Program-made: the position numbers and the translations under genes
In this document: positions 1 through 64,000 of the stretch, in pieces
Layout: the number at the start of each line of letters is the position of its first letter
Numbering within the stretch: the stretch's first letter is position 1
Notes under the pieces: generated by a model
Told to the model about the DNA's origin: nothing
What the model saw: the letters and a program-made list of their open reading frames with translations, nothing else
Databases searched by the model: none
NCBI GenBank assembly: GCA_027218345.1
Contig: GCA_027218345.1_3950.1
Reading direction: 5' to 3' (one strand)
From: a phage
Length of the DNA: 64,000 bases

Positions 1-232
1 ATCAGGTTTTTCCCACGTCCAGCAAGTGCATTGAGAATAGTTTTTTCGCTTGAAAGCGTACCATCTATCATAGTTGCCGTGTAGTGGTTGATTTTATTCC
101 CGTTGATATCATACTTAAAATTGAATGCGTGAACAACAATTTTATTCCCTTTAAAATTCTCATCAAGTGACTTCTCCAGTGCGTTGCGAAAGTTGTCTTT
201 GTTGATGAATTTAGGTGCACGATATGCCATTT
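1..232 (-). CDS. hypothetical protein, 5' part only (gene runs off window start)
   Basis: ATG at 230-232 preceded by GGAG-like RBS; open frame to window edge on minus strand (MAYRAPKFINKDNF...); not in ORF track because truncated. Confidence 0.35.
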
Positions 233-445
233 TTGAATCTCCAGTTTAGGACTTTATTTAGTGGGGAAGGTCATTCCCTCCCCGTTGATGCAAATACTAG
301 ATAACCACGTTCAAAGAGTCAAGAAAAAATTTTAAAAATATTTTTGGCAAAACTGTAATGAAACGGGCGCACACGACTACCACAAAACAGAACACAAATC
401 AAGAATTATTTCTCAATCCGCTACAAATTTTTCTCTTGACTTTTG

Positions 446-480
446 GGGAGAGGGGGAGTAAGAGGGGGAGAGGGGTTGGT
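446..480 (+). repeat. G-tract run (GGGG-AGA-GGGGG-AGTAAGA-GGGGG-AGA-GGGG), potential G-quadruplex
   Basis: Four runs of 4 or more G separated by 3-7 nt in an otherwise AT-rich non-coding region. Confidence 0.4.
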
Positions 481-499
481 CTGGCTCTCTATAAAAACC

Positions 500-690
500 T
501 ACCTGCACAATCCTAAAATGATTTTTCTTGCCCGACCTGAGTGTGGTCTGCACGTTTTGAAAATGAAAAAGCTCTTTGGAGATTATCTGCACAGTTTGAA
601 AATGAATTTTCTCTTTGGAGTTCAAAATTCTCTCTACAGATTTCTCTACAGAACTCTACCTGCACAATTCTGAAATGAAAAAGCCCTCCT
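500..690. repeat. iteron-like direct repeats (4 copies of CTGCACRNTTYYRAAAATGA..., 25-35 bp)
   Basis: Copies at about 501-532, 550-584, 588-622, 655-688; also tandem TCTCTACAGA at 627-648; non-coding. Confidence 0.5.
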
Positions 691-751
691 TACCTGAAAA
701 ATTTACCAGATAAGAAAGGCTTAGGCTATTGTGAATATACTACAGAGTTTC

Positions 752-1537
752 TTAGTTCTTTGCGTCTAAGAAGGTAACTTCTGGTGAAGAGAAAACTGTC
801 TCGATATCCTCATCAGTTCTTGCATAGATATAAGTATCTGCATCACTGCCAAATGTTACTGCAATCCTGTGATTGCTCTTCGACAGGTGGGTAACTAGAG
901 CGTTACTCAGAGACATCTTTTCAACCGGAGGGTTACTTTGATGTATCTTACCTTTTCTTCGTCTGAAGAGGGTAACTGCGTTATCTGTGAACACTGCTAC
1001 ACCTGCAAAGTATTCTGGTTCACAGTAGTTCTTCCAACCTGAGAGTAACTTGTGGTACATCTCTCCTTCATAGACATATAGATAAACATCTACACTCTTC
1101 ATCACCTGATTGATGATAACTGTGACGGCTTGAGGGTCAAGTCCATCGATACCTGCACCAATCATAGGTAAACCAACTTTCTTCAACTGATTGACTTCAC
1201 AGTATCTGTTAAGCTGCTTCAAAGATGACTCTAAAGCACTGTATCGGGCATCTTTACCAGTATGAAGTTGGGTGTAAAGGTTAGCTATACGACCTTGTTT
1301 TAAACGTGCTACAGAGAAATTACCTAGTAAATTTTCACAGGGTTTGTGGCGAATGCCACCTGCAAACAGGTAAACTTCTGTGTCAGTATCATACACTTTT
1401 GGATAACGCTTAGAAATAGTTGCTGCAATACCTGCACCCATGAAATTCATACAGTTGCAACCATGACCAATGATGTCAAACTTACCTTTATCAAATGCGT
1501 CAAATATATCGCCATTGATGATTTTTACAATACCCAT
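752..1537 (-). CDS. macro-domain protein (TARG1/DarG-like ADP-ribose hydrolase fold) with about 100-aa C-terminal extension
   Basis: N-terminal GDIF..DIIGHGCNC..MGAGIA and later PMIGAGIDGLD resemble TARG1 GDLF..LAHCIS.DCRMGAGIA / PRIGCGLDRL. Confidence 0.5.
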   Translation of the reverse strand: MGIVKIINGDIFDAFDKGKFDIIGHGCNCMNFMGAGIAATISKRYPKVYDTDTEVYLFAGGIRHKPCENLLGNFSVARLKQGRIANLYTQLHTGKDARYSALESSLKQLNRYCEVNQLKKVGLPMIGAGIDGLDPQAVTVIINQVMKSVDVYLYVYEGEMYHKLLSGWKNYCEPEYFAGVAVFTDNAVTLFRRRKGKIHQSNPPVEKMSLSNALVTHLSKSNHRIAVTFGSDADTYIYARTDEDIETVFSSPEVTFLDAKN

Positions 1538-1738
1538 TTAACATCTCTCCCAAGATTCTTTATCTTCTGAAGGCTTTACACGTTGCCCTTCGTGGTCTAC
1601 CCAGATACATCCACAACCTTCACAGATTACTGGCATTGCATAGCCAGCTTTAAAGTCATCTTCAGTGATAAGACCTTTTAAGTCTCCTGTATCACGCCCG
1701 AACATTTCGATAGCACAATCTTTGCAGAAGTCAGCCAT
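1538..1738 (-). CDS. small Cys-rich (zinc-ribbon-like) protein
   Basis: ORF 1538-1816; probable start at internal Met (MADFCKDC...CEGCGC); CxxC pairs. Confidence 0.3.
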   Translation of the reverse strand: MADFCKDCAIEMFGRDTGDLKGLITEDDFKAGYAMPVICEGCGCIWVDHEGQRVKPSEDKESWERC

Positions 1739-1958
1739 GAATAATTGCCTCTTGAATGATGATACCTTTGCCACAACGACTTTTGAAGTCTTCCAATGGT
1801 TGTGAGATGAAGCCACGCAAGCAATAACTAAATGCTAATTTTTCCCTGTAGGCTATCACATCATTTGCTGTAAATGGAATCACTTTATTTCTTCCAATGA
1901 ATACTGCTGAACGTACAATCTTGCGGGTCTTTTTATCTCTGGCTAGTATTACTTTCAT
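1731..1958 (-). CDS. hypothetical protein
   Basis: 75-aa ORF in co-directional gene array. Confidence 0.3.
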   Translation of the reverse strand: MKVILARDKKTRKIVRSAVFIGRNKVIPFTANDVIAYREKLAFSYCLRGFISQPLEDFKSRCGKGIIIQEAIIHG

Positions 1959-2259
1959 AGTTTACCTTCTCAGTTAGCTCATACAAGTCAACATGCTCAA
2001 TGCTATCAATGTTGATACCAATCTTTTTGAAGCGTTCTATCACTTCGTTGTCAGTCATCCATATCAGACACCAATGATTCTGAATGGATTCTTCAAGAAG
2101 GTCAACACAATCTTTAAAAGTTTTTGTATCACTTCTTGTTCCGACTACTGCGATTGTCCCATACAACCACTTACCATTACCATAAGATACTTGTGCTACG
2201 CCAACTTCTTTATCTTTCTCGTAGTAAACGGCTACAAAGTCTCTTCCATTAATCTGCAT
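1933..2259 (-). CDS. hypothetical protein
   Basis: 108-aa ORF, tightly packed with neighbours. Confidence 0.35.
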   Translation of the reverse strand: MQINGRDFVAVYYEKDKEVGVAQVSYGNGKWLYGTIAVVGTRSDTKTFKDCVDLLEESIQNHWCLIWMTDNEVIERFKKIGINIDSIEHVDLYELTEKVNYESNTSQR

Positions 2260-2261
2260 AG

Positions 2262-2534
2262 TTACTTCCTCGTTTTAAGAACTGCTAAGATTTCTTTAGA
2301 GTCTGGTAAGAACCATGTGTAGTGATTCTCTTTGATTTCTGGATGAGTGTCAACCTTTATTTTGCACTCTTTACCAACATGCTTAAGCTGTGCTGTGATA
2401 CCTTGCATAAAGATGTGACACATTACATTATCCATAATCGTAGGTAAGAAATCAATCCTCATGTAAGTATCTTTCGGTCTCGGTAGAAGTAAGTAACCTT
2501 CTGTGTAGAAAGTTTCATCATTACTTTGTGTCAT
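2262..2534 (-). CDS. hypothetical protein
   Basis: 90-aa ORF; stop abuts next gene. Confidence 0.35.
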   Translation of the reverse strand: MTQSNDETFYTEGYLLLPRPKDTYMRIDFLPTIMDNVMCHIFMQGITAQLKHVGKECKIKVDTHPEIKENHYTWFLPDSKEILAVLKTRK

Positions 2535-2800
2535 TACTGCTTATTCCCTAATAAAATCATATCAATCAAGTTGTTAGCTTTCATAGTACACTGATAGTAC
2601 CCGTCACGATAAAACTCAAGGGCTTCTGATAAGTCTGCACCAGTGTTACCTTTGACAGCATATCTTACATCTTCCTGAGTGTACTTATCACTTTCACTTA
2701 CTTGGGAGTTTTTGAATGTATTGCTCACTTTGTTCGTTGAACACCCTGACATAGTTATCAGTAACACAAACATTATAAAACTCTGGCTTAGTCTTTTCAT
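2534..2800 (-). CDS. outer-membrane lipoprotein, candidate o-spanin
   Basis: Signal peptide with lipobox LITMSGC; start overlaps 3' end of upstream TM protein gene in another frame. Confidence 0.45.
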   Translation of the reverse strand: MKRLSQSFIMFVLLITMSGCSTNKVSNTFKNSQVSESDKYTQEDVRYAVKGNTGADLSEALEFYRDGYYQCTMKANNLIDMILLGNKQ

Positions 2801-3041
2801 ATGTCAGTACCTCTTTTGTGTGCTTATTCTTAGCAAGCACGTCTTTCAAATCATTTTTGTAATTGGTGCTCAGTGTAGCTAATCCTTCCTGATAAGCATC
2901 TTTAGCAACACTTATTAGCTTCTGGTTGTTTAGCTCAGTTTCAGCAACTTGGTAGTCTCTATAAGAGTATCCTCCCCAGACACCTGCCCCAACTAAGAAA
3001 ACAATTATGAAAGTAGCTTGACAGAACTCTTTAAATGTCAT
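2694..3041 (-). CDS. N-terminal-anchored membrane protein, candidate i-spanin
   Basis: Single N-terminal TM segment (FIIVFLVGAGVWGGYSY) then periplasmic helical domain; overlaps lipoprotein gene. Confidence 0.45.
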   Translation of the reverse strand: MTFKEFCQATFIIVFLVGAGVWGGYSYRDYQVAETELNNQKLISVAKDAYQEGLATLSTNYKNDLKDVLAKNKHTKEVLTYEKTKPEFYNVCVTDNYVRVFNEQSEQYIQKLPSK

Positions 3042-3060
3042 TTAACAATCTCCTGAAATG

Positions 3061-3082
3061 AAAAAGGCTCCCGAAGGAGCCT
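3061..3082 (-). terminator. rho-independent terminator (AGGCTCC-CGAA-GGAGCCT hairpin, U-run on minus strand)
   Basis: Perfect 7-bp GC-rich stem with tetraloop; A-run on plus side means U-run in minus transcript. Confidence 0.55.
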
Positions 3083-3093
3083 GTATCTTAACC

Positions 3094-3558
3094 TTAACCG
3101 AGGACTTTAGCAAGGATATTCGCAGCCATCGAAGAAGCTTTTGCAGCAGCAACTACGCCAGCTTTGACAGTGCTATCCTTAATAGCAGATACCGTTGCAG
3201 CATCAGTAAAGAGATAAGTGATTGTTTTGGAACCACTTGTAAAGGAAAGCATAAGGGTAGTTTCCAGATTGAAAGAGCGATACGGAGCACCTTCTTTAAC
3301 GATACCTTCAGCACCTAACTCTGAAGCCTTACCCATATCATAGATAGTCATCAGGTTTTCTTTGTGTGCAGTCGTTGAACCAACACCTTTTACGTGCTTC
3401 TTAACGTTCAACAATGCACGATATTCACGAATGCTGCCATCAGCTTTTACATTAACAGCACGGAAAATTTTACCTTCAAAGTTACCTTGAATCATTTTAC
3501 GAACTACTTCAGATTTGTTTGCCGTATCGTCCAGTGCTACCGTAATGATATTGTTCAT
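3094..3558 (-). CDS. hypothetical protein
   Basis: 154-aa ORF with hairpin terminator downstream. Confidence 0.4.
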   Translation of the reverse strand: MNNIITVALDDTANKSEVVRKMIQGNFEGKIFRAVNVKADGSIREYRALLNVKKHVKGVGSTTAHKENLMTIYDMGKASELGAEGIVKEGAPYRSFNLETTLMLSFTSGSKTITYLFTDAATVSAIKDSTVKAGVVAAAKASSMAANILAKVLG

Positions 3559-3568
3559 AAGTTTTCTC

Positions 3569-4264
3569 TCAATGTTTAACTAACATGGTTTTAATGTGTG
3601 GAAGGATTCTGTTTACCTTCTGAACATTCTTCTCTGTATCTTCTATAAAGCATACTATATTAAAGTAAGGAAGAATGCAAGACTGAATCATCCTCACTTT
3701 CAAACTTTCTGCACTTATAGAGTTAGCTCCAAAACCACGCATAAAAAGCATGTAATCATGCTCTATGTAATGCCTTAAAAACATCTCAGTAGGTACTCTC
3801 TGAGATTCACCTCTCGCTGTCAAGAGTCCAATAGTAGCATGATTAGAGATTGCATCAATAATATTGAAAACATACGTTGGTTTTGCACTTACAGAATCAA
3901 GCAAATTAGTGTACTGTGAAAATGAACCATCAATCAGTTCCGTTGAGCAATCTTCGTGATTAAAATTTGTAAGAACACCATCAATATCTGCTAAGATGAG
4001 GTTACCTTTTTCTACAAGGTCTTTATTGACTATGACTAAACTGTCACGTCTTACACCTATAGATTGCCCCGTCTCTTTATCCACAACGTTCACAATCGGT
4101 TCTGAAGTGTGGAACTCTTCAAGTGAACATACAACTTCTCTTGCAGTGTCTTCAAAATCCCTGCACTGTTCTGGAGTCCATACACAGGAATCAAGACCTA
4201 ACTCATGAGGATGTAAGTCATAAGCATGACACAGGACTTCATCAGACTTTCTTAATTTTTTCAT
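3569..4264 (-). CDS. hypothetical protein, possible HAD-type phosphatase/nucleotidase
   Basis: DIDGVL (DxDG motif I-like) and LLTARGE; weak assignment. Confidence 0.3.
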   Translation of the reverse strand: MKKLRKSDEVLCHAYDLHPHELGLDSCVWTPEQCRDFEDTAREVVCSLEEFHTSEPIVNVVDKETGQSIGVRRDSLVIVNKDLVEKGNLILADIDGVLTNFNHEDCSTELIDGSFSQYTNLLDSVSAKPTYVFNIIDAISNHATIGLLTARGESQRVPTEMFLRHYIEHDYMLFMRGFGANSISAESLKVRMIQSCILPYFNIVCFIEDTEKNVQKVNRILPHIKTMLVKH

Positions 4265-4790
4265 GGTTTACCTTAGAAATGTTTGTTGCAAATTCACATT
4301 GAGCAATAACTTTCATGTTGTTATAGACATCTTGAGAATATTTCTTAGCTTTAGGGATTCTGTACGAATACCCAGCATTATATGATGCTAAAACTTTTTG
4401 TAAAGTCTTCTTTGACTTTGGCTGACCATGCACCTTTGTCCAAAACTCAAGTTCTTTGTGCGTTTCCTTTGCAGCATAGTCAAAGTCTTTTAAGAGTTTC
4501 TTTTTAGCCACATTAGGACTAATTTTGTTACGCTTTACAACAGTCTTCAAGTGATTCTGGAAAATACCATAATCATGTGTCTTTTTATTCTCTACCTTCA
4601 GACCTAACTCTGACTCTTGTAAGGCTATAGCAGCTAGAGTGATACCCCAACCTTTACCCATGTTATTCTCACCATACTGGTAAGCTTTTAACATGTTTAC
4701 TTTTTGGCTAATTGATAGCTCTGGGCAGTCAACTGCATAAGATAAGTGTGCTGTAAACATTAAGCACAAACCTAGAATCAATTTCTTCAT
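4242..4790 (-). CDS. secreted lytic transglycosylase (SLT-domain) protein, candidate endolysin
   Basis: N-terminal signal peptide MKKLILGLCLMFTAHLSYA; SLT-like catalytic region LQESELG...YGIFQ. Confidence 0.5.
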   Translation of the reverse strand: MKKLILGLCLMFTAHLSYAVDCPELSISQKVNMLKAYQYGENNMGKGWGITLAAIALQESELGLKVENKKTHDYGIFQNHLKTVVKRNKISPNVAKKKLLKDFDYAAKETHKELEFWTKVHGQPKSKKTLQKVLASYNAGYSYRIPKAKKYSQDVYNNMKVIAQCEFATNISKVNHEKIKKV

Positions 4791-4856
4791 TGGTTCTCCT
4801 GTTTAGTTTATCGTGACAACAATTATACAGCACTCTGCACAAAATACAAATAAAAA

Positions 4857-4878
4857 AGGCCGCCGAAGCAGCCTTTTA
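4857..4878. terminator. weak hairpin flanked by A-run and T-run (possible bidirectional terminator)
   Basis: AAAAAAGGCCGCCGAAGCAGCCTTTT between rIIB-like gene and transglycosylase gene; stem imperfect. Confidence 0.3.
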
Positions 4879-4890
4879 AGAAATTACTTA

Positions 4891-6000
4891 TTAGATTTCA
4901 CGTTTACGTTGAGAGATGAGTTCACCAGCAGTGCCAACGATGACATGCAAAGCTTCAGTCTTACCGTCCCATGCTTCCAGCACTTTACGTTGATTATCAA
5001 CGATTGCTGCAACTTCATAACGAGAGGAACGCATCTTCATATCGTTGTAATCAGTTGGTACGGATACAACGTCTCGTGGATGGACACGAACCTTCAGAAT
5101 TGTATCACCTGAGAAGCAACGAACATAATCCCAAGCACCAACGTGAAGACCTTGAGAGCAAGTCACGTTACGGTTATTATCAACCATCCAACGTGGCATT
5201 TCTACAACGTTACCCAAATCATTAGGTACTCTGTAGGTGTGAGAGTCAACCAGCTTGCCTTCACGAGTAGAGACTTTCTTCCAACCAATGATGTAACCTT
5301 CTTCATCAATTTCAACATCAAGGTGAGATACAAATCCCCAAAGTTGTTCTACGGAATCTTTAGATGGGTTTTCCATCAGCTTTTCGAAGAACATTACAAG
5401 GCGTTCAAAACCCTTATCTCCAGTCTTCATCATGTGAAGAATACGGTCAACCAGAGTAGAACGCATCTCAACAGCACCGTAGAATAACTTATCACCTTTG
5501 ATTGTGATAGCACCCTGAGTGAAGTTTTCGATAGACTTACGAATGTTCATCAGTTCAAAGGCTTTCTTAAACTCACCTTTCACAACATGAACTACAATCT
5601 CTTGATAGTTCGGATGAGTAGACTCAACAATTTCAGACTCTGAACCATAAGTCATAATTACAGAGTCACCAGTAATCATGTACTCAATCTTGTCATCTTT
5701 CTGCATAGCTTCATGTAGTTTATTTACTGGAGCTTTCTGTACAGACTCTTTAACAACCTTTTCAACTGGTTTGTCAGCTTTCTTTTTAAAGGTCTTAGCA
5801 ACTTGCTTCAAAGTCTTCGTAGCTGGTGTAGAAGTCGCCTTCTTATTCCCTTTTAAGGTTGCTTCATGACGCTCTACAGCACGACCGACTGAACGGGTTG
5901 AGGTGTTAAATTTCTGTGCAATAGCTGTTTTAGTCAGCTTGCCCTCTTTAACCAGTTTGTAAATTTCTGCGTCAATCTGTGCTTTAGTTTTAGTAGTCAT
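4891..6000 (-). CDS. rIIB: rIIB-like protein with N-terminal HTH
   Basis: 369 aa, lies immediately downstream of rIIA-like gene; N-terminal helix-turn-helix-like segment and Lys-rich linker; identity by synteny. Confidence 0.4.
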   Translation of the reverse strand: MTTKTKAQIDAEIYKLVKEGKLTKTAIAQKFNTSTRSVGRAVERHEATLKGNKKATSTPATKTLKQVAKTFKKKADKPVEKVVKESVQKAPVNKLHEAMQKDDKIEYMITGDSVIMTYGSESEIVESTHPNYQEIVVHVVKGEFKKAFELMNIRKSIENFTQGAITIKGDKLFYGAVEMRSTLVDRILHMMKTGDKGFERLVMFFEKLMENPSKDSVEQLWGFVSHLDVEIDEEGYIIGWKKVSTREGKLVDSHTYRVPNDLGNVVEMPRWMVDNNRNVTCSQGLHVGAWDYVRCFSGDTILKVRVHPRDVVSVPTDYNDMKMRSSRYEVAAIVDNQRKVLEAWDGKTEALHVIVGTAGELISQRKREI

Positions 6001-6043
6001 CTTATTACTCTCTCTTGTCAGTTAATAATCATTTTGTGATGCT

Positions 6044-6074
6044 ATTTTAAGGGGCTTTGAAGCCCCTTGTCAAA
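6044..6074 (-). promoter_or_regulatory. candidate sigma70-like promoter with GC hairpin in spacer (TTGACA-N19-TAAAAT)
   Basis: Minus-strand TTGACA at 6069-6074, TAAAAT at 6044-6049; spacer contains GGGGCTT-CAA-AGCCCC hairpin; upstream of rIIB-like gene. Confidence 0.3.
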
Positions 6075-6078
6075 TACT

Positions 6079-8445
6079 TTAATCGTAATCTGTTGTACCT
6101 TCTGGAACACATTTTACATCAAAGCCTAAGAACTTACTCACTTCGATGGGTGACACTTTATTCCAATCTAAATGAGAAAGCAAGAAGTTTTCTTGTTTTC
6201 TTTTTGAAAGGTAGTTTGTCACCTTAATAACCATACGGTCACCAGCTTTCTTAATTTTCTTGTACAGCTTTGTATCATTGTCAAGACAGTCTTTCAAAGT
6301 TTTCAATACACTAATGGTATAAGTGTATGCAAATGGTGCAGCAACGTATTGGATTTTACCGAACATTGCCTCTACAGCCTCTTCATTTCCTTCTAGGAAG
6401 ATAGTTTTGTTTGTATCCCTTGAATAACAATACCCGCGAGAAATCTTCCTGTTATTAAACGTAAAGTCTCTGGCAATAATCCAACTGCTTGTAAGGTCAA
6501 GGACACCATTCATATAGATACGCGTCATATATCTGTTATGGTTAATCCAGTGAACATCAGTTAAGCTGTCGTTCAAGAGTTTCTCATCTACTTCAATCCA
6601 ATCTTCTGGTATCTTTTTCCAATTTGCTTTTCGGAAAACATAGACTGTCTTACCTGTAACATTAGCAACTGACTTAGCTACATCTTCTGGAGATGAGCAA
6701 AAACATTCACCATCAACTGTGTCACCAATTGCCTTAATGTAAAGCTGAGGTTCTTCAATTGTGTCTAAGTCCTCTGACACCTCTTTGTAGGAGGCTACAC
6801 CTTCTGCTGGAACAGCTTTCCAGAGTTTTACAACACCTCTTACAGCTTCTTTACGCTGATAATGGTGTTCCTTATCAGACATCTTCACAATCTTTAACAA
6901 ACTCTTATCAAGTTTGTGTAGATTGATTAGGTCGTCTAACTCTTTCTCATTAGAGAATACGAAGACAATACCGTTGTATCTGTGAAACAGACTTGACTCG
7001 CTGGCATAGTCTCGACATGCACCACGTAGAATCTGGTTGCGTCCTACAGTCTTCTCAGTACCGTTTTTATTGCGACGGTCATTAATCACGAACAAAAACT
7101 GTTCAATTTGGCTTTTACGCATTACACCAAAGATATTGAACATACTTGCCTCTTGAGTGTAGGAAAGTGCTGTTGCACGAATCTTACTCTCTAAAGAGTT
7201 GAACTTGACATAAGCAACTGGGTTATAAAGATAATCTACTTTAGGGATATTGTTCCCGTTCCTATCAACCTTAATATTGCCTTTACCGTCACGTTCATAA
7301 ATGACTGAGCCGTCTTCTGCGTAGATAATCCCACGACGAATGTTTAGCAATTCTTCTTCCAGAGAATCAAGCTTAACGCCTCCCCACTCTAGCTTTGGAC
7401 ACACAGCATTAAACATCTCTCGTGAGTTCAAACGTAACTCAGCATAAGCCTGTGCAGCATCCATGAGTGTAGGTTGGCTATTAACTTTCTTGATAACATC
7501 CTTTGTAATGGCTTCAGTTATCTTTTTAGTAGCCTCAATGATAACATTTTTTGTAGTGTCATTCATCTGCAATGCTTCACGAGAAGCTGCAATAGCAACT
7601 GAACCAATAGGCATGTAGATGTTTACAAGGTCTACGCTCCTACGGAAAAATTCTGGCAATACTTTGAAGAAATCATCTCCAAGTAATGCTTCCATGTTAA
7701 CAGGGTAGGCAATGTTACCCATCACCACATTAAACTCTGTTCTGTTAGCGCCAGAACGCCAGCTTTGCTTATGAATCATGGCATCATAAACACCTTCTTC
7801 ACGGGCAATGACGTTCATATCTGCTAATACATCGTCGTACTCAATATTACTTTCTGGTTTTACAGTGAAGTATGAGTACACATTCCCAGCTTCTTCAAAG
7901 AACTTTGAGATACGGTGGTCAGCAACTGCCACACGTACAGCTAAACCATTAGGTTCTTTTGTTGGGTTAGTTGTCAGCTTAGTTACTTGAGGGATACCAT
8001 TCTCAAGATAAACAGAGTACTTATTAACAACACCGTCAACATAGCTAGATACTGTGAATGACTGAGCAATTGCAAATGGTGACTTTGAGCCGATACCCAT
8101 TGCACCAATGTAGTCATTAGAGTCATTCTTCGTAGAAGCTCCATAGTTTAGGTACAAACTCATAACTTTATCATGAGTCAATCCAGTTCCAAAATCACGA
8201 ACTTCGAAGTAAGGCTCAAAACGAGTAGGTAAATGCACATGGAATGGAATGTTCTCTTTTCCAGCTTCTTTCTGAGCATCTACTGCGTTACATGACAGTT
8301 CACGAATCACTGCCCTTTCTTTAAAGGTGTATACACCAGAACTCAAAAGGCTGAACATCTCAGGTGTCATTGTAATCTGTGCTTGAGATGTCTCTAAAGA
8401 AGTTGAACTCTTAATCACTTCTGCGTGGTCATTTACCATGCGCAT
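6079..8445 (-). CDS. rIIA: rIIA-like protein (GHKL ATPase-like N-terminus)
   Basis: 788 aa; N-terminal IRELSCNAVDA resembles Bergerat-fold N-box; size and pairing with rIIB-like gene; RBS AAGAGGAAA upstream. Confidence 0.55.
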   Translation of the reverse strand: MRMVNDHAEVIKSSTSLETSQAQITMTPEMFSLLSSGVYTFKERAVIRELSCNAVDAQKEAGKENIPFHVHLPTRFEPYFEVRDFGTGLTHDKVMSLYLNYGASTKNDSNDYIGAMGIGSKSPFAIAQSFTVSSYVDGVVNKYSVYLENGIPQVTKLTTNPTKEPNGLAVRVAVADHRISKFFEEAGNVYSYFTVKPESNIEYDDVLADMNVIAREEGVYDAMIHKQSWRSGANRTEFNVVMGNIAYPVNMEALLGDDFFKVLPEFFRRSVDLVNIYMPIGSVAIAASREALQMNDTTKNVIIEATKKITEAITKDVIKKVNSQPTLMDAAQAYAELRLNSREMFNAVCPKLEWGGVKLDSLEEELLNIRRGIIYAEDGSVIYERDGKGNIKVDRNGNNIPKVDYLYNPVAYVKFNSLESKIRATALSYTQEASMFNIFGVMRKSQIEQFLFVINDRRNKNGTEKTVGRNQILRGACRDYASESSLFHRYNGIVFVFSNEKELDDLINLHKLDKSLLKIVKMSDKEHHYQRKEAVRGVVKLWKAVPAEGVASYKEVSEDLDTIEEPQLYIKAIGDTVDGECFCSSPEDVAKSVANVTGKTVYVFRKANWKKIPEDWIEVDEKLLNDSLTDVHWINHNRYMTRIYMNGVLDLTSSWIIARDFTFNNRKISRGYCYSRDTNKTIFLEGNEEAVEAMFGKIQYVAAPFAYTYTISVLKTLKDCLDNDTKLYKKIKKAGDRMVIKVTNYLSKRKQENFLLSHLDWNKVSPIEVSKFLGFDVKCVPEGTTDYD

Positions 8446-8472
8446 AATACTTTCCTCTTAGTTTACTGTTAA

Positions 8473-8649
8473 ATTACTTATTAAACATTTTACCAGAACC
8501 ACCACACATAGGGCAACAACCTGCTCTTGTATACCCTTCTCCGTTACAGTAGTCACACTTCTTGTGTTCTGCAAAGTACTTACAAAGAAGATAAACAAGG
8601 ACTGCTACACTACCAAGTGACAGTAAAATTTCTATCCAATATGCTTGCA
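8473..8649 (-). CDS. small membrane/zinc-ribbon protein (58 aa, below track cutoff)
   Basis: ATG ORF MQAYWIEILLSLGSVAVLVYLL...CDYCNGEG...CCPMCGGSG; one TM plus CxxC...CxxC. Confidence 0.3.
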
Positions 8650-8967
8650 TGACTCACCTCTCATATTTTTGTAAAGGATAAAGCTTCTGTCATGGACGAT
8701 ACTTGTAGATACTGCAAAGTTACTTTCAAGCATCTGTTTGTTTGGATTGTAGAAGCTTTTTTTAAACTCGTCAAGTGCAAATTGGTGATTATCTGGAAGA
8801 CCTTTTATGCAGACCTTTATTGTGATTGCTGCTGCGACCTTGCCAGTCAGTTCTTCTTTAGCTGCTACTAAAATTTTGTTAAGGAACTTATGACCATCTT
8901 CAGGATTCTTGATGTTCTCCCAACGTTCTTCTAAGATAATGTTGATGTTCATCTCTTTTATTTTCAT
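8632..8967 (-). CDS. hypothetical protein
   Basis: 111-aa ORF. Confidence 0.4.
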   Translation of the reverse strand: MKIKEMNINIILEERWENIKNPEDGHKFLNKILVAAKEELTGKVAAAITIKVCIKGLPDNHQFALDEFKKSFYNPNKQMLESNFAVSTSIVHDRSFILYKNMRGESCKHIG

Positions 8968-8984
8968 AGTTTTCTCCAGAAATT

Positions 8985-9006
8985 AAAAAGGCTCCCGTAG
9001 GAGCCT
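8985..9006 (-). terminator. rho-independent terminator (AGGCTCC-CGTA-GGAGCCT)
   Basis: Same stem sequence as hairpins at 3065 and 40080; A-run on plus side; downstream of nadV. Confidence 0.55.
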
Positions 9007-9020
9007 CTTATCATATACTT

Positions 9021-10802
9021 TTAAAGCTGCTTGTCAATATTATTTCGAATATCGCCAAGAGTTGTGTAACCGAACTGCTCAGAGTCACTAAAGACTAAAC
9101 GTAAAGCACAAGCTGGATGTTCAAGCACATCTGCAAAGCTCTGGAATCCATAGCCATCTACAGCTTTCAGCTTATCACCATCCCACATGGGCGCTACACC
9201 ACCAAAAGCAGACTTCTTAACACCGCTATCTGTTTTAGGGTCTTTTGCAAGCATAATCTCTTTACCACCAATGCTTGCAAGAGTTGCTTTGACAGCAAAT
9301 GCAAAGGTGTCACGAGTCATGTACTGGTAAGTATAAGAACCTACACCAAACACTACGTTAGAGCTTGCAAAACCCATTTCATACAGACGCTTCAGGATTT
9401 CGTTTGCACGTTCCAACGTGATAGAGTCACCATAGATAAGGCCGATATGTTCATCCAGTACCTTAAAACCTTTAGAGTTGATAGTTCCTCCAAAGATGTT
9501 ATACAAGGTCTTAATAGCTCCATCAATCTCTGCTACAGGACGTGTTACAACGTTTGCAGAACCAACCATATAAGCATTCTTCAACATCACTGTATCAGCA
9601 ACTTCAAAGTCTTCTCTGTCAACAACCATTTCGTAGCCTTCTGACAGTAGCCATCCAGCAATGCCATAGTTGATGTTTTCAAGCTTCATGTTCAGAACAG
9701 CATTCAACATTGTGTCACTAGCTTCCAGCTTGCTTAGGTGCTCGTAATAAGCCTTCTTAGCACACTCTAAGTGGATTGCTTTATAGCCTGTGACAATATG
9801 TACAGGGTCTCCAGAGTCAGGGCGAATTACCAGTTTGCCGTCACGTTCCATAATCTCTTTACGAAGTGCTGGTAATATAACTGATACAGTTCTCCAGAAG
9901 TTATAAGTATCTGAAACAACACTTGCAATACCAGTTGGGTAAGTTTCTGTTAAGAAACGACGGAAGGTTTGTAACTCACCTTTAAAGCGTCTTTCTTCTT
10001 CAATCAACTCATTACCACCTTCCCAAGCAATGTTTGCACACATTACAGAGTGTTCAGTGGCTGGTACAGAACTGCCAATATCAGAAATTGGGTAAGACTG
10101 TCCATAGATGCGTTTAGCTGTATATACAGCAGGGAAGCTATCAGTTCCTTTAAAGCTGGTTAAGTGACCTACAGCATTAAATGCGTCATCGGTAAAGCCG
10201 GACATACCACGCATAGCAAAGTCATGGCACTGATAAGGTAAATGTAAGTCATTGTCACAAGTAAGGTCAGCCCACTTCTTACAGATGCGTTTATAATGCA
10301 ATGCAATAGTCGCAATGGTACAAGCCTTCCAAATCTCAGCAGAGAAAGCATCTTCCAGATAACCTGCTACCCAATGGAAACCTGAAACAGTGTTCTGGAA
10401 GACAATCATTGGGACACGCATAGGGACAACTGTGCCTTCTTCTACAGCGTATACTTCAACTGGTAGATAACCTAAGTCGTGAAGTGCTTCCCAATGCTCT
10501 CGACCGATAGCATCTTTACCCAGAACACCATTCATGACTTCTAAGATTTCGTCAATTGCTTCTTTTTTATCACGTTCAAAGAAAGTGGCGTTCCAGTGGT
10601 CTATCAAGTAATCTTTAACAAAACGTTGAATACCAAAAGCCACTACACCATCAATTGCTAAGGGGCTGTTAAACCATTTATCACTACGTGGTGTCAGGTT
10701 GAACATCAAATATTCTGTTGCACTAGGATATTGATTGATATGGCCTGATTTGTAGCAATCTGCGTTAAGTCCTGCTGGAACTGCATAAAGTGATTTAGTC
10801 AT
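9021..10802 (-). CDS. nadV: nicotinamide phosphoribosyltransferase (NadV/NAMPT-like)
   Basis: NAPRTase-family features (N-terminal ...NADCYKSGHINQYP..., about 590 aa); start set at internal Met because the track start lies inside an intergenic hairpin. Confidence 0.6.
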   Translation of the reverse strand: MTKSLYAVPAGLNADCYKSGHINQYPSATEYLMFNLTPRSDKWFNSPLAIDGVVAFGIQRFVKDYLIDHWNATFFERDKKEAIDEILEVMNGVLGKDAIGREHWEALHDLGYLPVEVYAVEEGTVVPMRVPMIVFQNTVSGFHWVAGYLEDAFSAEIWKACTIATIALHYKRICKKWADLTCDNDLHLPYQCHDFAMRGMSGFTDDAFNAVGHLTSFKGTDSFPAVYTAKRIYGQSYPISDIGSSVPATEHSVMCANIAWEGGNELIEEERRFKGELQTFRRFLTETYPTGIASVVSDTYNFWRTVSVILPALRKEIMERDGKLVIRPDSGDPVHIVTGYKAIHLECAKKAYYEHLSKLEASDTMLNAVLNMKLENINYGIAGWLLSEGYEMVVDREDFEVADTVMLKNAYMVGSANVVTRPVAEIDGAIKTLYNIFGGTINSKGFKVLDEHIGLIYGDSITLERANEILKRLYEMGFASSNVVFGVGSYTYQYMTRDTFAFAVKATLASIGGKEIMLAKDPKTDSGVKKSAFGGVAPMWDGDKLKAVDGYGFQSFADVLEHPACALRLVFSDSEQFGYTTLGDIRNNIDKQL

Positions 10803-10816
10803 CTTGTAATCTCTCT

Positions 10817-10840
10817 CAAAAGTGGGGCTTACAAGCCCCA
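10817..10840 (-). terminator. hairpin (TGGGGCTT-ACA-AGCCCCA) between prs and nadV; terminator/attenuator candidate
   Basis: 7-bp GC stem with A-run on plus side (U-rich tail on minus transcript). Confidence 0.4.
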
Positions 10841-10849
10841 TGTAATAAT

Positions 10850-11749
10850 TTAATCAAGGTTTGCTACAGTTACTTGACCATAGTGTGACAAACCACGGTC
10901 TTTCGCTTCACCTAAAGTATTTGTAGTGTAGATATGGTCGATTCCGTTGTCAAGCAAGTTTTCAACACCTTTAGAGAAAATCCCATGTGTTACATATAGT
11001 TCCACACGTTTTGCACCTGCTTCACGAAGATGTTTGGCTGCTTCTATGAAGGTTCTACCACCATCACAGATATCATCCAGAATCATGACGGTTTTATCTG
11101 TCAAATCAACATCATCAAGGATTCGCATACCAGTAATTTCACCAGTCTTAAGGTTACGCACTTTAGACATTGTGATGTATGGTTTATCCACCTCTTTAGC
11201 GGTCTCTGCAACCTTCTTAGCAGCACCTGCATCTGGGGCTACTAAGTAATCAATCAGTGGGTCATTTGCATAGTGGACTGCAATTTCCTTTTGAGGAATA
11301 CTCTGGAAGCAATTGAAAAGGTTATCTGGAACGTAACTGTGAGGGTCAACTGCACAGACTGCACCAAATCCCATTGCATTCACCTGTTTAGCAAAAACCT
11401 TTAAAGCTGCTGCATCACCTTTAAACATGTGACGGTCATATCGTGCATTTGGTAAGTAGTAAAAAATGACAGTCTTCAGGGCATAATCATGAGGAACTAA
11501 ATCATCAATTGATTCTTTAGCAAGTGCCACAGCAAACAATGTGTCTTTGTCATAACCCTTTACAATCATAACCACATTGTTAATAGATGATGCTGCATAA
11601 GCAGTAAAATCAACAAGCTCTTGTGAAAAATGTCCACCAATCTCACCAGAAGGGAATTGGATGATGTTAAACTCTTCTTCATGAGTTCCTTTAGTCGGTG
11701 AATGAACTGTAACACGGATAGATGTTTTCATAGTTTCTCTCTTAGTCAA
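10850..11749 (-). CDS. prs: ribose-phosphate pyrophosphokinase (PRPP synthetase)
   Basis: PRTase signature VMILDDICDGGRT and Prs-like N-terminal half; 299 aa. Confidence 0.7.
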   Translation of the reverse strand: MTKRETMKTSIRVTVHSPTKGTHEEEFNIIQFPSGEIGGHFSQELVDFTAYAASSINNVVMIVKGYDKDTLFAVALAKESIDDLVPHDYALKTVIFYYLPNARYDRHMFKGDAAALKVFAKQVNAMGFGAVCAVDPHSYVPDNLFNCFQSIPQKEIAVHYANDPLIDYLVAPDAGAAKKVAETAKEVDKPYITMSKVRNLKTGEITGMRILDDVDLTDKTVMILDDICDGGRTFIEAAKHLREAGAKRVELYVTHGIFSKGVENLLDNGIDHIYTTNTLGEAKDRGLSHYGQVTVANLD

Positions 11750-12020
11750 AAGTTACGTTTGTTACTGCCATTGCAGATTTGCATTTTGCAGGGTCTACAA
11801 CGTGATAAAGTACACTACAGTTACCTGTGCTGTCTGGGACAGGCTTTACCCATTGATGCTTTATAGTTGGCTCTCCTAAGTCTTTGTAAGAACCATCTGT
11901 AAAGTTGTTTACCATCTCAAGTGCAATTGGTTCTGGAACATGACCGCGTATCATGTACATCTCACAACCATTACCACCTTCACTGACTAATGGTAAAATC
12001 TCCCACTTTTCTTTAGCCAT
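11742..12020 (-). CDS. hypothetical protein
   Basis: 92-aa ORF. Confidence 0.35.
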   Translation of the reverse strand: MAKEKWEILPLVSEGGNGCEMYMIRGHVPEPIALEMVNNFTDGSYKDLGEPTIKHQWVKPVPDSTGNCSVLYHVVDPAKCKSAMAVTNVTFD

Positions 12021-12528
12021 TGTAAGTTGCTCTATAAACTGTCTCGAACTTCAACAGGAGAGATATTGCCAAATCTGTATAGTTGTTGTCAAGCACATCT
12101 GGCATATTATTTTTGATATATTTCTCTTGCTCTTCATAGGTCATCTTAGGGATACTTAGGAGGCTATCTCCTTGCTTCTGGTTATCAGCTTTAGTTTGGA
12201 TAAACCAGTTCGCACAGTGATGTTCACCACCTTTTGTAACAGGTTTGTGGTGGCCTAGTGTAAATGTTTGCTTACCCGTATACCTGCAAAGATTGTTCAG
12301 TGTTGCAATGGTGTTCTTCACAACACACCATTCATACAGGTTATCTATTGTGTAGTGTGGGTAATAACGGACAAGTGCTCTTTCACGGAAGTTATCATGA
12401 TTCCAAAGAACCATGTGATTAGAATTTGAAGGGTCATATTTGTGGGAGTCTATAAACTCTTGACGCTCATCAAAGCTGAGTCTTAGAACTGACATTGCAA
12501 CCGAACGTTTCAGGTTTGACAGGTACAT
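12013..12528 (-). CDS. hypothetical protein, possible HNH-like nuclease
   Basis: NNLC...GHHKPVTKGGEHH segment loosely HNH-like; inserted between prs and nrdG region; weak. Confidence 0.3.
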   Translation of the reverse strand: MYLSNLKRSVAMSVLRLSFDERQEFIDSHKYDPSNSNHMVLWNHDNFRERALVRYYPHYTIDNLYEWCVVKNTIATLNNLCRYTGKQTFTLGHHKPVTKGGEHHCANWFIQTKADNQKQGDSLLSIPKMTYEEQEKYIKNNMPDVLDNNYTDLAISLLLKFETVYRATYNG

Positions 12529-12579
12529 TTTACCTCCAAAATAAAAAGGGAACCTTTACAGTCCCCTTATAGTATCTGT

Positions 12580-12900
12580 TTACTGAGCTACTTTCAAGAT
12601 GCTTGTGAATGAAATCTCACTCTCATCCATAAACTCTTTTGCTTCTCCAGTAACTTTCACAAAGTTATCTAGGCAGATAATCTTCTTATCTTTCTTGCTG
12701 TAGGTTAGCTTAACCTTTTCAATATCTTTCTTAGAACTTTTCTCTTCATTGAAGAGTTTTACAGCCTCTTTAAACGGTAGGTATGAACCATCGTCGTCGC
12801 TAATAAAACCTGTGCCACAATAGTAGAAGTTGTATTCTTTAGCCATAAACTGGCACAGTACGAAAATCTGTAATTTGCGAGTGTTATAAACTTTGCTCAT
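12580..12900 (-). CDS. hypothetical protein
   Basis: 106-aa ORF. Confidence 0.35.
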   Translation of the reverse strand: MSKVYNTRKLQIFVLCQFMAKEYNFYYCGTGFISDDDGSYLPFKEAVKLFNEEKSSKKDIEKVKLTYSKKDKKIICLDNFVKVTGEAKEFMDESEISFTSILKVAQ

Positions 12901-12902
12901 GA

Positions 12903-13160
12903 TTATTTAGCCTTCTTATTGCGTTTACGGTTACGAGCTTTCTTAGCTGCTCGTTTAATAGCTGCTGCACCAGTTGGTCGATGTGCTTGTTTTTTACCAC
13001 CTTTACCACGGCCTACATAGATACTTTTCATAATCTCATTAGCCAGCTTCTCATCCATCTTGAAGTTCTGCATAAGGTGAGTCACATCAACGCCAGTGAG
13101 CATACCTAATGAAGCTAGTGCTGCTTTTACTTTTGATTTAAAACTGTTCCAGAGTCCCAT
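12903..13160 (-). CDS. hypothetical protein with highly basic C-terminus
   Basis: 85 aa; C-terminal KRAAKKARNRKRNKKAK. Confidence 0.35.
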   Translation of the reverse strand: MGLWNSFKSKVKAALASLGMLTGVDVTHLMQNFKMDEKLANEIMKSIYVGRGKGGKKQAHRPTGAAAIKRAAKKARNRKRNKKAK

Positions 13161-13283
13161 TTCGTATCTCTCTCAATCTTTTCACAAAATGTTTTAAGTT
13201 CTTTTCAGTGACACAAACGGTTAAGTTTGTTCTGTAGAACATTGTAAAGTGCCCTTTACCGATAACCTACTTTACGACTAGAC

Positions 13284-13769
13284 TTACTCTGCTCGCCATT
13301 GACAATCGCCTTGCCATCCATACTCTTTTCTCCAGAGGTTTTGGTTATCAGAACCACGATATGGTTTAACTGTTGGTTTAGAAGAATCATACTTACCATC
13401 AATCACCACGTCAACATATTTCATCACATCTAGATGAATTTTTTCGTGTAACTGAAAACCTGTCCAGAGCCAGATAGACTTTTCTGGGTAAACAGTTTTA
13501 ATACGTTTACATATGTTGGTGACTTCTTGAATGTTTCTGTCATCAAGAGGTTCTCCACCAAGTATTGACAAACCACTGATGGCCTCATCATCCATTAATT
13601 TAATGATGCCGTAGAGGTTTGCATAAGTAAACTCTTTACCAGCATTAAACTTCCAAGACTCCCTGTTAAAGCAGCCTTCACAGTGATGTTTACAACCAGC
13701 TACGAAGAGGCTTACACGAACCCCTTCGCCATTAGCTGTGTCAAATGGTCGAATCTCCATGTAATTCAT
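13284..13769 (-). CDS. nrdG: anaerobic ribonucleotide reductase activating protein (radical SAM)
   Basis: N-terminal FDTANGEGVRVSLFVAGCKHHCEGCFN, typical NrdG Cys cluster; 161 aa. Confidence 0.7.
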   Translation of the reverse strand: MNYMEIRPFDTANGEGVRVSLFVAGCKHHCEGCFNRESWKFNAGKEFTYANLYGIIKLMDDEAISGLSILGGEPLDDRNIQEVTNICKRIKTVYPEKSIWLWTGFQLHEKIHLDVMKYVDVVIDGKYDSSKPTVKPYRGSDNQNLWRKEYGWQGDCQWRAE

Positions 13770-13778
13770 CTAGTTACC

Positions 13779-14078
13779 TCACCAATACATATAAGTGCTC
13801 TGAGCAGCTTTCTTTGGAGACTTGCTGTCAATGTCAAAATCTTCATCTAAGAAGGATGTCTTAGAAAGCTGACTGATTTGTGTTCTTGTAAGACGTTTAG
13901 TAGCCTTCTTAATCTCTCTACAAGGCTGACTTGTAAAGTCATAAGAGCCACCTTTTCTGGACATCATATCAGAATGGAAGTAGACATCTGAAGCATTTTC
14001 TCTGTTACGTACCTCATTTCTCCACTCATAGAGTCCGTGAACGTTCTTTAAACCTTTTCTTCGAATTGTTTTACTCAT
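13779..14078 (-). CDS. hypothetical protein
   Basis: 99-aa ORF. Confidence 0.35.
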   Translation of the reverse strand: MSKTIRRKGLKNVHGLYEWRNEVRNRENASDVYFHSDMMSRKGGSYDFTSQPCREIKKATKRLTRTQISQLSKTSFLDEDFDIDSKSPKKAAQSTYMYW

Positions 14079-14470
14079 TCAAACACCACCTGACAAGGAA
14101 CCTGTTTAGTAATAAATTCTTCACAGTGTTCTTTAATGAAGTTTTGTAATGGCACACAATCTTGTGCACAAGTCATTAGCATAATGTACTCTGGATTCAT
14201 GATGTTTTCAAGAGTGTAGAAGACAACATCATCAGATAATTCATGACCGTCTTCTTCAGACCAAGTTCCAGAGACTACAGCTAATTTGTCAAGCAACTCA
14301 TTAGGCAACGCTGCACCATCTTCTACGGAATCACTTAGAACGTTGTCACTGATGTACAATGTGAAGGTCGTATGGAATGTTGAATATCTTACGTGATTCT
14401 TTTCGCAAGAGCCACACTCTGAGGCGTAATCTTTAATCCACTCTAACTGTTTTTGATTCAACTTAATCAT
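14075..14470 (-). CDS. hypothetical protein
   Basis: 131-aa ORF, overlapping stop/start with neighbours. Confidence 0.35.
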   Translation of the reverse strand: MIKLNQKQLEWIKDYASECGSCEKNHVRYSTFHTTFTLYISDNVLSDSVEDGAALPNELLDKLAVVSGTWSEEDGHELSDDVVFYTLENIMNPEYIMLMTCAQDCVPLQNFIKEHCEEFITKQVPCQVVFE

Positions 14471-14667
14471 AATTTCACCTTAGTTGGTAATGCACTGAAT
14501 GCTATAGCTAACCCTAAAAATGGTTTGAAACATGACCATAAATCCATCTGACCATGATATGCGAAACTCCATTGTGGGTCTGAAAAACCCCATACCATAA
14601 CACTAACCCCAAAGAAGAAGATTAGAATGTGGAGTATGTATATCAACGTTTTTGATATTTTAAACAT
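14467..14667 (-). CDS. small membrane protein
   Basis: 66 aa with two hydrophobic segments. Confidence 0.3.
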   Translation of the reverse strand: MFKISKTLIYILHILIFFFGVSVMVWGFSDPQWSFAYHGQMDLWSCFKPFLGLAIAFSALPTKVKL

Positions 14668-14821
14668 TTTAACTTATCTCTCAACTCACAATAAGAGAGT
14701 CCTAAAAAGAACCCTAGTAAGACAGAACCTATGAACAACCCAATAATACTCTCTGCCATATCTAACATCCAATAAAAAAGGTGATGTAAGCCTATCAAGA
14801 CTCACACCACCTTGTCAAGTT

Positions 14822-15769
14822 TTACATAGAAACTCTGTCACGAATCTCAGCAATTTTTGCATCATTCATTCGGGATTCACCTTTAATCTTAGTCCATCCA
14901 AGATAACCACACACCCTGTTAATCACAGAGATATCATGTGAATGGCAAACCTCACATTCTTCAACATCAGCCTTTGGTCTGTTACCACAATGCTCACAGA
15001 TTGCTAAGTCAAAGTTAAGCCCCTGATAAAAACCTTTCAACATCCCTCTGGTAATACAACTTTTAAGTGCTGTTAAGTTTTCTGGGTTAGCTACCCTTAC
15101 ATACTGGATTCTGCCACCTCTACAGATGTGGAAGAATGGCTCTTCTAAGTCCTGCTTCTCAAATGGTGAAATGTTTGCTGCAACATTCATATGGAAACTG
15201 TTTGTAAAGTATTCCTTGTCAGAAACGCCTTTGATAACACCAAACATATCTCTGAACTGTTTTAGCTGAGTTCCACACAATGACTCTGCTGGAGTGCCAT
15301 ATACTGCATACAGGAAGCCATCTTCATTCTTAAACTCTTCAGTTTTCATGTTAATGTATGCCAGAACATCGTATGCAAAACTAGAACTTCCAACTTCATG
15401 GAGTCGTTTACCTTCAGCAAGAACAGATAACTCATCAAGCGCAGTAACCCCAAAAGAAGCTGTGAAGGACTTCACGATATCCCAACCAACCTTGTCGGTA
15501 GGTTTTTTAGTTCCTTTGTACAAACCACCTTGTGTGAATGCAAGAGGGTTAGAACTTGCTGGCATATTAGCAATCATTTCGTAGCGTTTCTTGTGGAAGC
15601 TGCGAATCATCTCTAGGTACTTATCAAGCTCTTTCCAGAAATCTAAACCATTCTCTTTAGAATACTGGTAAATCATTGGTAAGTTCAAAGATACCGCACC
15701 AATGTTAGCACGACCTACATAAAACTCTTCACCATCTTCGTTATGGTATGGTGATAAAAATGCTCTACA
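14822..15769 (-). CDS. nrdD: anaerobic ribonucleoside-triphosphate reductase, exon 2 (C-terminal part with glycyl-radical site)
   Basis: Frame stays open upstream of the track start back to a Cys codon near 15767-15769 (CRAFLSPYHNEDGEEFYVGRANIGAVSLNLP...); C-terminal Zn ribbon CEHCG...CEVCH and RVCGYLG. Confidence 0.7.
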   Translation of the reverse strand, partial: CRAFLSPYHNEDGEEFYVGRANIGAVSLNLPMIYQYSKENGLDFWKELDKYLEMIRSFHKKRYEMIANMPASSNPLAFTQGGLYKGTKKPTDKVGWDIVKSFTASFGVTALDELSVLAEGKRLHEVGSSSFAYDVLAYINMKTEEFKNEDGFLYAVYGTPAESLCGTQLKQFRDMFGVIKGVSDKEYFTNSFHMNVAANISPFEKQDLEEPFFHICRGGRIQYVRVANPENLTALKSCITRGMLKGFYQGLNFDLAICEHCGNRPKADVEECEVCHSHDISVINRVCGYLGWTKIKGESRMNDAKIAEIRDRVSM

Positions 15770-16085
15770 CTTGTTGTTCAGGTAAGTTCGCTACGCTTAC
15801 CCCGCTTTATTCAAGCTGCTTACTGTCGCCAGTAAGTCCAGACTATATCTTCTACTTATTTCTAAGTAGCGTACCATTTCGAGTCGCTTGACCCTACACC
15901 GCTACATTCATCACGGTTAGTCGTTCGGCATTTAGATGTATTCAAACTCATATTCGAAGTTACTTGGCATGTAAGACTCCTATGTTGTATAGTTTCTTAC
16001 ATCGTACATCATTTAGCACAGGATTGTCTACTCTTGTAGAGTTTCCCTGTTTAGGCACGTTTTAGATGAGCTATAGAGCTTGTTA
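15770..16085 (-). ncRNA. group I self-splicing intron (about 315 nt, no ORF) interrupting nrdD
   Basis: P-like AACAGGGAAAC, Q-like CAATCCTGTGC, S-like AAGATATAGTCTGG (plus 15841-15852 is its complement), 5' exon ends in U, intron ends in G; boundaries +/-2 nt. Confidence 0.65.
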
Positions 16086-17282
16086 ACCCATCGGCGAAAT
16101 AACCTTGCCAGAACGCTCAAAAGCTTCTGCTACAGCACCATGACCAGATACACTTAAGAAATCTGGATACATCGCTTTAGAGCAACACTCAATAGCTTTA
16201 CTGTACAGGTGACTTTGACAGATATTTTCATCATGTCTCTTCTGGTCATAAATATAAACCAGTTTAGGGAATACAACAGGCTTCTTGCTCTTACCTTGTC
16301 CATTCATACGAACATCTAGGAGAGTACTTGCAATCATGTATTGTAGCCGGTTGTCTTCATTAGACATATCTGAGTCAAGTAAACCAAATGTCAAAGTTGT
16401 GAATGCGAAATCACCACGGCTGCAAGGTACGGTGTTTAGCTTCATTTCAAGTGATTGAAAACCTTGAGTCAATTCAAGCTGTAGCTGCTCCATGACATAA
16501 TTATGGTAATGTTCTTTAGGAATACCATAAGATGCTGCTTTCTCAGCATGGTAACGTAGAGACTTCTTAGCATACGGTACAAGTACCTTATCAATCTCTG
16601 CTAAAGTAAAGCCACCAAATTGCTGTGCAGTTGCTGAAAGAACTACATCACCAATAACCTGTAAGGCTGACAGCACAGACTTTGGTTCACAGTATTCAAT
16701 GCCAGACATTTCAAAGCCACCTTTCAGTACTTTACCAATGTCAAACAAGCAACAGTTAATACCACCAAAAATTAGGTCTCTTAAATCATGGATATAGATA
16801 AACCCTTTTTCAATGGCTTCAAGTTCCTCTGGTGTTAAGTGGTACTGTTTAAAGATTTCTTTAGTCAGATAACCACGAATAATTGAACCTTTTGTAGAAA
16901 TTAAACTGCTGTCAAAATTAGCGTTTTCTCTGTCACCTAAGAAGAGTGTATCTTTGGTCTTCTGGTAGAGTTCATCCCAATTTTGAGCAACCTCTTTACG
17001 GTAATTTCTATATGTTGAGTAAGACTCATAAATCTCGTGATTGACTTCTGCCAAAGCACCCTCAACAATACTGTGAATATCATTTACTGAAACGAGTAAA
17101 TTATTCTGCTTAGTGGACTTTACCAGAATCCTCATAAATGCTGACTCAAGAGCTTGGGTAACATCTGGTGGAAGCTCTTTATAACCAACTCTGTTAGCTG
17201 ACTTTGTGACTGCTACTAAAACTTTTTTGATATCAGGTTCTTCGAGTGAGCCATTCTTTTTAATAATCTGTACTTTGTTCAT
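16086..17282 (-). CDS. nrdD: anaerobic ribonucleoside-triphosphate reductase, exon 1 (N-terminal part with ATP-cone)
   Basis: 399-aa ORF ending ...VISPMG then stop that falls inside the intron; class III RNR-like; continuity with exon 2 after intron removal. Confidence 0.7.
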
Positions 17283-17301
17283 TATTGCCCCTTTACATGC
17301 T

Positions 17302-17322
17302 AAAAAGGTCTCCGAAGAGACC
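17302..17322 (-). terminator. rho-independent terminator (GGTCTC-CGAA-GAGACC)
   Basis: 6-bp GC stem, tetraloop, flanking A-run and T-rich tract. Confidence 0.5.
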
Positions 17323-17330
17323 CTTTCATT

Positions 17331-17537
17331 TTAAATCTTTTTAGAAAACTTCGCAAAGAGTTCTCTTAGTTTTTCAGTGATGTCCAGATGTATCTCTAGG
17401 ATTTCAAATATAACCCATAGTAACATGACTCCAAACAACAAACCTTGTTTAAAGTCAGTAAATAGGTTAGCAATAAGCATACCAATTACAATAACTGGTG
17501 CATCAATAACCAAACCTTCCCAAAGGCGTTTAAGCAT
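17331..17537 (-). CDS. small membrane protein
   Basis: 68 aa, two hydrophobic helices. Confidence 0.3.
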   Translation of the reverse strand: MLKRLWEGLVIDAPVIVIGMLIANLFTDFKQGLLFGVMLLWVIFEILEIHLDITEKLRELFAKFSKKI

Positions 17538-17772
17538 TATTCACCTCTGCCATAAAATTCTGTAGCGTCCCAACAGGTTTTAGGTTTTGTCCATCAGTTT
17601 TCATGATGAATGGCATCTGACGAACTGGCATCTGTGCAATGTCCATTAGTTCCGATAGCTCATAGTCCTGCCCTAACATTCTCACAACATGGTCAATACC
17701 ACGAGCTTTTGCAAAATTCTTTGCAGTCTCACACTGAGGGCATCCAGTTTTGGAGTAAATTACATAAGTCAT
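17530..17772 (-). CDS. glutaredoxin/NrdH-like redoxin
   Basis: CPQC active-site motif near N-terminus, 80 aa, adjacent to nrdB. Confidence 0.6.
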   Translation of the reverse strand: MTYVIYSKTGCPQCETAKNFAKARGIDHVVRMLGQDYELSELMDIAQMPVRQMPFIMKTDGQNLKPVGTLQNFMAEVNNA

Positions 17773-18905
17773 TAAGGAACCTCTAAAAATCCACTATTCA
17801 AATCATCTACAACAGTATTCAACAGGTACGCGCCATTCTGTTGCTCCTGATTAGCATTCTGCTCTTTATCAATTTCCATCTTCTTAATCATGTACTTCAA
17901 AGGTGGTTCTTTAGGAGCTACAAAATCTCTTTGAATGCCAAACATATCATACAGTGGGGCAGCATTATAGTAAACCCACTCATGAAGAAGCTTTGTATTC
18001 AAGCCAACTACAGCACGTCCTTCGGAGAAGATATAATACGACCATTTCTCTTCACTTTCAACTACTTCATCTAAGATTACTTTAATCTCTGGAAGAATTT
18101 GTTGAAAAGCTTTCTGCCACTCATCATCTCTTAAAGTTTCTTTTAAAACTTCAATATCAATTTTAGTGTGAAGGATTTCGTCAAGCATAATTTTCTGGAC
18201 AGCTTGAGCAATACCCTGAAATTTATCTTGAGCATCAAGTGCAAAGGTACATGCAAAGGATGCCATAAAAGATATACCTTCAAGTGCAGTCACTGCAAAC
18301 AGCCCTTTTAGAATCACTTTATGGAAGTGTAAAGGGTCTTTGTCCAGAAGTGAATCACGCACATAACTCAGACGGTAGTTTATACCTTCATCCAGTAATT
18401 CTTCAAGAACACGATTCACAGTTTTTAATCGGTCTTGCACAGCAACATTCTGGTTAATCTCATCTAAGATTGTTTCAGGGTTTTTAATACATTGCCTCAC
18501 AATCTCTGAGTAAGTAAGAGCATGTAGGTTTTCAATCTCAGACTGCTTCATAATTGCAGTTGCATAGATGTCATCAGAGATAAATGGTGCAAAGGCAAAT
18601 GCCAAGCTCTTAGCAACTTGAGTATCCGCCTCCCATTGCCACTTAAGAATCTCAAGCATTACACCTGACATTGATGCTGGGACACTCTCAAAATCAAGAC
18701 GAGATTGTTCAAAAGGGAACTCATCTTCTGACCAGTCTTGTGCTTTTTGTTGTTTATAAAGTTCAAAGATTTTTGGGTAGTGTTTATTAAGTGAGTCAAA
18801 AGTTTTTCTCTCACCACCTAAAAAGATTGGGTGCTGGTTAATCATAGCGTGATTTCTCCTTTCTTTATCATTTCTAAGGCTTGTTTTCTGTCTAAAACTT
18901 CCCAA
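17772..18905 (-). CDS. nrdB: ribonucleotide reductase small subunit (class I beta)
   Basis: 377 aa, typical size and ferritin-like helical sequence; adjacent to nrdA. Confidence 0.75.
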   Translation of the reverse strand: MGSFRQKTSLRNDKERRNHAMINQHPIFLGGERKTFDSLNKHYPKIFELYKQQKAQDWSEDEFPFEQSRLDFESVPASMSGVMLEILKWQWEADTQVAKSLAFAFAPFISDDIYATAIMKQSEIENLHALTYSEIVRQCIKNPETILDEINQNVAVQDRLKTVNRVLEELLDEGINYRLSYVRDSLLDKDPLHFHKVILKGLFAVTALEGISFMASFACTFALDAQDKFQGIAQAVQKIMLDEILHTKIDIEVLKETLRDDEWQKAFQQILPEIKVILDEVVESEEKWSYYIFSEGRAVVGLNTKLLHEWVYYNAAPLYDMFGIQRDFVAPKEPPLKYMIKKMEIDKEQNANQEQQNGAYLLNTVVDDLNSGFLEVP

Positions 18906-19099
18906 TTTTCTTTGTTAAACATCTCATAAGGTCTTGCGTAGATTTTACCATCTGCTATAGAGATGTAAGAGATACCAGCAACCCATGAGTCATCCTTTTG
19001 TTTTATCATCATATCTGTGCTACTCACATAGTACATCGTTTTCCGAGGCTTGTGGAGCAAGTATATAGGCCGCTCATGTTTTTCTATTAAATCTTTCAT
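18842..19099 (-). CDS. hypothetical protein between nrdA and nrdB
   Basis: Track ORF 18842-19183; probable start at internal Met (MKDLIEK...). Confidence 0.3.
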   Translation of the reverse strand: MKDLIEKHERPIYLLHKPRKTMYYVSSTDMMIKQKDDSWVAGISYISIADGKIYARPYEMFNKENWEVLDRKQALEMIKKGEITL

Positions 19100-19154
19100 G
19101 GTCTCTCCAAAGTTATTTTTAAAGGGTCTTTTACGACCCTCATAGTTGTTAAAA

Positions 19155-21389
19155 CTAAACACCACAACCCTCGCAATAAGCATCTTGCAGTGCAGATTTA
19201 CCTACACCAATGCGACTGTTAAGGTAGTACATGGTTTTCATACCTACCGAGTTGGCATAAATCATGTACTTCAAAGCTTGAGCCAATGATACCTTCTTAG
19301 CTTTTGCGTAGTCAACATAGAAGTCTGAAGAGATAGCTTGACCAGTGAACTTTTGAACAATTGCATAACAATCAATCAGGTCAAAGGTGTCAATACCCCA
19401 AGCAATTTCATAGACATACTTCAACTCTTCATAATCTGGAACAATAAACAGTACGTTACCAGTTGCAGACTTTTTAGTTAAAATAAAGTCACGAATTGGG
19501 TACAAGCCATTTGTTGTATTAGTTGCTAGTGAAGAACTCTCGTTAGGCATGTAAGCTTCTAATACAGAGTTACGGATTCCACCATTTTCTTTAATACGTT
19601 GTGCTAAGTCATCCCAATCATATCTTAGTTTTGCATCATGCTTCTCATCAATCTTCTTGTTAGCTGTCTTTGGAGGAACCCACCCTTCAGGATACTTAGT
19701 GAACTGCATATACTCAGGTACACCACGTTCTTTAGCAAGTCTTAAAGAAGCTTCGTGTAAGTAGTAAGAGTGCATTTCAGCAAGCTCATGAAGCTTCGTC
19801 TTACCTGCCCTTGAAGAATAGTTCACGTAGTTCTTCGCAAGGTAATGAGCCACATTCGTAAGGCCAATCCCAACAGAGCGACGCTTCTGAACATGGTTGC
19901 GCATCGACGGATACGGATAATCCATAAGGTCAATAACGGAGTCAACCATTGCAAGAGCATAATAAGCAACGTCAGCGTATTCATCTTCTGAAATTCTCCC
20001 TGCAACCAAACTAGCTAGGAAGCAAAGAGCCACCTCACCATCCTCTTTCACAGCATCGTCTCTGTAAAGGTCTGTCTCCTTCTCAAAGCCGTATACTGGC
20101 AACACAATTTCCATACAAAGATTTGACATCTTCAAAGGCTCTTTAAATGGTGTATGTGTGTTTGCATTATTTGTGAAGAATGGGTACACACGACCTGTTG
20201 CGTAACGTTGCTGGATAAACAGTTTAGCAATTTCACGAGCCTTTACTCGTCTGTGCTTAACACCAGAATGTACTGCGTGACCAACTGCCATAGCAAACTC
20301 ATCAGCAGATGCAGTGTAGAACATATCATAAAGTTTTGGTGCATCCTTGTAAGAGAATAGCAACCAATCTGTATCATATTGAACACACTGCCAGAAATAA
20401 TCATTTGTACCAAATGAGTAGTCCATCTCATTAATACGTTTAGAAGGGACCGTTGTAGGGTGCTTCAAACGTAGTAAATCTTCAATCTGCGGGTCTAGAG
20501 CGGTGTAGAAGTTGTTAGCTGAACCACCACGACTCTTCTGTTTATTTGCCTCTACAGATGAACGTACAAGCTTGTAATAAGGTAGTTTACCCATGTGTTC
20601 AATAGTGTTTTGACGGATACCATCACCAATAGTACGAGTCTCCATCAACATACCAATACCAGCTTGCTTCGTAGTCATATCATAAGCAACCTTTGCAGCA
20701 ATACCCAGCGACTCAGCAGTATCGTTTGCCTTAATCAAACAGCATGACGCATAACCTGACTTAGTAGCACGTAAACCATTCAGATAAGGCGTAGGAGCGT
20801 TAATCTTCAGGTCAGATAGGTAAGTGTACAGCTTAATAACATCTTGCAGTCTACGGTGCTTTGGTTGCTTCTCGAAGGCTTTCATAGCCATACCCATAAA
20901 CATAAATTGTGGTGACTCAAAAAGTCTTCCCGTTTTAATATCACGGATACCATATTTATCTCTGAACTGCTTCAACACTGCATAGCCGTAAGAGATATCT
21001 TTTGAGTGCACAATGTATCCTTGCAGATATTCAAGCTCTTCCTGAGAATAGTCCATCTTCTCCCAAAGTCCTGCTCTCTCCATATTTTTAACGAAGGTAA
21101 CCAGCGTAGGAACCTTAGTAAAGCCTCCAAAGGCTTCTTTGTAGATAATACCCAAAAGCAGTCGTCCAGCCATATCTGAGTACTCTTGAGTTTGTTTATC
21201 AACACAAACATCAATCATGGCTTGGTGCATCTCTTTTGTAGTGCAACCCTCATAGACACGTTTCATAGCTTCCATAGTGACTTCTGACCAGATAATTCCA
21301 CGTTTATCTGCCCATGATGCCCACTTATTCAGTCTTTCTGGGTCAAAGCTTACTACTGTACCGTTTGATTTTTTAATTGTCTTAATCAT
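19155..21389 (-). CDS. nrdA: ribonucleotide reductase large subunit (class I alpha)
   Basis: 744 aa with N-terminal ATP-cone-like region and C-terminal Cys pair; NrdA-like throughout. Confidence 0.8.
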   Translation of the reverse strand: MIKTIKKSNGTVVSFDPERLNKWASWADKRGIIWSEVTMEAMKRVYEGCTTKEMHQAMIDVCVDKQTQEYSDMAGRLLLGIIYKEAFGGFTKVPTLVTFVKNMERAGLWEKMDYSQEELEYLQGYIVHSKDISYGYAVLKQFRDKYGIRDIKTGRLFESPQFMFMGMAMKAFEKQPKHRRLQDVIKLYTYLSDLKINAPTPYLNGLRATKSGYASCCLIKANDTAESLGIAAKVAYDMTTKQAGIGMLMETRTIGDGIRQNTIEHMGKLPYYKLVRSSVEANKQKSRGGSANNFYTALDPQIEDLLRLKHPTTVPSKRINEMDYSFGTNDYFWQCVQYDTDWLLFSYKDAPKLYDMFYTASADEFAMAVGHAVHSGVKHRRVKAREIAKLFIQQRYATGRVYPFFTNNANTHTPFKEPLKMSNLCMEIVLPVYGFEKETDLYRDDAVKEDGEVALCFLASLVAGRISEDEYADVAYYALAMVDSVIDLMDYPYPSMRNHVQKRRSVGIGLTNVAHYLAKNYVNYSSRAGKTKLHELAEMHSYYLHEASLRLAKERGVPEYMQFTKYPEGWVPPKTANKKIDEKHDAKLRYDWDDLAQRIKENGGIRNSVLEAYMPNESSSLATNTTNGLYPIRDFILTKKSATGNVLFIVPDYEELKYVYEIAWGIDTFDLIDCYAIVQKFTGQAISSDFYVDYAKAKKVSLAQALKYMIYANSVGMKTMYYLNSRIGVGKSALQDAYCEGCGV

Positions 21390-21406
21390 TTTTGAATCCT
21401 ACAGAT

Positions 21407-21429
21407 GAAAAGAGCCTCCGAAGAGGCTC
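21407..21429 (-). terminator. rho-independent terminator (GAGCCTC-CGAA-GAGGCTC)
   Basis: 7-bp stem with tetraloop, A-run on plus side; upstream of nrdA start. Confidence 0.5.
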
Positions 21430-21435
21430 CCTAGT

Positions 21436-21774
21436 TTAAATCTTGAAAATTTGCTCATTCTGCCACATATCGTAAAACTTATCACTTACTTTTGTGACTG
21501 AAGAAGTGTGCATACAATTCAGGGAGAACCATGATGATGTATTATCATCCATAAGTGTTTCAAGTTTTTGTGTAACGTTCACATCCATGTCTGCAACAAC
21601 GTAATTGCCTCGCATCTTGCAAACAATTCTTCCAAACAAGATTGCACTTCTACCTCTTCGGTCATCACAGTACATAACTGTGTCCCCGTGCTTAACATCT
21701 TGTCCGAGGCTGTCAACGCCTAACTTAGCACCTGAGACAATATCATCATAAGATAACTTTTTTGCTTTAGACAC
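21436..21774 (-). CDS. hypothetical protein
   Basis: 112-aa ORF. Confidence 0.35.
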   Translation of the reverse strand: MSKAKKLSYDDIVSGAKLGVDSLGQDVKHGDTVMYCDDRRGRSAILFGRIVCKMRGNYVVADMDVNVTQKLETLMDDNTSSWFSLNCMHTSSVTKVSDKFYDMWQNEQIFKI

Positions 21775-22099
21775 GGTATTTCTCCAAGTTTCTTTTTAGA
21801 TATAACCAACCATAGTCAGTCCTTTCTACACCCATAAAGAGCGGAGCCATCACAACTTTACCGAAAGTATTTCTGTGTTGGCAGATTTCAAAGGAATACT
21901 CTTTCTCAATATCAATCCCATATTTGTACAGGACTGCTTTTAAAACTTGTTCATTGTCCAGAAGTGTATCTGGAGTCTCACCATATTTTTCTAGTAACGG
22001 GTCATTCATGAACACCGTCATAGAAATATTGTAGTTTGAGAAGTGGCTCTTCTGAGCCACACCCTCTTTATTAATGTTCTGTGAATCCATTATAACCAA
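21767..22099 (-). CDS. hypothetical protein
   Basis: 110-aa ORF. Confidence 0.35.
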   Translation of the reverse strand: MVIMDSQNINKEGVAQKSHFSNYNISMTVFMNDPLLEKYGETPDTLLDNEQVLKAVLYKYGIDIEKEYSFEICQHRNTFGKVVMAPLFMGVERTDYGWLYLKRNLEKYRV

Positions 22100-22826
22100 C
22101 CCCTTTTAACCAGCACTTCAGGTTATTAGCATCATAATTCAGTTTCGGGTATGAGGTTACATGGAACTGCTCACCATCATAATAGACAATATCTGCAATC
22201 CATAGTCCATTCTCTTTACAGAAGTCTTTATCTGCTTTAGAGGTAATTGGATTAACTTCTACAAAACCATCTACACCCAAATCCTTTAAGCTACCTACAA
22301 TACCTTTGCAGATAACGCATGTCTCAGATACTACCACAAAAAGTTCTTGGCTTTCAAGTTCTACAATGTATTCACCAAGCTGTACTTTTGGGAGATTCGA
22401 TTGCTTCATAATCTTCCCATCGGCTACACGAACAATTGCGTACCACTCTTTACCATCAACTATTGACATTCTGACAATACAATCTTGACCAGTACGCTTC
22501 TCAATATCTGCAAGACGTTTTAAAGCTTCTTCATAGTTATCTGTGTACTTCAGGTCATTATTATGGCAAACAGCTTTCATAGCACCGTTATGGTCATGTT
22601 GTGACAGATAAATCAAGCCGTCAAGAACATATTGCAAATCTGCCTGAGCATCCAGTGTCTCAATGGGGTCTTTCTCTTCAATTGCTTTTACAAGCTCTTT
22701 TGCTTCTTCAAGCATACACAGAGATTGAGATTTCAAAGATTCCCAATACTCATTACTGTAAGGTTGCTTTTGAGTGTTTCCACAACGAAGGTTCCAGTTT
22801 TTTACTGATTCTCTTGAGTTAAACAT
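22071..22826 (-). CDS. MazG/HisE-like NTP pyrophosphohydrolase domain protein with unknown C-terminal domain
   Basis: N-terminal EEAKELVKAIEE...DAQADLQYVLDGLIY matches the MazG EExxE...ADLLYHL pattern. Confidence 0.4.
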   Translation of the reverse strand: MFNSRESVKNWNLRCGNTQKQPYSNEYWESLKSQSLCMLEEAKELVKAIEEKDPIETLDAQADLQYVLDGLIYLSQHDHNGAMKAVCHNNDLKYTDNYEEALKRLADIEKRTGQDCIVRMSIVDGKEWYAIVRVADGKIMKQSNLPKVQLGEYIVELESQELFVVVSETCVICKGIVGSLKDLGVDGFVEVNPITSKADKDFCKENGLWIADIVYYDGEQFHVTSYPKLNYDANNLKCWLKGVGYNGFTEH

Positions 22827-23065
22827 TCGGACTCCTTAAAATATTTGTTAACCTTTAGCTCTCGTGTTTCAATATATTCTAGATGCTCACGTAGCTCTTG
22901 ACGTTTAAGCATTAGGTGCTGCATTTGAGACTCAACAGCTTCAACTTCTTTAATTATTGATTCTCTAGCATTTGCAAGGATGCGCTCAAGTTCTTCAATC
23001 TTGCTGTCAACTTTTGCTACATGACTCACAGCTTTGCTTTTGTTAAACATTTTATTCTCTCTCAA
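22802..23065 (-). CDS. hypothetical coiled-coil protein
   Basis: 87 aa, heptad-rich charged sequence. Confidence 0.3.
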   Translation of the reverse strand: MRENKMFNKSKAVSHVAKVDSKIEELERILANARESIIKEVEAVESQMQHLMLKRQELREHLEYIETRELKVNKYFKESECLTQENQ

Positions 23066-23071
23066 TAGTTG

Positions 23072-23569
23072 TCAAGCACAATTTGCTTTCATTACCTTAT
23101 GGATTCTTTTTTCAGCGTCTTCATAAGTTTCTTTAGTGATAAACTTAATTGCTGCAATATTGGCATTGTAGAAGAGTCTGAGCTTCGAGTCAATCCTTTT
23201 TGTCATTACATCGAATTTATGTTGAAGGTTAGCTTCACCATAAACTAGGCCACCTTTTGTGTAGTAGGTCTGAATAATGTAAAAGTCAAAAAATTCTTTT
23301 CCAAAGCTTTCAATATCTTTTTTAATATACTCAGAAGAAGTTTCATAAGTCATCCAATCACTCTCCTTAGTAACTACCTTCTTCCGAGTCTTGCCAGCAA
23401 CTTTTCTTTTGGTCACGCTATTAAACTGTTTCCTTCCGATATAATATTGCCCAGTCTTCTTACAGTGTACTAAATAGACAAAACCAAAATGTTTAGTGGG
23501 GTCAACTTCCCCACATAAAGATACCCAATGACCGTAGGTGGGGCAATTGCCAAATCCTTTAATTTTCAT
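23072..23569 (-). CDS. GIY-YIG domain protein (possible free-standing homing endonuclease)
   Basis: GFVYLVHCKKTGQYYIGRKQ resembles the GIY...YIG catalytic motif; sits between conserved genes. Confidence 0.4.
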   Translation of the reverse strand: MKIKGFGNCPTYGHWVSLCGEVDPTKHFGFVYLVHCKKTGQYYIGRKQFNSVTKRKVAGKTRKKVVTKESDWMTYETSSEYIKKDIESFGKEFFDFYIIQTYYTKGGLVYGEANLQHKFDVMTKRIDSKLRLFYNANIAAIKFITKETYEDAEKRIHKVMKANCA

Positions 23570-24599
23570 TCATACATGGCTCCCAATTATATTTCTTAAA
23601 AGTGAAATCGTCTTTCTTGTTTCTTTCCTGATAAGCTAAGAAAAAGTGTTGCTGCATTAACTCTAAAGGTGTTCTGGTAATTGTTTGACCATCCCATGAT
23701 ACATAAGTGTAGGAGTCTTTCTTAGCATATAGCTCGTAAATTGCATCAAGACACTCTTTATAAGTATTTTTCCCTTCAAGAGCCTTCATCACAGCAGCTT
23801 TGCCAACACCCTTTAAACCAAAATAATTATCCGCATTATCACCAGCCACAGCTTGGTAACAAAGAAATTTAAAACCTACCCCAACTGTCTTCTTAGCTTT
23901 TGGTGTCGATTTTATTGGACAATCCCAAATTTCACCAACGTTGTTATCAGCAATGAAAATCAAAGGTGACTTTTCATAGGTCATATCAATGCAGTAAGTC
24001 CCTTCAGCTTGACGAAGGTCTTTATCAATACTCATTAAGGCAGCCTTTTTTCCCATCTTTTCAGCTTTAGCAATAACGATAGAGTCAGCTTCAAATCCAT
24101 CAAGAATCAATTTGAACTCTGGTCTTGACAGAAGGTATTCACGACAAGCGACTAAGTGTGTTGGTGTGACAGCATCTTTACGGTTACCTTGATATTGGTG
24201 CTCAAGACCTTTAATGTCTTTGTGTTTATGCACACCTTTCTCTGTTAAATAACCTACCCAAGTTCTTTCTTTACCAACAACCTTAAGCCATTCCTGAAGC
24301 ACCTGTTGAGTAGCCATGATAGCTTCTTTTTCACTCTTAGCTTCTTTCCAAGTCTGTCTTTCCCATTCATCTTCATCAAATGTCAGGCCAAGTTCTTCCA
24401 CAAGGATTCTCTGGTCTGCTAACCATCTTGCAGCATCTTTCGCATTGTCAAATGGTTCAGATTCTTCTGCTGTGAGTTTATTGACGTATTTATATTTTGC
24501 TTTCTCAACTACACAAGCACCTTTATAGGCAATGCTGTCAGAGTCAATAAAAACATGTGTAACTGAATCGGGAAGTTTTGTTAATGTGTACTTCTCCAT
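23559..24599 (-). CDS. 5'-3' exonuclease / flap endonuclease (RNase H-like)
   Basis: N-terminal acidic cluster HVFIDSDSIAY and helix-3-turn-helix motif GDNADNYFGLKGVGKAA. Confidence 0.65.
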   Translation of the reverse strand: MEKYTLTKLPDSVTHVFIDSDSIAYKGACVVEKAKYKYVNKLTAEESEPFDNAKDAARWLADQRILVEELGLTFDEDEWERQTWKEAKSEKEAIMATQQVLQEWLKVVGKERTWVGYLTEKGVHKHKDIKGLEHQYQGNRKDAVTPTHLVACREYLLSRPEFKLILDGFEADSIVIAKAEKMGKKAALMSIDKDLRQAEGTYCIDMTYEKSPLIFIADNNVGEIWDCPIKSTPKAKKTVGVGFKFLCYQAVAGDNADNYFGLKGVGKAAVMKALEGKNTYKECLDAIYELYAKKDSYTYVSWDGQTITRTPLELMQQHFFLAYQERNKKDDFTFKKYNWEPCMNEN

Positions 24600-24661
24600 T
24601 ATGGCTCTCCATATGAAAAAGCCCCATACTAAGTACAGGGCTTTAAAGTAACTTTTAGAGA

Positions 24662-25519
24662 TTAGTCTTCTGTATCGAAGTCTTCATCTTCTTCGTCATC
24701 TGGGTCTGGCAAATCTTCATCATCACCATCATCAGAATCATTCGAAGGTTTATGGTCTTTTGCGTCTTCTTCAGTGATTTCACCGTTATCTTCAACACCA
24801 TCAAGACCAAGCATAGCCAGTTCGTCTTCATCCAGTTCAGGTTCACCGTTAGCACCGTTACCACCAGTGTAAGGTACAAGAGTATCAATGATAAACTGTT
24901 CCTGAATAGGTTTTGTCAGAACATTGTTCTCAAAAGTGTAGAAGTGAGTAGAAAGAATCACACTACCAAAAGAACCGTTACCGACTGCAATATCTGGATG
25001 AATTACATCATAGTTCTTGTCATCTTCATGTTTATCAGATGCTTGAGCTTTGATTTTCTTCATCGGCTGTTTAACAGCTACACGCTTACCATTTACTTCT
25101 TCAATCAGCATCACAGGGAATGACTGTTTAGCTGTCCATACAGCACCATCTTTATAAGCTGCTGCACGACTTACTTTCAAGATGTGGTAAGTGTCTGCTT
25201 CAAATGGTGGTTTGCAACCAAACTTCTCTTCGAAGTCATCTGCATCAACTGCTTCAGTAGTAACTTTATCCCAACCTTCTGGGTTTTTCTTAGACTTAGT
25301 AAACTCTTTAAATAGTTTGTTACCATCTTCTGCCAGAATTGAAACACTGTAGTTACAATCTTTTCCTGGGAATTTCTTATCAATGGATTTACCTTTTGCC
25401 GGACGTGGTGAAGTGTTCAGGTAATAAAACCAAACATCTTTCAACAGGTAACGCAGAGTTTGACGTTCAGTACCATTGTACTTCTCTACCGGAGCTTTCA
25501 TTTTAACAACTTTAGACAT
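24662..25519 (-). CDS. single-stranded DNA-binding protein-like, acidic C-terminal tail
   Basis: 285 aa ending in DDGDDEDLPDPDDEEDEDFDTED; located in replication cluster. Confidence 0.4.
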   Translation of the reverse strand: MSKVVKMKAPVEKYNGTERQTLRYLLKDVWFYYLNTSPRPAKGKSIDKKFPGKDCNYSVSILAEDGNKLFKEFTKSKKNPEGWDKVTTEAVDADDFEEKFGCKPPFEADTYHILKVSRAAAYKDGAVWTAKQSFPVMLIEEVNGKRVAVKQPMKKIKAQASDKHEDDKNYDVIHPDIAVGNGSFGSVILSTHFYTFENNVLTKPIQEQFIIDTLVPYTGGNGANGEPELDEDELAMLGLDGVEDNGEITEEDAKDHKPSNDSDDGDDEDLPDPDDEEDEDFDTED

Positions 25520-25737
25520 TATTTAAACCTCTATCTCAATTTATGAAGAGTACCAATTCTAATTTGTTGATACTCTATTGTCAAACATTAATTACTGGAA
25601 GTTGTGCTTATCTTTAGAAGCTGCTTTACGTGCAGTTTTTCCAGTTCTTACACGCTTCTCTTCATAGTATTTTGCTGGTTTACCAGCAGTGGCTTTTAAG
25701 GAATCCCCAAAAACTTGTTCAAATGCTTTAGAGTGTT

Positions 25738-26025
25738 TCATGATATTCTCCGATATACTTGATATTCAAACACATTTTCTTTAATTATAAACAGCCAACC
25801 AATATTATGTCGAGGTATAGTAATAGTGACTGTTATTATACTGTGATGGAACTTTTCTTCTACCTCAACGCCTCCATCACATTTCATGTAGAGCATTCTA
25901 TAGAACCTATCAACCTTTGTCAAACACTCTTCCTGAAATTTATTTAAACTTTTTTCTTCAAAGAAGGGTATGAACCCCTCTCTTTTATAACTATCACTCA
26001 GTTTCAAACGGGCAGTCATCTGCAT
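25738..26025 (-). CDS. hypothetical protein
   Basis: 95-aa ORF upstream of SSB-like gene. Confidence 0.3.
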   Translation of the reverse strand: MQMTARLKLSDSYKREGFIPFFEEKSLNKFQEECLTKVDRFYRMLYMKCDGGVEVEEKFHHSIITVTITIPRHNIGWLFIIKENVFEYQVYRRIS

Positions 26026-27985
26026 CCTCGCTTAATACAGGTGGAATTGTTGAGCTTTGACGTTGTTCTTCAGTATAGACTTCACCAGTCTCACGGTCAA
26101 ACACTTCATCCTCATAATGAGGTAAAGAGTCATCGTAATGGTCTTCAGCTTCACCAATACCAAACTGTTGACGAATATTTTCTGCTGCACCATCAATATC
26201 AACACCACATCCAGAAGCTTTGATAAGACGTCCTGTATCTGGATTGTACCAAGTATGACCAGCAATACCTGTTGACTTACCATGACGACGACATTTAGTT
26301 AACTTGATTTTTGTCAAGTTTTTCTTAACAGGGTCTGGGTCAACCTTGTTACGCATTAACAGAATGTTGTTCATAGAAATCTGGAAATACGCACCAGAGC
26401 CTTTGATATCCTCTTCAGAGATATCTCCACCTTCAGAGTTGGCTTTCTGACCACCTGCACTCTTACGAACGTGACAGACGTTTACCTGTGCATACTGGTA
26501 GCGTTTGCAACGACGCAATAGCTCAGATAAAACTTCCTCTTCATCCGTATCTGAACGTGACAGAGCCAACGTAATAGGGTCAAGAATAATAATCTTACAG
26601 TCTAAGCTGTTAACAAGATAGTCAACAAACTCCAGCAAGTTATCTTGGTCAATTGCCCCTTGATGGTCTACGATGTGGATACGACGACCTTTAGACAGTT
26701 CTGCGTGTGCCTTCTTCAATTCATCCCAATCACGTTCGTCATAAGGAATCTCAGAAATCTGCTTGCTTAGGTGGATTGCACAGAGCATCTCCATCAACTC
26801 TTCATAGGTATCTTCTACAGGAATTACACCAATATTGTAATCGGTATCTTTCCAAGCAGTATAAATCATTTCACGAGTGTATGCAGATTTACCCACTGAA
26901 GATGGTGCTGCCAGAGTTGTAATCTCACCTAAACCATAACCGCCATAAGTCAGTCTGTTCAAATCTCCGAAAGATTCTGGGAAAGGAATCAATGGAATCT
27001 GACCACGATTCTTCATTGCCTCAAAACCATCTGCGAAGTTCTTGATACCAGCAGGACAGTAACGAGGTGCATTGTAGATACGCTGCTTAAATCCTTCCAG
27101 AACTGTATCTTTCTCTTTATAGAACTTTGTCCACCATTCGTTAAGGTCTTTTACACCTTCTGGATACTGGAATAAACGAACCTTCTCAATAGGGAGGATA
27201 CCAGCAGCCTCTTTGGTAGCTTTAGCACCTGCTTCATCGTTATCAAAGCACAAGTAAATCTCATCAAATGATGTGATGTACTGATAGTTGTCTTTGATAG
27301 ACTTAATGTTTGCACCGGATGGAACAGATACGTGACAGTAATTCTTACGACGAGACTTGTCTTTAATCGCAAGAGAAGTCATATAGATTGCTGTCGCACA
27401 TTCCATCTCACCTTCCCAGATGAATAGACGGTTACCACCTTCTGGAGCAATCCATGAACCGAACATTGCCAGCTCACCTTTAATGTCTCCAACACCACCA
27501 GAAAAGTCTTTTAGCTTACCACGTAGGTGCTCTTTTGGATGGTCTTCTGGGTAACGGTGACGAACACGGTAGCCAACATGCTCTAGTTTGCCATCTTCAT
27601 TGCGTTTGTAAGTTGGGTAGAAATGTGCGTCAATTTCACCATCACTGTCAATGTCAACCTTGATACCTAAGCGTTCAAGAACTTTTGCAGGAATCTTCCT
27701 ATCTTTCAAGTCCATAGCTTCTAGGTTTTCTTTTACATCTTCTAAGTCCATTCCACGGAAAGTACGGTTTTTATTGTCTGAACCAGTAGAATAAGTGCTC
27801 ACGATTTGTCCTTTATCAAAATCCCACTCTGGGAAACCTTTGTTACAACTAAAGCAAGTCATTGAATAAGAATCATCGTCATGATGATAGATTGAACCAG
27901 CATCTGATGAACCACAACGTGGACATGCACAATGACCAATAAACTGACCAGCCTCTTTCAATTTACGACCTTTAGACATTAGCAC
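25994..27985 (-). CDS. DNA primase/helicase (T7 gp4-like)
   Basis: N-terminal Zn finger CPRCG...CFSCN, central primase region, C-terminal DnaB-like Walker A PSSVGKSAYT. Confidence 0.7.
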   Translation of the reverse strand: MLMSKGRKLKEAGQFIGHCACPRCGSSDAGSIYHHDDDSYSMTCFSCNKGFPEWDFDKGQIVSTYSTGSDNKNRTFRGMDLEDVKENLEAMDLKDRKIPAKVLERLGIKVDIDSDGEIDAHFYPTYKRNEDGKLEHVGYRVRHRYPEDHPKEHLRGKLKDFSGGVGDIKGELAMFGSWIAPEGGNRLFIWEGEMECATAIYMTSLAIKDKSRRKNYCHVSVPSGANIKSIKDNYQYITSFDEIYLCFDNDEAGAKATKEAAGILPIEKVRLFQYPEGVKDLNEWWTKFYKEKDTVLEGFKQRIYNAPRYCPAGIKNFADGFEAMKNRGQIPLIPFPESFGDLNRLTYGGYGLGEITTLAAPSSVGKSAYTREMIYTAWKDTDYNIGVIPVEDTYEELMEMLCAIHLSKQISEIPYDERDWDELKKAHAELSKGRRIHIVDHQGAIDQDNLLEFVDYLVNSLDCKIIILDPITLALSRSDTDEEEVLSELLRRCKRYQYAQVNVCHVRKSAGGQKANSEGGDISEEDIKGSGAYFQISMNNILLMRNKVDPDPVKKNLTKIKLTKCRRHGKSTGIAGHTWYNPDTGRLIKASGCGVDIDGAAENIRQQFGIGEAEDHYDDSLPHYEDEVFDRETGEVYTEEQRQSSTIPPVLSEDADDCPFETE

Positions 27986-28172
27986 CTCTTCGTTGTAGTT
28001 CTGCCTTCAATCCGTTTTCAATCTTGTCCAGTTCATGAATTTCATCTGCAATCTCTTTCCTTCGTGATTCAACTCTCTTAAGACGTTCAATCATTACCTC
28101 ATTGGAAAGAGATGAGAGTTCCACTAAACGGTGGTCAATAACTTTAAAATTGTCTTTTACTCTCATCTTCAC
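27972..28172 (-). CDS. hypothetical protein
   Basis: 66-aa charged/coiled ORF. Confidence 0.3.
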   Translation of the reverse strand: MKMRVKDNFKVIDHRLVELSSLSNEVMIERLKRVESRRKEIADEIHELDKIENGLKAELQRRGANV

Positions 28173-28180
28173 TCTCTCTT

Positions 28181-28924
28181 TTAAACTTTAATGATGGCTC
28201 TTAGCTTGTTCTCAAGGTCTGCAAGAGTACCATTATTATGAATAATGTCACGCTCATATTTTGTAGAAATCCCATTTTCTGAAACATGTGATGAAACTTT
28301 GTCCACATTGTCTCTTTTTACTTCAATAGTTTGGTGTGCAAATCTACTCAGCCATTCAGCTTCAGAGTCAAATCTTAAATCACTGATTAAGACAAAACCA
28401 TATTGATTTCTAAGTGAGCACATTTCATGGAATCTAACCATTCTTTTTTCAAGGTCTTTAGACCAGAACTTGTCGCCCATTACTTTACGGACAACTTCAG
28501 TACCCCAAATCTGTTGAATTTGTCTTGATGAGAATTTATACTTTTTACTAAATCCCAGACGTGTTAATAGGGTAGGTTTAGCAACCTTCTTAAGCTCCAT
28601 GATTAATCGTCCGGTTAACTCTGACATAAGCTTGAAGTCCATATGGTAACGTTCATCTCTGAAGGTGAACTCCATAGCTTCCGTAACTTTAAACATCAGC
28701 TCAGGATATGATAAGTCAAATACCTGTGGAGTCTCTTTAGTTTCACCATACAGGTCATTCCAAGTCAGGTCAAATATCTTTGATGCAGACAGTTTAAGGT
28801 TGTCTGCAAAGGCCATTACAGCAACATTGTAACCATACTCATCCTCTAAGATGTTCTTCACAATAGAACATGAAGTGTCTTTTCCAGAACGTGCCTTTCC
28901 AGTAAATGCAATAATATCACTCAT
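28181..28924 (-). CDS. deoxynucleoside monophosphate kinase
   Basis: P-loop FTGKARSGKDT near N-terminus, as in T4 gene 1 dNMP kinase. Confidence 0.55.
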   Translation of the reverse strand: MSDIIAFTGKARSGKDTSCSIVKNILEDEYGYNVAVMAFADNLKLSASKIFDLTWNDLYGETKETPQVFDLSYPELMFKVTEAMEFTFRDERYHMDFKLMSELTGRLIMELKKVAKPTLLTRLGFSKKYKFSSRQIQQIWGTEVVRKVMGDKFWSKDLEKRMVRFHEMCSLRNQYGFVLISDLRFDSEAEWLSRFAHQTIEVKRDNVDKVSSHVSENGISTKYERDIIHNNGTLADLENKLRAIIKV

Positions 28925-28985
28925 TTTATCTCCCTTAATTACTAAAAAGCCCCCAACTAAGGAGGCTTGTAAGATTTATAAAGAC

Positions 28986-29786
28986 TTAGTGCAGTTGGTC
29001 AGCATACTCTTTTTCAGCCATAGCTGAGATTTGCTTCACAAAATCATCACCGAAGTTAATGCGTAGCTTCTCTTCAATGATTGAAGCACCAATATTCACC
29101 AAAACATCATTGATTGCTTGCATACTAACGCCACCAGTCATTTCCTCAATGAACTCAATGCTCACACCCATCATCTGTGACAGTTGGATTAGTGCAACGA
29201 TATTCATCATCGTAGAGATAGCTGGAATCATCAGTGCAACTTTCACCTGAAGTGGTTCAATGTCAGCTACAGAGTCATTTTCAGCAGCTTCTTCCAAAGA
29301 CTCTTTAGTTTGCTGGATAATCTCTTTGATTCGTGGGTTTAATTCTTCTACGCCCCAATCAAGTTTTTCATATCGTGAAAGTTTCTCTTCCATACGCTTC
29401 TCAAGAACAGCCATAACAGCACTGGTTGATGAAATTAACAGGTCAATTAGTTCATCATTACCTGCGAGTAGTAGCAAGTCTTTTTCTTCAGTGGTCATGG
29501 CAATATAGTCATTTTTCTGCATCTCATAAAAAATGAACTCTGCAAGAGCATCAACACCTACAACGATAGATGCTAAAGCAAGTGTTTTGTCGCAAAGCAT
29601 CATGTTGACCTGTTCTGCAAAAGCACCGTTATCAGACTTGTCTTCAGGCAAGTTATAGCTTGCAGGCATAAACTGTTCTGTGTAGTTGTTGCCACGAAGA
29701 ATCATAGCCATGCTTTCTACGGCATTGATTAAGAACGCTTCGTCAATACCTTTTTCTTCAAGCATCTTTTCTACATCGATATTCAT
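28986..29786 (-). CDS. hypothetical acidic protein
   Basis: 266 aa, strongly acidic. Confidence 0.35.
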   Translation of the reverse strand: MNIDVEKMLEEKGIDEAFLINAVESMAMILRGNNYTEQFMPASYNLPEDKSDNGAFAEQVNMMLCDKTLALASIVVGVDALAEFIFYEMQKNDYIAMTTEEKDLLLLAGNDELIDLLISSTSAVMAVLEKRMEEKLSRYEKLDWGVEELNPRIKEIIQQTKESLEEAAENDSVADIEPLQVKVALMIPAISTMMNIVALIQLSQMMGVSIEFIEEMTGGVSMQAINDVLVNIGASIIEEKLRINFGDDFVKQISAMAEKEYADQLH

Positions 29787-29787
29787 A

Positions 29788-30210
29788 TTATTTCTCTCTC
29801 AGTTGGTTAAGTTTCTTTCTAGAACATTTTAAGTTTTCGGATGAAGAAAAGTCAAGTGTCTTTTCAGAACGTGGATAATAGTGCCTATCCCAAGAAGTTT
29901 CAACATCGTTAATCAGTGACGCTAGATTACACAGGTCTGTACCACTTTGCAACCTCTTTTTAAGAGAATCTAGTAAAGCAACTGTGTCTTTAGCTTTACG
30001 TCTCGCTGTAGCAACATCTTTCATATGCTCAAATACAGAGCATTTTAAGTCATCTTCATAGTTTTCAGACAACTCTATTTCATGTTGTATATCAACCATT
30101 CTCCTGTGATGGTGAGCATATTCCCGTTGAGCAGCAATGTCAAGTTCTTCCAACTTCTGCAAAGCTCTAACAAAGTCAGCTATGTCTGGGTGAACAAACA
30201 TTTTCTGCAT
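29788..30210 (-). CDS. hypothetical protein
   Basis: 140-aa ORF, first gene of minus-strand block. Confidence 0.35.
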   Translation of the reverse strand: MQKMFVHPDIADFVRALQKLEELDIAAQREYAHHHRRMVDIQHEIELSENYEDDLKCSVFEHMKDVATARRKAKDTVALLDSLKKRLQSGTDLCNLASLINDVETSWDRHYYPRSEKTLDFSSSENLKCSRKKLNQLREK

Positions 30211-30467
30211 GTAAGCCTCTTTTAAGTAACTATTAAGTTTTAATCTTTTATCTTAACGTATTCTATACGTTATACTTTAAAGCTTTTTAAAAGCTATTAA
30301 ATAATCTTTTAAGAATTTTAAAGTATCTGTATAGTTAAACTGTTAAGTAACCTTTTAAGTAAAAACCCACTTCGCAAAGATTAACACCTTGTCAAGTACA
30401 TTGTCAACTTGCTTTTTATAATTTTTTGCAGTAATGTATGTGGTTAATGATTTTAGAGGGAGTAAAA
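30211..30467. promoter_or_regulatory. AT-rich divergent intergenic control region with repeated TTAAGTAA motifs
   Basis: Lies between divergent minus (29788-30210) and plus (DNA polymerase) genes; TTTTAAGTAA-like motif at about 30219, 30342, 30352; TTGTCA and TATAAT hexamers present but spacing not canonical. Confidence 0.35.
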
Positions 30468-32610
30468 ATGGAAAACGTAGATTTTAAAAACTTACATTTG
30501 GTTGGCGATACAGAAACTGATGGTTTACTCCTTGAGTTCACTAAAGTACACGTAATGGCTTTCGCAGACTATAAATCTGACGATGAAGAGCCACCTGTAT
30601 GGGTCTTTACAGATGAGCCTATCCTCGGTCACAAGTACACTAAGTACATTAAGGGTGGTTTACGTGAAGGTGTTGAGTTTGCGTTAAAGGCAAAACGACT
30701 TTGTATCCATAACGGCCTCGGTTATGACTGGTGGGTCTTCAATCACATTGCACCGGATTTATGGAACTTTGATAATCCAAAGTGTAAGCCGTGGAGTAAT
30801 TTCTTTCAGGATTCTCTTATCCAGTCTCGTGTTCAGTGGATGGATAGACCAACTCCAAAGGGTTATAAAGGTGCTCATGGCTTGGCTGCATGGGGTGCTC
30901 GTGTTGGTGTCCGTAAACCAGAGATTGAACATTGGGGTGTGTGGAATGCAGAAATCTTCACTCGTGTTGTGGAAGATATCCGTATTAACGCCAAAACTAA
31001 ACGCGCACTAGATAATGAATATCTCAAGCTGAAGAAGTGTGGCATAGACACCTATGAAACCTATATGCGAGCTAAAGAAACATCTTTCTGGATGAGTCAA
31101 CAAGCTATCAATGGTTGGAAAGCTGATAAAGAGCTTATGGAGTTCCATGTAAAGGAACTTGACAAGTTGACTAATGAGCTTGCTTCGGAAGTTGAACCAC
31201 ATCTTCCTCCAACTATTAAGACCAAAGGTAAAGTTACTGGGGAAGAGTTTGCAAAAGCTTGGAATGAGTATGTTGAAGCATTTGGTCATGCAGATGGACT
31301 GAAGAGAATCACCAAGTACCCTAAGACAAAGTATCGTCAGCAGGTACGTAATGGTGAAATGCAGACATATGAAATCAAGCCATTTGGTAAGCCAACTACA
31401 AAGATTTTTAACATTGAAAAGAGAAATTGCTATACGCCAACCAACTCTGTAACTGGTGAAGAGTACAAGGAAGGTTTTGTAGCAATGAAGGATGCTCGTG
31501 CAATTTGCAATGAGTTGAACGCAAAGATTGGTAAGAAATGCAAAGACTGGAAGCCAGTAAAAACAGTCAAAACTGTGAAGTACTATAACAGCCACGTTGT
31601 TAACCACTTTGAACTTGAGTCAAGTCGCTACACAGGATTGATTGATGCACCATATACACCAATTGAGTTTGAAGTTTCTCGTATGACTCAGGTAGCAGTT
31701 GTTAAAGACTACTTGAAATCAGTTGGTTGGATTCCAGATGACTGGAACTACAAGAAAGACTCAGATGGTCGCCCTGTCAAAGTTTGTCGTTTCAAAGACA
31801 ATAAAAAGATGATTACAAAGCATCCTAAGTGGCAGGAGATGGTTGAGCGGTGTGGTTTGAGCTATGTTGAGCATGAAGGTGTACAGTACATTGAGCATAA
31901 CTGGTCTGTGAAGAAATACACAGATTTGCTTGAGCCTTGCTTAATCCGTACTTCACCAAAACTTACTGAATCATCTTATGATACGATTGAAGGTGAACTT
32001 GGACAGAAGATTGCTAAGTACTATACTTTGATGCACAGACGCAGAACTATTGAGAACTCAAAGGATGATGAAAAAGGTTGGTTGAACCAGATTCGTCCTG
32101 ATGGTCGCCTTAGTGCTGGTGCAATGGTATTTGGTACTTCAACTGGACGTATGACACAATATGGTATTGTAAACGTACCGTCTGGTGCTGCTGTCTATGG
32201 AGCACCTATGAGGGCAGTGTGGATTTGTGAAGATGGAACCAACGTAGTCTCCGTTGATATGAACTCAGCCCAGCTAGTTCTTCTTTGCAACTTTATGGGT
32301 GATAAAGAGTTCACTAAAGCAGTAACTGAAGGTAAAGAGTCAGTAGAATTTACCAAGCAAGAAGATGGGAGGTATTATTGCAAACATCTTGATAAGTACC
32401 TTAATCCAGAAACTGATAAGTATCTTCGTTATGATGCTGAGAATGACCTCTATGAGGTCTACACAGGGACTGATGCGCATACACTGAACAGTATTTACTT
32501 TGGTCTGAACAAGGAGGAAGATATTGTTCGTTGTAGGGAGACACAGGATGAGGAACTTCTTCACGAGATTACAAAAGGCCGTAAGAAAGCCAAAAATGGC
32601 ATTTATGCGT
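30468..32610 (+). CDS. family A DNA polymerase, exon 1 (3'-5' exonuclease and polymerase domains through motif B start)
   Basis: RBS AGAGGGAG then ATG at 30468; DTETDG exo motif; ends ...RKKAKNGIYA within motif B; track ORF continues 13 codons into intron before stop. Confidence 0.75.
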
Positions 32611-32877
32611 CAGTGGCGCATGTAAAACGTTGTGAATTGCTGGAAGCCTAAGTCTGTAAAGATATGGTAATCAGCAGCGAAGCCTCTTAAGAGGAACGTT
32701 CAGAGACTATCGAAAAGCATACTTAACGTATGAACTGAGTAGAGTAGGGTGGTAAGCTAATGACCATCCCAAGTGCAACGGTAGCACCACTGCTACGTGA
32801 TATAGTCCGACACTCCGTAGAAATGCGGAGAAGTTCATAAGAGAACTGGTACACCTTGCGAGTGTATTGACCAGATG
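32611..32877 (+). ncRNA. group I self-splicing intron (267 nt, no ORF) in DNA polymerase motif B
   Basis: P AATTGCTGGAAG 32635-32646, Q AATCAGCAGC 32669-32678, R GTTCAGAGACTA 32698-32709, S GATATAGTCC 32799-32808; P1 exon ATGCGT with intron GCGCAT (U-G at splice site); terminal G at 32877. Confidence 0.8.
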
Positions 32878-33434
32878 TATTGTTCGGGGCTGGAGACGAG
32901 AAGTTTGCAAAAACTATCAAGGCATCATCTACGGAAGAAGGTGCATTGACTAAACAAACTTACTATATGCGTCTGCCAAAGATTAAGAAGTTACTTGATA
33001 GCTTAGAAGCCGATTTTAAGGCGTCTAAAAAGGCTCTGGAAGAGGTTTTTGGGAAGAATTCTTCAATTGCTAAAGGTGGTTATATCAGGGTCGCTGGAGC
33101 ATGGATATGGTGCAAATCTCCACATAAACTACTGAACTACCTCCTGATGAGTTCGGAAGCACAGATTCAGAATGAGGCCATCAACCTAGCAGCAAGAAAA
33201 GCCTGTGAAGATGGCCTGACAAAACTGAATGCTCGAAAACCAGCTATCGGAGCAAGGTTACTTCTGGCATATCACGATGAAAATAGTTGGGAATGTCCAG
33301 AGGGTATGACACATGATATGAAAGCAATTGCTGACTGGATGTATGGACAAGCTTCAAAAAACTTAGGTTTGAGGAAAGAAACACTTGTAACTGGTACAGC
33401 AAAGGTTGGTAAGAGCTGGTATGAGGTACATTGA
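32878..33434 (+). CDS. family A DNA polymerase, exon 2 (motif B remainder and motif C)
   Basis: Joined reading gives ...KNGIYA-LL-FGAGDEKFAKTI, matching T7 gp5-type motif B KxxIYGxLYGAGDEK; ...LLAYHDENSWECPEG resembles motif C (HDE). Confidence 0.75.
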
Positions 33435-33437
33435 TTA

Positions 33438-33971
33438 ATGGATTTAATTTTACAAAAACGTTTAAAGGAGCTGCTGCACTATGACCCCGAAACAGGGGTC
33501 TTTACTTGGCTTCGTAGAGAAGGTAAATCAAGAGCTGTTAGTGTTTTTAACAGTAATTATGCAGGAAAGGTGGCAGGTAATATCCAGACTGACTCAAGTG
33601 GTCATAAACAGATTAGTATCTATTTTGACAAGAAAGCACATAAAGCACACAGACTCGCATGGCTTTACGTGTATGGCAAGATGCCAAAAGGTATCATTGA
33701 CCATATCAACGGCGACTCACTTGACAACAGGATTGTAAACTTAAGGGAAGCAGATGATTTTCAAAGTGCTTGGAATAAAGGTAAACCAGTCACCAATAAA
33801 TCTGGGTACAAGGGTGTAAGTCTTAAGAAGAAGTCTGGTAAGTGGGTCGCACAGATAAGTTATAAAGGTAAGAAGATGTTTTTAGGTTACCATGACACAC
33901 CTGAAGAAGCCCATAAAGCTTACTGTGAAGCTGCTATTAAACTCCACGGAGAGTTTGCAAAACTAAGTTGA
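33438..33971 (+). CDS. HNH endonuclease with AP2 DNA-binding domain (free-standing homing endonuclease candidate)
   Basis: HNH core HRLAWLYVYG...IDHINGDSLDNRIVNLR and AP2-like GYKGVSLKKKSGKWVAQISYKGKKMFLGYHDTPEEAHKAY. Confidence 0.6.
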   Translation: MDLILQKRLKELLHYDPETGVFTWLRREGKSRAVSVFNSNYAGKVAGNIQTDSSGHKQISIYFDKKAHKAHRLAWLYVYGKMPKGIIDHINGDSLDNRIVNLREADDFQSAWNKGKPVTNKSGYKGVSLKKKSGKWVAQISYKGKKMFLGYHDTPEEAHKAYCEAAIKLHGEFAKLS

Positions 33972-34022
33972 CAAGGTGCTCAGGGAAGAGTACCTTATAC
34001 AATATCTTGTATAGGAGAGCTT

Positions 34023-34232
34023 ATGAGCCACCGTGGAAGAACCCATGCAGCGATGATGAAAGGTGCTTCAAAAGAGACTATCAAAAATCGTAAGCAGAAG
34101 TTGTTTGAGAGAATGAACAGGTTAATTGACAATTCATCTCTTTCAGGTTCTGAGAAGGTTTTCTTGAAAGGTAATCTGAAAAGCATTGCACAAGAACTTG
34201 TAGATATTGAATATTGGAGACATCAAAAATGA
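34023..34232 (+). CDS. hypothetical protein
   Basis: 69-aa ORF. Confidence 0.3.
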   Translation: MSHRGRTHAAMMKGASKETIKNRKQKLFERMNRLIDNSSLSGSEKVFLKGNLKSIAQELVDIEYWRHQK

Positions 34233-34447
34233 CACTTGCAGACGTTATTCAGCAACTTCATGATAACTGCTACACTCCAGAGTTAATTCAGGAGATGTCC
34301 ATTGCAGTCATGCCTAGCAAGTTCGTAAAAACCTTTAACAACGACGCTTTAAGGTCTACACACATCCTTATCGTTGACGGTAAGATTGCAAAAGACCGTA
34401 CTGGAGTACTTAAAGGTGAACGTATTGATATTCTGGAGTTGCTATGA
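34214..34447 (+). CDS. hypothetical protein
   Basis: 77-aa ORF. Confidence 0.3.
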   Translation: METSKMTLADVIQQLHDNCYTPELIQEMSIAVMPSKFVKTFNNDALRSTHILIVDGKIAKDRTGVLKGERIDILELL

Positions 34448-34579
34448 AGAAAATGTACAGTCTCTGGGGAAGGGTTGGTGAAGGTTTTGACTGGACACTT
34501 CTTCGTTCAAACGTTAAACGTAGTGAATTACCAGAACTCATCACTCACTATTTAAAAACATACAGAGAGGTAGACTATC

Positions 34580-34837
34580 GTGAACAATAAGGTTAAGAGT
34601 TGTGTGAAAGCAATGGTTGCACTTGGAGTAATTTTTCTATCTGGCTGCAATCCCTCTTACGAGGACAAAAATGCTTCTTATAGTCTCCCACCAGAGATGC
34701 AAGATTGCAAAGTCTATAAGTTAAATGGGGATGCAATAAGCAGAGATATTGTTGTTGTCAGATGTCCAAACTCTCAAACAACAACATCTTATAGCTATGG
34801 CAAAAATGGTCAATCACATACTACGGTTATTGAGTGA
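34580..34837 (+). CDS. small lipoprotein
   Basis: Signal peptide with lipobox FLSGC. Confidence 0.4.
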   Translation: MNNKVKSCVKAMVALGVIFLSGCNPSYEDKNASYSLPPEMQDCKVYKLNGDAISRDIVVVRCPNSQTTTSYSYGKNGQSHTTVIE

Positions 34838-34847
34838 GGTTTTCACG

Positions 34848-35054
34848 ATGGAAGTCCTAGTAAACTATATCTACTGTTATGATGTTGTTCACTCCACTAC
34901 AACGGTAGCTCAACGTAACCCAATCGTACCACGAGAAGGTGAATTGGTTCGCATTGAGGGTTGGACTTACACTGTGGAAAGCATCATTCATAAGTTTGAT
35001 GTTGCTGGCGATGTTCAAGTTATCGACGTAGAAATTGGTGGTAAGAGAAAATGA
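34848..35054 (+). CDS. hypothetical protein
   Basis: Track ORF 34749-35054; ATG at 34848 avoids overlap with upstream gene. Confidence 0.3.
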   Translation: MEVLVNYIYCYDVVHSTTTVAQRNPIVPREGELVRIEGWTYTVESIIHKFDVAGDVQVIDVEIGGKRK

Positions 35055-35269
35055 CTGTAGAAGATAAATTTAAGAACGCAGTTCTTACAGAAGATGGTGA
35101 GCTTGAAACATTCATTCTTCGTGTTGATGGTAAGCTATTCCGGTGTCGTTGTGGGTCAAACTGTTTCCATAAACCAGATAAAAATGACTTAGAGCTTTAC
35201 GCATGTAATGCTTGCAATACTTGGTATCACTCAGAGGTTAAAAATGACAATTCTGTACAAACAAAATAA
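35051..35269 (+). CDS. small zinc-ribbon protein
   Basis: CRCGSNC...CNAC Cys pairs, 72 aa. Confidence 0.3.
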   Translation: MTVEDKFKNAVLTEDGELETFILRVDGKLFRCRCGSNCFHKPDKNDLELYACNACNTWYHSEVKNDNSVQTK

Positions 35270-36344
35270 AGATGGCTCTTTCAATGTCTGGTCATGCGTT
35301 GCTGTAGGTGACAAAGTTATTACAACCTACGGTAAAGAAAATGGCAAGATGATGTTTGAAGAGTATACAGCAGAACCTAAAAACATCGGTAAAAAGAATG
35401 AGCGTAATGCTGAACAACAAGCTCTCTTTGAAGTTGCTGCTAAGTATAAAAAGCAAGTTGACCGTAAAGGTTATGCTTACACAAAAGAGTCTGCACAGAA
35501 TACTGAGAAGGTAGGTGTACAGCTTGCTCATGATGCTGCAAAGGTTAGCCATGCAAAGTATCTGAAGTTCCCTGCTGATGCTCAACCAAAACTTGATGGT
35601 GTCCGTTGTAGAATTTCAAGAGGTGATGATTCAGTTAGTTTCACGGCTTATTCTCGTGAGAATACTGTTTATAAAATACCTACTGAGCTAACACCTGACA
35701 TTATGACTATGTTAAGACTCCATGCAGACGTTGATGAGTTTGACGGGGAGGTTTATGCTCATGGGTGGGACTTAGAAGATATTGTCTCCATGATTAAAAA
35801 TGAAGACAACCCAGACAGACATCTTCTTAAGTTTTACTGGTATGACATCTGTGATAGCACTAAGACGTGGCCTGAACGTAGGGATATTATTGAGACTTCA
35901 CCATTGAATGACTTGAGAGATGGCTGTAAAGTTGTCCCTGTTAAGTCTCGTCGTGTAAACTCTTGGGAAGAATTTGATGAAGCTCATGATAAGTGGGTTG
36001 AAGTTAAGTTTGAAGGTGCAATGTACCGTTCAATCTCTGAAGACTCCTTCTATGAGTGTTGTCACCGTTCATACTTCTTGATTAAGCACAAGAAGATGCA
36101 CACTGAAGAGTTTAAAGTGACTGGTGTAAAGACTGATAAACGTGGTCATGGTAAGTTCGTTGTAGAGACTCTTCCTAACGTCTTTGTAGATGTCTCATGG
36201 AAGACTACTCATGAGAAGAAACAGTATCTTGCTGAACATCCTGAAGAGTTTATCGGGAAACCTTTAACGGTTCAGTTCCAGAAGATGACTCGTAAGGGGT
36301 CTTTACAGTTCCCTGTTGGGTTAGTTATACGAGATTATGAATAA
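35244..36344 (+). CDS. ATP-dependent DNA ligase
   Basis: Adenylation motif I KLDGVRC; size about 366 aa; track ORF starts at 35208, ATG at 35244 preferred. Confidence 0.65.
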   Translation: MTILYKQNKDGSFNVWSCVAVGDKVITTYGKENGKMMFEEYTAEPKNIGKKNERNAEQQALFEVAAKYKKQVDRKGYAYTKESAQNTEKVGVQLAHDAAKVSHAKYLKFPADAQPKLDGVRCRISRGDDSVSFTAYSRENTVYKIPTELTPDIMTMLRLHADVDEFDGEVYAHGWDLEDIVSMIKNEDNPDRHLLKFYWYDICDSTKTWPERRDIIETSPLNDLRDGCKVVPVKSRRVNSWEEFDEAHDKWVEVKFEGAMYRSISEDSFYECCHRSYFLIKHKKMHTEEFKVTGVKTDKRGHGKFVVETLPNVFVDVSWKTTHEKKQYLAEHPEEFIGKPLTVQFQKMTRKGSLQFPVGLVIRDYE

Positions 36345-36350
36345 AAGTTG

Positions 36351-36378
36351 TTGACATAGAAAATTTGGTGAGTATACT
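36351..36378 (+). promoter_or_regulatory. sigma70-like promoter (TTGACA-N16-TATACT)
   Basis: Consensus -35 at 36351-36356, -10 at 36373-36378 in intergenic region after ligase. Confidence 0.45.
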
Positions 36379-36512
36379 GAGCAGCATAAACCAACAGGTA
36401 CTCACCAGCATCACTTAAGAGTCTTCTAAGAGGGTTTTAAGTGATGTTTGGTTTGGTATGGAAGGATGGCAGTAGCCTTATAAAAAATCTGCCAAATAAG
36501 CTATAAAATCTG

Positions 36513-36541
36513 TTGACAAGTCAGGTGTTATAGCTTATTTT
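36513..36541 (+). promoter_or_regulatory. sigma70-like promoter (TTGACA-N17-TATTTT)
   Basis: -35 at 36513-36518, -10 at 36536-36541; RBS GAGG 8 nt upstream of ATG at 36586. Confidence 0.4.
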
Positions 36542-36585
36542 TATGCTCAACGTAATACAAAATTTAATATAACTTTGAGGTCATT

Positions 36586-36969
36586 ATGAAAAAGGTTTTA
36601 TTAGCTGCTGCAATGGTTATGGCAATGAATTTACAAGTCAATGCAACAGAACTTCCAAATGTGGACTTGTCAGGTGTTCCAGAAGACACTTGCCAGATTG
36701 TTAAAGGTGTTGCCATAGCTAATGGTGAGTTACTTAAACCAATCTCTGAAGAGTCTTTGACAGAGATGACTGATAAGGTGACTGACTATCAATATCGCGT
36801 TCTTGCAGAGTATTTCCTGCAATCTGCAAATATTAAAGAGAAGCACCATGACGATATTGATGTACAGGCTATGCTCAACCATCGTATCCAGTTTAAAGAA
36901 GATTTGATGCAAAAAGCTATGTATGGTGTTGAGTATTTCTTAGAAAACAGAAGCTGCACAGGTATTTGA
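36586..36969 (+). CDS. secreted hypothetical protein
   Basis: N-terminal signal peptide MKKVLLAAAMVMAMNLQVNA. Confidence 0.4.
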   Translation: MKKVLLAAAMVMAMNLQVNATELPNVDLSGVPEDTCQIVKGVAIANGELLKPISEESLTEMTDKVTDYQYRVLAEYFLQSANIKEKHHDDIDVQAMLNHRIQFKEDLMQKAMYGVEYFLENRSCTGI

Positions 36970-36970
36970 T

Positions 36971-37183
36971 ATGGCTCTTAAAAAGTTACATCCCAGAAGC
37001 GGTTATGGTAAGATAATTGACGATACAGATGGCTTTACAGTCTTTACAGTTATCTGTCAAGATGATTCACAGATTGAAAAGGCTCTTGATGATTATCTTA
37101 ACGATGAACGTGAAAAGGTTAGGGCTACAAACATAGATTCATTAATTGACACTTCACGCAAACGGAAGAAGAAAGATGAATGA
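36971..37183 (+). CDS. hypothetical protein
   Basis: 70-aa ORF with basic C-terminus. Confidence 0.3.
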   Translation: MALKKLHPRSGYGKIIDDTDGFTVFTVICQDDSQIEKALDDYLNDEREKVRATNIDSLIDTSRKRKKKDE

Positions 37184-37475
37184 GGTTTTTGACCCTTATG
37201 CCCCACAAGATGATTGGGAGGCTGATAGAGAGGCTGAAATGGAGAGCTATATTTGTCCAATGGATGTAGACGAGATGAGAGACTTCGTTGCACATCGTTT
37301 TAAGAGAGAGATTAAATCCAGAGGTCTTTCTCAAGAGCAAGTTGCTAAAATTTGTGGCATCTCTCAGGCTCGTGTATCCAACATAATCCATCTCACTGGT
37401 AACGTCTCACTTGAGTATATGTTGGAAGTGTGTGAAAAATTTGGTGTTAATTTCAATTTAAGGTTGGCAGATTAA
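37179..37475 (+). CDS. HTH (XRE-like) DNA-binding protein
   Basis: C-terminal LSQEQVAKICGISQARVSNII helix-turn-helix; ATG at 37179 overlaps upstream stop. Confidence 0.4.
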   Translation, partial: NEVFDPYAPQDDWEADREAEMESYICPMDVDEMRDFVAHRFKREIKSRGLSQEQVAKICGISQARVSNIIHLTGNVSLEYMLEVCEKFGVNFNLRLAD

Positions 37476-37476
37476 T

Positions 37477-37836
37477 ATGAAACGTGAAAACATTATCCAC
37501 TCTGAAAACTTCGCATTAGGCTTTTATGGCGTACCAACTCACCTTGAAAAGTATTATGGTGTGAAGATTCTCTCCAATCTCATTATGGCTTACAAAGATG
37601 GTAAGATTAAGCACACTGAGAAGAAACGTGTCATGGGCTATATGGCTGTAGGTTCAGCAATCTCGAACATTAAGCTGGAAACCACTAGCAGTCAGACTGT
37701 GAAAGACCACTTCATCAAAGAGCTTTACCAGAATCTTGATGGGGTAGATGTTCAGGCTGTTTGGCTGGATGTTGATGGTCATAACTACACAAGTTTTGTT
37801 TTCAAAAACGATGACATTAAGTGCTTGTTCCCATAA
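37477..37836 (+). CDS. hypothetical protein
   Basis: 119-aa ORF. Confidence 0.35.
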   Translation: MKRENIIHSENFALGFYGVPTHLEKYYGVKILSNLIMAYKDGKIKHTEKKRVMGYMAVGSAISNIKLETTSSQTVKDHFIKELYQNLDGVDVQAVWLDVDGHNYTSFVFKNDDIKCLFP

Positions 37837-37849
37837 TAGGTGATTAACT

Positions 37850-38365
37850 ATGATTGATATCTACTTACAAGATGCTCATGCAGATTTCCTTAAAGAGATG
37901 CTTAAAAAGTTTATGGCTTCACAGTATGAGAATGAAGCATCTTTTAAAATAGTTACATGTGGTGATGAAGCTGGTTTTGTTGAGATTGAACATGAAGGTA
38001 CTGGTAAGACTGTTTGTAAGCTACCTGATAGTATGTTCTCTAACACATTCTTAACAAAGACTAGTATAAGTGTTAAGCTTGTTCCTCAGATTGAAACATA
38101 CTCTGGTACAGATTACCCTAAAGGCTTTAAGTCACTGATGAAGCACTTCTTGGATGACTTTGTAAGTAATCTTCTTAGTGAGATAACAGAAAGCCGTACA
38201 ATATTAACTGTAGAGAATATCGGAGGAACTATCAGGATTACTTCTGACCGCTACTCTATGAGTCTCTTCGACTTCGTTCCTAAGAACTTTGATGGTATTC
38301 TGGATGAAGAAGATGACTGTGTAGACTTTATATTGGTTCTTGAACCAGTTTTTGAGGTTAAATAA
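37850..38365 (+). CDS. hypothetical protein
   Basis: 171-aa ORF. Confidence 0.35.
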   Translation: MIDIYLQDAHADFLKEMLKKFMASQYENEASFKIVTCGDEAGFVEIEHEGTGKTVCKLPDSMFSNTFLTKTSISVKLVPQIETYSGTDYPKGFKSLMKHFLDDFVSNLLSEITESRTILTVENIGGTIRITSDRYSMSLFDFVPKNFDGILDEEDDCVDFILVLEPVFEVK

Positions 38366-38626
38366 ATGAAAATTGAACACTGCTATGAGTCTGATGGAAC
38401 ACCTATCCGTTGTCCACATTGTGGGTGTACAGACTTGCAAGGTGAAGTTCATGTGATTGTTAATGGTCATATAGCTGAAGAAAGTACTACATGTGTTGGT
38501 TGTGGTGAGCATCTATCATTCTGGGCTTATGGTTCATACCAACCTGCACCACACTTAATCTACCATAGCAATAAAGCTGTGAAGAATGTTATCAATTGGT
38601 TCATTAAGAAAGGATTTACAAAATGA
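38366..38626 (+). CDS. small zinc-ribbon protein
   Basis: CPHCGC...CVGCG Cys pairs. Confidence 0.3.
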   Translation: MKIEHCYESDGTPIRCPHCGCTDLQGEVHVIVNGHIAEESTTCVGCGEHLSFWAYGSYQPAPHLIYHSNKAVKNVINWFIKKGFTK

Positions 38627-39168
38627 TTAAATTAATCTTTGCAAGTGGTGAAAATGGTGAGTTTGGTACTCCAACTGGTATGCCGTGGCCTCGACATAAA
38701 CAGGACATGCAAGAGTTTAAGAGACTCACTAAAAACAACTTAGTAGTGATGGGTAACGAGACTTTCAAGACTCTGGGGAGTAAGCCTTTACCAGAACGTG
38801 CAAATCTCATCTTAACAAATTCTGTACCATATCTAGGCATAGACTTTGGCAAAGATGATGTGATGTATGCTAAGGCCAGCAAAGAATCCTTTGGAGCATT
38901 TTTGAAGTATCTTGATAGCTCTATTGATGAAGATGTCTTTGTAATTGGTGGTGCAGGTGTTCTTGTCAATGCTTTGCCGTATGCTGGTGTAGTTTTCCAT
39001 ACAGTTTTCCATAAAGTTACTGAAGAGGCCACTGTGTATTTACCTTTTGAAAACTTCTTTGATAAGCTGTATGATAACCGTGTATTTGCAAAGGTACAGT
39101 CAAGACCCTCAGATGATGGTAAAGCAACCTTTGAAATCTATGTTCCACAAGTAAAAGGGCACTTTTGA
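38623..39168 (+). CDS. folA: dihydrofolate reductase
   Basis: N-terminal MIKLIFA...GxPWxxxxD-type DHFR pattern, 181 aa, directly upstream of thymidylate synthase. Confidence 0.7.
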   Translation: MIKLIFASGENGEFGTPTGMPWPRHKQDMQEFKRLTKNNLVVMGNETFKTLGSKPLPERANLILTNSVPYLGIDFGKDDVMYAKASKESFGAFLKYLDSSIDEDVFVIGGAGVLVNALPYAGVVFHTVFHKVTEEATVYLPFENFFDKLYDNRVFAKVQSRPSDDGKATFEIYVPQVKGHF

Positions 39169-39169
39169 T

Positions 39170-40069
39170 ATGTCACAAGCTGATTTGAGTTACAAAAATA
39201 TCCTGAACCATGTTTTATCCGTTGGTGAACTGCGTACTACACGAACTGGAGACGTTATCTCTGCATTTGCTCCACCACAGTTTCGTTTTGATATGCGTAC
39301 TGGTTTCCCACTCTTAACATCTAAACAGGTGTTTACAAGGCAAGTTATTGGGGAAGCTTTATGGTTCCTGAATGGTGAGAATAAACTGGGTGAACTCCGT
39401 TACCGTACTTGGGGTGAAAATGACGGAGAACGTTGGACTATCTGGTCAGATGATTTTAAACGCTGGTTAAGTTCTAATTATTCTTCTGAACAAGATTGGT
39501 TAGAGGATGCAGGTGGAAGAATCTATGGGGTTCAGTGGAGAAACTTTGAAGGCCATAACGGTTGTGTTGTAGACCAGTTAGAGACCTTAGTAACGAAGAT
39601 GAAGGGTGATATCACAGACCGTTACATGCTTGTTAATGCTTGGAATGCAGCAGATATTGCAGCAAACTCAATGGCTCTAGCACCTTGTCATGTTCTGTTT
39701 CAGATTTATATTACTAACGAGGGTGAAGTTGACTTACAATGGTATCAGCGTTCTGTAGACACCTTTTTAGGACTTCCATTTAACATTGCATCTTATGGTT
39801 TTATTCTGGAAGTTCTTTGCAAGATGACTGGATACACTCCACGATACTTGATAGGTGTCTTTGGGGATACTCAGATTTATCAGAACCATATGAAGCAGGT
39901 TTATGAACTGATGAACAATGAAGAGTTCCATGCACCTACTTTTGAGATTGGTGTTCAGCTTAACACTCTAAGTGATTTAAAACATCTTACTGCAAGTGAT
40001 TTTATTGGTGGCATTAACAATTACCAACATGCAGGAAAGATTGAAGCACCTTTGTCAGTAGGTAAGTAA
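39170..40069 (+). CDS. thyA: thymidylate synthase
   Basis: Active-site region LAPCHVLFQ and conserved TS blocks (R..RTG..., DTFLGLPFN); 299 aa. Confidence 0.8.
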   Translation: MSQADLSYKNILNHVLSVGELRTTRTGDVISAFAPPQFRFDMRTGFPLLTSKQVFTRQVIGEALWFLNGENKLGELRYRTWGENDGERWTIWSDDFKRWLSSNYSSEQDWLEDAGGRIYGVQWRNFEGHNGCVVDQLETLVTKMKGDITDRYMLVNAWNAADIAANSMALAPCHVLFQIYITNEGEVDLQWYQRSVDTFLGLPFNIASYGFILEVLCKMTGYTPRYLIGVFGDTQIYQNHMKQVYELMNNEEFHAPTFEIGVQLNTLSDLKHLTASDFIGGINNYQHAGKIEAPLSVGK

Positions 40070-40071
40070 AA

Positions 40072-40115
40072 ACAAAAAAGGCTCCCGTAAAAAGGAGCCT
40101 TAAAATTTTATTTTT
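40072..40115. terminator. bidirectional rho-independent terminator at convergent junction
   Basis: AGGCTCC-CGTAAAAA-GGAGCCT hairpin flanked by A-run upstream and T-run downstream; between plus-strand thyA and minus-strand structural block. Confidence 0.6.
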
Positions 40116-40479
40116 CAGTATTCTTTGTGTTCTTCTCAGTAATAGCTTGGAGGGCTGATACTGATTGAGCCAGATTATTCACACTGTCAGAGAATTTATC
40201 AAGAGTTTTGGTAAGTTTTGCGTTTTCACCCTTAACATTCTCTAACTGAACTTTCTGGTTCTCCATCCCTAGCTGAATCAGTCTCATGTCAGACTGTAAA
40301 TCACGAATAGCTGAATAGTTACTTTTGGAATAATTATCTAGCTGCTGTAACTTTGTTGTGACAGACACTTCTTGCTTACCACTTGAAACTTGCATAGTGG
40401 TATACATCCCAATAACACTAAAAATACCAACTACAATTGCACCAATATTATTTTTAAAAGCTTCCTCTAGCCACTTCAT
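40108..40479 (-). CDS. membrane-anchored coiled-coil protein
   Basis: N-terminal TM (IGAIVVGIFSVIGMY) then coiled coil; last gene of structural block. Confidence 0.35.
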   Translation of the reverse strand: MKWLEEAFKNNIGAIVVGIFSVIGMYTTMQVSSGKQEVSVTTKLQQLDNYSKSNYSAIRDLQSDMRLIQLGMENQKVQLENVKGENAKLTKTLDKFSDSVNNLAQSVSALQAITEKNTKNTEK

Positions 40480-40673
40480 TTATTCTCCCCCTTAAAAGCT
40501 TTTTCTAAGTTATCTACGAACTCATCATCAATAGGTGTGTCTGTTTTACTCGCAAGGTATCTTGCAAGCCTAAAGAACACTTTCTCAATCATGTATTCAC
40601 TTAGAAGGGATAAAATGAGTTTCCAGAAGAAGCTACCTAGATTTTTTAGAAGAATTGCTAGGATTGTAGGCAT
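40476..40673 (-). CDS. small membrane protein
   Basis: 65 aa, one hydrophobic helix and charged C-terminus. Confidence 0.3.
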   Translation of the reverse strand: MPTILAILLKNLGSFFWKLILSLLSEYMIEKVFFRLARYLASKTDTPIDDEFVDNLEKAFKGENK

Positions 40674-40752
40674 TTAATCACCTCATCAGCCAAGATGGTG
40701 AGAATACCCATAAAGAATATTAACACCATCTTAACAATCAGTCAACAAGGGA

Positions 40753-43143
40753 TTAAGCAGCTCTCACCCAAGCCATTAACTTGTAGAACTGGTTAGTAAC
40801 ACTAAATGCTGACCCAGAACCTGTACCACCAGTGTTACCACTGACTGTGTGGCTGTGAGCACCAATACCTACAGAGTGGGAATGGTCGCCAGCACCGCTT
40901 GTAGTACCAGACCATGTATGTGTATGGTTACCAGTTGTGTTAGTGTTAGGGAATTTATTGTCCCTTCTGTCAAGCCAGTCAAGAGTTCTCGTCTTGTTAT
41001 TGCTAACAGTTGTATAACCGTACTGAGCATCACCACCATTAACCAATAGCAGACCTAAGTGGTGAGCGTGGTTACCAGCAGCACTTGTTGTACCACTTAC
41101 AGAGTGAGTATGACCACCAGTGCTATTAGTGTTCTTCGTACCATAATCAAAAGATGAAGTGGTAGCAGAGAATCTATGGGTGTGTGATGGTAAGTTGCCA
41201 ACAGATAGCGTCACAGAATCTGAACCACCAGTTGTAGCAACATCTGAACCATTTGCTGCTGCAATTCTGATAGTTCTCCCAACACCATTGTTCAGGTACG
41301 TCCAAGTTAGACCAGGAAGTGCTGTATTAGGGTCAACATTACTGTTAAACCACGTTACGATACCTACTGGATAGATTTTGTTAAGGTCTGTAGAGTCACT
41401 TACTGCCTGTGCAATCTTCTGGTCAGTTTCTGCTTTAGTGTATGCACCAATTTCTGAAGGGGTTGGTTTATCTTGGTCTGTATAGATTTTAGACCATACC
41501 TGCTCAAAGCCATACCCATCTCGTGCTGTTCTATACCAAAAACCCCCATTTCTGTAGAGAAATTTTAACTGAACGGCTGGTGTAGAACCAAGACCCTGAA
41601 ACATATGGTAGACTAGCTGTGTTGAACCAGCAGTTTTATCCGTAACACTATACAGACCTGTTTTTGCATTCCATGCAACACCATCACCATCCTTTTCAGA
41701 AGCTGTGCCAGTAACACTTGCGAGCATATACCTAGAGTTTGCGGCAGATTGGGTATAGTATCTAGCATCTAAGTTAGAGAAGTCAGATGGTTGAACTTGA
41801 CCAGTAATGATTAGATTCTTATTAGCCTTAATCGCTGAAGGCATAAGAGTAATTTGAGTCCCAGAGTAGCTGTTGTTTAAGGCTACATCATTAGAGTTTG
41901 TGCCACCTACACCTACCCACCACCTAGATACATTCTCAGTGTCAACACCACGGATATATTGTGGAAGCCCCTGTGTTAAGTTCCTCAATACTAAGCCTTC
42001 ATTATTTGATACAATAGTCTGCACATTCACGAAAGTGTTAGACACATTAATCTTAGCAAGATTATTCAAAGTAGCTGCTGGAATATATCTAGAGTCAATG
42101 TTAGTCCAATCAGATGGTTGAACTTGACCAGTGATTTTTACACTCTTATTAAATGTAGCACCAGACGAGTTTAAGACAATTGAGGTATTGCCCTTGTAAT
42201 CGTAAAATGTGATATTGTCATTTGCATCACCTTTACCGATATACCACAGATTATTGTTTTCAACATCTTTTGCTAGGATGAACAAAGACTCATTAACAGC
42301 TTTATTTTTTAGCATGATAGCAGCAGCATTAGAGCTAACACTAACATAGTTGCTGAAGGTGTTTAAACCACTAAAAGTGTTATTCGCAGTTAACTGTGCA
42401 AACCTCTGATTAGCAACTGTCTGAGTGAAGTATCTAGCATCTAAGTTAGAGAAGTCAGAAGGCTGAACTTGACCCATGACTCTTAGTGTCTTGTTAAATG
42501 ACGCTGTTGCGTCAAGGGTTAACATTGAGCCAGTGGCATGATTGTACAGATAAACATTAGTGTTGTTTGCATTTCCCTGTCCAACATACCACGTTTGCTG
42601 GTTATTAGCATCTCTACCCTGAATATATGAAGCTCCTGCATTAGTTGCTTTCTTAAGAGTTAACTGCTCACCATCAACGACAATTGCTTGCCTAATGTTG
42701 AAGTTATTTGTTACAGCCAACCTTGCATATCTTGCATCATTCTCTTCATTAGTTCTCATCCCAAGTTCATTAGGACTTGGTTTATTCAGAGTATGATAAA
42801 CAGTTGCTGACCTTGAAGCATCTGCAATAGTTAGCCTAAGACCATTTGCGTTAATTTTAAAAGTCTTTAAAACATCACCAATATTAATCTCAGAAGAGCC
42901 TGTAGGGTCAAAGACTGCCTTGCCACCGTAAAGTAACTTAACAATTCCTAAGTCACCCTTCATAGTGCTACCAACAATCTGAACAAATCTTTCAAGTTTA
43001 AAAGATGCTAAGAAGTCTTGATAGGTCATTCGACGGTCTTCATCACCCAGCATTTCAGGTCTCTTTTTAACTCTGACATGAAGAAGGTCATCTGAACGGA
43101 TTGTATCGATTGAGTTTAATTCACTCAACTTGTAATCTGCCAT
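40753..43143 (-). CDS. tail fibre protein with three internal repeats and His-rich C-terminal tip
   Basis: 796 aa; three copies of GQVQPSD(F/W)(S/T)N(L/I)D(A/S)RY about 110 aa apart; C-terminal HxH clusters ([30 protein letters not shown]). Confidence 0.6.
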
Positions 43144-43157
43144 TATAAATTTTCCTC

Positions 43158-43180
43158 TTAAAAGGGGCTATCAAGCCCCT
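43158..43180 (-). terminator. hairpin (AGGGGCT-ATCA-AGCCCCT) between the two tail fibre genes
   Basis: 7-bp GC stem with A-run on plus side; followed by RBS AAGAGGA before 43143 start. Confidence 0.45.
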
Positions 43181-43189
43181 GTAAAGAAA

Positions 43190-44377
43190 TTAAGCTGTTC
43201 TCTGCCATACATACAGTACGAAGGATGGCTGCTCAATGTTGAAAGCTTGTCCACCACCAACACTGTTAGTGTTCCCGCTATGTGTATGCTCAGAAGAAGA
43301 AACTGTCACAGTACCATTGTGTGTATGTGAACCAATGCCAACCGTATGGCTGTGAGCACCAATACCAACCGTGTGGCTGTGGTTACCAGTCGTGTTAGTG
43401 GTAACACTGAAAGAGTGAGTGTGTGAACCAGCGACTTCACAGACAGCATCTGCTGAGTACCATGATTGGTCATTCCTTGTAGACCAAACCATTGCAGGTC
43501 TTTCCGATAGACCGCCACCTGCTTCATAGGTCAATCTGTGGTTGTGAGCACCAGCAGCACTTGTTGACCCACTACCAACGTGATTGTGGTTACCAGTTGT
43601 GTTAGTGGTCTTAGTCCCATAGTCAAAAGAGTTGGTAGTCTTAGTTCCATAATCAAAAGCTGAAATTGACACCGTTGCATTGTGGGTGTGACCACCACCA
43701 CTAAGAGACACAGAGTGAGAGTGTTGAGGCATGTTATTAACTGACAAAGTGACAGTTGAAGCACCAAATACAGAACCTGCTGGTCTTGTTTCAGAGTCAT
43801 AACCAACCAATGCTCTACCTTTTGAAACTAACTCCCAAGTTCCTCCACAAATTAAATACGTAGAAGGGTTTGCAGAGTTCATGGAAAGATGGATAGTGCC
43901 TACTGGATAAGAAGCCTGAACAGCCTTGTACAAGTTATTTACTGCTCTTGCCGTAGCATACTTATCTGCATCTTCGTTATAAAGGTTGGATGTTGTCCAG
44001 TTCTGAACATTACTCAATCCTACCTGTGCCTTAGTTGTATTGTGTGGGTTGCTCTTGTCCTGAATATGCTGTTGAACAAGATTATTAACCTCTTCTGAAG
44101 ACATAATCTGTAGATTTGCTCTTGCCTGAGCTACATTAGTAACATCTGATAAGTTATTTGCAGCAACTAACTGAAGAGCATTAATAACATTATCTAAACC
44201 AATTTGTGTTTTAGTAACGCCATGTGGGTTATTTCTTAGGCTTGAGTGTGGAGCAAGTAATTGCTCAAGAGTACATCTCTTATCCTCAATACCCTGCTTA
44301 AGATGGAAGATATCACTAAGGTCAATTGGTAAGGCTGCTTGAGGCAAGGCACTAATTTGAATTTCACCTACTGCCAT
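43190..44377 (-). CDS. tail fibre protein with His-rich tip domain
   Basis: 395 aa; repeated HxH motifs ([39 protein letters not shown]); tandem FDYGTKTTN duplication. Confidence 0.55.
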   Translation of the reverse strand: MAVGEIQISALPQAALPIDLSDIFHLKQGIEDKRCTLEQLLAPHSSLRNNPHGVTKTQIGLDNVINALQLVAANNLSDVTNVAQARANLQIMSSEEVNNLVQQHIQDKSNPHNTTKAQVGLSNVQNWTTSNLYNEDADKYATARAVNNLYKAVQASYPVGTIHLSMNSANPSTYLICGGTWELVSKGRALVGYDSETRPAGSVFGASTVTLSVNNMPQHSHSVSLSGGGHTHNATVSISAFDYGTKTTNSFDYGTKTTNTTGNHNHVGSGSTSAAGAHNHRLTYEAGGGLSERPAMVWSTRNDQSWYSADAVCEVAGSHTHSFSVTTNTTGNHSHTVGIGAHSHTVGIGSHTHNGTVTVSSSEHTHSGNTNSVGGGQAFNIEQPSFVLYVWQRTA

Positions 44378-44379
44378 TA

Positions 44380-52395
<8,016 letters not shown>

Positions 52396-52396
<1 letters not shown>

Positions 52397-52635
52397 TACA
52401 TTTTTCCTGCTCTTCTAAGTTCGTTGTAAGCAATTTCCTCTTTATACGACCTCTGAATTTCAAGAAATTGTCTCAATGATAATAAATCAGAGAATGTCAT
52501 AGCAAAGAGTTGGTCAAGTGTTTCTTTACACCCTTCCATACCATAAATAGCAAGCACAAATTTCATCTCGTCTGCTTCTTCATAGGTTGCCTCTACAGCA
52601 GCATCAGTTAGTGGTGTCTGTAGAGTGTTACCCAT
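52396..52635 (-). CDS. tail assembly chaperone, frameshift extension (T-domain-like)
   Basis: 79-aa ORF in -1 frame relative to upstream chaperone ORF. Confidence 0.5.
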
Positions 52636-52637
52636 GT

Positions 52638-53036
52638 TTACTGAGAAGTTAGGCTTTTGAAAATGCTTGCTTCGAAAAAACTTCCGAAGTTTGCCTCCAG
52701 CGCAAATGCTAAGTAATCAATAAACTCGCCATAGTTTGCTTGGAAGTACGTATCAATATTAAGTGGGAAGTCATCAACAGTTGCCCCTTGAAATAACAGG
52801 GTAGCCATTTCTTCAAGGTTAATTTCTTCAATTCTGTCAAAACAAGCTTCAACAAGTTCTTTAAATGGAACCATTGGAGCTTCTTTCTTACCCTTGTCAG
52901 TCAGACTTGAAAGCATCTGTGCAAAAGTTGGAACAACAATTTTACCCAACTTCATAGACATCTTAATACCATCTCTTGCCCCAAGCAGAACGATATTTAC
53001 TTTCTTACCATTAATTACTCTAGATTCTGTTTTCAT
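52638..53036 (-). CDS. tail assembly chaperone (G-like)
   Basis: 132-aa ORF between tube and tape measure genes; contains slippery TTTTTTC near its 3' end. Confidence 0.5.
   Translation of the reverse strand: MKTESRVINGKKVNIVLLGARDGIKMSMKLGKIVVPTFAQMLSSLTDKGKKEAPMVPFKELVEACFDRIEEINLEEMATLLFQGATVDDFPLNIDTYFQANYGEFIDYLAFALEANFGSFFEASIFKSLTSQ
52674..52680 (-). other. -1 programmed ribosomal frameshift slippery heptamer T_TTT_TTC
   Basis: In-frame X_XXY_YYZ heptamer (codons TTT TTC = FF in ...GSFFEAS...); -1 frame stays open into downstream 79-aa ORF. Confidence 0.5.
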
Positions 53037-53062
53037 TGTGATTCCTTAATACTTTTAAAAGA

Positions 53063-53097
53063 AACAAAAAAGGGGAAGACCTTTTAAAGTCTCCCCC
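53063..53097 (-). terminator. rho-independent terminator after tail tube gene
   Basis: GGGGAAGAC...GTCTCCCC hairpin with A-run on plus side. Confidence 0.45.
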
Positions 53098-53109
53098 TTA
53101 TAGGATTTA

Positions 53110-53556
53110 TTAAACACTTGACGCTGGAATTGTAGAAGTGTAGTCTAACTTCTCACAACCAAAAATCCAAGTTTTAGAGTTCTGGTCACGACCAAGTTCA
53201 ATCTGTGGTAATTCCTGCAACCAAGCATTAATACCAGTTGCCAGAACAGAGCCTGATGGGTCGTAGATTACGAAGTTAGAAGAGATATCTTCTTCAAGTT
53301 CCATATTGTCTTGTTTAGCTTGAATTGCAGAAAGCATCTGGTTAGAGAGAGAAGTCTGCATTAACTCAATCTCAATAGTACCTGTCTTGTCTGCATTTCT
53401 TGTCAGAGCAACTTGACCACCTGCACCAACAACTGGTGTCACAAGCGGTGATGTTCTCTGTAGACGCAAGAATGAATCTGGGGCAAAGCCTTCAATGGCA
53501 ATACCATTCCAGCTACATACAACGTCTTTAGGGGAATATTGCTGATACATAGCCAT
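53110..53556 (-). CDS. tail tube protein
   Basis: 148 aa, follows sheath gene and precedes chaperones. Confidence 0.5.
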   Translation of the reverse strand: MAMYQQYSPKDVVCSWNGIAIEGFAPDSFLRLQRTSPLVTPVVGAGGQVALTRNADKTGTIEIELMQTSLSNQMLSAIQAKQDNMELEEDISSNFVIYDPSGSVLATGINAWLQELPQIELGRDQNSKTWIFGCEKLDYTSTIPASSV

Positions 53557-53571
53557 TCCAATTTACCTCTA

Positions 53572-54924
53572 TTATTCGTAAGCCACTGTACCTTTCAAGT
53601 CAACATCCAAGATAGCCCCTGCTAAGATACCTGCGAAGGTAACATCTTTCAGGATACGAGCTTTCTTGTCTGCCAAAGCAACTTGAGAGGCTTTAGGAAC
53701 ATTAACTGTGTAAGATGACAGGAAGTTTCTGTTGACTGCTCTTTGTAGAGAGGTTTCAATGACTTGACGAATACGGGTAATACCAGTATCATCATAAGTA
53801 ATCTTACCACCCTTCTGGTTAATTAGCAAGTCTCTCAGAGAAGTTTTCAGGTCTGATTCTAACCAGTCAACGCCACGGACGATATCAATCCATTCCCCAC
53901 CAGAAGTAATCCCTCTACGAACCACTGGAACACCACCATCAAGGTCAATAAAGTTACAGTGACGTACATCTAAAGCAGACTTCTGAATACTTGTCAGAGG
54001 TCTCTGATTAGATGGTTGTAGAGAAGCTGCTACACCAGTTAGCTGAGCATTACCCCAAGCAATTGAACCTGCATCATATGGAGCACCATAAGCAATGTAT
54101 GCCATCTCTGGATAGTCTTCTGCTGCTGCGTGATGCCACAAGCAAACTGTGTGAGTATACATGCTCTTAGCAAGCTGTGCTGGAACATCACTTGCACTGG
54201 CTAATTCTGTACCTTGTAGTGCTGATACATCAGAGTTAGCAGTGAAGAAGATTTTCTTACGAGCCTGAATCTCAGAAGCCATTGCTAAGACAAACTGTTG
54301 AGTTCTGTCTTCTGCTGCAATGAAATACCAGTCAGTAGAATAAGCTTCAATAGCTGCCAGAGCAGTTGATGCTGTATCAGCAGTTGTACTTGCAATATAC
54401 ACAGTCTGTGCTGTAGTTGTTACTTTCACAAAGTCATTATCACCCGCTTTGGTAATAACCATTGTGGCAGAACCATTGCTACCAGTTACATTCACAGAAA
54501 CCTTATCTTTGATTGTTGGGTCAGCTTCAATCTGTGTTTTAAACTGTTGCAACACTACCTCAGCAGTGTCTGAGTCTTGTGCTGTGTACTGGTATGGTTG
54601 AGAGATTCCGCCGCCAGCAGCTACAGTAATTGAGTAGTCTGTACTTTCTGTAACGGCATCAGGAATTGATACAGTGTACTGCATAGCACGTCTACCAATA
54701 TAAAGCTGAGTTACTTTAGGAGTCTGACTCCAAAGTTGTTTAGCAGCCTTATATGCAGCAGAGTTTTCATCGAAATCTTCAGCAACTTCAGTTAAGGAAG
54801 TGTAACCACGTACTCTTTCTTCAAAGTTATCTGTTGAAGCTAAGAATAGTGGCAAACCAAAACCTTCTCTTGTAGTTCCTGCGGTGTTCAATGTAATATC
54901 TACATTAACAATTGGATTCCACAT
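53572..54924 (-). CDS. tail sheath protein
   Basis: 450 aa, position upstream of tube gene; contractile-tail gene order. Confidence 0.55.
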   Translation of the reverse strand: MWNPIVNVDITLNTAGTTREGFGLPLFLASTDNFEERVRGYTSLTEVAEDFDENSAAYKAAKQLWSQTPKVTQLYIGRRAMQYTVSIPDAVTESTDYSITVAAGGGISQPYQYTAQDSDTAEVVLQQFKTQIEADPTIKDKVSVNVTGSNGSATMVITKAGDNDFVKVTTTAQTVYIASTTADTASTALAAIEAYSTDWYFIAAEDRTQQFVLAMASEIQARKKIFFTANSDVSALQGTELASASDVPAQLAKSMYTHTVCLWHHAAAEDYPEMAYIAYGAPYDAGSIAWGNAQLTGVAASLQPSNQRPLTSIQKSALDVRHCNFIDLDGGVPVVRRGITSGGEWIDIVRGVDWLESDLKTSLRDLLINQKGGKITYDDTGITRIRQVIETSLQRAVNRNFLSSYTVNVPKASQVALADKKARILKDVTFAGILAGAILDVDLKGTVAYE

Positions 54925-55524
54925 TTATTTTACCCCTTTGGAGTCTACATCTAGATGGATAGTATATTCTGGTGGCTCTTGTCCTTCTTCATAAACCAAC
55001 TCACCATCAACAATGACACGCTCAATAATACTTCCACGTTCATCTTTTAGGACTGAGTTCTTTACAAGAGTTACAACAAGAGGTGCAGAATTTTCGAAAT
55101 CTGTATTGAGATAAGTGTAATCATTTGGGATTGCTCCAGTGTCCAGTACTGTAGCTCCTGTTTCTTCAAGAATTAAATCCCTGACTGAACTCATCTCTAA
55201 TCGTTGTTTAAGCTCAAGCATAATGCTGTGAGCACCTTTACCATTCACCGTAATTAATACTGGAATCTGAAAAGCAATTCTGTAGCAAACTACATCATCC
55301 TCAACAAACTTATCAAGAACCCAACCATAAGGTGTTGCAGCATCTTGACAATATACGGTAATAAATGGCTGGTCAGGTTTTAAACCTTTGTCATTTGAGT
55401 TATCAGAAGGGTAAGCTCTAATTACATTCGGTCTATTATTTTTATCACGAGCTAGTCTGTGACCAATAACATCCACTAAGGTTCTAACTAGACCTTTTTC
55501 AAGTTCTGCTGTTTCTAACTGCAT
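54925..55524 (-). CDS. tail/neck completion protein
   Basis: 199 aa between capsid and sheath genes. Confidence 0.3.
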   Translation of the reverse strand: MQLETAELEKGLVRTLVDVIGHRLARDKNNRPNVIRAYPSDNSNDKGLKPDQPFITVYCQDAATPYGWVLDKFVEDDVVCYRIAFQIPVLITVNGKGAHSIMLELKQRLEMSSVRDLILEETGATVLDTGAIPNDYTYLNTDFENSAPLVVTLVKNSVLKDERGSIIERVIVDGELVYEEGQEPPEYTIHLDVDSKGVK

Positions 55525-55900
55525 TCATTTTATCCCTTCTAATAATGATATATTCATAATGGGACGTATGGGCTAATTGCTGTGACCAATCCATAGTCAT
55601 AAATACTTCATACTCATGACCATCAATCATAACAATATCAGACTCATTCCACTCTACATCATCTGAAGTTCTAAGTTTATATGTGGTATACAGGATTCTT
55701 GTATCGGTAAGCCTAATACCTTCCGGTAAAGCAATCTGTGTACCATTCTTTACAGAACCTTTGATATATGGCTGGATATTACCTTTACAGTTAACCTCTA
55801 CAATATCTTGTGAAGCTACCCAATCACCATCATCATTATAATAACCGTCTTCAGAGACTTTACGCTTTACTACAAAGCTGTGTCTGTTTAAGAGTCTCAT
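55499..55900 (-). CDS. head-tail connector protein
   Basis: 133 aa, positional. Confidence 0.3.
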   Translation of the reverse strand: MRLLNRHSFVVKRKVSEDGYYNDDGDWVASQDIVEVNCKGNIQPYIKGSVKNGTQIALPEGIRLTDTRILYTTYKLRTSDDVEWNESDIVMIDGHEYEVFMTMDWSQQLAHTSHYEYIIIRRDKMNAVRNSRT

Positions 55901-56379
55901 TTTTTAATACCCTTCTTAGTAGAAATTTTATAAGCAAGGTTATCTCTTAAGTCACCTGTCTCAACAAGAGGTGCATTAAAGCCTTTTTTCTTGACTGTGG
56001 AAGGTGCGTTAGGAGGGAGGATAGCAGAATTACCAAAACCTCTTTTAATTGCCTTCTGAGCATTCTTTGCAAATGCTTCTAAGGTATTTGAAGGGTCTGT
56101 GTTGAGACTGCTAAGTTGCTTATATAGATTCTTCTTAGTCTGCTCTAACAAGGTCTGTCTGTTTAGCATCATAGTGATTTCAAACAACCTACGATATACT
56201 TTACCAGAAGCTGAAGGAACCCCAATAACTTCTTGTAAATACATTAAAGCAGGATAAGAAAAACCAGAGCTATGTTGACCTTGTTCTTGAAAATACCCAA
56301 CTTGAGCATTAGCCGTTTGCAAGTTCTTCATAGCCCCGACTAATTTTGCTCTAGCGGGGTGAATAACCCTTTTAACCAT
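55897..56379 (-). CDS. head-tail connector protein
   Basis: 160 aa, positional. Confidence 0.3.
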   Translation of the reverse strand: MVKRVIHPARAKLVGAMKNLQTANAQVGYFQEQGQHSSGFSYPALMYLQEVIGVPSASGKVYRRLFEITMMLNRQTLLEQTKKNLYKQLSSLNTDPSNTLEAFAKNAQKAIKRGFGNSAILPPNAPSTVKKKGFNAPLVETGDLRDNLAYKISTKKGIKK

Positions 56380-56828
56380 TATTCATCTCGCTCGATAATA
56401 AATACGCCATTAACACGGTTGCAGTAATCTCTGCCTTCGTATCTGGCAGCATCACCATATTCTGTGTATTTCTTGACAGAGCAAGGATTCTGACGACGCA
56501 TGTCAATATCACACTGATTAATACCACCTGCATAGGGTAGTCCTGAAACAGAGCTTTTAACAAGGTCGTCATAAACAGCTTTCAGAGACTTGAATCTGGA
56601 AGAGTTACGTAAATAAACACCACCAACCTTCTCATCTCCCATCTTGGCTACTTGAAAGAGTAAATATTTAAGAGCTTTGATGGCTGCTTTCTTTTCATCC
56701 TTTCCAGATTCTAGATAGAACCACTCTAGCACAGACTGCTCAATAAGAATTTCATCATTATTGGTGTCTGTGCAGAGGATTCTTACTCTATCAAGAGGGT
56801 TATTGGCTGGGTCGCCTATATAACACAT
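56379..56828 (-). CDS. head completion/connector protein
   Basis: 149 aa, positional. Confidence 0.3.
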   Translation of the reverse strand: MCYIGDPANNPLDRVRILCTDTNNDEILIEQSVLEWFYLESGKDEKKAAIKALKYLLFQVAKMGDEKVGGVYLRNSSRFKSLKAVYDDLVKSSVSGLPYAGGINQCDIDMRRQNPCSVKKYTEYGDAARYEGRDYCNRVNGVFIIERDE

Positions 56829-56849
56829 TCATAACCCTCCTTAAGAATA

Positions 56850-57956
56850 TTAGTCAGCTTTAGCGTCAGCACGAACATCTACCAGCAACTGAGGACGAGT
56901 ACAGTATGGCAGCATGTAAGAGTGAGCTTCGAAGTCAATACCTTCGTCACGGTCTTTTTCGTATTCGAATACGTACAGTTCCTGACCAAGTGTATTTGCG
57001 TAACCCATCTTAGGACATGGACCATATGCAACTTCGAAGATGTTGTTAGCTTCACCCAGCATAGATACGTTAGGGAAGGCATGACCAACACCAACAGTTG
57101 CTGCTACACTATCAATGCTCACCAGAGTGTGAACCTTACCGCGCTTGTCTTTGAACTTACCGTTGTACTGGACAAACTTAACACCACCGTAGTAGAAGGT
57201 GTTCATATGAGCCTGAACGCCGTCAGTACCACCAGTTCTCAGAGAACCAGTAATCTGTTGCCAAGCCAGCGGAGTCTGCTGTGCAAGATAAGCGTCACGA
57301 ATCTTAGGATGCTTAACCAGTTTGCTGAAGAATACACGGTCAACAACTACGTGAATTTCTTCACCGTTGATTACAGTGCCAGTCTTAGCTTCGTCTTCCA
57401 TGTGCATACGCAGTTCTTCAATAGAAGCGTCGATGTCAGCATTAGGATTGTCAAGGTCGAAGTAAACAGTCTTCTTCTCAACGTCGAATTGCTTGTACAG
57501 GTCAGCGTACAGAGTACCACGAGCATCAACAACTTTACCCTTCAGAGCTTGCATAAACAGGAACTCACGAGTAATATCGAACTTGGTACGAATCTTCATC
57601 AGCTTCTTAGCACGGACTACAGCTTCAGTAGTCAGTTCGTTTGCAGTGCCTGGCTGACGTACACCCTGAATCTCATCAGGAGTAATGCTTTCAACTTCTT
57701 TGAAGTACATCATTGGGAAGCTGATTTGACGAACACGCTCAGGTGCGCTAGTCTCTGCTTTACGGCTATCACGGTCTACCGCATCAAGCAAGCTAACATC
57801 CCAATCAGTCAAGTCCATCAGGAAAGTGGTTTGGGTGATTGGTGCTGAACGGAACAGACCTAAGTTGGAAATATACCCATAAGTATTTGGGATAGACTGG
57901 ACTTCGCCAGTCAGGTCAGCAAGGAAAAATCTGCTTTTTTCAGAATTAGTCAACAT
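56850..57956 (-). CDS. major capsid protein (lambda gpE-like)
   Basis: 368 aa; position after protease/scaffold and decoration genes. Confidence 0.6.
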   Translation of the reverse strand: MLTNSEKSRFFLADLTGEVQSIPNTYGYISNLGLFRSAPITQTTFLMDLTDWDVSLLDAVDRDSRKAETSAPERVRQISFPMMYFKEVESITPDEIQGVRQPGTANELTTEAVVRAKKLMKIRTKFDITREFLFMQALKGKVVDARGTLYADLYKQFDVEKKTVYFDLDNPNADIDASIEELRMHMEDEAKTGTVINGEEIHVVVDRVFFSKLVKHPKIRDAYLAQQTPLAWQQITGSLRTGGTDGVQAHMNTFYYGGVKFVQYNGKFKDKRGKVHTLVSIDSVAATVGVGHAFPNVSMLGEANNIFEVAYGPCPKMGYANTLGQELYVFEYEKDRDEGIDFEAHSYMLPYCTRPQLLVDVRADAKAD

Positions 57957-57989
57957 TGTAAAATTCTCCAGAATGTCTTATTATTGTTA

Positions 57990-58367
57990 TTACAGGCCAG
58001 TTGGTACGAAATCAATACCTTTAGCAGCCAGAGCCTTCTTGACTTCATCAGCATTAACGCTTGATTCAAGAGTCAGCATGTCTTTCAGTTCTGCATCGCG
58101 GTAGATACCTACCACTTTCAACTGACCGTGATAAGACAGTTGTGAGTCTGCATAAAAGTTAACGATACATACAGAGTCAGCCTGAGCTTCTTGCCCTGCT
58201 GTAACCTTAGTACCATCTGCTTTCAGAACTTCACCTACACGGTATTCTGTTGAAGCAACCGGAGTGTACTCTTTACGAGAGTGGCCTGTTGGGGTAACCT
58301 GTTCCCAAAGAATGATATCATTCAGAGGTTCTCTTTTACCTAACTTAGTAAAACCTTGATATGCCAT
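57990..58367 (-). CDS. head decoration protein (gpD-like)
   Basis: 125 aa directly upstream of capsid gene, lambda C-Nu3-D-E order. Confidence 0.4.
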   Translation of the reverse strand: MAYQGFTKLGKREPLNDIILWEQVTPTGHSRKEYTPVASTEYRVGEVLKADGTKVTAGQEAQADSVCIVNFYADSQLSYHGQLKVVGIYRDAELKDMLTLESSVNADEVKKALAAKGIDFVPTGL

Positions 58368-58378
58368 TATTGTGTTCC

Positions 58379-59725
58379 TTATTTGATAAGAGATTTTAGA
58401 GCATTCTGGAGAGCCAGTTTGCGTTGTTCAGCGGTGTCTTCGGAAGCATTCTTAGCTGGTTCTTTTTCTTCTTCAACCAAATCAGCTTCGCCGTCATTAC
58501 CCACTTCTTCCATAGCGTTGGAATGTTCAAGAACAGCACCAGCAGTTTCTTTCAGCTTGGTAATTTCTGATTCTTTTTCTTCCATTGCAGCAGCATGGGA
58601 CGCGATAGTTTCATTAAGTTTCTGGTTAGCACCTTCCATAGCATTCATAAACAGAACACTCAGAGGGTTGTCAAGACCAGCACCTAAAATAGTCGTTGCA
58701 GCTTCTTTTGCATCAAATCCAAAAGCTTCAGCAGAAGCAGAAATCTTATTAGTCAAATCTGACAAAGCAGCTTCCTGTTCTTTAGCTTTCATTTGAGCAA
58801 CCTGAAGACGCAAAGCTTCTAGTTCTTGCTTTTCTTGTTCAGTCATTTCTTCACCTGAATTGTTAACGTTTAAACTTACAGGAGCCTCTTCAGAACCTTG
58901 TAAGTAATTTAAGAAATCATCTTGAGACATGATTGAGTTAATTAAACCAAGTTCAAGAGCTTCCTGAGCAGAATAAACATTCGCCTCAGTATTCTTTACA
59001 GCTTCTTCAGAGAGATTACGAGATTCTGCTACAAAACCTGTAAAGGTTGCGTAGGTATCATTAATTCTCTTTTGAAGTCTTTCTTTGCTTTCTTCTGAGA
59101 GTGCTTGGAATGGTGAACCCATACCTTTAAACTCACCAGCTTTGATGACGTTAATTGTTACGCCATTCTTTTCAAATGCCTTAGTTAATTCCTGATGAAC
59201 CATGATTACACCAATAGAACCAACATCTGCATCTGGTGATGCAATAATTTCTTCAGCAGAAGATGCAAGAGCATATGCAGCGGAACAAGCGAACTCATCT
59301 ACATAAGCAATAATTTTCTTTTGGCCTCTTGAAGCCATAATGTGACGTGCTAATTCAAAGCAACCTGAAGCTTCACCACCACCGGAATCAATATGCAGAA
59401 CAATAGTCTTAATTGACTCATCTGCTAAAGCTTCGTCAAAGCCTCTACGTAAACCCTCATAAGAGCTTAATCCACCTGTACACATTGCATCAATGAATGT
59501 CATACGATGGGTTAAACCACCCATAATAGGGATAATAGCAATGTCATCTTTTACTTTTAAAAGACTTCTTGCTTCACCTTTGGGTTTATCAAAGTTTACT
59601 GCTGCTTGGACATCACCCAGCAATCTGTTATTCACATAAGTTGCTGCTGAGTGAGCTAATGATTCAGTGGCTAGTAAAGGTTGGTTGAATAATCTATCAG
59701 CAAGTCTGAAGATATTCGAACTCAT
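58379..59725 (-). CDS. prohead protease (S49/ClpP-like) fused to scaffold-like C-terminal domain
   Basis: S49-like region ...IIAYVDEFACSAAYALASSAEEIIASPDADVGSIGV...; C-terminal Glu/Ala/Lys-rich coiled coil. Confidence 0.6.
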   Translation of the reverse strand: MSSNIFRLADRLFNQPLLATESLAHSAATYVNNRLLGDVQAAVNFDKPKGEARSLLKVKDDIAIIPIMGGLTHRMTFIDAMCTGGLSSYEGLRRGFDEALADESIKTIVLHIDSGGGEASGCFELARHIMASRGQKKIIAYVDEFACSAAYALASSAEEIIASPDADVGSIGVIMVHQELTKAFEKNGVTINVIKAGEFKGMGSPFQALSEESKERLQKRINDTYATFTGFVAESRNLSEEAVKNTEANVYSAQEALELGLINSIMSQDDFLNYLQGSEEAPVSLNVNNSGEEMTEQEKQELEALRLQVAQMKAKEQEAALSDLTNKISASAEAFGFDAKEAATTILGAGLDNPLSVLFMNAMEGANQKLNETIASHAAAMEEKESEITKLKETAGAVLEHSNAMEEVGNDGEADLVEEEKEPAKNASEDTAEQRKLALQNALKSLIK

Positions 59726-59736
59726 TTTTACTCACC

Positions 59737-60069
59737 CTATTTGTTTAAATCTACAGAGACTGAAGAGATAACATAGATACCTTCTTCAGCAAAGAATTGA
59801 GGTTTGCTAAGAGCACCAGTTGCCACGCATTTATCGTTAGCATCCCACAAGCTATAGTGTGAGACCGTTGCAGAAGCTGGAACAGTAATATTAACTGTGT
59901 CTTCTGAGGCAATTAAGCCATTATCCGGTTCAGAAAAATAAATAGCCACTGGCTGAGTAACCTTATTTGCTGTAGGGTCTGCCGTTGGGTCTACATTGTG
60001 TAAAATAATAGTCGTTGGGGTTAGCGTGGCGAGGATTTTATTCTTACCATCAATAGTTAATGTTCCCAT
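59737..60069 (-). CDS. hypothetical head protein
   Basis: 110 aa. Confidence 0.3.
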   Translation of the reverse strand: MGTLTIDGKNKILATLTPTTIILHNVDPTADPTANKVTQPVAIYFSEPDNGLIASEDTVNITVPASATVSHYSLWDANDKCVATGALSKPQFFAEEGIYVISSVSVDLNK

Positions 60070-60569
60070 TAATTAAACCTTACTTTTTGTTTAAGGACTG
60101 TTGAATGGTTACCAGATTCATCTACCACATTTACAATCATATCATATACTTTGCCTTTGACAAGTACTTTGTAATCATTTTGTGAAAAAATGTACTCAAG
60201 TCTGTTTGTTTCTTTATTAACTGTCATTGGAGATTGAAATGCAGTGTCGAGGGTAATGAAAGCGGCTTCAATGCTATTAACATTGATACGTTTATTCTCG
60301 CAGTTATATAACTTTACACCCAAAAGGCATGAACTGTCAAATGGAATTTTAACAATTTCACTACAATTTCCTAAAATAAACGGTTTTCCACTCATTGGTG
60401 CATCAAGTAACCTGCAAATAGTGAAAACGTCAGAGGTTCCACCATCACTTACATAACCTGAAAGGCTGACCCTTGAGCCAGCCTCTACAGATAATTTGTC
60501 AGTGATAATAAGAACACCTCTATACGAATGCACTCTTGTAGCATTTGAAATAGAGATAACTTCAGCCAT
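60069..60569 (-). CDS. hypothetical head protein
   Basis: 166 aa. Confidence 0.3.
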   Translation of the reverse strand: MAEVISISNATRVHSYRGVLIITDKLSVEAGSRVSLSGYVSDGGTSDVFTICRLLDAPMSGKPFILGNCSEIVKIPFDSSCLLGVKLYNCENKRINVNSIEAAFITLDTAFQSPMTVNKETNRLEYIFSQNDYKVLVKGKVYDMIVNVVDESGNHSTVLKQKVRFN

Positions 60570-62044
60570 TATTTATTTGCCTTATTTGCTGTGCTTGGGT
60601 CTTTCGCTGAAGGTGTCTTTGCAGTACCTTCTCCAGCGGTCTTATAGCCATCTCCTGAACGGCTTTGACTATTTGGAGAAAGCTTTTCAGATACTGGCTG
60701 AGACTCATCAGCAGGAGGAAGACCAATATGCTCTCTAAGCTTGTTAGATAGCTCTTTGTCAACTTCCAAAGCACCTACTGCAACAGTCTTCTGGATATAA
60801 GAACCAATTACTTCAAGGTCTGGGGTTTCGATATCATCATATGTGATTTGTACATGTTCTTCATCGTCCCACATATTAAGAGCATAAGTCTGTGCAACTA
60901 AATCACGGTTAATTACGTTCTTAATTTGCTTCAGCAGAATATCTACTGACATTGCTAGTAAGCTTGTCTTAGAATCTGCAAGAGAGAATGAACCATATTT
61001 TGACTGACCCATAGCAAGAACATCTGACATAAATGCCATCATAATCTGCTTGGAATATCTGTCAATAATAGAACCTGTATCGTATGCTTTAGCACCCTGT
61101 CTAGAAACTAATGAGAACTCGAAAATATCCTCTTTAGTGTCTGGGTCGATATATCTAGGCCAGATTAAACCTGCTCTATCATTAGCAATCATATCGTTAA
61201 CAACAGTTTTGCAGTATTGTACGAAAGCTTTCTTTTCAGGTTCTGCATTTTCATCTAGATAATCTGGTGGTAAACCAATCTTTGGCATACCTACCAAGTC
61301 TCTTGAAACACCAACTGCTTCATACTCTTCAATCTGAACTTTATACTTCCACGGTACATAGGCATTAAGTAATGGTGAACGACCTTCTGGGTTTCCATAT
61401 TCATCATCATACTTAAACAGCATGAATTTAGCTCGTGGAAGTTTTCTTGTTAGTGGTCTTTCTCCAAGATTAATTGCTCCAGCAATATGTGAAACATTTC
61501 TCAGATTCTGTCTAACACCAGTAACTTTTCTAAAGTCTTCGTCAAAATACCACTTATCAAGTGTTGATTGGTTTCTGATTGGTAATTTAGCCCATCCAAT
61601 TAGACCATCATCAAATTTTGACTGGTACTTTCCTTTTTTACCCTGTCGCTTCTTATAAACTTTCTCGTTAACACAGAACCCATAAGTGCAGAATGACATT
61701 ACAGAATTAATAAAATCTGCCCAATCATGCTCCATGTCATCCATTAAAGAATTAAAGAAGTCTGCTCTTTCAAGCATTTTAGGGTCTTGCTCTTTTCCCT
61801 TTGGAGGTACGAATCTCCAGTTGACTTTTCTGACAAACATCTTAATAATATTTACAGATGCTGCTACAGCAGGGTCACGCATCATTAATTGGAAAGTTTT
61901 AATACTTTCAGGGAACCTTAGTGCCTGACGAGGTTCTTCATAGATTCTTCCATTCTTAACCTTCAGACCCAAAGAACCTACTTCACCCATTCTAAATGGT
62001 GGTAAGCTTTCTTGTGTTTCTGTAATATCTGCCATTCTTCTCAC
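60569..62044 (-). CDS. portal protein
   Basis: 491 aa, immediately downstream of large terminase gene. Confidence 0.6.
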   Translation of the reverse strand: MRRMADITETQESLPPFRMGEVGSLGLKVKNGRIYEEPRQALRFPESIKTFQLMMRDPAVAASVNIIKMFVRKVNWRFVPPKGKEQDPKMLERADFFNSLMDDMEHDWADFINSVMSFCTYGFCVNEKVYKKRQGKKGKYQSKFDDGLIGWAKLPIRNQSTLDKWYFDEDFRKVTGVRQNLRNVSHIAGAINLGERPLTRKLPRAKFMLFKYDDEYGNPEGRSPLLNAYVPWKYKVQIEEYEAVGVSRDLVGMPKIGLPPDYLDENAEPEKKAFVQYCKTVVNDMIANDRAGLIWPRYIDPDTKEDIFEFSLVSRQGAKAYDTGSIIDRYSKQIMMAFMSDVLAMGQSKYGSFSLADSKTSLLAMSVDILLKQIKNVINRDLVAQTYALNMWDDEEHVQITYDDIETPDLEVIGSYIQKTVAVGALEVDKELSNKLREHIGLPPADESQPVSEKLSPNSQSRSGDGYKTAGEGTAKTPSAKDPSTANKANK

Positions 62045-62051
62045 CTAGCTA

Positions 62052-63668
62052 TCAACGTCTAAGCCCCTCATATGGGTTTCCTCTCACTAAGTCTGTGTGA
62101 GCACCCATTGATGGTGGCTTGAATAATTTAACTTCGTTCAGACTGTTGAAAGCATCACTGGTAGCATCCACTTGGTCATCTTTAGTTTTACCATCACCAC
62201 AAAAGCCTTCAAGCTCTTGGAAGTAAGCTTCATTCCAACTACCTCTCAAGACTTTTACAAGTCCAGCTTCAGAAGCAGCAGAAAACCCCGCAAATCGGGT
62301 AACTTTATCTTTATTTGTTGGTTTAGCTCTTGCACGATAGCCTTTCTCGGCAAGTTTCCTGATGAGGGATGTTGCGTAGGATTTACCAGCAGCGCCTGGG
62401 TCTTGAGGGATAAAAATACCAGTTCGCTTACCGTCACTTTCAGCAGTCAAATTAATTTGTGTTTCGACTCCAGAGGGTCTATCTCTAAATCTTACTACAT
62501 CAATGATATAATAGCAACCGTCTTTTTTAGATTTACCCATCTTAACACCTGCTGTCCAGTCTGGATTAGGGTTAACCTCAGATGGTAAAGTTGCTGCTAA
62601 GTCCCATGCTCTAACATCAAATACATCTTCTGGGAGTGAATCAACAATTTCACACCATTGTCTTTGCCAATAGTTTGAACCTTCTGCACGAGCCTTCCAG
62701 TTACCGAAACGAAGTCTTGCAACGTTTACAGGGGTGTTGTTTTCAAGCTTACCGCGATATTTTGGTTCTAAGAAGTCAAGAATTGGGTTATCATCAATCG
62801 TACCAGAGATGAAGGTGTATGTTTGAGGAATCTCAAGAGGGAACATTTCAAGAATCTTGTCTCTCTCCCAATCAGAAACCATCACACCATCGTTCATTAC
62901 ATACCAACGAATACGACCACACTTTTCAGGGTCTGGATAGCCTTCTTCATCTAAGAATGGCTCTACCCAATCATAAATAAAGTGGTCTCTGTCTGGGTTC
63001 ATGGAAATCTTCATGTATGAATCACCTTCAGCACCAGAACGTAGACGGGTTTGTAGGTATGAAATCTGTGAAGCAGAGAAGTGTGTACCTTCGTCAAAGT
63101 AAATAGCTGAGTATTCAATACCCTGATGACCTTCAGCGTGCTTTTCAAGTTCTAGGTAGGTGAACTTGATAGTTGCCCCAGAAGGGAATGTGATAGTCAT
63201 CTTCTGCTCGTGAGGAACCCCACCAAACTTACCAAATAGTTTCTTTGCAGCAGGCCATAAACCACCTTGTAACTGTGTTGTATTTCGACGGAAATATACA
63301 GCATTGTAGTTAGGGTCTTCAATAAATCTTAAAGAGTCCATTAACAATGCAGCAGTTTTACCAGCACCAGCAGCACCACCATAAAGAACCAAGTCAGCAT
63401 TAGTATTTAAAAAGACCTCTTGAGAACCCGGCTGAGGGGCTACATAGTTCTTATCAGTCATCAATTTAAAGATGAGGCGAACTTGGTCTGGTGTATATCT
63501 TAATAAAGTCAGAATTTGAGTTGGAAGGAATTTAGAGGGGTCTTTACCGAACGATTTGATAATTTCTTTTACTTCATCAGAAAGCCCCAACTCTCCAGCT
63601 AGGACTTTCCTAACATCTTCCACTCGCTTCTGCTTAACAGCATTTAAGTCCATTAAGCACCTCCGCAA
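62052..63668 (-). CDS. terminase large subunit
   Basis: Walker A YGGAAGAGKTAAL, Walker B-like ...IYFDEGTHF, C-terminal nuclease-like region; 538 aa. Confidence 0.8.
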   Translation of the reverse strand: MRRCLMDLNAVKQKRVEDVRKVLAGELGLSDEVKEIIKSFGKDPSKFLPTQILTLLRYTPDQVRLIFKLMTDKNYVAPQPGSQEVFLNTNADLVLYGGAAGAGKTAALLMDSLRFIEDPNYNAVYFRRNTTQLQGGLWPAAKKLFGKFGGVPHEQKMTITFPSGATIKFTYLELEKHAEGHQGIEYSAIYFDEGTHFSASQISYLQTRLRSGAEGDSYMKISMNPDRDHFIYDWVEPFLDEEGYPDPEKCGRIRWYVMNDGVMVSDWERDKILEMFPLEIPQTYTFISGTIDDNPILDFLEPKYRGKLENNTPVNVARLRFGNWKARAEGSNYWQRQWCEIVDSLPEDVFDVRAWDLAATLPSEVNPNPDWTAGVKMGKSKKDGCYYIIDVVRFRDRPSGVETQINLTAESDGKRTGIFIPQDPGAAGKSYATSLIRKLAEKGYRARAKPTNKDKVTRFAGFSAASEAGLVKVLRGSWNEAYFQELEGFCGDGKTKDDQVDATSDAFNSLNEVKLFKPPSMGAHTDLVRGNPYEGLRR

Positions 63669-63674
63669 ATAGAA

Positions 63675-63875
63675 TTATTCAGAGTCTGTAGCAGTCTCTT
63701 CTTTCTTAACTTCGAACTTTGCATCAACAGCATCAAGAAGTGCATCCATAGATGCTTCTTTAATATCAATACCTGTTGCTACAGATAATCTGTCTGCAAT
63801 TGCCATGATAGTATTCTGCATAAACTCTAACTTCTTGTTAGCTTCATAAAGTTCTTTATAAACGTTCTCACTCAT
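63675..63875 (-). CDS. hypothetical small protein (possible small terminase fragment or DNA-binding partner)
   Basis: 66-aa ORF upstream of large terminase gene. Confidence 0.25.
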   Translation of the reverse strand: MSENVYKELYEANKKLEFMQNTIMAIADRLSVATGIDIKEASMDALLDAVDAKFEVKKEETATDSE

Positions 63876-63911
63876 TATGTTTTCTCCAAATAACTAATCT
63901 TGTTTCCCCTT

Positions 63912-63935
63912 AAAAAAGACGGCACAGAGACCGTC
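63912..63935 (-). terminator. hairpin with U-run on minus strand
   Basis: GACGG-CACAGAGA-CCGTC preceded by AAAAAA on plus side. Confidence 0.35.
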
Positions 63936-64000
63936 AAGGAGAAACCACAATGTACGTCAGAGACATACTGTATAAGTCTTCCTATAAAGTATAACTCTGT

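Follow-up and report, generated by a model that had tools for sequence, protein, structure and literature searches.

The open reading frame at 33438–33971 very probably belongs to the HNH-AP2 class of free-standing homing endonuclease genes. It comes after the DNA polymerase stop codon and before the promoter-like element of the genes that follow, in a 64,000 nucleotide stretch of phage DNA that is analysed here and referred to as the window. On comparison with database records, the window is a segment of a Felixounavirus genome. The Felixounaviruses are the Felix O1-like myoviruses of Escherichia, Salmonella and Shigella. A total of 262 phage records match the window region 30000–36500 at 90–99% identity, the closest being Salmonella phage pSJ21 and Escherichia phage KEP1 at approximately 96%. 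Nearly all of these records are Felixounavirus, and the HNH-AP2 locus thus belongs to the replication module of a phage of this kind. For comparison, polymerase–HNH loci were gathered from GenBank (14 loci), IMG/VR (29 loci) and again from GenBank (8 further loci), and were sorted by script. The sampled genomes are related to one another and the record counts given here are not counts of independent events. The features of the locus are as follows.

30468–32610, plus strand: DNA polymerase (family A) exon 1; the start is ambiguous, being placed at 30438, 30447 or 30468 across the annotations of relatives
32588–32610, plus strand: 5' exon flank of the intron insertion site; together with 32878–32891 it has 12 differences in 37 nt from intron-less type A genomes
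32611–32877, plus strand: group I intron of 267 nt without an ORF (Rfam RF00028, 62.8 bits; compared with intron-less HY02 and bumzen)
32878–33434, plus strand: exon 2 of the DNA polymerase gene (haplotype hap0), to which the type A HNH gene is linked
33438–33971, plus strand: putative free-standing HNH-AP2 endonuclease gene, type A allele, 177 aa with an ATG start
33642–33749, plus strand: HNH_3 catalytic motif (aa 69–104; D88-H89, N101-L-R, N113), from Pfam and a 37-sequence alignment
33801–33950, plus strand: AP2 DNA-binding domain (aa 122–171)
33912–33971, plus strand: constant 3' anchor of the HNH-AP2 cassette
33968–34000, plus strand: intergenic element beginning TTGACA (a promoter-like -35) and holding the HNH stop codon TGA, from junction alignments

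The nuclease gene and the junction it occupies

The stop codon of polymerase exon 2, TGA, is at 33432–33434 and is followed by a 3-nt spacer, TTA, and then by the ATG of the HNH-AP2 gene. The ATG therefore starts at the fourth base past the TGA, and an earlier note on this DNA was accurate in placing the gene 4 nt after the polymerase stop. The ORF is intergenic, running from the polymerase stop (33434) to the TTGACA element (33968), and is outside any intron or intein; 557 nt separate it from the end of the intron. A consensus scan for promoters and terminators around the ORF returned nothing meaningful. The TTGACA element, which occurs only once in the window, was not called by the sigma-70 consensus scan. 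With a gap of 3 nt and no promoter of its own, the HNH-AP2 gene is probably read from the polymerase transcript. A terminator-like hairpin at 33483–33500 is considered coincidental, as it sits within the sequence encoding the conserved motif YDPETGVFTW.

The predicted protein matches two Pfam domains, HNH_3 (9.3e-15, aa 69–104) and AP2 (3.1e-12, aa 122–171), and the PHROG family phrog_99, 'HNH endonuclease' (1.3e-72). The AP2 domain is C-terminal and joined to the HNH domain, which is the architecture of the HNH-AP2 class. In the alignment of 37 homologues, residues D88, H89, N101, L102, R103 and N113 do not vary. When the family profile built from this alignment was compared with I-HmuI (PDB 1u3e), the DH...NLR...N motif was aligned with an E-value of 2.3e-6, and the protein has the I-HmuI-like three-dimensional fold. 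Judged from its sequence, the product of 33438–33971 is an intact I-HmuI-like HNH nuclease with an AP2 DNA-binding domain and predicted nuclease activity. In a phmmer search of all HNH types against the 230 six-frame ORFs of the window, the only match was the ORF itself, so no paralogue was found there. Readings of the ORF as a terminase-associated HNH gene or a pure AP2 regulator are ruled out by its position, its dispensability in relatives and its invariant catalytic residues.

The gene is intact in all 27 of the gene-bearing loci that were examined. Within types, the dN/dS of the HNH-AP2 genes is 0.06–0.18, which shows that the proteins are under purifying selection.

In some related phages there is no gene at this junction. 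The polymerase stop codon is followed by 5–6 nt (TTAGTA) and then by the conserved element beginning TTGACAAGGTGCTCA. Such empty sites are present in UAB_Phi87, O157 typing phage 11, wV8, Sf14, EC6, VpaE1 and others. At occupied sites, those of the window and many other phages, an HNH-AP2 ORF fills the gap and its TGA stop codon lies inside the TTGACA. A full type A or A' ORF is present in only 58 of approximately 260 related records. At least four types of HNH-AP2 gene have been found at the one identical site, with protein identity between types of 40–55%.

Type A: the window, HY02 and bumzen
Subtype A' (87% identical to A): dune and SUSP1/2
Type B: BPS17L1, GEC_vB_B1 and Michonne
Type C: Felix O1a and ESCO50
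Type D: GEC_vB_NS7 and LNA1

Across all four types the final stretch of the cassette, 60 nt long (33912–33971), shows 100% identity, and the identity falls abruptly upstream of it. This identifies a sharp recombination boundary.

The polymerase gene on the other side of the cassette is a mosaic. Its first 1.7 kb or so are 94–100% identical among Felixounaviruses. Over the last 1.1 kb or so, from approximately 32100 to the stop codon, the identity is 56–85% at the nucleotide level and 66–88% at the amino acid level, and it is back up directly after the HNH ORF. This low identity is absent between genomes that share an exon-2 haplotype. There are approximately 15 haplotypes of exon 2, which are 8–36% apart, a spread that equals or exceeds the divergence between genera. 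The haplotypes are linked to the nuclease types. Type A is always with hap0 (6 of 6 classified loci), and 43 records are 96–99% identical over exon 2 and the HNH gene together. Type C is always with hap5. The linked flank next to the HNH gene is the signature expected of co-conversion. The linkage is not absolute, which tells somewhat against homing, since hap0 is also found beside type B (locus L017) and type D (LNA1). From this it follows that one cassette can take the place of another next to the polymerase stop codon. In practical terms, phylogenies of these phages, which are candidates for therapy, should not be built on the 3' end of the polymerase gene, a hot spot of recombination.

Homing would account for these observations in the following way. 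During co-infection with a relative that is without the type A allele, the enzyme would nick or cut the DNA of the relative at a specific site, in or beside the 3' part of its polymerase gene. Repair by recombination from the donor would then transfer the nuclease gene, with the polymerase sequence next to it, to the recipient. The donor would itself escape cleavage, as its polymerase gene differs in sequence at the 3' end. The nuclease activity of the protein, its target site and the directional inheritance of the gene are features that we infer. The earlier note had read the gene as a homing endonuclease gene, and that reading is upheld by polymorphism in both presence and type at the exact junction, by precise empty sites and by the linked polymerase flank.

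The group I intron and its association with the nuclease gene

The polymerase gene is split by an intron without an ORF, as had been claimed from the window alone; the Rfam RF00028 match and the comparison with intron-less relatives bear this out. The 5' splice site is after U32610 and the final base of the intron is G32877. Predicted splicing restores polymerase motif B, KNGIYA/LLFGAGDEK, as it is in intron-less HY02 and bumzen. In the centroid fold, a P1 helix of six base pairs has the U-G pair at the splice site. The z-score of the minimum free energy fold of the whole intron is only -1.3, and support for the intron structure therefore comes from the Rfam covariance model and the comparative boundaries rather than from folding energy. 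Two other placements were discarded. The Rfam coordinates, 32548–32830, are ruled out by the intron-less relatives, which give 32611–32877. The automatic placement by MAFFT, GC/TG, breaks the U/G splice-site rule and alters the conserved YALLF motif.

In relatives, the core of the intron is at least 97% identical and is found in three forms: 267–268 nt without an ORF, 311 nt, and 780–805 nt with an ORF. The ORF of the 780–805 nt introns is EndoVII-like and lies in the P6 loop. In the 311-nt intron (GEC_NS7) the P6 stem is still extended and a remnant of the EndoVII-like ORF, its 3' end, survives. Given the near-identical cores and this remnant, the ORF-less introns arise by deletion from the ORF-containing form.

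Is the ORF-less intron a passenger of the neighbouring nuclease gene? A refinement of the homing explanation, rather than an exclusive rival to it, is collaborative or trans homing. Under this proposal the type A enzyme would cut the motif-B insertion site of intron-less alleles, and would move itself, exon 2 and the intron together. The EndoVII-like endonuclease of the intron would be displaced and then deleted. We consider this possible, with the balance somewhat against it.

The distribution of the introns is one line of evidence in its favour. A chimeric query, made of the intron and the 66-nt empty junction and run with a strict E-value, matched 186 records. There was not one ORF-less intron with an empty HNH site among these 186. 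The intron with an empty HNH site was present in 26 records, and in all 26 the intron contains the ORF (approximately 800 nt; three pieces, spanning approximately 1.4 kb). Conversely, the ORF-less intron is present in at least 42 records, each with an HNH-AP2 gene (type A, B or D) downstream of it; this co-occurrence is uncorrected for the relatedness of the records. The derivation of the ORF-less intron from the ORF-containing form also favours collaborative homing.

The second line of evidence is the intron insertion site. Two variants of the uninterrupted site occur (the slash marks the insertion point):

Variant v1: TACGCCC/TGTTATTTGGAGCCGGAGAC
Variant v2: TATGCAC/TGCTGTTCGGTGCAGGTGAT

The two differ by nine synonymous changes in 27 nt, and the changes are centred on the insertion site. 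Intron-less genomes that do not have the HNH gene all carry v2. Type A records either have the intron (32 records) or do not (11 records), and the intron-less type A records that were examined, 12 of 12, carry v1. Thus the site in type A genomes is either interrupted by the intron or is v1, and is never v2. Type C genomes have v1 too, though their exon 2 is very different. Compared with intron-less type A genomes, the window departs almost only around this site: nearly all of the differences (12) are within approximately 22 nt of it, and there are 1–2 differences in the remaining 540 nt of exon 2. All of this would be expected if the type A enzyme recognised the uninterrupted v2 site. There are also precedents for such collaboration in the F-CphI/psbA intron, in T7-like phages and in the mobE/nrdB intron (PMC2790892, PMC3984707 and PMC10448857).

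There are three arguments on the other side. The gap between the intron and the HNH gene is only 557 bp and falls in a block where divergence suppresses recombination, so that linkage or shared descent could suffice to keep the two together. Second, what v1 confers could be resistance to the EndoVII-like enzyme of the intron and not to the HNH enzyme. Third, types B, D and A' occur with v2 in intron-less genomes, so that the site would be a target of no types other than A and C. In the earlier note, mobilisation of the intron by the HNH-AP2 gene had been raised as a possibility; the co-occurrence and the v1 recoding are consistent with it. As judged from these alignments, the association of the intron with the HNH gene fits trans or collaborative homing, short of proof.

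A broader proposal, which we put forward tentatively and would not yet favour, is that there is 'endonuclease turnover' at the polymerase 3' end of the Felixounaviruses. HNH-AP2 types A and C would target the motif-B site. Their carriers would be immune either through the ORF-less intron or through dense synonymous recoding, and the EndoVII-like endonuclease of the intron would be lost only where a free-standing gene took over. If true, this would be a rare population-level snapshot of the rise of collaborative homing and of the replacement of intron endonucleases.

Two other nuclease-like genes, and the possibility of domestication

The following two genes elsewhere in the window had also been put forward as homing-endonuclease-like.

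23072–23569, minus strand: gene for a 165 aa protein with only a GIY-YIG domain (Pfam SegE_GIY-YIG, 1.7e-28)
12013–12528, minus strand: HNH-like gene, 171 aa, mostly conserved, phrog_3500 (function unknown)

If both were active free-standing homing endonucleases, their targets would be the replication genes that flank them, which is unlikely. In 23072–23569 the nuclease domain spans residues 21–138 of the product, homologues of which are 157–180 aa, and the GFxY, YxG, E112, N114, R131 and FYN135 residues are invariant. The tyrosines, glutamate and asparagine of the domain (Y32, Y43, E112 and N135) are conserved, which speaks for a homing nuclease, as does the label 'GIY-YIG homing endonuclease' in some GenBank records. 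However, the distribution of the gene is not patchy. It occupies one position, next to the gene for the 5'-3' exonuclease, in 258 of the 300 records that match, and its homologues extend to Mooglevirus and to the Erwinia Kolesnikviruses, making three genera. No empty site was seen among the 300 matching records. The protein is a nuclease domain alone, with no extra DNA-binding domain detected by Pfam. It shares with the T4 Seg proteins the SegE_GIY-YIG domain and the GIY/YIG tyrosines, Glu and Asn, and differs from them in being only 165 aa long, in lacking a C-terminal DNA-binding domain and in having a fixed position, while the seg genes are patchy. The description of the ORF as GIY-YIG-like stands, and its mobility is not supported. 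By the refuting condition that the earlier note itself had set, conservation in relatives at identical positions, it looks like a fixed core gene of the Ounavirinae, outside the polymorphic cassette and not currently mobile. Many records mis-annotate it as 'NAD synthetase'.

The 12013–12528 product has a weak PHROG match to HNH proteins (2e-6) and no Pfam nuclease match. Its homologues are confined to this phage group and share an invariant, HNH-like motif, GH[HY]KP..GG.HH..NW.IQ...DNQ, which falls in a predicted beta-beta-alpha element. This motif would support a homing function, as would the loss or replacement of the gene in NBEco004, NBSal004, GEP101 and SEP1; in HY02 and BPS17W1 there are partial deletions. 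Against this, the gene is kept in 239 of 258 records. As with the GIY-YIG gene, the ORF is real and the suggested mobility is not supported; its HNH likeness is weak, and the gene looks like a fixed core gene rather than a currently mobile cassette. PDB sequence searches with the two ORFs gave nothing useful.

Least probable of the readings considered, and only slightly behind mobility of these two genes, is that the HNH-AP2 gene at 33438–33971 has been domesticated. It would then serve the phage as a DNA-binding regulator, or as a nuclease in replication, repair or the exclusion of competitors, and would no longer be mobile. The strong purifying selection, with no decayed copy in 27 loci, would also suit a useful domesticated gene. 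Placement in the polymerase operon, after a spacer too short for a promoter of its own, points the same way, and AP2 is the DNA-binding module of transcription factors. Yet many close and viable phages, such as wV8, UAB_Phi87 and EC6, are without any gene at this place, which shows that the HNH-AP2 gene is dispensable. Four divergent types interchange at the one site with sharp recombination boundaries, and the catalytic residues of the nuclease are invariant. These features argue against domestication.

Comparison with known systems

I-HmuI is encoded inside an intron and has a helix-turn-helix C-terminal DNA-binding region. In comparison with I-HmuI, I-HmuII and I-BasI, the nicking enzymes of Bacillus phage polymerase introns, the gene described here is free-standing, lies past the polymerase stop codon and has AP2 instead.

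The HNH-AP2 proteins of phages, cyanobacteria and ciliates are a recognised class of homing endonuclease (Magnani et al. 2004, cited through PMC10448857), and according to PMC10448857 their genes cluster near polymerase genes. The present gene shares the two-domain architecture of the class and does not differ from it in kind, being one allele of a multi-allelic cassette. Dozens of Felixounavirus records in GenBank contain nearly identical copies of it under the label 'HNH endonuclease' or 'homing endonuclease'. The element is thus already known, both in kind and as a gene. Felix O1 itself was reported to have six HNH endonuclease genes and to lack introns (PMC3185647). Felixounaviruses are known to differ in their HNH genes, and in SPJ41 two introns were found as non-coding RNAs (PMC9951933); this phage carries the type A HNH allele of the window. 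In the literature searched there were only passing mentions of a characterised HNH enzyme or a described intron in Felixounavirus polymerase genes, and no biochemical characterisation of a Felixounavirus HNH-AP2 member was found. The possible collaboration with the intron is the sole part of our analysis that goes beyond routine annotation.

The locus resembles the 'HEG islands' of Barth et al. (2023, PMC10448857) in that a nuclease gene adjoins an essential gene, the site holds a homologous endonuclease, a divergent one or none, and identity shifts abruptly at the borders. The mosaic 3' end of the polymerase gene likewise matches the pattern, described in that paper, of endonuclease genes at the boundaries of genetic exchange. 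The study is centred on ICP1 and on T5orf172 and IPA-HNH genes, and the Felixounavirus polymerase locus was not found in the part available. The replacement of an intron's own endonuclease by a free-standing one is also proposed there (PMC10448857).

The closest parallels for the intron are F-CphI and the psbA intron (S-PM2), the polymerase HNH genes of T7-like phages, and T4 mobE with the nrdB intron (PMC2790892, PMC3984707, PMC6083498). Unlike those systems, the locus described here is a candidate for collaborative homing, and its association with the intron could be linkage. F-CphI has an EndoVII motif. Here the free-standing partner is HNH-AP2 and the EndoVII-like enzyme is the one encoded by the introns of relatives. 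A shared feature is that relatives here have this intron with an endonuclease ORF of its own. Among more than 250 sequenced relatives, a single locus has the intron absent, ORF-less or with its own endonuclease, and the HNH gene absent or present as one of four types. Such a locus could make endonuclease turnover, the trans-mobilisation of ORF-less introns and target-site immunity testable in easily grown coliphages and Salmonella phages.

Introns of the nrdD and DNA polymerase genes

The polymerase intron, a group I intron at 32611-32877, is not the only one of its kind in this genome, since a second lies within the gene for anaerobic ribonucleotide reductase, nrdD. Two sites are discussed in this and the following section.

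15770-16085, minus strand: the nrdD intron, also group I and ORF-less, 316 nt long and scoring 54.3 bits with Rfam.
~23559-23569, minus strand: junction of the exonuclease ORF (23559-24599) and the GIY-YIG ORF (23072-23569), compared among relatives.

The 316-nt intron interrupts nrdD between exon ORFs at 16083-17282 and 14822-15688, and some relatives do not have it, their nrdD span being 1085 versus 1401. Within the window there is no endonuclease gene adjoining the nrdD intron at 15770-16085. In BPS17W1 and phiWec177 the same intron carries an insertion of approximately 426 nt, which is annotated as an HNH homing endonuclease.

The polymerase intron is ORF-less here. In many relatives (related loci L002, L018, L025-L027 and L032) it contains, in its P6 loop, an ORF of 161 aa that is EndoVII-like, with a DHDH...CN motif as well as zinc-finger pairs of the CxxC kind. 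One of these, VpaE1 (L032), has a 22-nt deletion inside the ORF, which suggests that it is decaying.

The junction of the exonuclease and GIY-YIG genes

Roughly half of the listed relatives, including Felix O1, wV8, VpaE1, EC6, HY02, bumzen and KEP1, have an extra HNH endonuclease gene of ~490 bp between the 5'-3' exonuclease gene and the GIY-YIG gene. The window has the empty site for this cassette.

Annotation and database records

The Rfam covariance-model match to the polymerase intron, at 32548-32830, is off by ~60 nt at its 5' end and stops 47 nt before the true 3' end of the intron. Automatic annotation from Rfam would therefore set both splice sites wrongly. The GIY-YIG-domain gene (23072-23569, minus strand) is labelled 'NAD synthetase' in both RefSeq and PHROG (phrog_447), in what looks like a propagated mis-annotation. 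Felix O1-like sequence, with 88-97% identity, is also present in the GenBank records 'Campylobacter phage A132/A126' and 'Staphylococcus phage SA1'. These probably reflect contamination or wrong assignment, not real host jumps.

The HNH gene and the region downstream of it

Within the free-standing HNH-AP2 endonuclease gene that follows the polymerase gene, there is a terminator-like GC-rich hairpin and then a T-rich stretch (33483-33500). The hairpin is probably coincidental, because the same stretch is occupied by codons of the YDPETGVFTW motif that is conserved in all of the HNH-AP2 types.

The small-ORF region from the HNH gene to the DNA ligase gene (34000-35200) is variable and rich in indels. 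Alignment gaps and annotations show that entire small ORFs have been gained or lost here, differing by relative. Within the ligase ORF (35208-36344), local identity at 35700-35900 is only 74-80% against almost all relatives, and O157 typing phage 11, which is wV8-like, is 100% identical to the window there. The stretch is a further mosaic patch, here within a ligase gene.

Follow-up and report, generated by a model that had tools for sequence, protein, structure and literature searches.

The closest described counterparts of the fibre locus considered here come from the same genus or from T4. In the phage Bas63 (JohannRWettstein), cryo-EM resolved two kinds of fibre, both with collar, HxH needle and head; the long tail fibre (LTF) also contains five gp34-like beta-helix domains (Sci Adv 2025; PMC12609058). 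Two fibres have also been observed by cryo-EM in phage Sf14 (2025; PMC11821841). In VpaE1 the proteins gp74 and gp75 were reported in 2015 to be homologous to the T4 adhesin, with the LPS core as the receptor; the same work noted the gp37-adhesin homology of the two C-termini and the variable middle of gp75 (PMC4690856). Seven Fe sites are known in the T4 gp37 tip itself, for which the boundaries of the domains have been published (PMC6957217).

A two-fibre architecture with needles of the T4 gp37 HxH type is already known and, since it has been published, we do not present a new kind of system. Our additions are incremental: a fixed number of rod repeats, mosaic boundaries, a tip swap with T4-like phages, an ancient FDYGTK tandem and the lack of a detectable gp38-type chaperone. 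We regard it as very probable that the locus encodes two separate trimeric fibres of the Felix O1 type, with tips of the T4 gp37 type, whose host range evolves by recombination. The homology, the motif alignment, the pattern of variability and the mosaic boundaries behind this explanation are observed.

Locus organization

The window (the whole 64 kb stretch of DNA analysed) belongs to a Felixounavirus (Felix O1-like); E. coli isolates, with 94-96% nucleotide identity, are the best of 290 phage records matching the region. Two adjacent fibre genes had been proposed and the list of open reading frames bears this out, with proteins of 796 and 395 aa encoded on the minus strand. The gene order runs from a baseplate J-like gene through a DUF2612 gene, a 100-aa gene, the short tail fibre (STF) gene, the LTF gene and two small ORFs to a convergent thymidylate synthase gene; by comparison of annotations it is identical to that of the relatives. 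The LTF is orthologous to Bas63 gp27 (69% identity, full length, BLASTP), VpaE1 gp75 and Sf14 gp53, and the STF to Bas63 gp26 (74% identity, full length, BLASTP), VpaE1 gp74 and Sf14 gp52, so that orthology and synteny both match the LTF/STF pair of the Bas63 gp27/gp26 type. Both fibre genes are annotated in relatives, the LTF as 'tail fiber protein', and the STF assignment is supported by these annotations too. In a promoter and terminator scan of positions 39900-45000, sigma-70 promoter-like sites occurred at chance level and a bidirectional terminator at 40078-40101 was the sole standout. A preprint on gene essentiality in Bas63 (PhageMaP) reports nothing on the fibre genes. The features are as follows, with the evidence in parentheses.

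40753-43143, minus strand: LTF gene, 796 aa (ORF; PHROG 4277 'tail fiber protein' over the full length; BLASTP to Bas63 gp27)
42724-43143, minus strand: LTF aa 1-140, putative N-terminal baseplate-binding region and first rod domain (conservation; analogy with Bas63)
42415-42720, minus strand: first of three LTF repeats, variable cassette C2, aa 142-243 (repeat HMM, PF20744, variability, alleles, nucleotide mosaic)
42070-42375, minus strand: second of three LTF repeats, cassette C3, aa 257-358 (repeat HMM, PF20744, variability, alleles, mosaic)
41746-42051, minus strand: third of three LTF repeats, cassette C4, aa 365-466 (repeat HMM, PF20744, variability, alleles, mosaic)
41413-41712, minus strand: LTF aa 478-577, fifth rod domain, cassette C5 (Pfam gp37_C PF12604, E 1.9e-19; 8JU3, E 2.5e-22)
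40756-41382, minus strand: LTF receptor-binding tip of the T4 gp37 type, aa 588-796 (2XGF match; T4 alignment; T4 boundaries from PMC6957217)
40844-41163, minus strand: LTF tip segment comprising the head and most of the stem, shared with gp37 of the Tequatrovirus 'sutha' (88.8% nucleotide identity)
43190-44377, minus strand: STF gene, 395 aa (ORF; PHROG 2097; BLASTP; annotations)
43949-44377, minus strand: STF aa 1-143, putative N-terminal baseplate-binding region (conservation; analogy with Bas63)
43193-43942, minus strand: STF tip of the T4 gp37 type, aa 146-395 (2XGF, E 1.4e-26 over aa 146-367; PF21939, E 3.3e-18; alignment; entropy)
43601-43657, minus strand: STF tandem FDYGTKTTN(S)FDYGTKTTN, within the ascending stem at aa 241-259 (repeat family D8)

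Residues 1-140 of the LTF are nearly invariant among 120 homologues and end in a linker of 19 residues; they are assigned to baseplate binding from the corresponding domain in the Bas63 cryo-EM structure (PMC12609058). The assignment of STF residues 1-143 to the same role follows the Bas63 counterpart, and this region carries helix-turn motifs of the form NPHxxTKxQxGLxNV.

The rod of the long tail fibre

Between its N-terminus and its tip the LTF carries tandem rod domains of about 100 aa joined by short conserved linkers, an arrangement of the PF20744 and T4 gp34 kind. PF20744 ('gp37_trimer') matches the protein in three stretches (E 3.7e-70), corresponding to three repeats of about 102 aa with pairwise identities of 30-45%. 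Each repeat is closed by one copy of the 15-residue motif GQVQPSD(F/W)(S/T)N(L/I)D(A/S)RY, and all three copies that had been described are present, starting at aa 224 (42430-42474, repeat 1), 339 (42085-42129, repeat 2) and 448 (41758-41802, repeat 3). A hidden Markov model of the three repeats detected no further copy in the LTF, the STF or T4 gp37, giving exactly three in the LTF; of the structural domains described for Bas63, the model picks up neither the first nor the fifth as a sequence repeat. Because no extra copies were found, the five domains of Bas63 are not all sequence repeats.

The AlphaFold2 model of the LTF monomer is confident in the repeat domains (pLDDT 70-90). Foldseek aligns it to T4 gp34 (4UXG/5NXH; E 1e-6, about 418 columns) at an identity of only 14%, to the phage Mu fibre (8JU3; E 6e-6) and to T7 gp17 with an r.m.s.d. 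of 1.9 Å. The last match involves residues 280-344 of repeat 2, which resemble the T7 gp17 pyramid domain (4A0T/4A0U) in sequence as well as in fold (65 columns). The likeness to the T4 gp34 rod is tempered by the number of units, with three copies recognizable in sequence here and five structural domains in the Bas63 study. The fifth rod domain, C5, resembles fibre protein S of phage Mu and ends in a linker of 18 residues. Two SNPs linked to host range in a Salmonella relative, at aa 497 and aa 534, lie in this domain (PMC6669636).

The earlier note had drawn attention to a near-identical pair of motifs of about 45 bp and had taken it to be a substrate for recombination. The identity stands (43 of 45 nucleotides shared by copies 1 and 3), although the coordinates given for the downstream copy were about 7 nucleotides off. 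Identical codons occupy 13 of the 15 motif positions, against just 10 of 33 same-amino-acid positions in the rest of repeats 1 and 3 (Fisher p = 3e-4). Such an excess of synonymous identity is what would favour the idea that the motifs drive unequal intragenic recombination, varying the number of rod repeats and so tuning fibre length. We think this very improbable, since the motif occupies the same three positions in 120 of 120 LTF homologues and the Bas63 study likewise contains no repeat-number variation. The homologues fall into only two length classes, and the longer (845-856 aa) differs from the other nowhere except in a C5 module that is about 60 aa longer. Variation in copy number, which the earlier note had proposed to look for among related phages, is accordingly rejected, with three repeats fixed in all 120 homologues. 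What survives of the proposal is a different kind of recombination, in which the conserved motifs bound the exchange of cassettes between phages.

Cassette exchange

Cassettes C2-C5 occur as discrete alleles that are only 30-50% identical to one another. There are 8-14 deeply divergent alleles per LTF cassette, C5 being the most variable with fourteen, and the 120 LTFs contain 59 combinations; several pairs of cassettes show all four allele combinations. The homologue sets were the top-scoring database matches, so allele frequencies in them are biased. The linker motifs are exactly the points at which nucleotide identity to VpaE1, ASO1B and LF110P4 jumps, from about 100% to 40-60% or back. In the comparison with VpaE1, whose fibre pair is orthologous, C2 has 100% nucleotide identity while C3, C5 and both heads differ. 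As judged from these alleles and mosaics, the conserved motifs at the repeat ends mark sharp boundaries between divergent cassettes that reassort.

There is a likely precedent in the T-even phages, where, as Tetart and coworkers are said to have described in 1998, the distal fibre locus recombines at conserved 'His boxes' and thereby swaps adhesin specificity. The likeness lies in divergent receptor-binding segments bracketed by short conserved crossover motifs. Two things differ here: the partners come from different families (an Ounavirinae myovirus and Straboviridae; see below), and the same logic extends to rod cassettes bounded by the GQVQPSD...RY linkers.

Receptor-binding tips

Clusters of HxH motifs had been noticed at both C-termini. 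All of the quoted motifs are present, six in the LTF (aa 654, 678, 692, 740, 754 and 763, all within the last 145 aa) and nine in the STF (aa 219, 230, 264, 278, 319, 333, 342, 351 and 364), counts that were reached by none of 20,000 residue shuffles of either protein (shuffle means of 0.35 and 1.4, respectively). The T4 gp37 tip structure (PDB entry 2XGF) is matched by the LTF at aa 641-775 (E 1e-21; 4e-26 with a profile) and, as listed above, by the STF. In these alignments the T4 Fe sites at 883, 915, 929, 966, 980, 989 and 998 correspond to LTF 654, 678, 692, 740, 754 and 763, the seventh being absent, and to STF 219, 264, 278, 319, 333, 342 and 351, with extra boxes at 230 and 364. The LTF thus retains six of the seven T4 positions and the STF all seven plus two more, and the GxHxH arrays on the outgoing and returning strands of both proteins are in register with the seven Fe sites.

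The two tips share one layout. In the LTF a collar is followed by an ascending stem (HxH 654, 678 and 692), a head at about aa 695-737 (40933-41061 in the window), a descending stem (HxH 740, 754 and 763) and a C-terminal strand of 11 residues. In the STF a gp10_C-type collar precedes an ascending stem (HxH 219, 230, 264 and 278), a hypervariable head at about aa 281-316 (43430-43537; entropy highest over aa 271-315), a descending stem (HxH 319, 333, 342, 351 and 364) and the strand FVLYVWQRTA. The variable head insert sits between ascending and descending His boxes in both fibres. Among homologues the heads vary, the His boxes and C-terminus are conserved and the HxH positions are invariant or nearly so. 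The C-terminal ...V(R/Q)R.A tail of both fibres aligns with ...IVRLA of T4, the strand that returns to the collar domain. The STF collar scores above the cutoff for PF21939 and also matches T4 gp10. At 20.7 bits the LTF collar misses the 27-bit Pfam cutoff for Gp10_C and nonetheless aligns with the STF and T4 collars, as does its C-terminal strand with that of T4. These alignments place in both proteins a gp10/gp11/gp12-like collar with an inserted needle and a returning C-terminal strand, a topology that is predicted from the alignment.

The similarity of the two C-termini, proposed in the earlier note together with a pairwise alignment as the check, is confirmed by that alignment: LTF 591-796 and STF 157-395 are 33% identical (E 1e-21), so the likeness exceeds shared composition. 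Tips of the T4 HxH type on both fibres are likewise upheld, by the 2XGF matches, the Fe-site register, the His-box-flanked head, the C-terminal strand and the Bas63 cryo-EM structure (PMC12609058). On the other side, the tips have low confidence in the monomer models (see below), and with Foldseek the STF model matches nothing in the PDB at E <= 0.001, its collar alone resembling the T4 gp10 C-domain (2FKK; r.m.s.d. 3.9 Å, 92 columns). On the strength of the alignments, each C-terminus is truly homologous to the receptor-binding tip of T4 gp37, and by the same homology both would bind metal. The description of the tips as duplicated is not established, given 33% mutual identity and 40% between the LTF tip and T4 gp37; they are paralogous family members and not demonstrably the product of a duplication within the lineage.

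The tandem FDYGTKTTN-S-FDYGTKTTN was correctly read in the 395-aa protein. It does not represent a recent duplication: the two copies differ at about four of 27 nucleotides (counted by eye) and T4 gp37 shares the tandem as a homologous stretch of 18 residues. The tandem is ancient and common to T4. Among 72 homologues the FDYGTK motif count ranges from zero to three per sequence.

Could the 395-aa protein be part of the baseplate structure, in the manner of T4 gp10, and not a fibre that binds a receptor? Gp10_C is its only above-threshold Pfam match, T4 gp10 chains are matched at E 7e-5 to 4e-4 and one source calls a homologue 'phage baseplate protein'. The gp10-like part is, however, limited to the collar (aa 144-220), and the remainder matches the gp37 needle and head far better (E 1.4e-26). 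A hypervariable head is as expected for a receptor-binding surface, and the Bas63 counterpart is a 430 Å fibre. We give this reading very little credence, slightly less than the variation in repeat number discussed above. That the two proteins form the proximal and distal halves of one jointed fibre, as in T4 gp34/gp37, has in its favour adjacent, co-oriented genes and an LTF rod that resembles gp34, yet both proteins separately possess a conserved region for attachment at the N-terminus and a complete tip at the C-terminus; cryo-EM of Bas63 and Sf14 reveals separate fibre sets on different baseplate proteins, and separate 43 and 63 nm fibres have already been seen in relatives, which leaves the jointed fibre fainter still as a prospect. 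Least credible of all, and in effect already refuted, is that the His-rich segments form linkers of low complexity or without order, in C-termini alike only in composition: G, S, T and H are abundant in them, and AlphaFold2 monomers built from shallow alignments (mean pLDDT 62.6 for the STF and 49.2 for the LTF) have low confidence in the LTF tip (25-35) and STF head (<50), but poor monomer confidence is expected of an intertwined, metal-bound trimer, the homology to the solved, folded 2XGF is position-specific (E 1e-21 to 4e-26), the His boxes stay in register with HxH (nearly) invariant across divergent homologues, and Bas63 has cryo-EM density for folded needles.

With two separate fibres preferred, the nearest comparison is with Bas63, which shares the genus, the gene order and the two-fibre architecture, as well as six HxH motifs and one extra His in the LTF. 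The differences are in detail: 69% (LTF) and 74% (STF) identity, heads unrelated in sequence in both fibres, nine HxH motifs in the STF rather than seven, and an extra LTF His that forms HxHH here and HHxH in Bas63. The likeness to the T4 gp37 tip (D10-D11, 2XGF) covers the topology of collar, stem and tip, the GxHxH register, the D(L/Y)GTK tandem and the C-terminal strand. Here, however, the tips belong to single-protein fibres of 395 and 796 aa that, by Bas63 and Sf14, would be attached directly to the baseplate, whereas T4 has a four-protein fibre of 145 nm; the heads differ, and the genus Felixounavirus uses LPS only, T4 either OmpC or LPS.

Tip exchange with T4-like phages

The LTF tip segment shared with sutha ends in two conserved boxes, FDYGTK...GGHTH and one of 12 residues. 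Sliding identity along sutha gp37 is T4-like, then LTF-like (41152-40880) and then T4-like again. BYEP01 and N2, at 97.8% to sutha, carry the LTF-type needle and head as well. By their sequences, these few T4-like phages with an LTF needle and head record a tip swap across families.

Chaperone

T4 gp37 requires the chaperone gp38, and gp57A as well. A tblastn search of the 64 kb window found no homologue of T4 gp38 (best E 0.2), and Felixounavirus is absent from the organism groups among the matches listed for 348 phage records matching T4 gp38. The two small ORFs downstream (65 and 123 aa) carry no chaperone signature in Pfam and PHROG searches, and no gp38-type gene of the kind encoded beside the T4 fibre gene was found. 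Tip folding must therefore differ in some respect from that in T4, which raises the modest question of how these tips fold. Membership of the fold is untouched, since a chaperone is not a structural criterion for it.

Proposed mechanism

We infer that the fibres are trimeric and bind metal, and likewise their receptor and their positions, the positions from the cryo-EM studies of Bas63 and Sf14. The two genes would produce two separate trimeric fibres, one long (796 aa) and one short (395 aa), each attached to the baseplate by its conserved N-terminal domain. In the LTF a rod of T4 gp34-like beta domains with short conserved linkers, three of them recognizable repeats, would lead to the tip. 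There the chain would exit a gp10/gp12-like collar, extend along a thin beta needle, build a small variable head and return, its conserved C-terminal strand docking at the collar. GxHxH boxes from the three chains, in both strand directions, would stack along the needle axis so that in each layer six imidazoles hold one metal ion (Fe in T4), with six layers predicted for the LTF and nine for the STF. The head would touch the receptor, probably the LPS core as in the genus. Homologous recombination at the linkers and His boxes would swap rod cassettes and heads, with T4-like phages included, and so drive host-range evolution.

Implications for host range

A further-reaching view, which we hold as no more than tentative and on balance doubtful, is that the LTF rod is a string of exchangeable specificity modules and not a passive spacer. 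Cassettes C2-C5 would reassort freely at the GQVQPSD...RY and KPTPSEIG linkers, as might fit side-on host-recognition modules or targets of host defence, and the His/metal tip of the T4 type would fold without a gp38-type chaperone and be transplantable into T4-like gp37, as in sutha, BYEP01 and N2.

Typing, biocontrol and therapy directed at Salmonella and E. coli make wide use of Felix O1-like phages, whose fibres determine host range. The practical value of the present analysis is a map of exchange points, that is, of natural junctions for host-range engineering. Candidate junctions are the His boxes flanking the head (FDYGTK...GGHTH and the 12-residue box) and the linker motifs flanking the rod cassettes. 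That the needle and head of a Felixounavirus can function on a scaffold of T4 gp37 is shown by the natural T4-like chimeras.

Genomic context

The two adjacent tail-fibre ORFs are present as the earlier note described them, and are listed here with the elements that follow.

Window 43190-44377, minus strand: short tail fibre (STF), 395 aa
Window 40753-43143, minus strand: long tail fibre (LTF), 796 aa
Window 40476-40673, minus strand: small ORF, 65 aa, directly downstream of the LTF gene
Window 40108-40479, minus strand: small ORF, 123 aa, downstream of the LTF gene
Window 40078-40101: strong bidirectional stem-loop terminator between the convergent thymidylate synthase gene (plus strand) and the fibre operon (minus strand); also annotated in phage ASO1B

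A nucleotide search with the region 40000-45000 gave matches in 290 phage records, the best being E. coli Felixounavirus isolates (LF82P1, LF110P4, ASO1B, P54, VpaE1 and others; 94-96% nucleotide identity), in which both fibre ORFs are labelled 'tail fiber protein'. The gene order is identical to that of VpaE1, ASO1B and Bas63: a baseplate J-like gene, a DUF2612 baseplate gene, a 100-aa ORF, the STF, the LTF, the two small ORFs and then the convergent thymidylate synthase and DHFR genes. An NCBI protein (P0121) that is 100% identical to the LTF is entered under Escherichia coli as a hypothetical protein; its 85.7-kb contig is evidently the genome of this phage within a bacterial assembly.

The 65- and 123-aa ORFs each carry a hydrophobic N-terminal segment, and the latter has weak coiled-coil-type Pfam matches. 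Neither gave an informative family match in Pfam or PHROGs, where both fall in groups of unknown function; they may serve in lysis or in fibre assembly. In P54 a 'holin' is annotated within the corresponding stretch. The sign of the GC skew flips at about 30 and 40 kb, coinciding with strand switches of gene blocks. No tRNA genes were found by ARAGORN across the whole 64-kb window; 22 have been reported in Felix O1, and the cluster must be located elsewhere in the genome, beyond the window.

T4 gp37-type tips

A sequence search of the PDB matched both fibres to the crystal structure of the T4 gp37 receptor-binding tip (2XGF; E 1.4e-26 for the STF and 1e-21 for the LTF, or 4e-26 using the family profile). 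HxH motifs start at residues 654, 678, 692, 740, 754 and 763 of the LTF and at 219, 230, 264, 278, 319, 333, 342, 351 and 364 of the STF, counts not reached in 20,000 shuffles of each protein. The likeness of the two C-termini was also borne out, since an alignment of these regions spanning about 250 columns has 33% identity (E 1e-21).

In T4 gp37, the sequence of which we took from a T4 genome for alignment, seven HxH boxes (883, 915, 929, 966, 980, 989 and 998) bind the needle's seven iron ions (PMC6957217). Six LTF boxes correspond one-to-one with these, the last T4 box being absent; seven STF boxes do likewise, and its two further boxes, 230 and 364, should on this alignment make the needle longer. 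Between the third box of the ascending strand and the first of the descending strand lies the counterpart of the T4 'tip' subdomain (aa 932-959), and this segment is the variable part of both fibres among homologues. Ahead of the first box lies a gp10/gp12-type collar (PF21939; E 3.3e-18 for the STF, sub-threshold for the LTF). The similar C-terminal tails of the earlier note align with the T4 C-terminal strand (aa 1010-1026), which in gp37 returns to collar domain D10. The FDYGTKTTN tandem lies at STF residues 241-259; because T4 gp37 also has an FDYGTK tandem, it is an old stem feature, present as a single copy in the LTF and in 0-3 copies in homologues.

AF2 monomer models resolved the tip of neither fibre. 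By analogy with T4, Bas63 and Sf14, the last of which has the same two fibres (PMC11821841), we infer a trimer, metal binding, the receptor and where the fibres sit. T4 gp37 needs gp38 and gp57A (PMC6957217). A gp38 homologue was not found in the 64-kb window, and a T4 gp38 search returned 348 matching phage records with no Felixounavirus among the organism groups listed.

Our homologue sets (120 LTFs and 72 STFs) are the top-scoring matches, not a balanced sample. Nine HxH boxes is the most frequent count in the STF set (49 of 72) and the range is 6 to 11, implying that needle length differs. The STF of Bas63 (gp26; L009:5500-6648) has seven, lacking two boxes that adjoin the head on the ascending strand. 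One database homologue (P0050; 281 aa) matches the first 47% of the query at 99% identity and ends in ...GQQVLLVLITTD, which resembles a 91-aa ORF in another frame of the STF gene (43531-43806, minus strand); this suggests a frameshifted or mis-sequenced STF in its contig.

The rod of the long fibre

The three GQVQPSD...RY motifs reported earlier start at LTF residues 224, 339 and 448, each closing one of three repeats of about 102 aa (cassettes C2, C3 and C4; window 41746-42720) that are 30-45% identical; an HMM built from the repeats found these three copies and no further ones. Three LTF stretches matched Pfam PF20744 'gp37_trimer' (E 3.7e-70), and the repeats matched T7 gp17 (4A0T) on sequence. 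Taken as a whole the AF2 monomer model is poor (pLDDT 49), but its three repeat domains are confidently predicted (70-90). Foldseek related the model to gp34 of the T4 proximal fibre (4UXG/5NXH; E about 1e-6), to 8JU3 from the Mu fibre (6e-6) and to T7 gp17 (rmsd 1.9 Å over 65 columns). A domain of another type occupies residues 478-577 (C5; Pfam gp37_C; Mu S-like, E 2.5e-22); it has a KP(S/T)P.E(L/I)G linker in common with the first domain (about aa 60-140).

Much of this architecture has been described. The 2015 study of VpaE1 reported homology of both fibre C-termini with the T4 gp37 adhesin, high variability in the central part of the long protein, and the LPS core as receptor (PMC4690856). 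Cryo-EM of Bas63 in 2025 revealed a 430-Å STF (gp26) with seven di-His motifs and a 630-Å LTF (gp27) with six plus one extra His and five gp34-like beta-helix domains; the tips and domains 2-5 were highly variable, repeat number was constant, and the cause of rod variability was left open (PMC12609058). In our direct comparison the Bas63 proteins are 74% (STF) and 69% (LTF) identical to those of the window, with both heads unrelated in sequence.

Cassette exchange

Conservation along the LTF is strongly banded. The N-terminus, four linkers, collar, His boxes and C-terminus are nearly invariant; the variable domains (aa 141-220, 261-340, 361-440 and 461-560) each come in 8-14 discrete alleles with only 30-50% identity to one another. 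There are 59 allele combinations among the 120 LTFs, and several cassette pairs show every one of the four possible pairings of their two commonest alleles. The LTFs come in two sizes, 783-797 and 845-856 aa, and the fifth domain alone sets these apart: the longer class (29 of 120) has in place of window 41413-41712 an alternative cassette, about 60 aa longer and without a PF12604 match. Nucleotide identity to three relatives jumps between about 100% and 40-60% at linker motifs. VpaE1 matches the window at 100% in C2, and its C3, C5 and both heads diverge; in LF110P4 it is C2 and C5 that diverge, with C3 and C4 at 97-100% identity. These observations favour an exchange of cassettes over gradual drift as the source of rod variability.

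The earlier note had proposed the motif copies as a recombination substrate. This holds for exchange between genomes, because alleles reassort and identity switches at the linker motifs, but not within the gene, where all 120 homologues keep three motifs at the same positions. Two of 45 nucleotides separate copy 1 (42430-42474) from copy 3 (41758-41802), and 13 of 15 codons are shared, whereas in the rest of the two repeats 10 of 33 codons agree where the residue is identical (p = 3e-4). Candidate causes are gene conversion and selection on the DNA as a recombination site.

A tip shared with T4-like phages

The stem and head of the LTF have a close counterpart outside the genus.

Escherichia phage sutha gp37, L001:3398-6598, minus strand: T4-like phage gene containing the counterpart of window 40844-41163

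The shared part has 88.8% nucleotide identity and 93 of 102 residues in common. Along its length sutha gp37 passes from T4-like to LTF-like and back to T4-like, and both junctions sit in boxes conserved in all three phages, one being FDYGTK...GGHTH. BYEP01 and N2 carry the same chimera (97.8% identity to sutha), and more distant versions are present in AV122 and SHBML-50-1. Since 108 of the 120 LTFs sampled carry this head type, against only about five T4-like phages, the transfer appears to have run from Felixounavirus to Tequatrovirus.

The earlier observation is thus confirmed as a whole and its interpretation essentially correct, for a known feature in a well sampled genus. With the fibre architecture already published, what this analysis adds is the cassette shuffling and the cross-family tip swap, and its incremental value is a map of the exchange junctions.

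What the first reader, a model, noticed from the sequence alone, without database searches (positions are those of the whole stretch)
52396..53036. -1 programmed frameshift joining the two tail assembly chaperone ORFs
Between the tail tube and tape measure genes, a 132-aa ORF is followed by a 79-aa ORF in the -1 frame. Eleven codons before the first stop there is an in-frame slippery heptamer T_TTT_TTC (plus coordinates 52674-52680, minus strand; codons TTT TTC = FF). After a -1 slip the frame reads RSKHFQKPNFSVN and continues without a stop through the downstream ORF, predicting a fusion of about 210 aa. This matches the conserved G/GT chaperone frameshift of tailed phages.
Basis: seen in the sequence. 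Interest (0 to 1): 0.55.

Follow-up and report, generated by a model that had tools for sequence, protein, structure and literature searches.

The report
Known phage tail-chaperone −1 frameshift site
This is the usual slip-back-one-base trick by which tailed phages make a short and a long version of their tail assembly chaperone, here in a Felix O1-like E. coli phage; it is real and very well conserved, but has already been annotated in sister phages, so it is ordinary.

Summary
The window is a Felixounavirus (Felix O1-like myophage). On the minus strand, between the tube gene and the tape measure gene, a 132-aa chaperone ORF (Pfam Phage_TAC_15) is followed by a 79-aa ORF in the −1 frame. T_TTT_TTC (52680..52674) sits in the correct X_XXY_YYZ phase. 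A −1 slip gives a 213-aa fusion (…GSFF|RSKHFQ…).

One genome alone is weak evidence: a heptamer falls in such an overlap by chance 6–9% of the time. Comparison settles it:
- The heptamer is kept in phase in 12 lineages down to 26% protein identity, including 57–64% GC relatives (joint codon-choice probability about 5e-11).
- The −1 ORF often has no ATG.
- Synonymous variation collapses from the heptamer onward.
- A Buttiauxella prophage encodes the same fusion as one in-frame gene, and its separate G gene has a non-slippery TTC TTC.

This is not new. GenBank carries exactly this fusion for Salmonella phage Mushroom (same genus), Moogle and Michonne, and the Moogle paper mentions it. No junction peptide has been shown. 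No proximal stimulatory hairpin exists. A conserved hairpin 37 nt downstream remains unexplained.

The parts
52638..53036 (-). Gene G: 132-aa tail assembly chaperone, the 0-frame product made by most ribosomes
   Evidence: ORF list. Pfam PF21822 Phage_TAC_15, E 1.7e-19, 71 bits against a cut-off of 22. phrog_1613 'tail assembly chaperone', E 2.9e-48.
52674..52680 (-). Slippery heptamer T_TTT_TTC. TTT (F120) is in the P site and TTC (F121) in the A site; both tRNA-Phe can re-pair one base back.
   Evidence: The phase was checked. The heptamer is conserved in phase in 12 lineages. The synonymous-codon probability is about 5e-11.
52396..52674 (-). −1 frame segment translated after the slip: a 13-codon linker RSKHFQKPNFSVN, then the T domain (92 codons plus stop)
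   Evidence: Translation. The linker and T domain are conserved in relatives. Synonymous variation is suppressed from the heptamer onward.
52396..53036 (-). Whole G-T recoding unit, encoding the 213-aa fusion GT (G residues 1-121 plus 92 residues from the −1 frame)
   Evidence: The same construction for phage Mushroom is exactly AJF40599.1/YP_009600435.1, and for Moogle exactly YP_009145710.1.
52396..52635 (-). 79-aa ORF as a gene caller sees it (ATG at 52635). It is most likely only the C-terminal part of GT, not a separate protein.
   Evidence: No Shine-Dalgarno-like motif in the 18 nt before the ATG. The ATG is not conserved: it is ATA in L015, and is absent or deep inside the T domain in other lineages. 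phrog_4963, E 2.8e-55.
52694..52698 (-). GGAGG, a Shine-Dalgarno-like pentamer 13 nt 5' of the heptamer. It is a possible weak upstream stimulator (inferred, not supported by conservation).
   Evidence: Sequence. The spacing falls within the 6-17 nt range searched by Sharma et al. 2014 (PMC4066793). GAGG is kept in 9 of 13 lineages, but no more often than the E-A codons would give.
52581..52636 (-). Stable hairpin starting 37 nt 3' of the heptamer, directly after the 0-frame stop, and enclosing the ATG of the 79-aa ORF. Its role is unknown. It is specific to this clade and is not a classical stimulator.
   Evidence: dG −22.2 kcal/mol, z −5.7, 0 of 200 shuffles as stable. It is kept with compensatory changes in the Felixounavirus, SUSP1-like and Mooglevirus clades. 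It is absent in more distant relatives.
53110..53556 (-). Tail tube gene (upstream neighbour)
   Evidence: PDB 9mt4_P 'Tube protein', E 2.9e-96.
50168..52396 (-). Tape measure protein gene (downstream neighbour). Its ATG overlaps the stop of the T frame (TAATG).
   Evidence: Pfam TMP_3, E 2.3e-17. phrog_4036. Sequence.

Best explanation
This is the tail assembly chaperone pair G/GT of a Felix O1-like myophage, expressed by programmed −1 ribosomal frameshifting.

Proposed mechanism:
1. Ribosomes start at ATG 53036. Most read to TAA 52640-52638 and release the 132-aa chaperone G.
2. When codons TTT (F120) and TTC (F121) occupy the P and A sites, a minority of ribosomes slip one base back. The two tRNA-Phe re-pair with TTT TTT.
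3. Base C52674 is read again as the first base of CGA (Arg).
4. Translation continues in the −1 frame for 92 codons, giving a 213-aa GT fusion that ends where the tape measure gene starts.

Inference from lambda G/GT and P2 E/E+E': the shared G part binds the tape measure protein, the T part recruits tube subunits, and the low fixed GT:G ratio is set by the slip frequency.

The signal appears to be essentially the heptamer alone, as in P2. There is no proximal downstream structure, and at most a weak upstream GGAGG.

Shown here: the anatomy, the family membership, and conservation and selection on the site.
Inferred: the slip itself, its frequency, and the roles of G and T.
For: - Anatomy and phase.
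- Gene context: sheath, tube, G, T, tape measure.
- Family: G is a Phage_TAC_15 member.
- Conservation: T_TTT_TTC (T_TTT_TTT in one Alteromonas phage) lies in phase at the invariant FF in Felixounavirus, Mooglevirus, Kolesnikvirus, Hafnia and Yersinia phages, Myoalterovirus, rV5-like FV3 and phiTE, and GC-rich IMG/VR contigs at 26-31% identity. The −1 frame is always open into an 83-123-codon ORF, and the +1 frame never is.
- Codon choice: given the amino acids and local codon usage, the chance of NNT TTT in 12 lineage representatives is about 5e-11.
- Start codons: the −1 ORF has no ATG at all in 4 lineages, and its first ATG lies deep inside the T domain in 7 others. One Felixounavirus has ATA in place of the ATG.
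- Synonymous sites: synonymous-codon identity rises from about 0.5 to about 0.9 from the heptamer onward, not upstream of it.
- Natural control: a Buttiauxella prophage has a separate G gene whose SFF is encoded TCA TTC TTC (not slippery). It also has a single in-frame 201-aa gene that aligns collinearly with the predicted fusion across the junction, E 5e-13.
- Motif efficiency: U_UU.U_UU.C gives more than 0.1% shifting in E. coli without stimulators and is under-represented in E. coli genes (PMC4066793).
- Myophage precedent: P2 uses TTTTTTG without a downstream hairpin (PMC3091744).
- Partial experimental support: the T-ORF product of Mooglevirus Sf14, which has the same heptamer, was detected by mass spectrometry (PMC11821841).
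Against: - No junction peptide or reporter assay exists for this family.
- Within this genome alone, a heptamer in the overlap has a 6-9% chance expectation.
- There is no proximal stimulatory structure (z +0.9 for +1..+45), so efficiency may be low.
- In this clade an ATG lies 5 nt after the G stop, so some free T made by termination-reinitiation cannot be excluded.
- In Sf14 the T-ORF product was detected but G was not. That is not what a simple GT fusion predicts, although the preparation was crude.
- The 12 lineages share ancestry, so the 5e-11 figure overstates independence.
Confidence: 0.9

Rival explanations
1. There is no frameshift. The 79-aa ORF is translated on its own from ATG 52635, for example by termination-reinitiation after the G stop 5 nt upstream, and acts as a separate small chaperone.
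For: - An ATG lies 5 nt after the TAA in the Felixounavirus, SUSP1-like and Moogle clades.
- Most GenBank and RefSeq records annotate two separate CDSs.
- Sf14 mass spectrometry reported the T-ORF product but not G.
Against: - No Shine-Dalgarno-like motif precedes the ATG.
- The ATG is ATA in L015.
- The ATG is absent in L004, L048, L051 and L053, and lies deep inside the conserved T domain in seven other lineages.
- The ATG sits inside a −22 kcal/mol hairpin.
- This reading does not explain the heptamer's synonymous conservation, the conserved −1-frame linker upstream of the ATG, or the in-frame fusion homologue.
Confidence: 0.05
2. The same GT fusion is made by transcriptional slippage. RNA polymerase adds one extra U in the T6 run, and ribosomes then read the fusion in the standard frame.
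For: - One extra U gives an identical protein (S-F-F-R…), so the sequence alone cannot separate the two mechanisms.
- A weak hairpin-plus-T-run, terminator-like pattern overlaps the site (52700..52684).
- The Alteromonas relative has a T7 run.
Against: - From established knowledge, efficient bacterial RNA polymerase slippage needs runs of about 8-9 or more, and this run is 6.
- What is conserved is the phased heptamer ending in C, not run length.
- The terminator-like hit is at the level expected from shuffles: 2 found against a mean of 1.0.
- U_UU.U_UU.C is an experimentally shift-prone ribosomal motif.
Confidence: 0.04
3. The heptamer is a chance by-product of the conserved Phe-Phe motif, and the downstream ORF is unrelated or not expressed.
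For: FF is invariant at the protein level, and the genome is AT-rich, so TTT is common. The within-genome chance is 6-9%.
Against: - NNT TTT is kept even in 57-64% GC relatives, where its joint probability is 0.03-0.2 per lineage.
- It is lost exactly where GT is encoded in frame.
- The T ORF is conserved (phrog_4963, E 2.8e-55).
- The T-ORF product was detected by mass spectrometry in Sf14.
Confidence: 0.01

Closest known systems
Annotated chaperone frameshift of Salmonella phage Mushroom (KP143762, Felixounavirus) and Citrobacter phages Moogle and Michonne (Mooglevirus)
   Same: - Same genus (Mushroom) or sister genus.
- Same 641-nt span, same heptamer, same junction.
- My predicted fusions for the Mushroom and Moogle loci are letter-for-letter the deposited proteins AJF40599.1/YP_009600435.1 and AIW03804.1/YP_009145710.1.
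- The frameshift is mentioned in PMC4319497.
   Different: The window's own fusion differs from Mushroom's by two residues and is not in the protein collection. Most sister records, including Felix O1 itself, annotate two separate CDSs. All of these are predictions without experimental proof.
Phage lambda G/GT −1 frameshift and the conserved tail-chaperone frameshift of dsDNA phages (Levin et al. 1993; Xu, Hendrix and Duda 2004, as cited in PMC5009743 and PMC3091744)
   Same: - Position between the major tail/tube gene and the tape measure gene.
- Two overlapping ORFs with the second in the −1 frame.
- A phased heptamer near the end of the first ORF.
- A fusion sharing the N-terminus of the short product.
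   Different: - The heptamer is T_TTT_TTC rather than G_GGA_AAG.
- The tail is contractile rather than non-contractile.
- The protein family is different (Phage_TAC_15).
- The GT:G ratio and the functions have not been measured here.
Phage P2 E / E+E' frameshift (Christie et al. 2002, as cited in PMC3091744)
   Same: A myophage with a −1 shift on a T6-based heptamer (TTTTTTG) and no downstream hairpin. The window likewise has no proximal structure.
   Different: The last base is C rather than G. No sequence comparison with P2 gpE was made here. P2's frameshift has been shown experimentally; this one has not.
dnaX / IS911-type bacterial −1 frameshift signals (heptamer plus upstream SD plus downstream hairpin)
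   Same: A phased heptamer, and in this clade a GGAGG 13 nt upstream, within the 6-17 nt range used by Sharma et al..
   Different: There is no hairpin 5-9 nt downstream. The SD-like motif is not conserved beyond what the coding sequence predicts.

Membership tests
G/GT-type tail assembly chaperone with programmed −1 frameshift | The gene pair lies between the major tail (tube) gene and the tape measure gene | tested here: met
   Order on the minus strand: sheath 53572-54924, tube 53110-53556 (PDB 9mt4 tube, E 2.9e-96), G, T, tape measure 50168-52396 (Pfam TMP_3)..
G/GT-type tail assembly chaperone with programmed −1 frameshift | The second ORF overlaps the end of the first and is in the −1 frame | tested here: met
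   The −1 frame is open for 76 nt before the G stop and for 106 codons in total. The +1 frame is closed.
G/GT-type tail assembly chaperone with programmed −1 frameshift | An X_XXY_YYZ slippery heptamer in phase within the overlap | tested here: met
   T_TTT_TTC at 52680..52674, starting on codon position 3.
G/GT-type tail assembly chaperone with programmed −1 frameshift | The site and two-frame arrangement are conserved among diverged homologues | tested here: met
   12 lineages down to 26% identity. Codon-choice probability about 5e-11. Synonymous-site suppression from the heptamer onward.
G/GT-type tail assembly chaperone with programmed −1 frameshift | The upstream product belongs to a tail assembly chaperone protein family | tested here: met
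   Pfam PF21822 Phage_TAC_15, 71 bits (cut-off 22); phrog_1613, E 2.9e-48. No NCBIfam or PDB sequence match.
G/GT-type tail assembly chaperone with programmed −1 frameshift | A fusion protein with the G N-terminus and T C-terminus is actually made, at a low fixed ratio to G | not testable with these tools
   Only indirect evidence exists. A natural in-frame GT homologue aligns across the junction. The T-ORF product was detected by mass spectrometry in Sf14 particles (PMC11821841). No junction peptide has been reported.
G/GT-type tail assembly chaperone with programmed −1 frameshift | G and GT are required for tail assembly and are absent from mature virions | not testable with these tools
   No genetics are available. 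The Sf14 particle mass spectrometry listed the T-ORF product as detected and G as not detected, in a pelleted, not gradient-purified, preparation.
dnaX/IS-type stimulated −1 frameshift signal | A stable hairpin or pseudoknot 5-9 nt 3' of the heptamer | tested here: not met
   +1..+45 folds to −3.2 kcal/mol, z +0.93. No Rfam match. Only the GC-rich relatives L048/L052 have a proximal hairpin.
dnaX/IS-type stimulated −1 frameshift signal | A conserved Shine-Dalgarno-like element 6-17 nt 5' of the heptamer | tested here: inconclusive
   GGAGG at 13 nt in the window and close relatives. It is absent in Kolesnikvirus, Hafnia, Yersinia and phiTE relatives. GAG versus GAA usage is no different from expectation.
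Programmed transcriptional slippage | A long homopolymer run (about 8-9 or more, from established knowledge) whose length rather than phase is conserved | tested here: not met
   The run is T6. What is conserved is the phased TTTTTTC.

The most novel reading that the evidence does not exclude
In the Felixounavirus, SUSP1-like and Mooglevirus clade, the conserved −22 kcal/mol hairpin may be part of the recoding signal. It begins right after the G stop codon, 37-42 nt 3' of the heptamer, and is maintained by compensatory changes.

Two possible roles:
- It slows the leading ribosome at or just before termination, so that a trailing ribosome collides while sitting on T_TTT_TTC. This would be collision-stimulated −1 shifting, as shown with artificial reporters in PMC6815119.
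- It masks the ATG so that free T is not made.

The geometry is only approximate. The A-site to A-site spacing here is 10-12 codons, against an optimum of 8-10 in that paper. The hairpin is also absent in more distant relatives that keep the heptamer.
Probability: 0.1. Interest if true: 0.45.

Novelty: already known. Interest (0 to 1): 0.15.

Why it matters
The practical value is for annotation.
- Most Felixounavirus records, including the type phage Felix O1 and several RefSeq entries, list two separate small proteins, and some call G a 'head closure protein'.
- They should carry one G CDS plus one joined GT CDS with the junction at T_TTT_TTC.

The comparison made here also gives a clean rule for the whole Phage_TAC_15 family.
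- The slip site is the invariant Phe-Phe, always encoded NNT TTT TTY.
- The rule holds even in GC-rich phages.
- The site is lost only where GT has become a separate in-frame gene.

None of this changes what is known about tail assembly.

Tried and rejected
- **Proximal stimulator:** I folded +1..+45, +1..+74 and +1..+100 in the window and in 14 relatives. There is no significant or conserved structure next to the site.
- **Known RNA element:** Rfam has no known frameshift element here.
- **Upstream SD as a selected element:** not supported beyond what the coding sequence explains.
- **Stop-codon collision model:** the heptamer-to-stop distance varies from 9 to 44 codons across lineages, so a fixed collision distance with the terminating ribosome is not a family feature.
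- **Fusion protein against 5.8 billion proteins:** the search returned only G-length clusters. The fusion entries were found only by exact look-up.
- **T segment against 1.8 billion representatives:** phmmer gave only 8 short hits and no long in-frame fusions, so it was uninformative.
- **PDB and NCBIfam sequence searches of G, T and GT:** nothing.
- **8-sequence alignment as a locus-search query:** it was too diverged, so a 5-sequence one was used instead.
- **Supplementary files of the Sf14 paper:** they hold no peptide list for gp42.
- **Structure prediction:** not run, because it would not bear on the recoding question.

Full report
**What the window is.** Megablast of the tail region (50168-54924) finds 298 phage records. 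The best are 98% identical, and all are Felix O1-like myophages of E. coli, Salmonella and Shigella, genus Felixounavirus, subfamily Ounavirinae. On the minus strand the gene order is:
- sheath, 53572-54924;
- tube, 53110-53556;
- a 132-aa ORF, 52638-53036;
- a 79-aa ORF, 52396-52635;
- tape measure protein, 50168-52396.

The tube and sheath match solved Felixounavirus and Mooglevirus structures (PDB 9mt4 and 9c39; E 2.9e-96 and 8.7e-290). The 742-aa protein carries Pfam TMP_3. The 132-aa protein is a member of Pfam PF21822 Phage_TAC_15 (71 bits, cut-off 22) and of phrog_1613 'tail assembly chaperone'. The 79-aa ORF is phrog_4963, also labelled 'tail assembly chaperone'.

**Check of the observation.**
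- TTTTTTC lies at 52680..52674 on the minus strand and begins on the third base of a codon (AG-T TTT TTC = S119 F120 F121), which is the X_XXY_YYZ phase.
- Eleven sense codons follow before TAA 52640-52638.
- Re-reading C52674 gives RSKHFQKPNFSVN and then the 79-aa ORF without a stop. The fusion is 121 + 92 = 213 aa.
- The −1 frame is open for 76 nt before the G stop, and the +1 frame is closed.

Within this genome alone the evidence is modest. In 64 long ORFs (18,149 codons) there are 66 in-phase XXXYYYZ heptamers, so a 25-codon overlap would hold one by chance 6-9% of the time. However, this is the only one of the 66 that leads into a long −1 ORF: 92 codons, against 35 for the next longest.

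**Comparative evidence.** I collected homologous loci from annotated phage records and from IMG/VR.

- **Conservation of the site.** In every frameshift-type homologue the invariant Phe-Phe of the chaperone is encoded NNT TTT TTC (T_TTT_TTT in Alteromonas phage PT11-V22). It is in phase, and the −1 frame is open from there into an 83-123-codon ORF. The homologues are Felixounavirus, SUSP1-like, Mooglevirus, Kolesnikvirus (phiEa21-4), a Hafnia phage, Yersinia phage P778, an uncultured clade (L042-L047), Myoalterovirus, rV5-like FV3, phiTE, and four GC-rich (57-64% GC) uncultured lineages at 26-31% identity.
- **Codon choice.** Given the amino acids and each locus's codon usage, the joint probability of 'previous codon ends in T, first Phe is TTT' across 12 lineage representatives is about 5e-11. 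This overstates independence somewhat, but synonymous sites are saturated at these distances.
- **No independent start.** The −1 ORF has no ATG at all in four lineages. In seven others its first ATG lies 36-77 codons in, inside the conserved T domain. Only the Felixounavirus, SUSP1-like and Moogle clade has an ATG near the start. That ATG has no Shine-Dalgarno-like motif, and one Felixounavirus contig (L015) has ATA instead.
- **Nucleotide-level conservation.** In blastn, the only stretch of the query that still matches Kolesnikvirus DNA is a 41-nt island around the heptamer.
- **Synonymous sites.** In a codon alignment of 11 chaperone genes, synonymous-codon identity is about 0.4-0.65 along the gene. 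It jumps to 0.89-0.92 in the windows that start at the heptamer, but not in the 14 upstream codons where the −1 frame is also open in the window. That is what is expected if double coding begins at the heptamer.

**A natural control.** A prophage in Buttiauxella noackiae (L058) has a 126-aa G homologue whose S-F-F is encoded TCA TTC TTC, which is not slippery. It is followed by a separate 201-aa gene and then a TMP_3 tape measure gene. The 201-aa protein resembles G in its N-terminal part (E 7e-10). It aligns collinearly with the window's predicted fusion straight through the junction, E 5e-13 (ENFGVFLSFVVKPFVKPDF against ANFGSF--FRSKHFQKPNF, continuing into the T domain). So a GT-like protein exists as an ordinary in-frame gene, and where it does, the slippery codons are gone.

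**Mechanism.** The most likely mechanism is tandem −1 slippage of two tRNA-Phe from UUU UUC to U UUU UU.
- Sharma et al. 2014 found U_UU.U_UU.C among the heptamers that shift above 0.1% in E. coli without any stimulator and that are under-represented in E. coli genes. They ranked U_UU.C second among tetramers (PMC4066793).
- I found no proximal stimulator. The 45 nt after the heptamer fold to −3.2 kcal/mol (z +0.93). No position-conserved structure appears in 14 relatives; only L048/L052 have a strong hairpin 3 nt downstream. Rfam has nothing.
- A GGAGG lies 13 nt upstream (52698-52694), within the range where SD-like elements stimulate −1 shifting. Its conservation is what the Glu-Ala codons would give anyway.
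- The signal therefore looks like P2's TTTTTTG, which also lacks a hairpin (PMC3091744).
- The roles of G (binds the tape measure) and T (recruits tube subunits) are inferred from lambda (PMC5009743). They are not shown here.

**Is it new?** No.
- Salmonella phage Mushroom (KP143762, genus Felixounavirus) carries a joined 'tape measure chaperone' CDS over exactly the same 641-nt span. Citrobacter phage Moogle has a joined CDS as well.
- The fusions I built for the Mushroom and Moogle loci by slipping at T_TTT_TTC are, letter for letter, the deposited proteins AJF40599.1/YP_009600435.1 and AIW03804.1/YP_009145710.1. Michonne has a 212-aa entry too.
- Most other records, including Felix O1 itself and RefSeq VpaE1, still list two separate CDSs.
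- I found no experimental demonstration. The Bas63 Felixounavirus structure paper does not mention a frameshift.
- The Sf14 (Mooglevirus) paper lists the T-ORF product FDI99_gp115 as detected by mass spectrometry in particle preparations and the G product as not detected (PMC11821841). Sf14 has the same heptamer in phase. This shows the −1 ORF is translated, but not how.

**Rivals.**
- Independent translation of the 79-aa ORF cannot be excluded as a side route in this clade. It does not explain the conserved heptamer, the conserved linker upstream of the ATG, or the lineages without an ATG.
- Transcriptional slippage would give the same protein. However, the run is only six T's, and it is the phase, not the run length, that is conserved.
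- A chance heptamer is excluded by the comparative data.

**Unexplained.** A stable hairpin (52636..52581; −22.2 kcal/mol, z −5.7) begins directly after the G stop, 37 nt 3' of the heptamer, and encloses the ATG of the 79-aa ORF.
- It is kept in the Felixounavirus, SUSP1-like and Moogle clades, with compensatory changes at four pairs: 89.9% of cells are paired, 0 of 500 shuffles reach the covariation score, and the slid controls are far lower. Only 2-3 independent clades are represented.
- It is absent in more distant relatives.
- It is too far away to be a classical stimulator.
- A collision-based role is conceivable, since Smith et al. 2019 showed that stalled leading ribosomes stimulate −1 shifting of trailing ones at an A-site spacing of 8-10 codons (PMC6815119). 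The spacing here (10-12 codons) fits only roughly.

**Verdict.** The finding is correct and very well supported by comparison, but it is a textbook feature already annotated in the same genus. Its value is for annotation and as a clean family-wide rule for the slip site.

Noticed in passing
window 52581-52636 (minus strand): A stable hairpin (−22.2 kcal/mol, z −5.7) starts right after the G stop codon and encloses the ATG of the 79-aa ORF. It is kept with compensatory base changes in the Felixounavirus, SUSP1-like and Mooglevirus clades and is absent in more distant relatives. Its function is unknown; it might mask the ATG, act as a distal or collision-type stimulator, or stabilise the RNA.
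   Followed up: partly
window 53070-53099 (minus strand): A strong intrinsic-terminator-like hairpin (13-bp stem, loop of 4, then TTTTTGTTTCT) lies in the 73-nt gap between the tube gene and chaperone gene G. It probably lowers transcription into the chaperone and tape measure genes relative to sheath and tube. Some GenBank records annotate a terminator here.
   Followed up: no
L058 2501-3486 (Buttiauxella noackiae JPRU01000001, prophage): This relative makes G and GT from two separate ordinary genes: a 126-aa G with non-slippery TCA TTC TTC, and a 201-aa in-frame G'-T protein. This is apparently a duplication that replaced the frameshift.
   Followed up: partly
L015 about 1899-1901 (IMG/VR UViG_3300045988_004167, Felixounavirus): The ATG that gene callers use for the 79-aa ORF is ATA in this otherwise near-identical phage. 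The change also turns a G·U pair of the hairpin into A-U.
   Followed up: partly
L059 (Shigella phage Sf14, NC_042075 29825-30462): Published particle mass spectrometry lists the T-ORF product (FDI99_gp115) as detected but the G product (FDI99_gp116) as not detected (PMC11821841, Table 1). Under the lambda paradigm neither should be in virions, and GT should also yield G peptides. The preparation was only pelleted, and the search database lacked the fusion.
   Followed up: partly
window 52670-52689 (minus strand): The heptamer sits in the loop and 3' arm of a small hairpin, CUUCGGAA-GUUU-UUUCGAAG, formed with the preceding Asn-Phe-Gly codons. Its pairs are kept, or changed on one side only, in 9 relatives. 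It would be melted by the ribosome, and its significance is unknown.
   Followed up: no
L048 1900-1940 and L052 (GC-rich IMG/VR relatives): Unlike the window, these relatives have a strong hairpin (about −30 kcal/mol, z −2.7) beginning 3 nt after the same TTTTTTC. Stimulators therefore seem to be lineage-specific add-ons to a constant slip site.
   Followed up: partly
public records matching window 52396-53036: Annotation is inconsistent. Felix O1 (AF320576) and most Felixounavirus records list two separate CDSs. Several call the G protein 'head closure protein' or 'tape-measure protein'.
   Followed up: no
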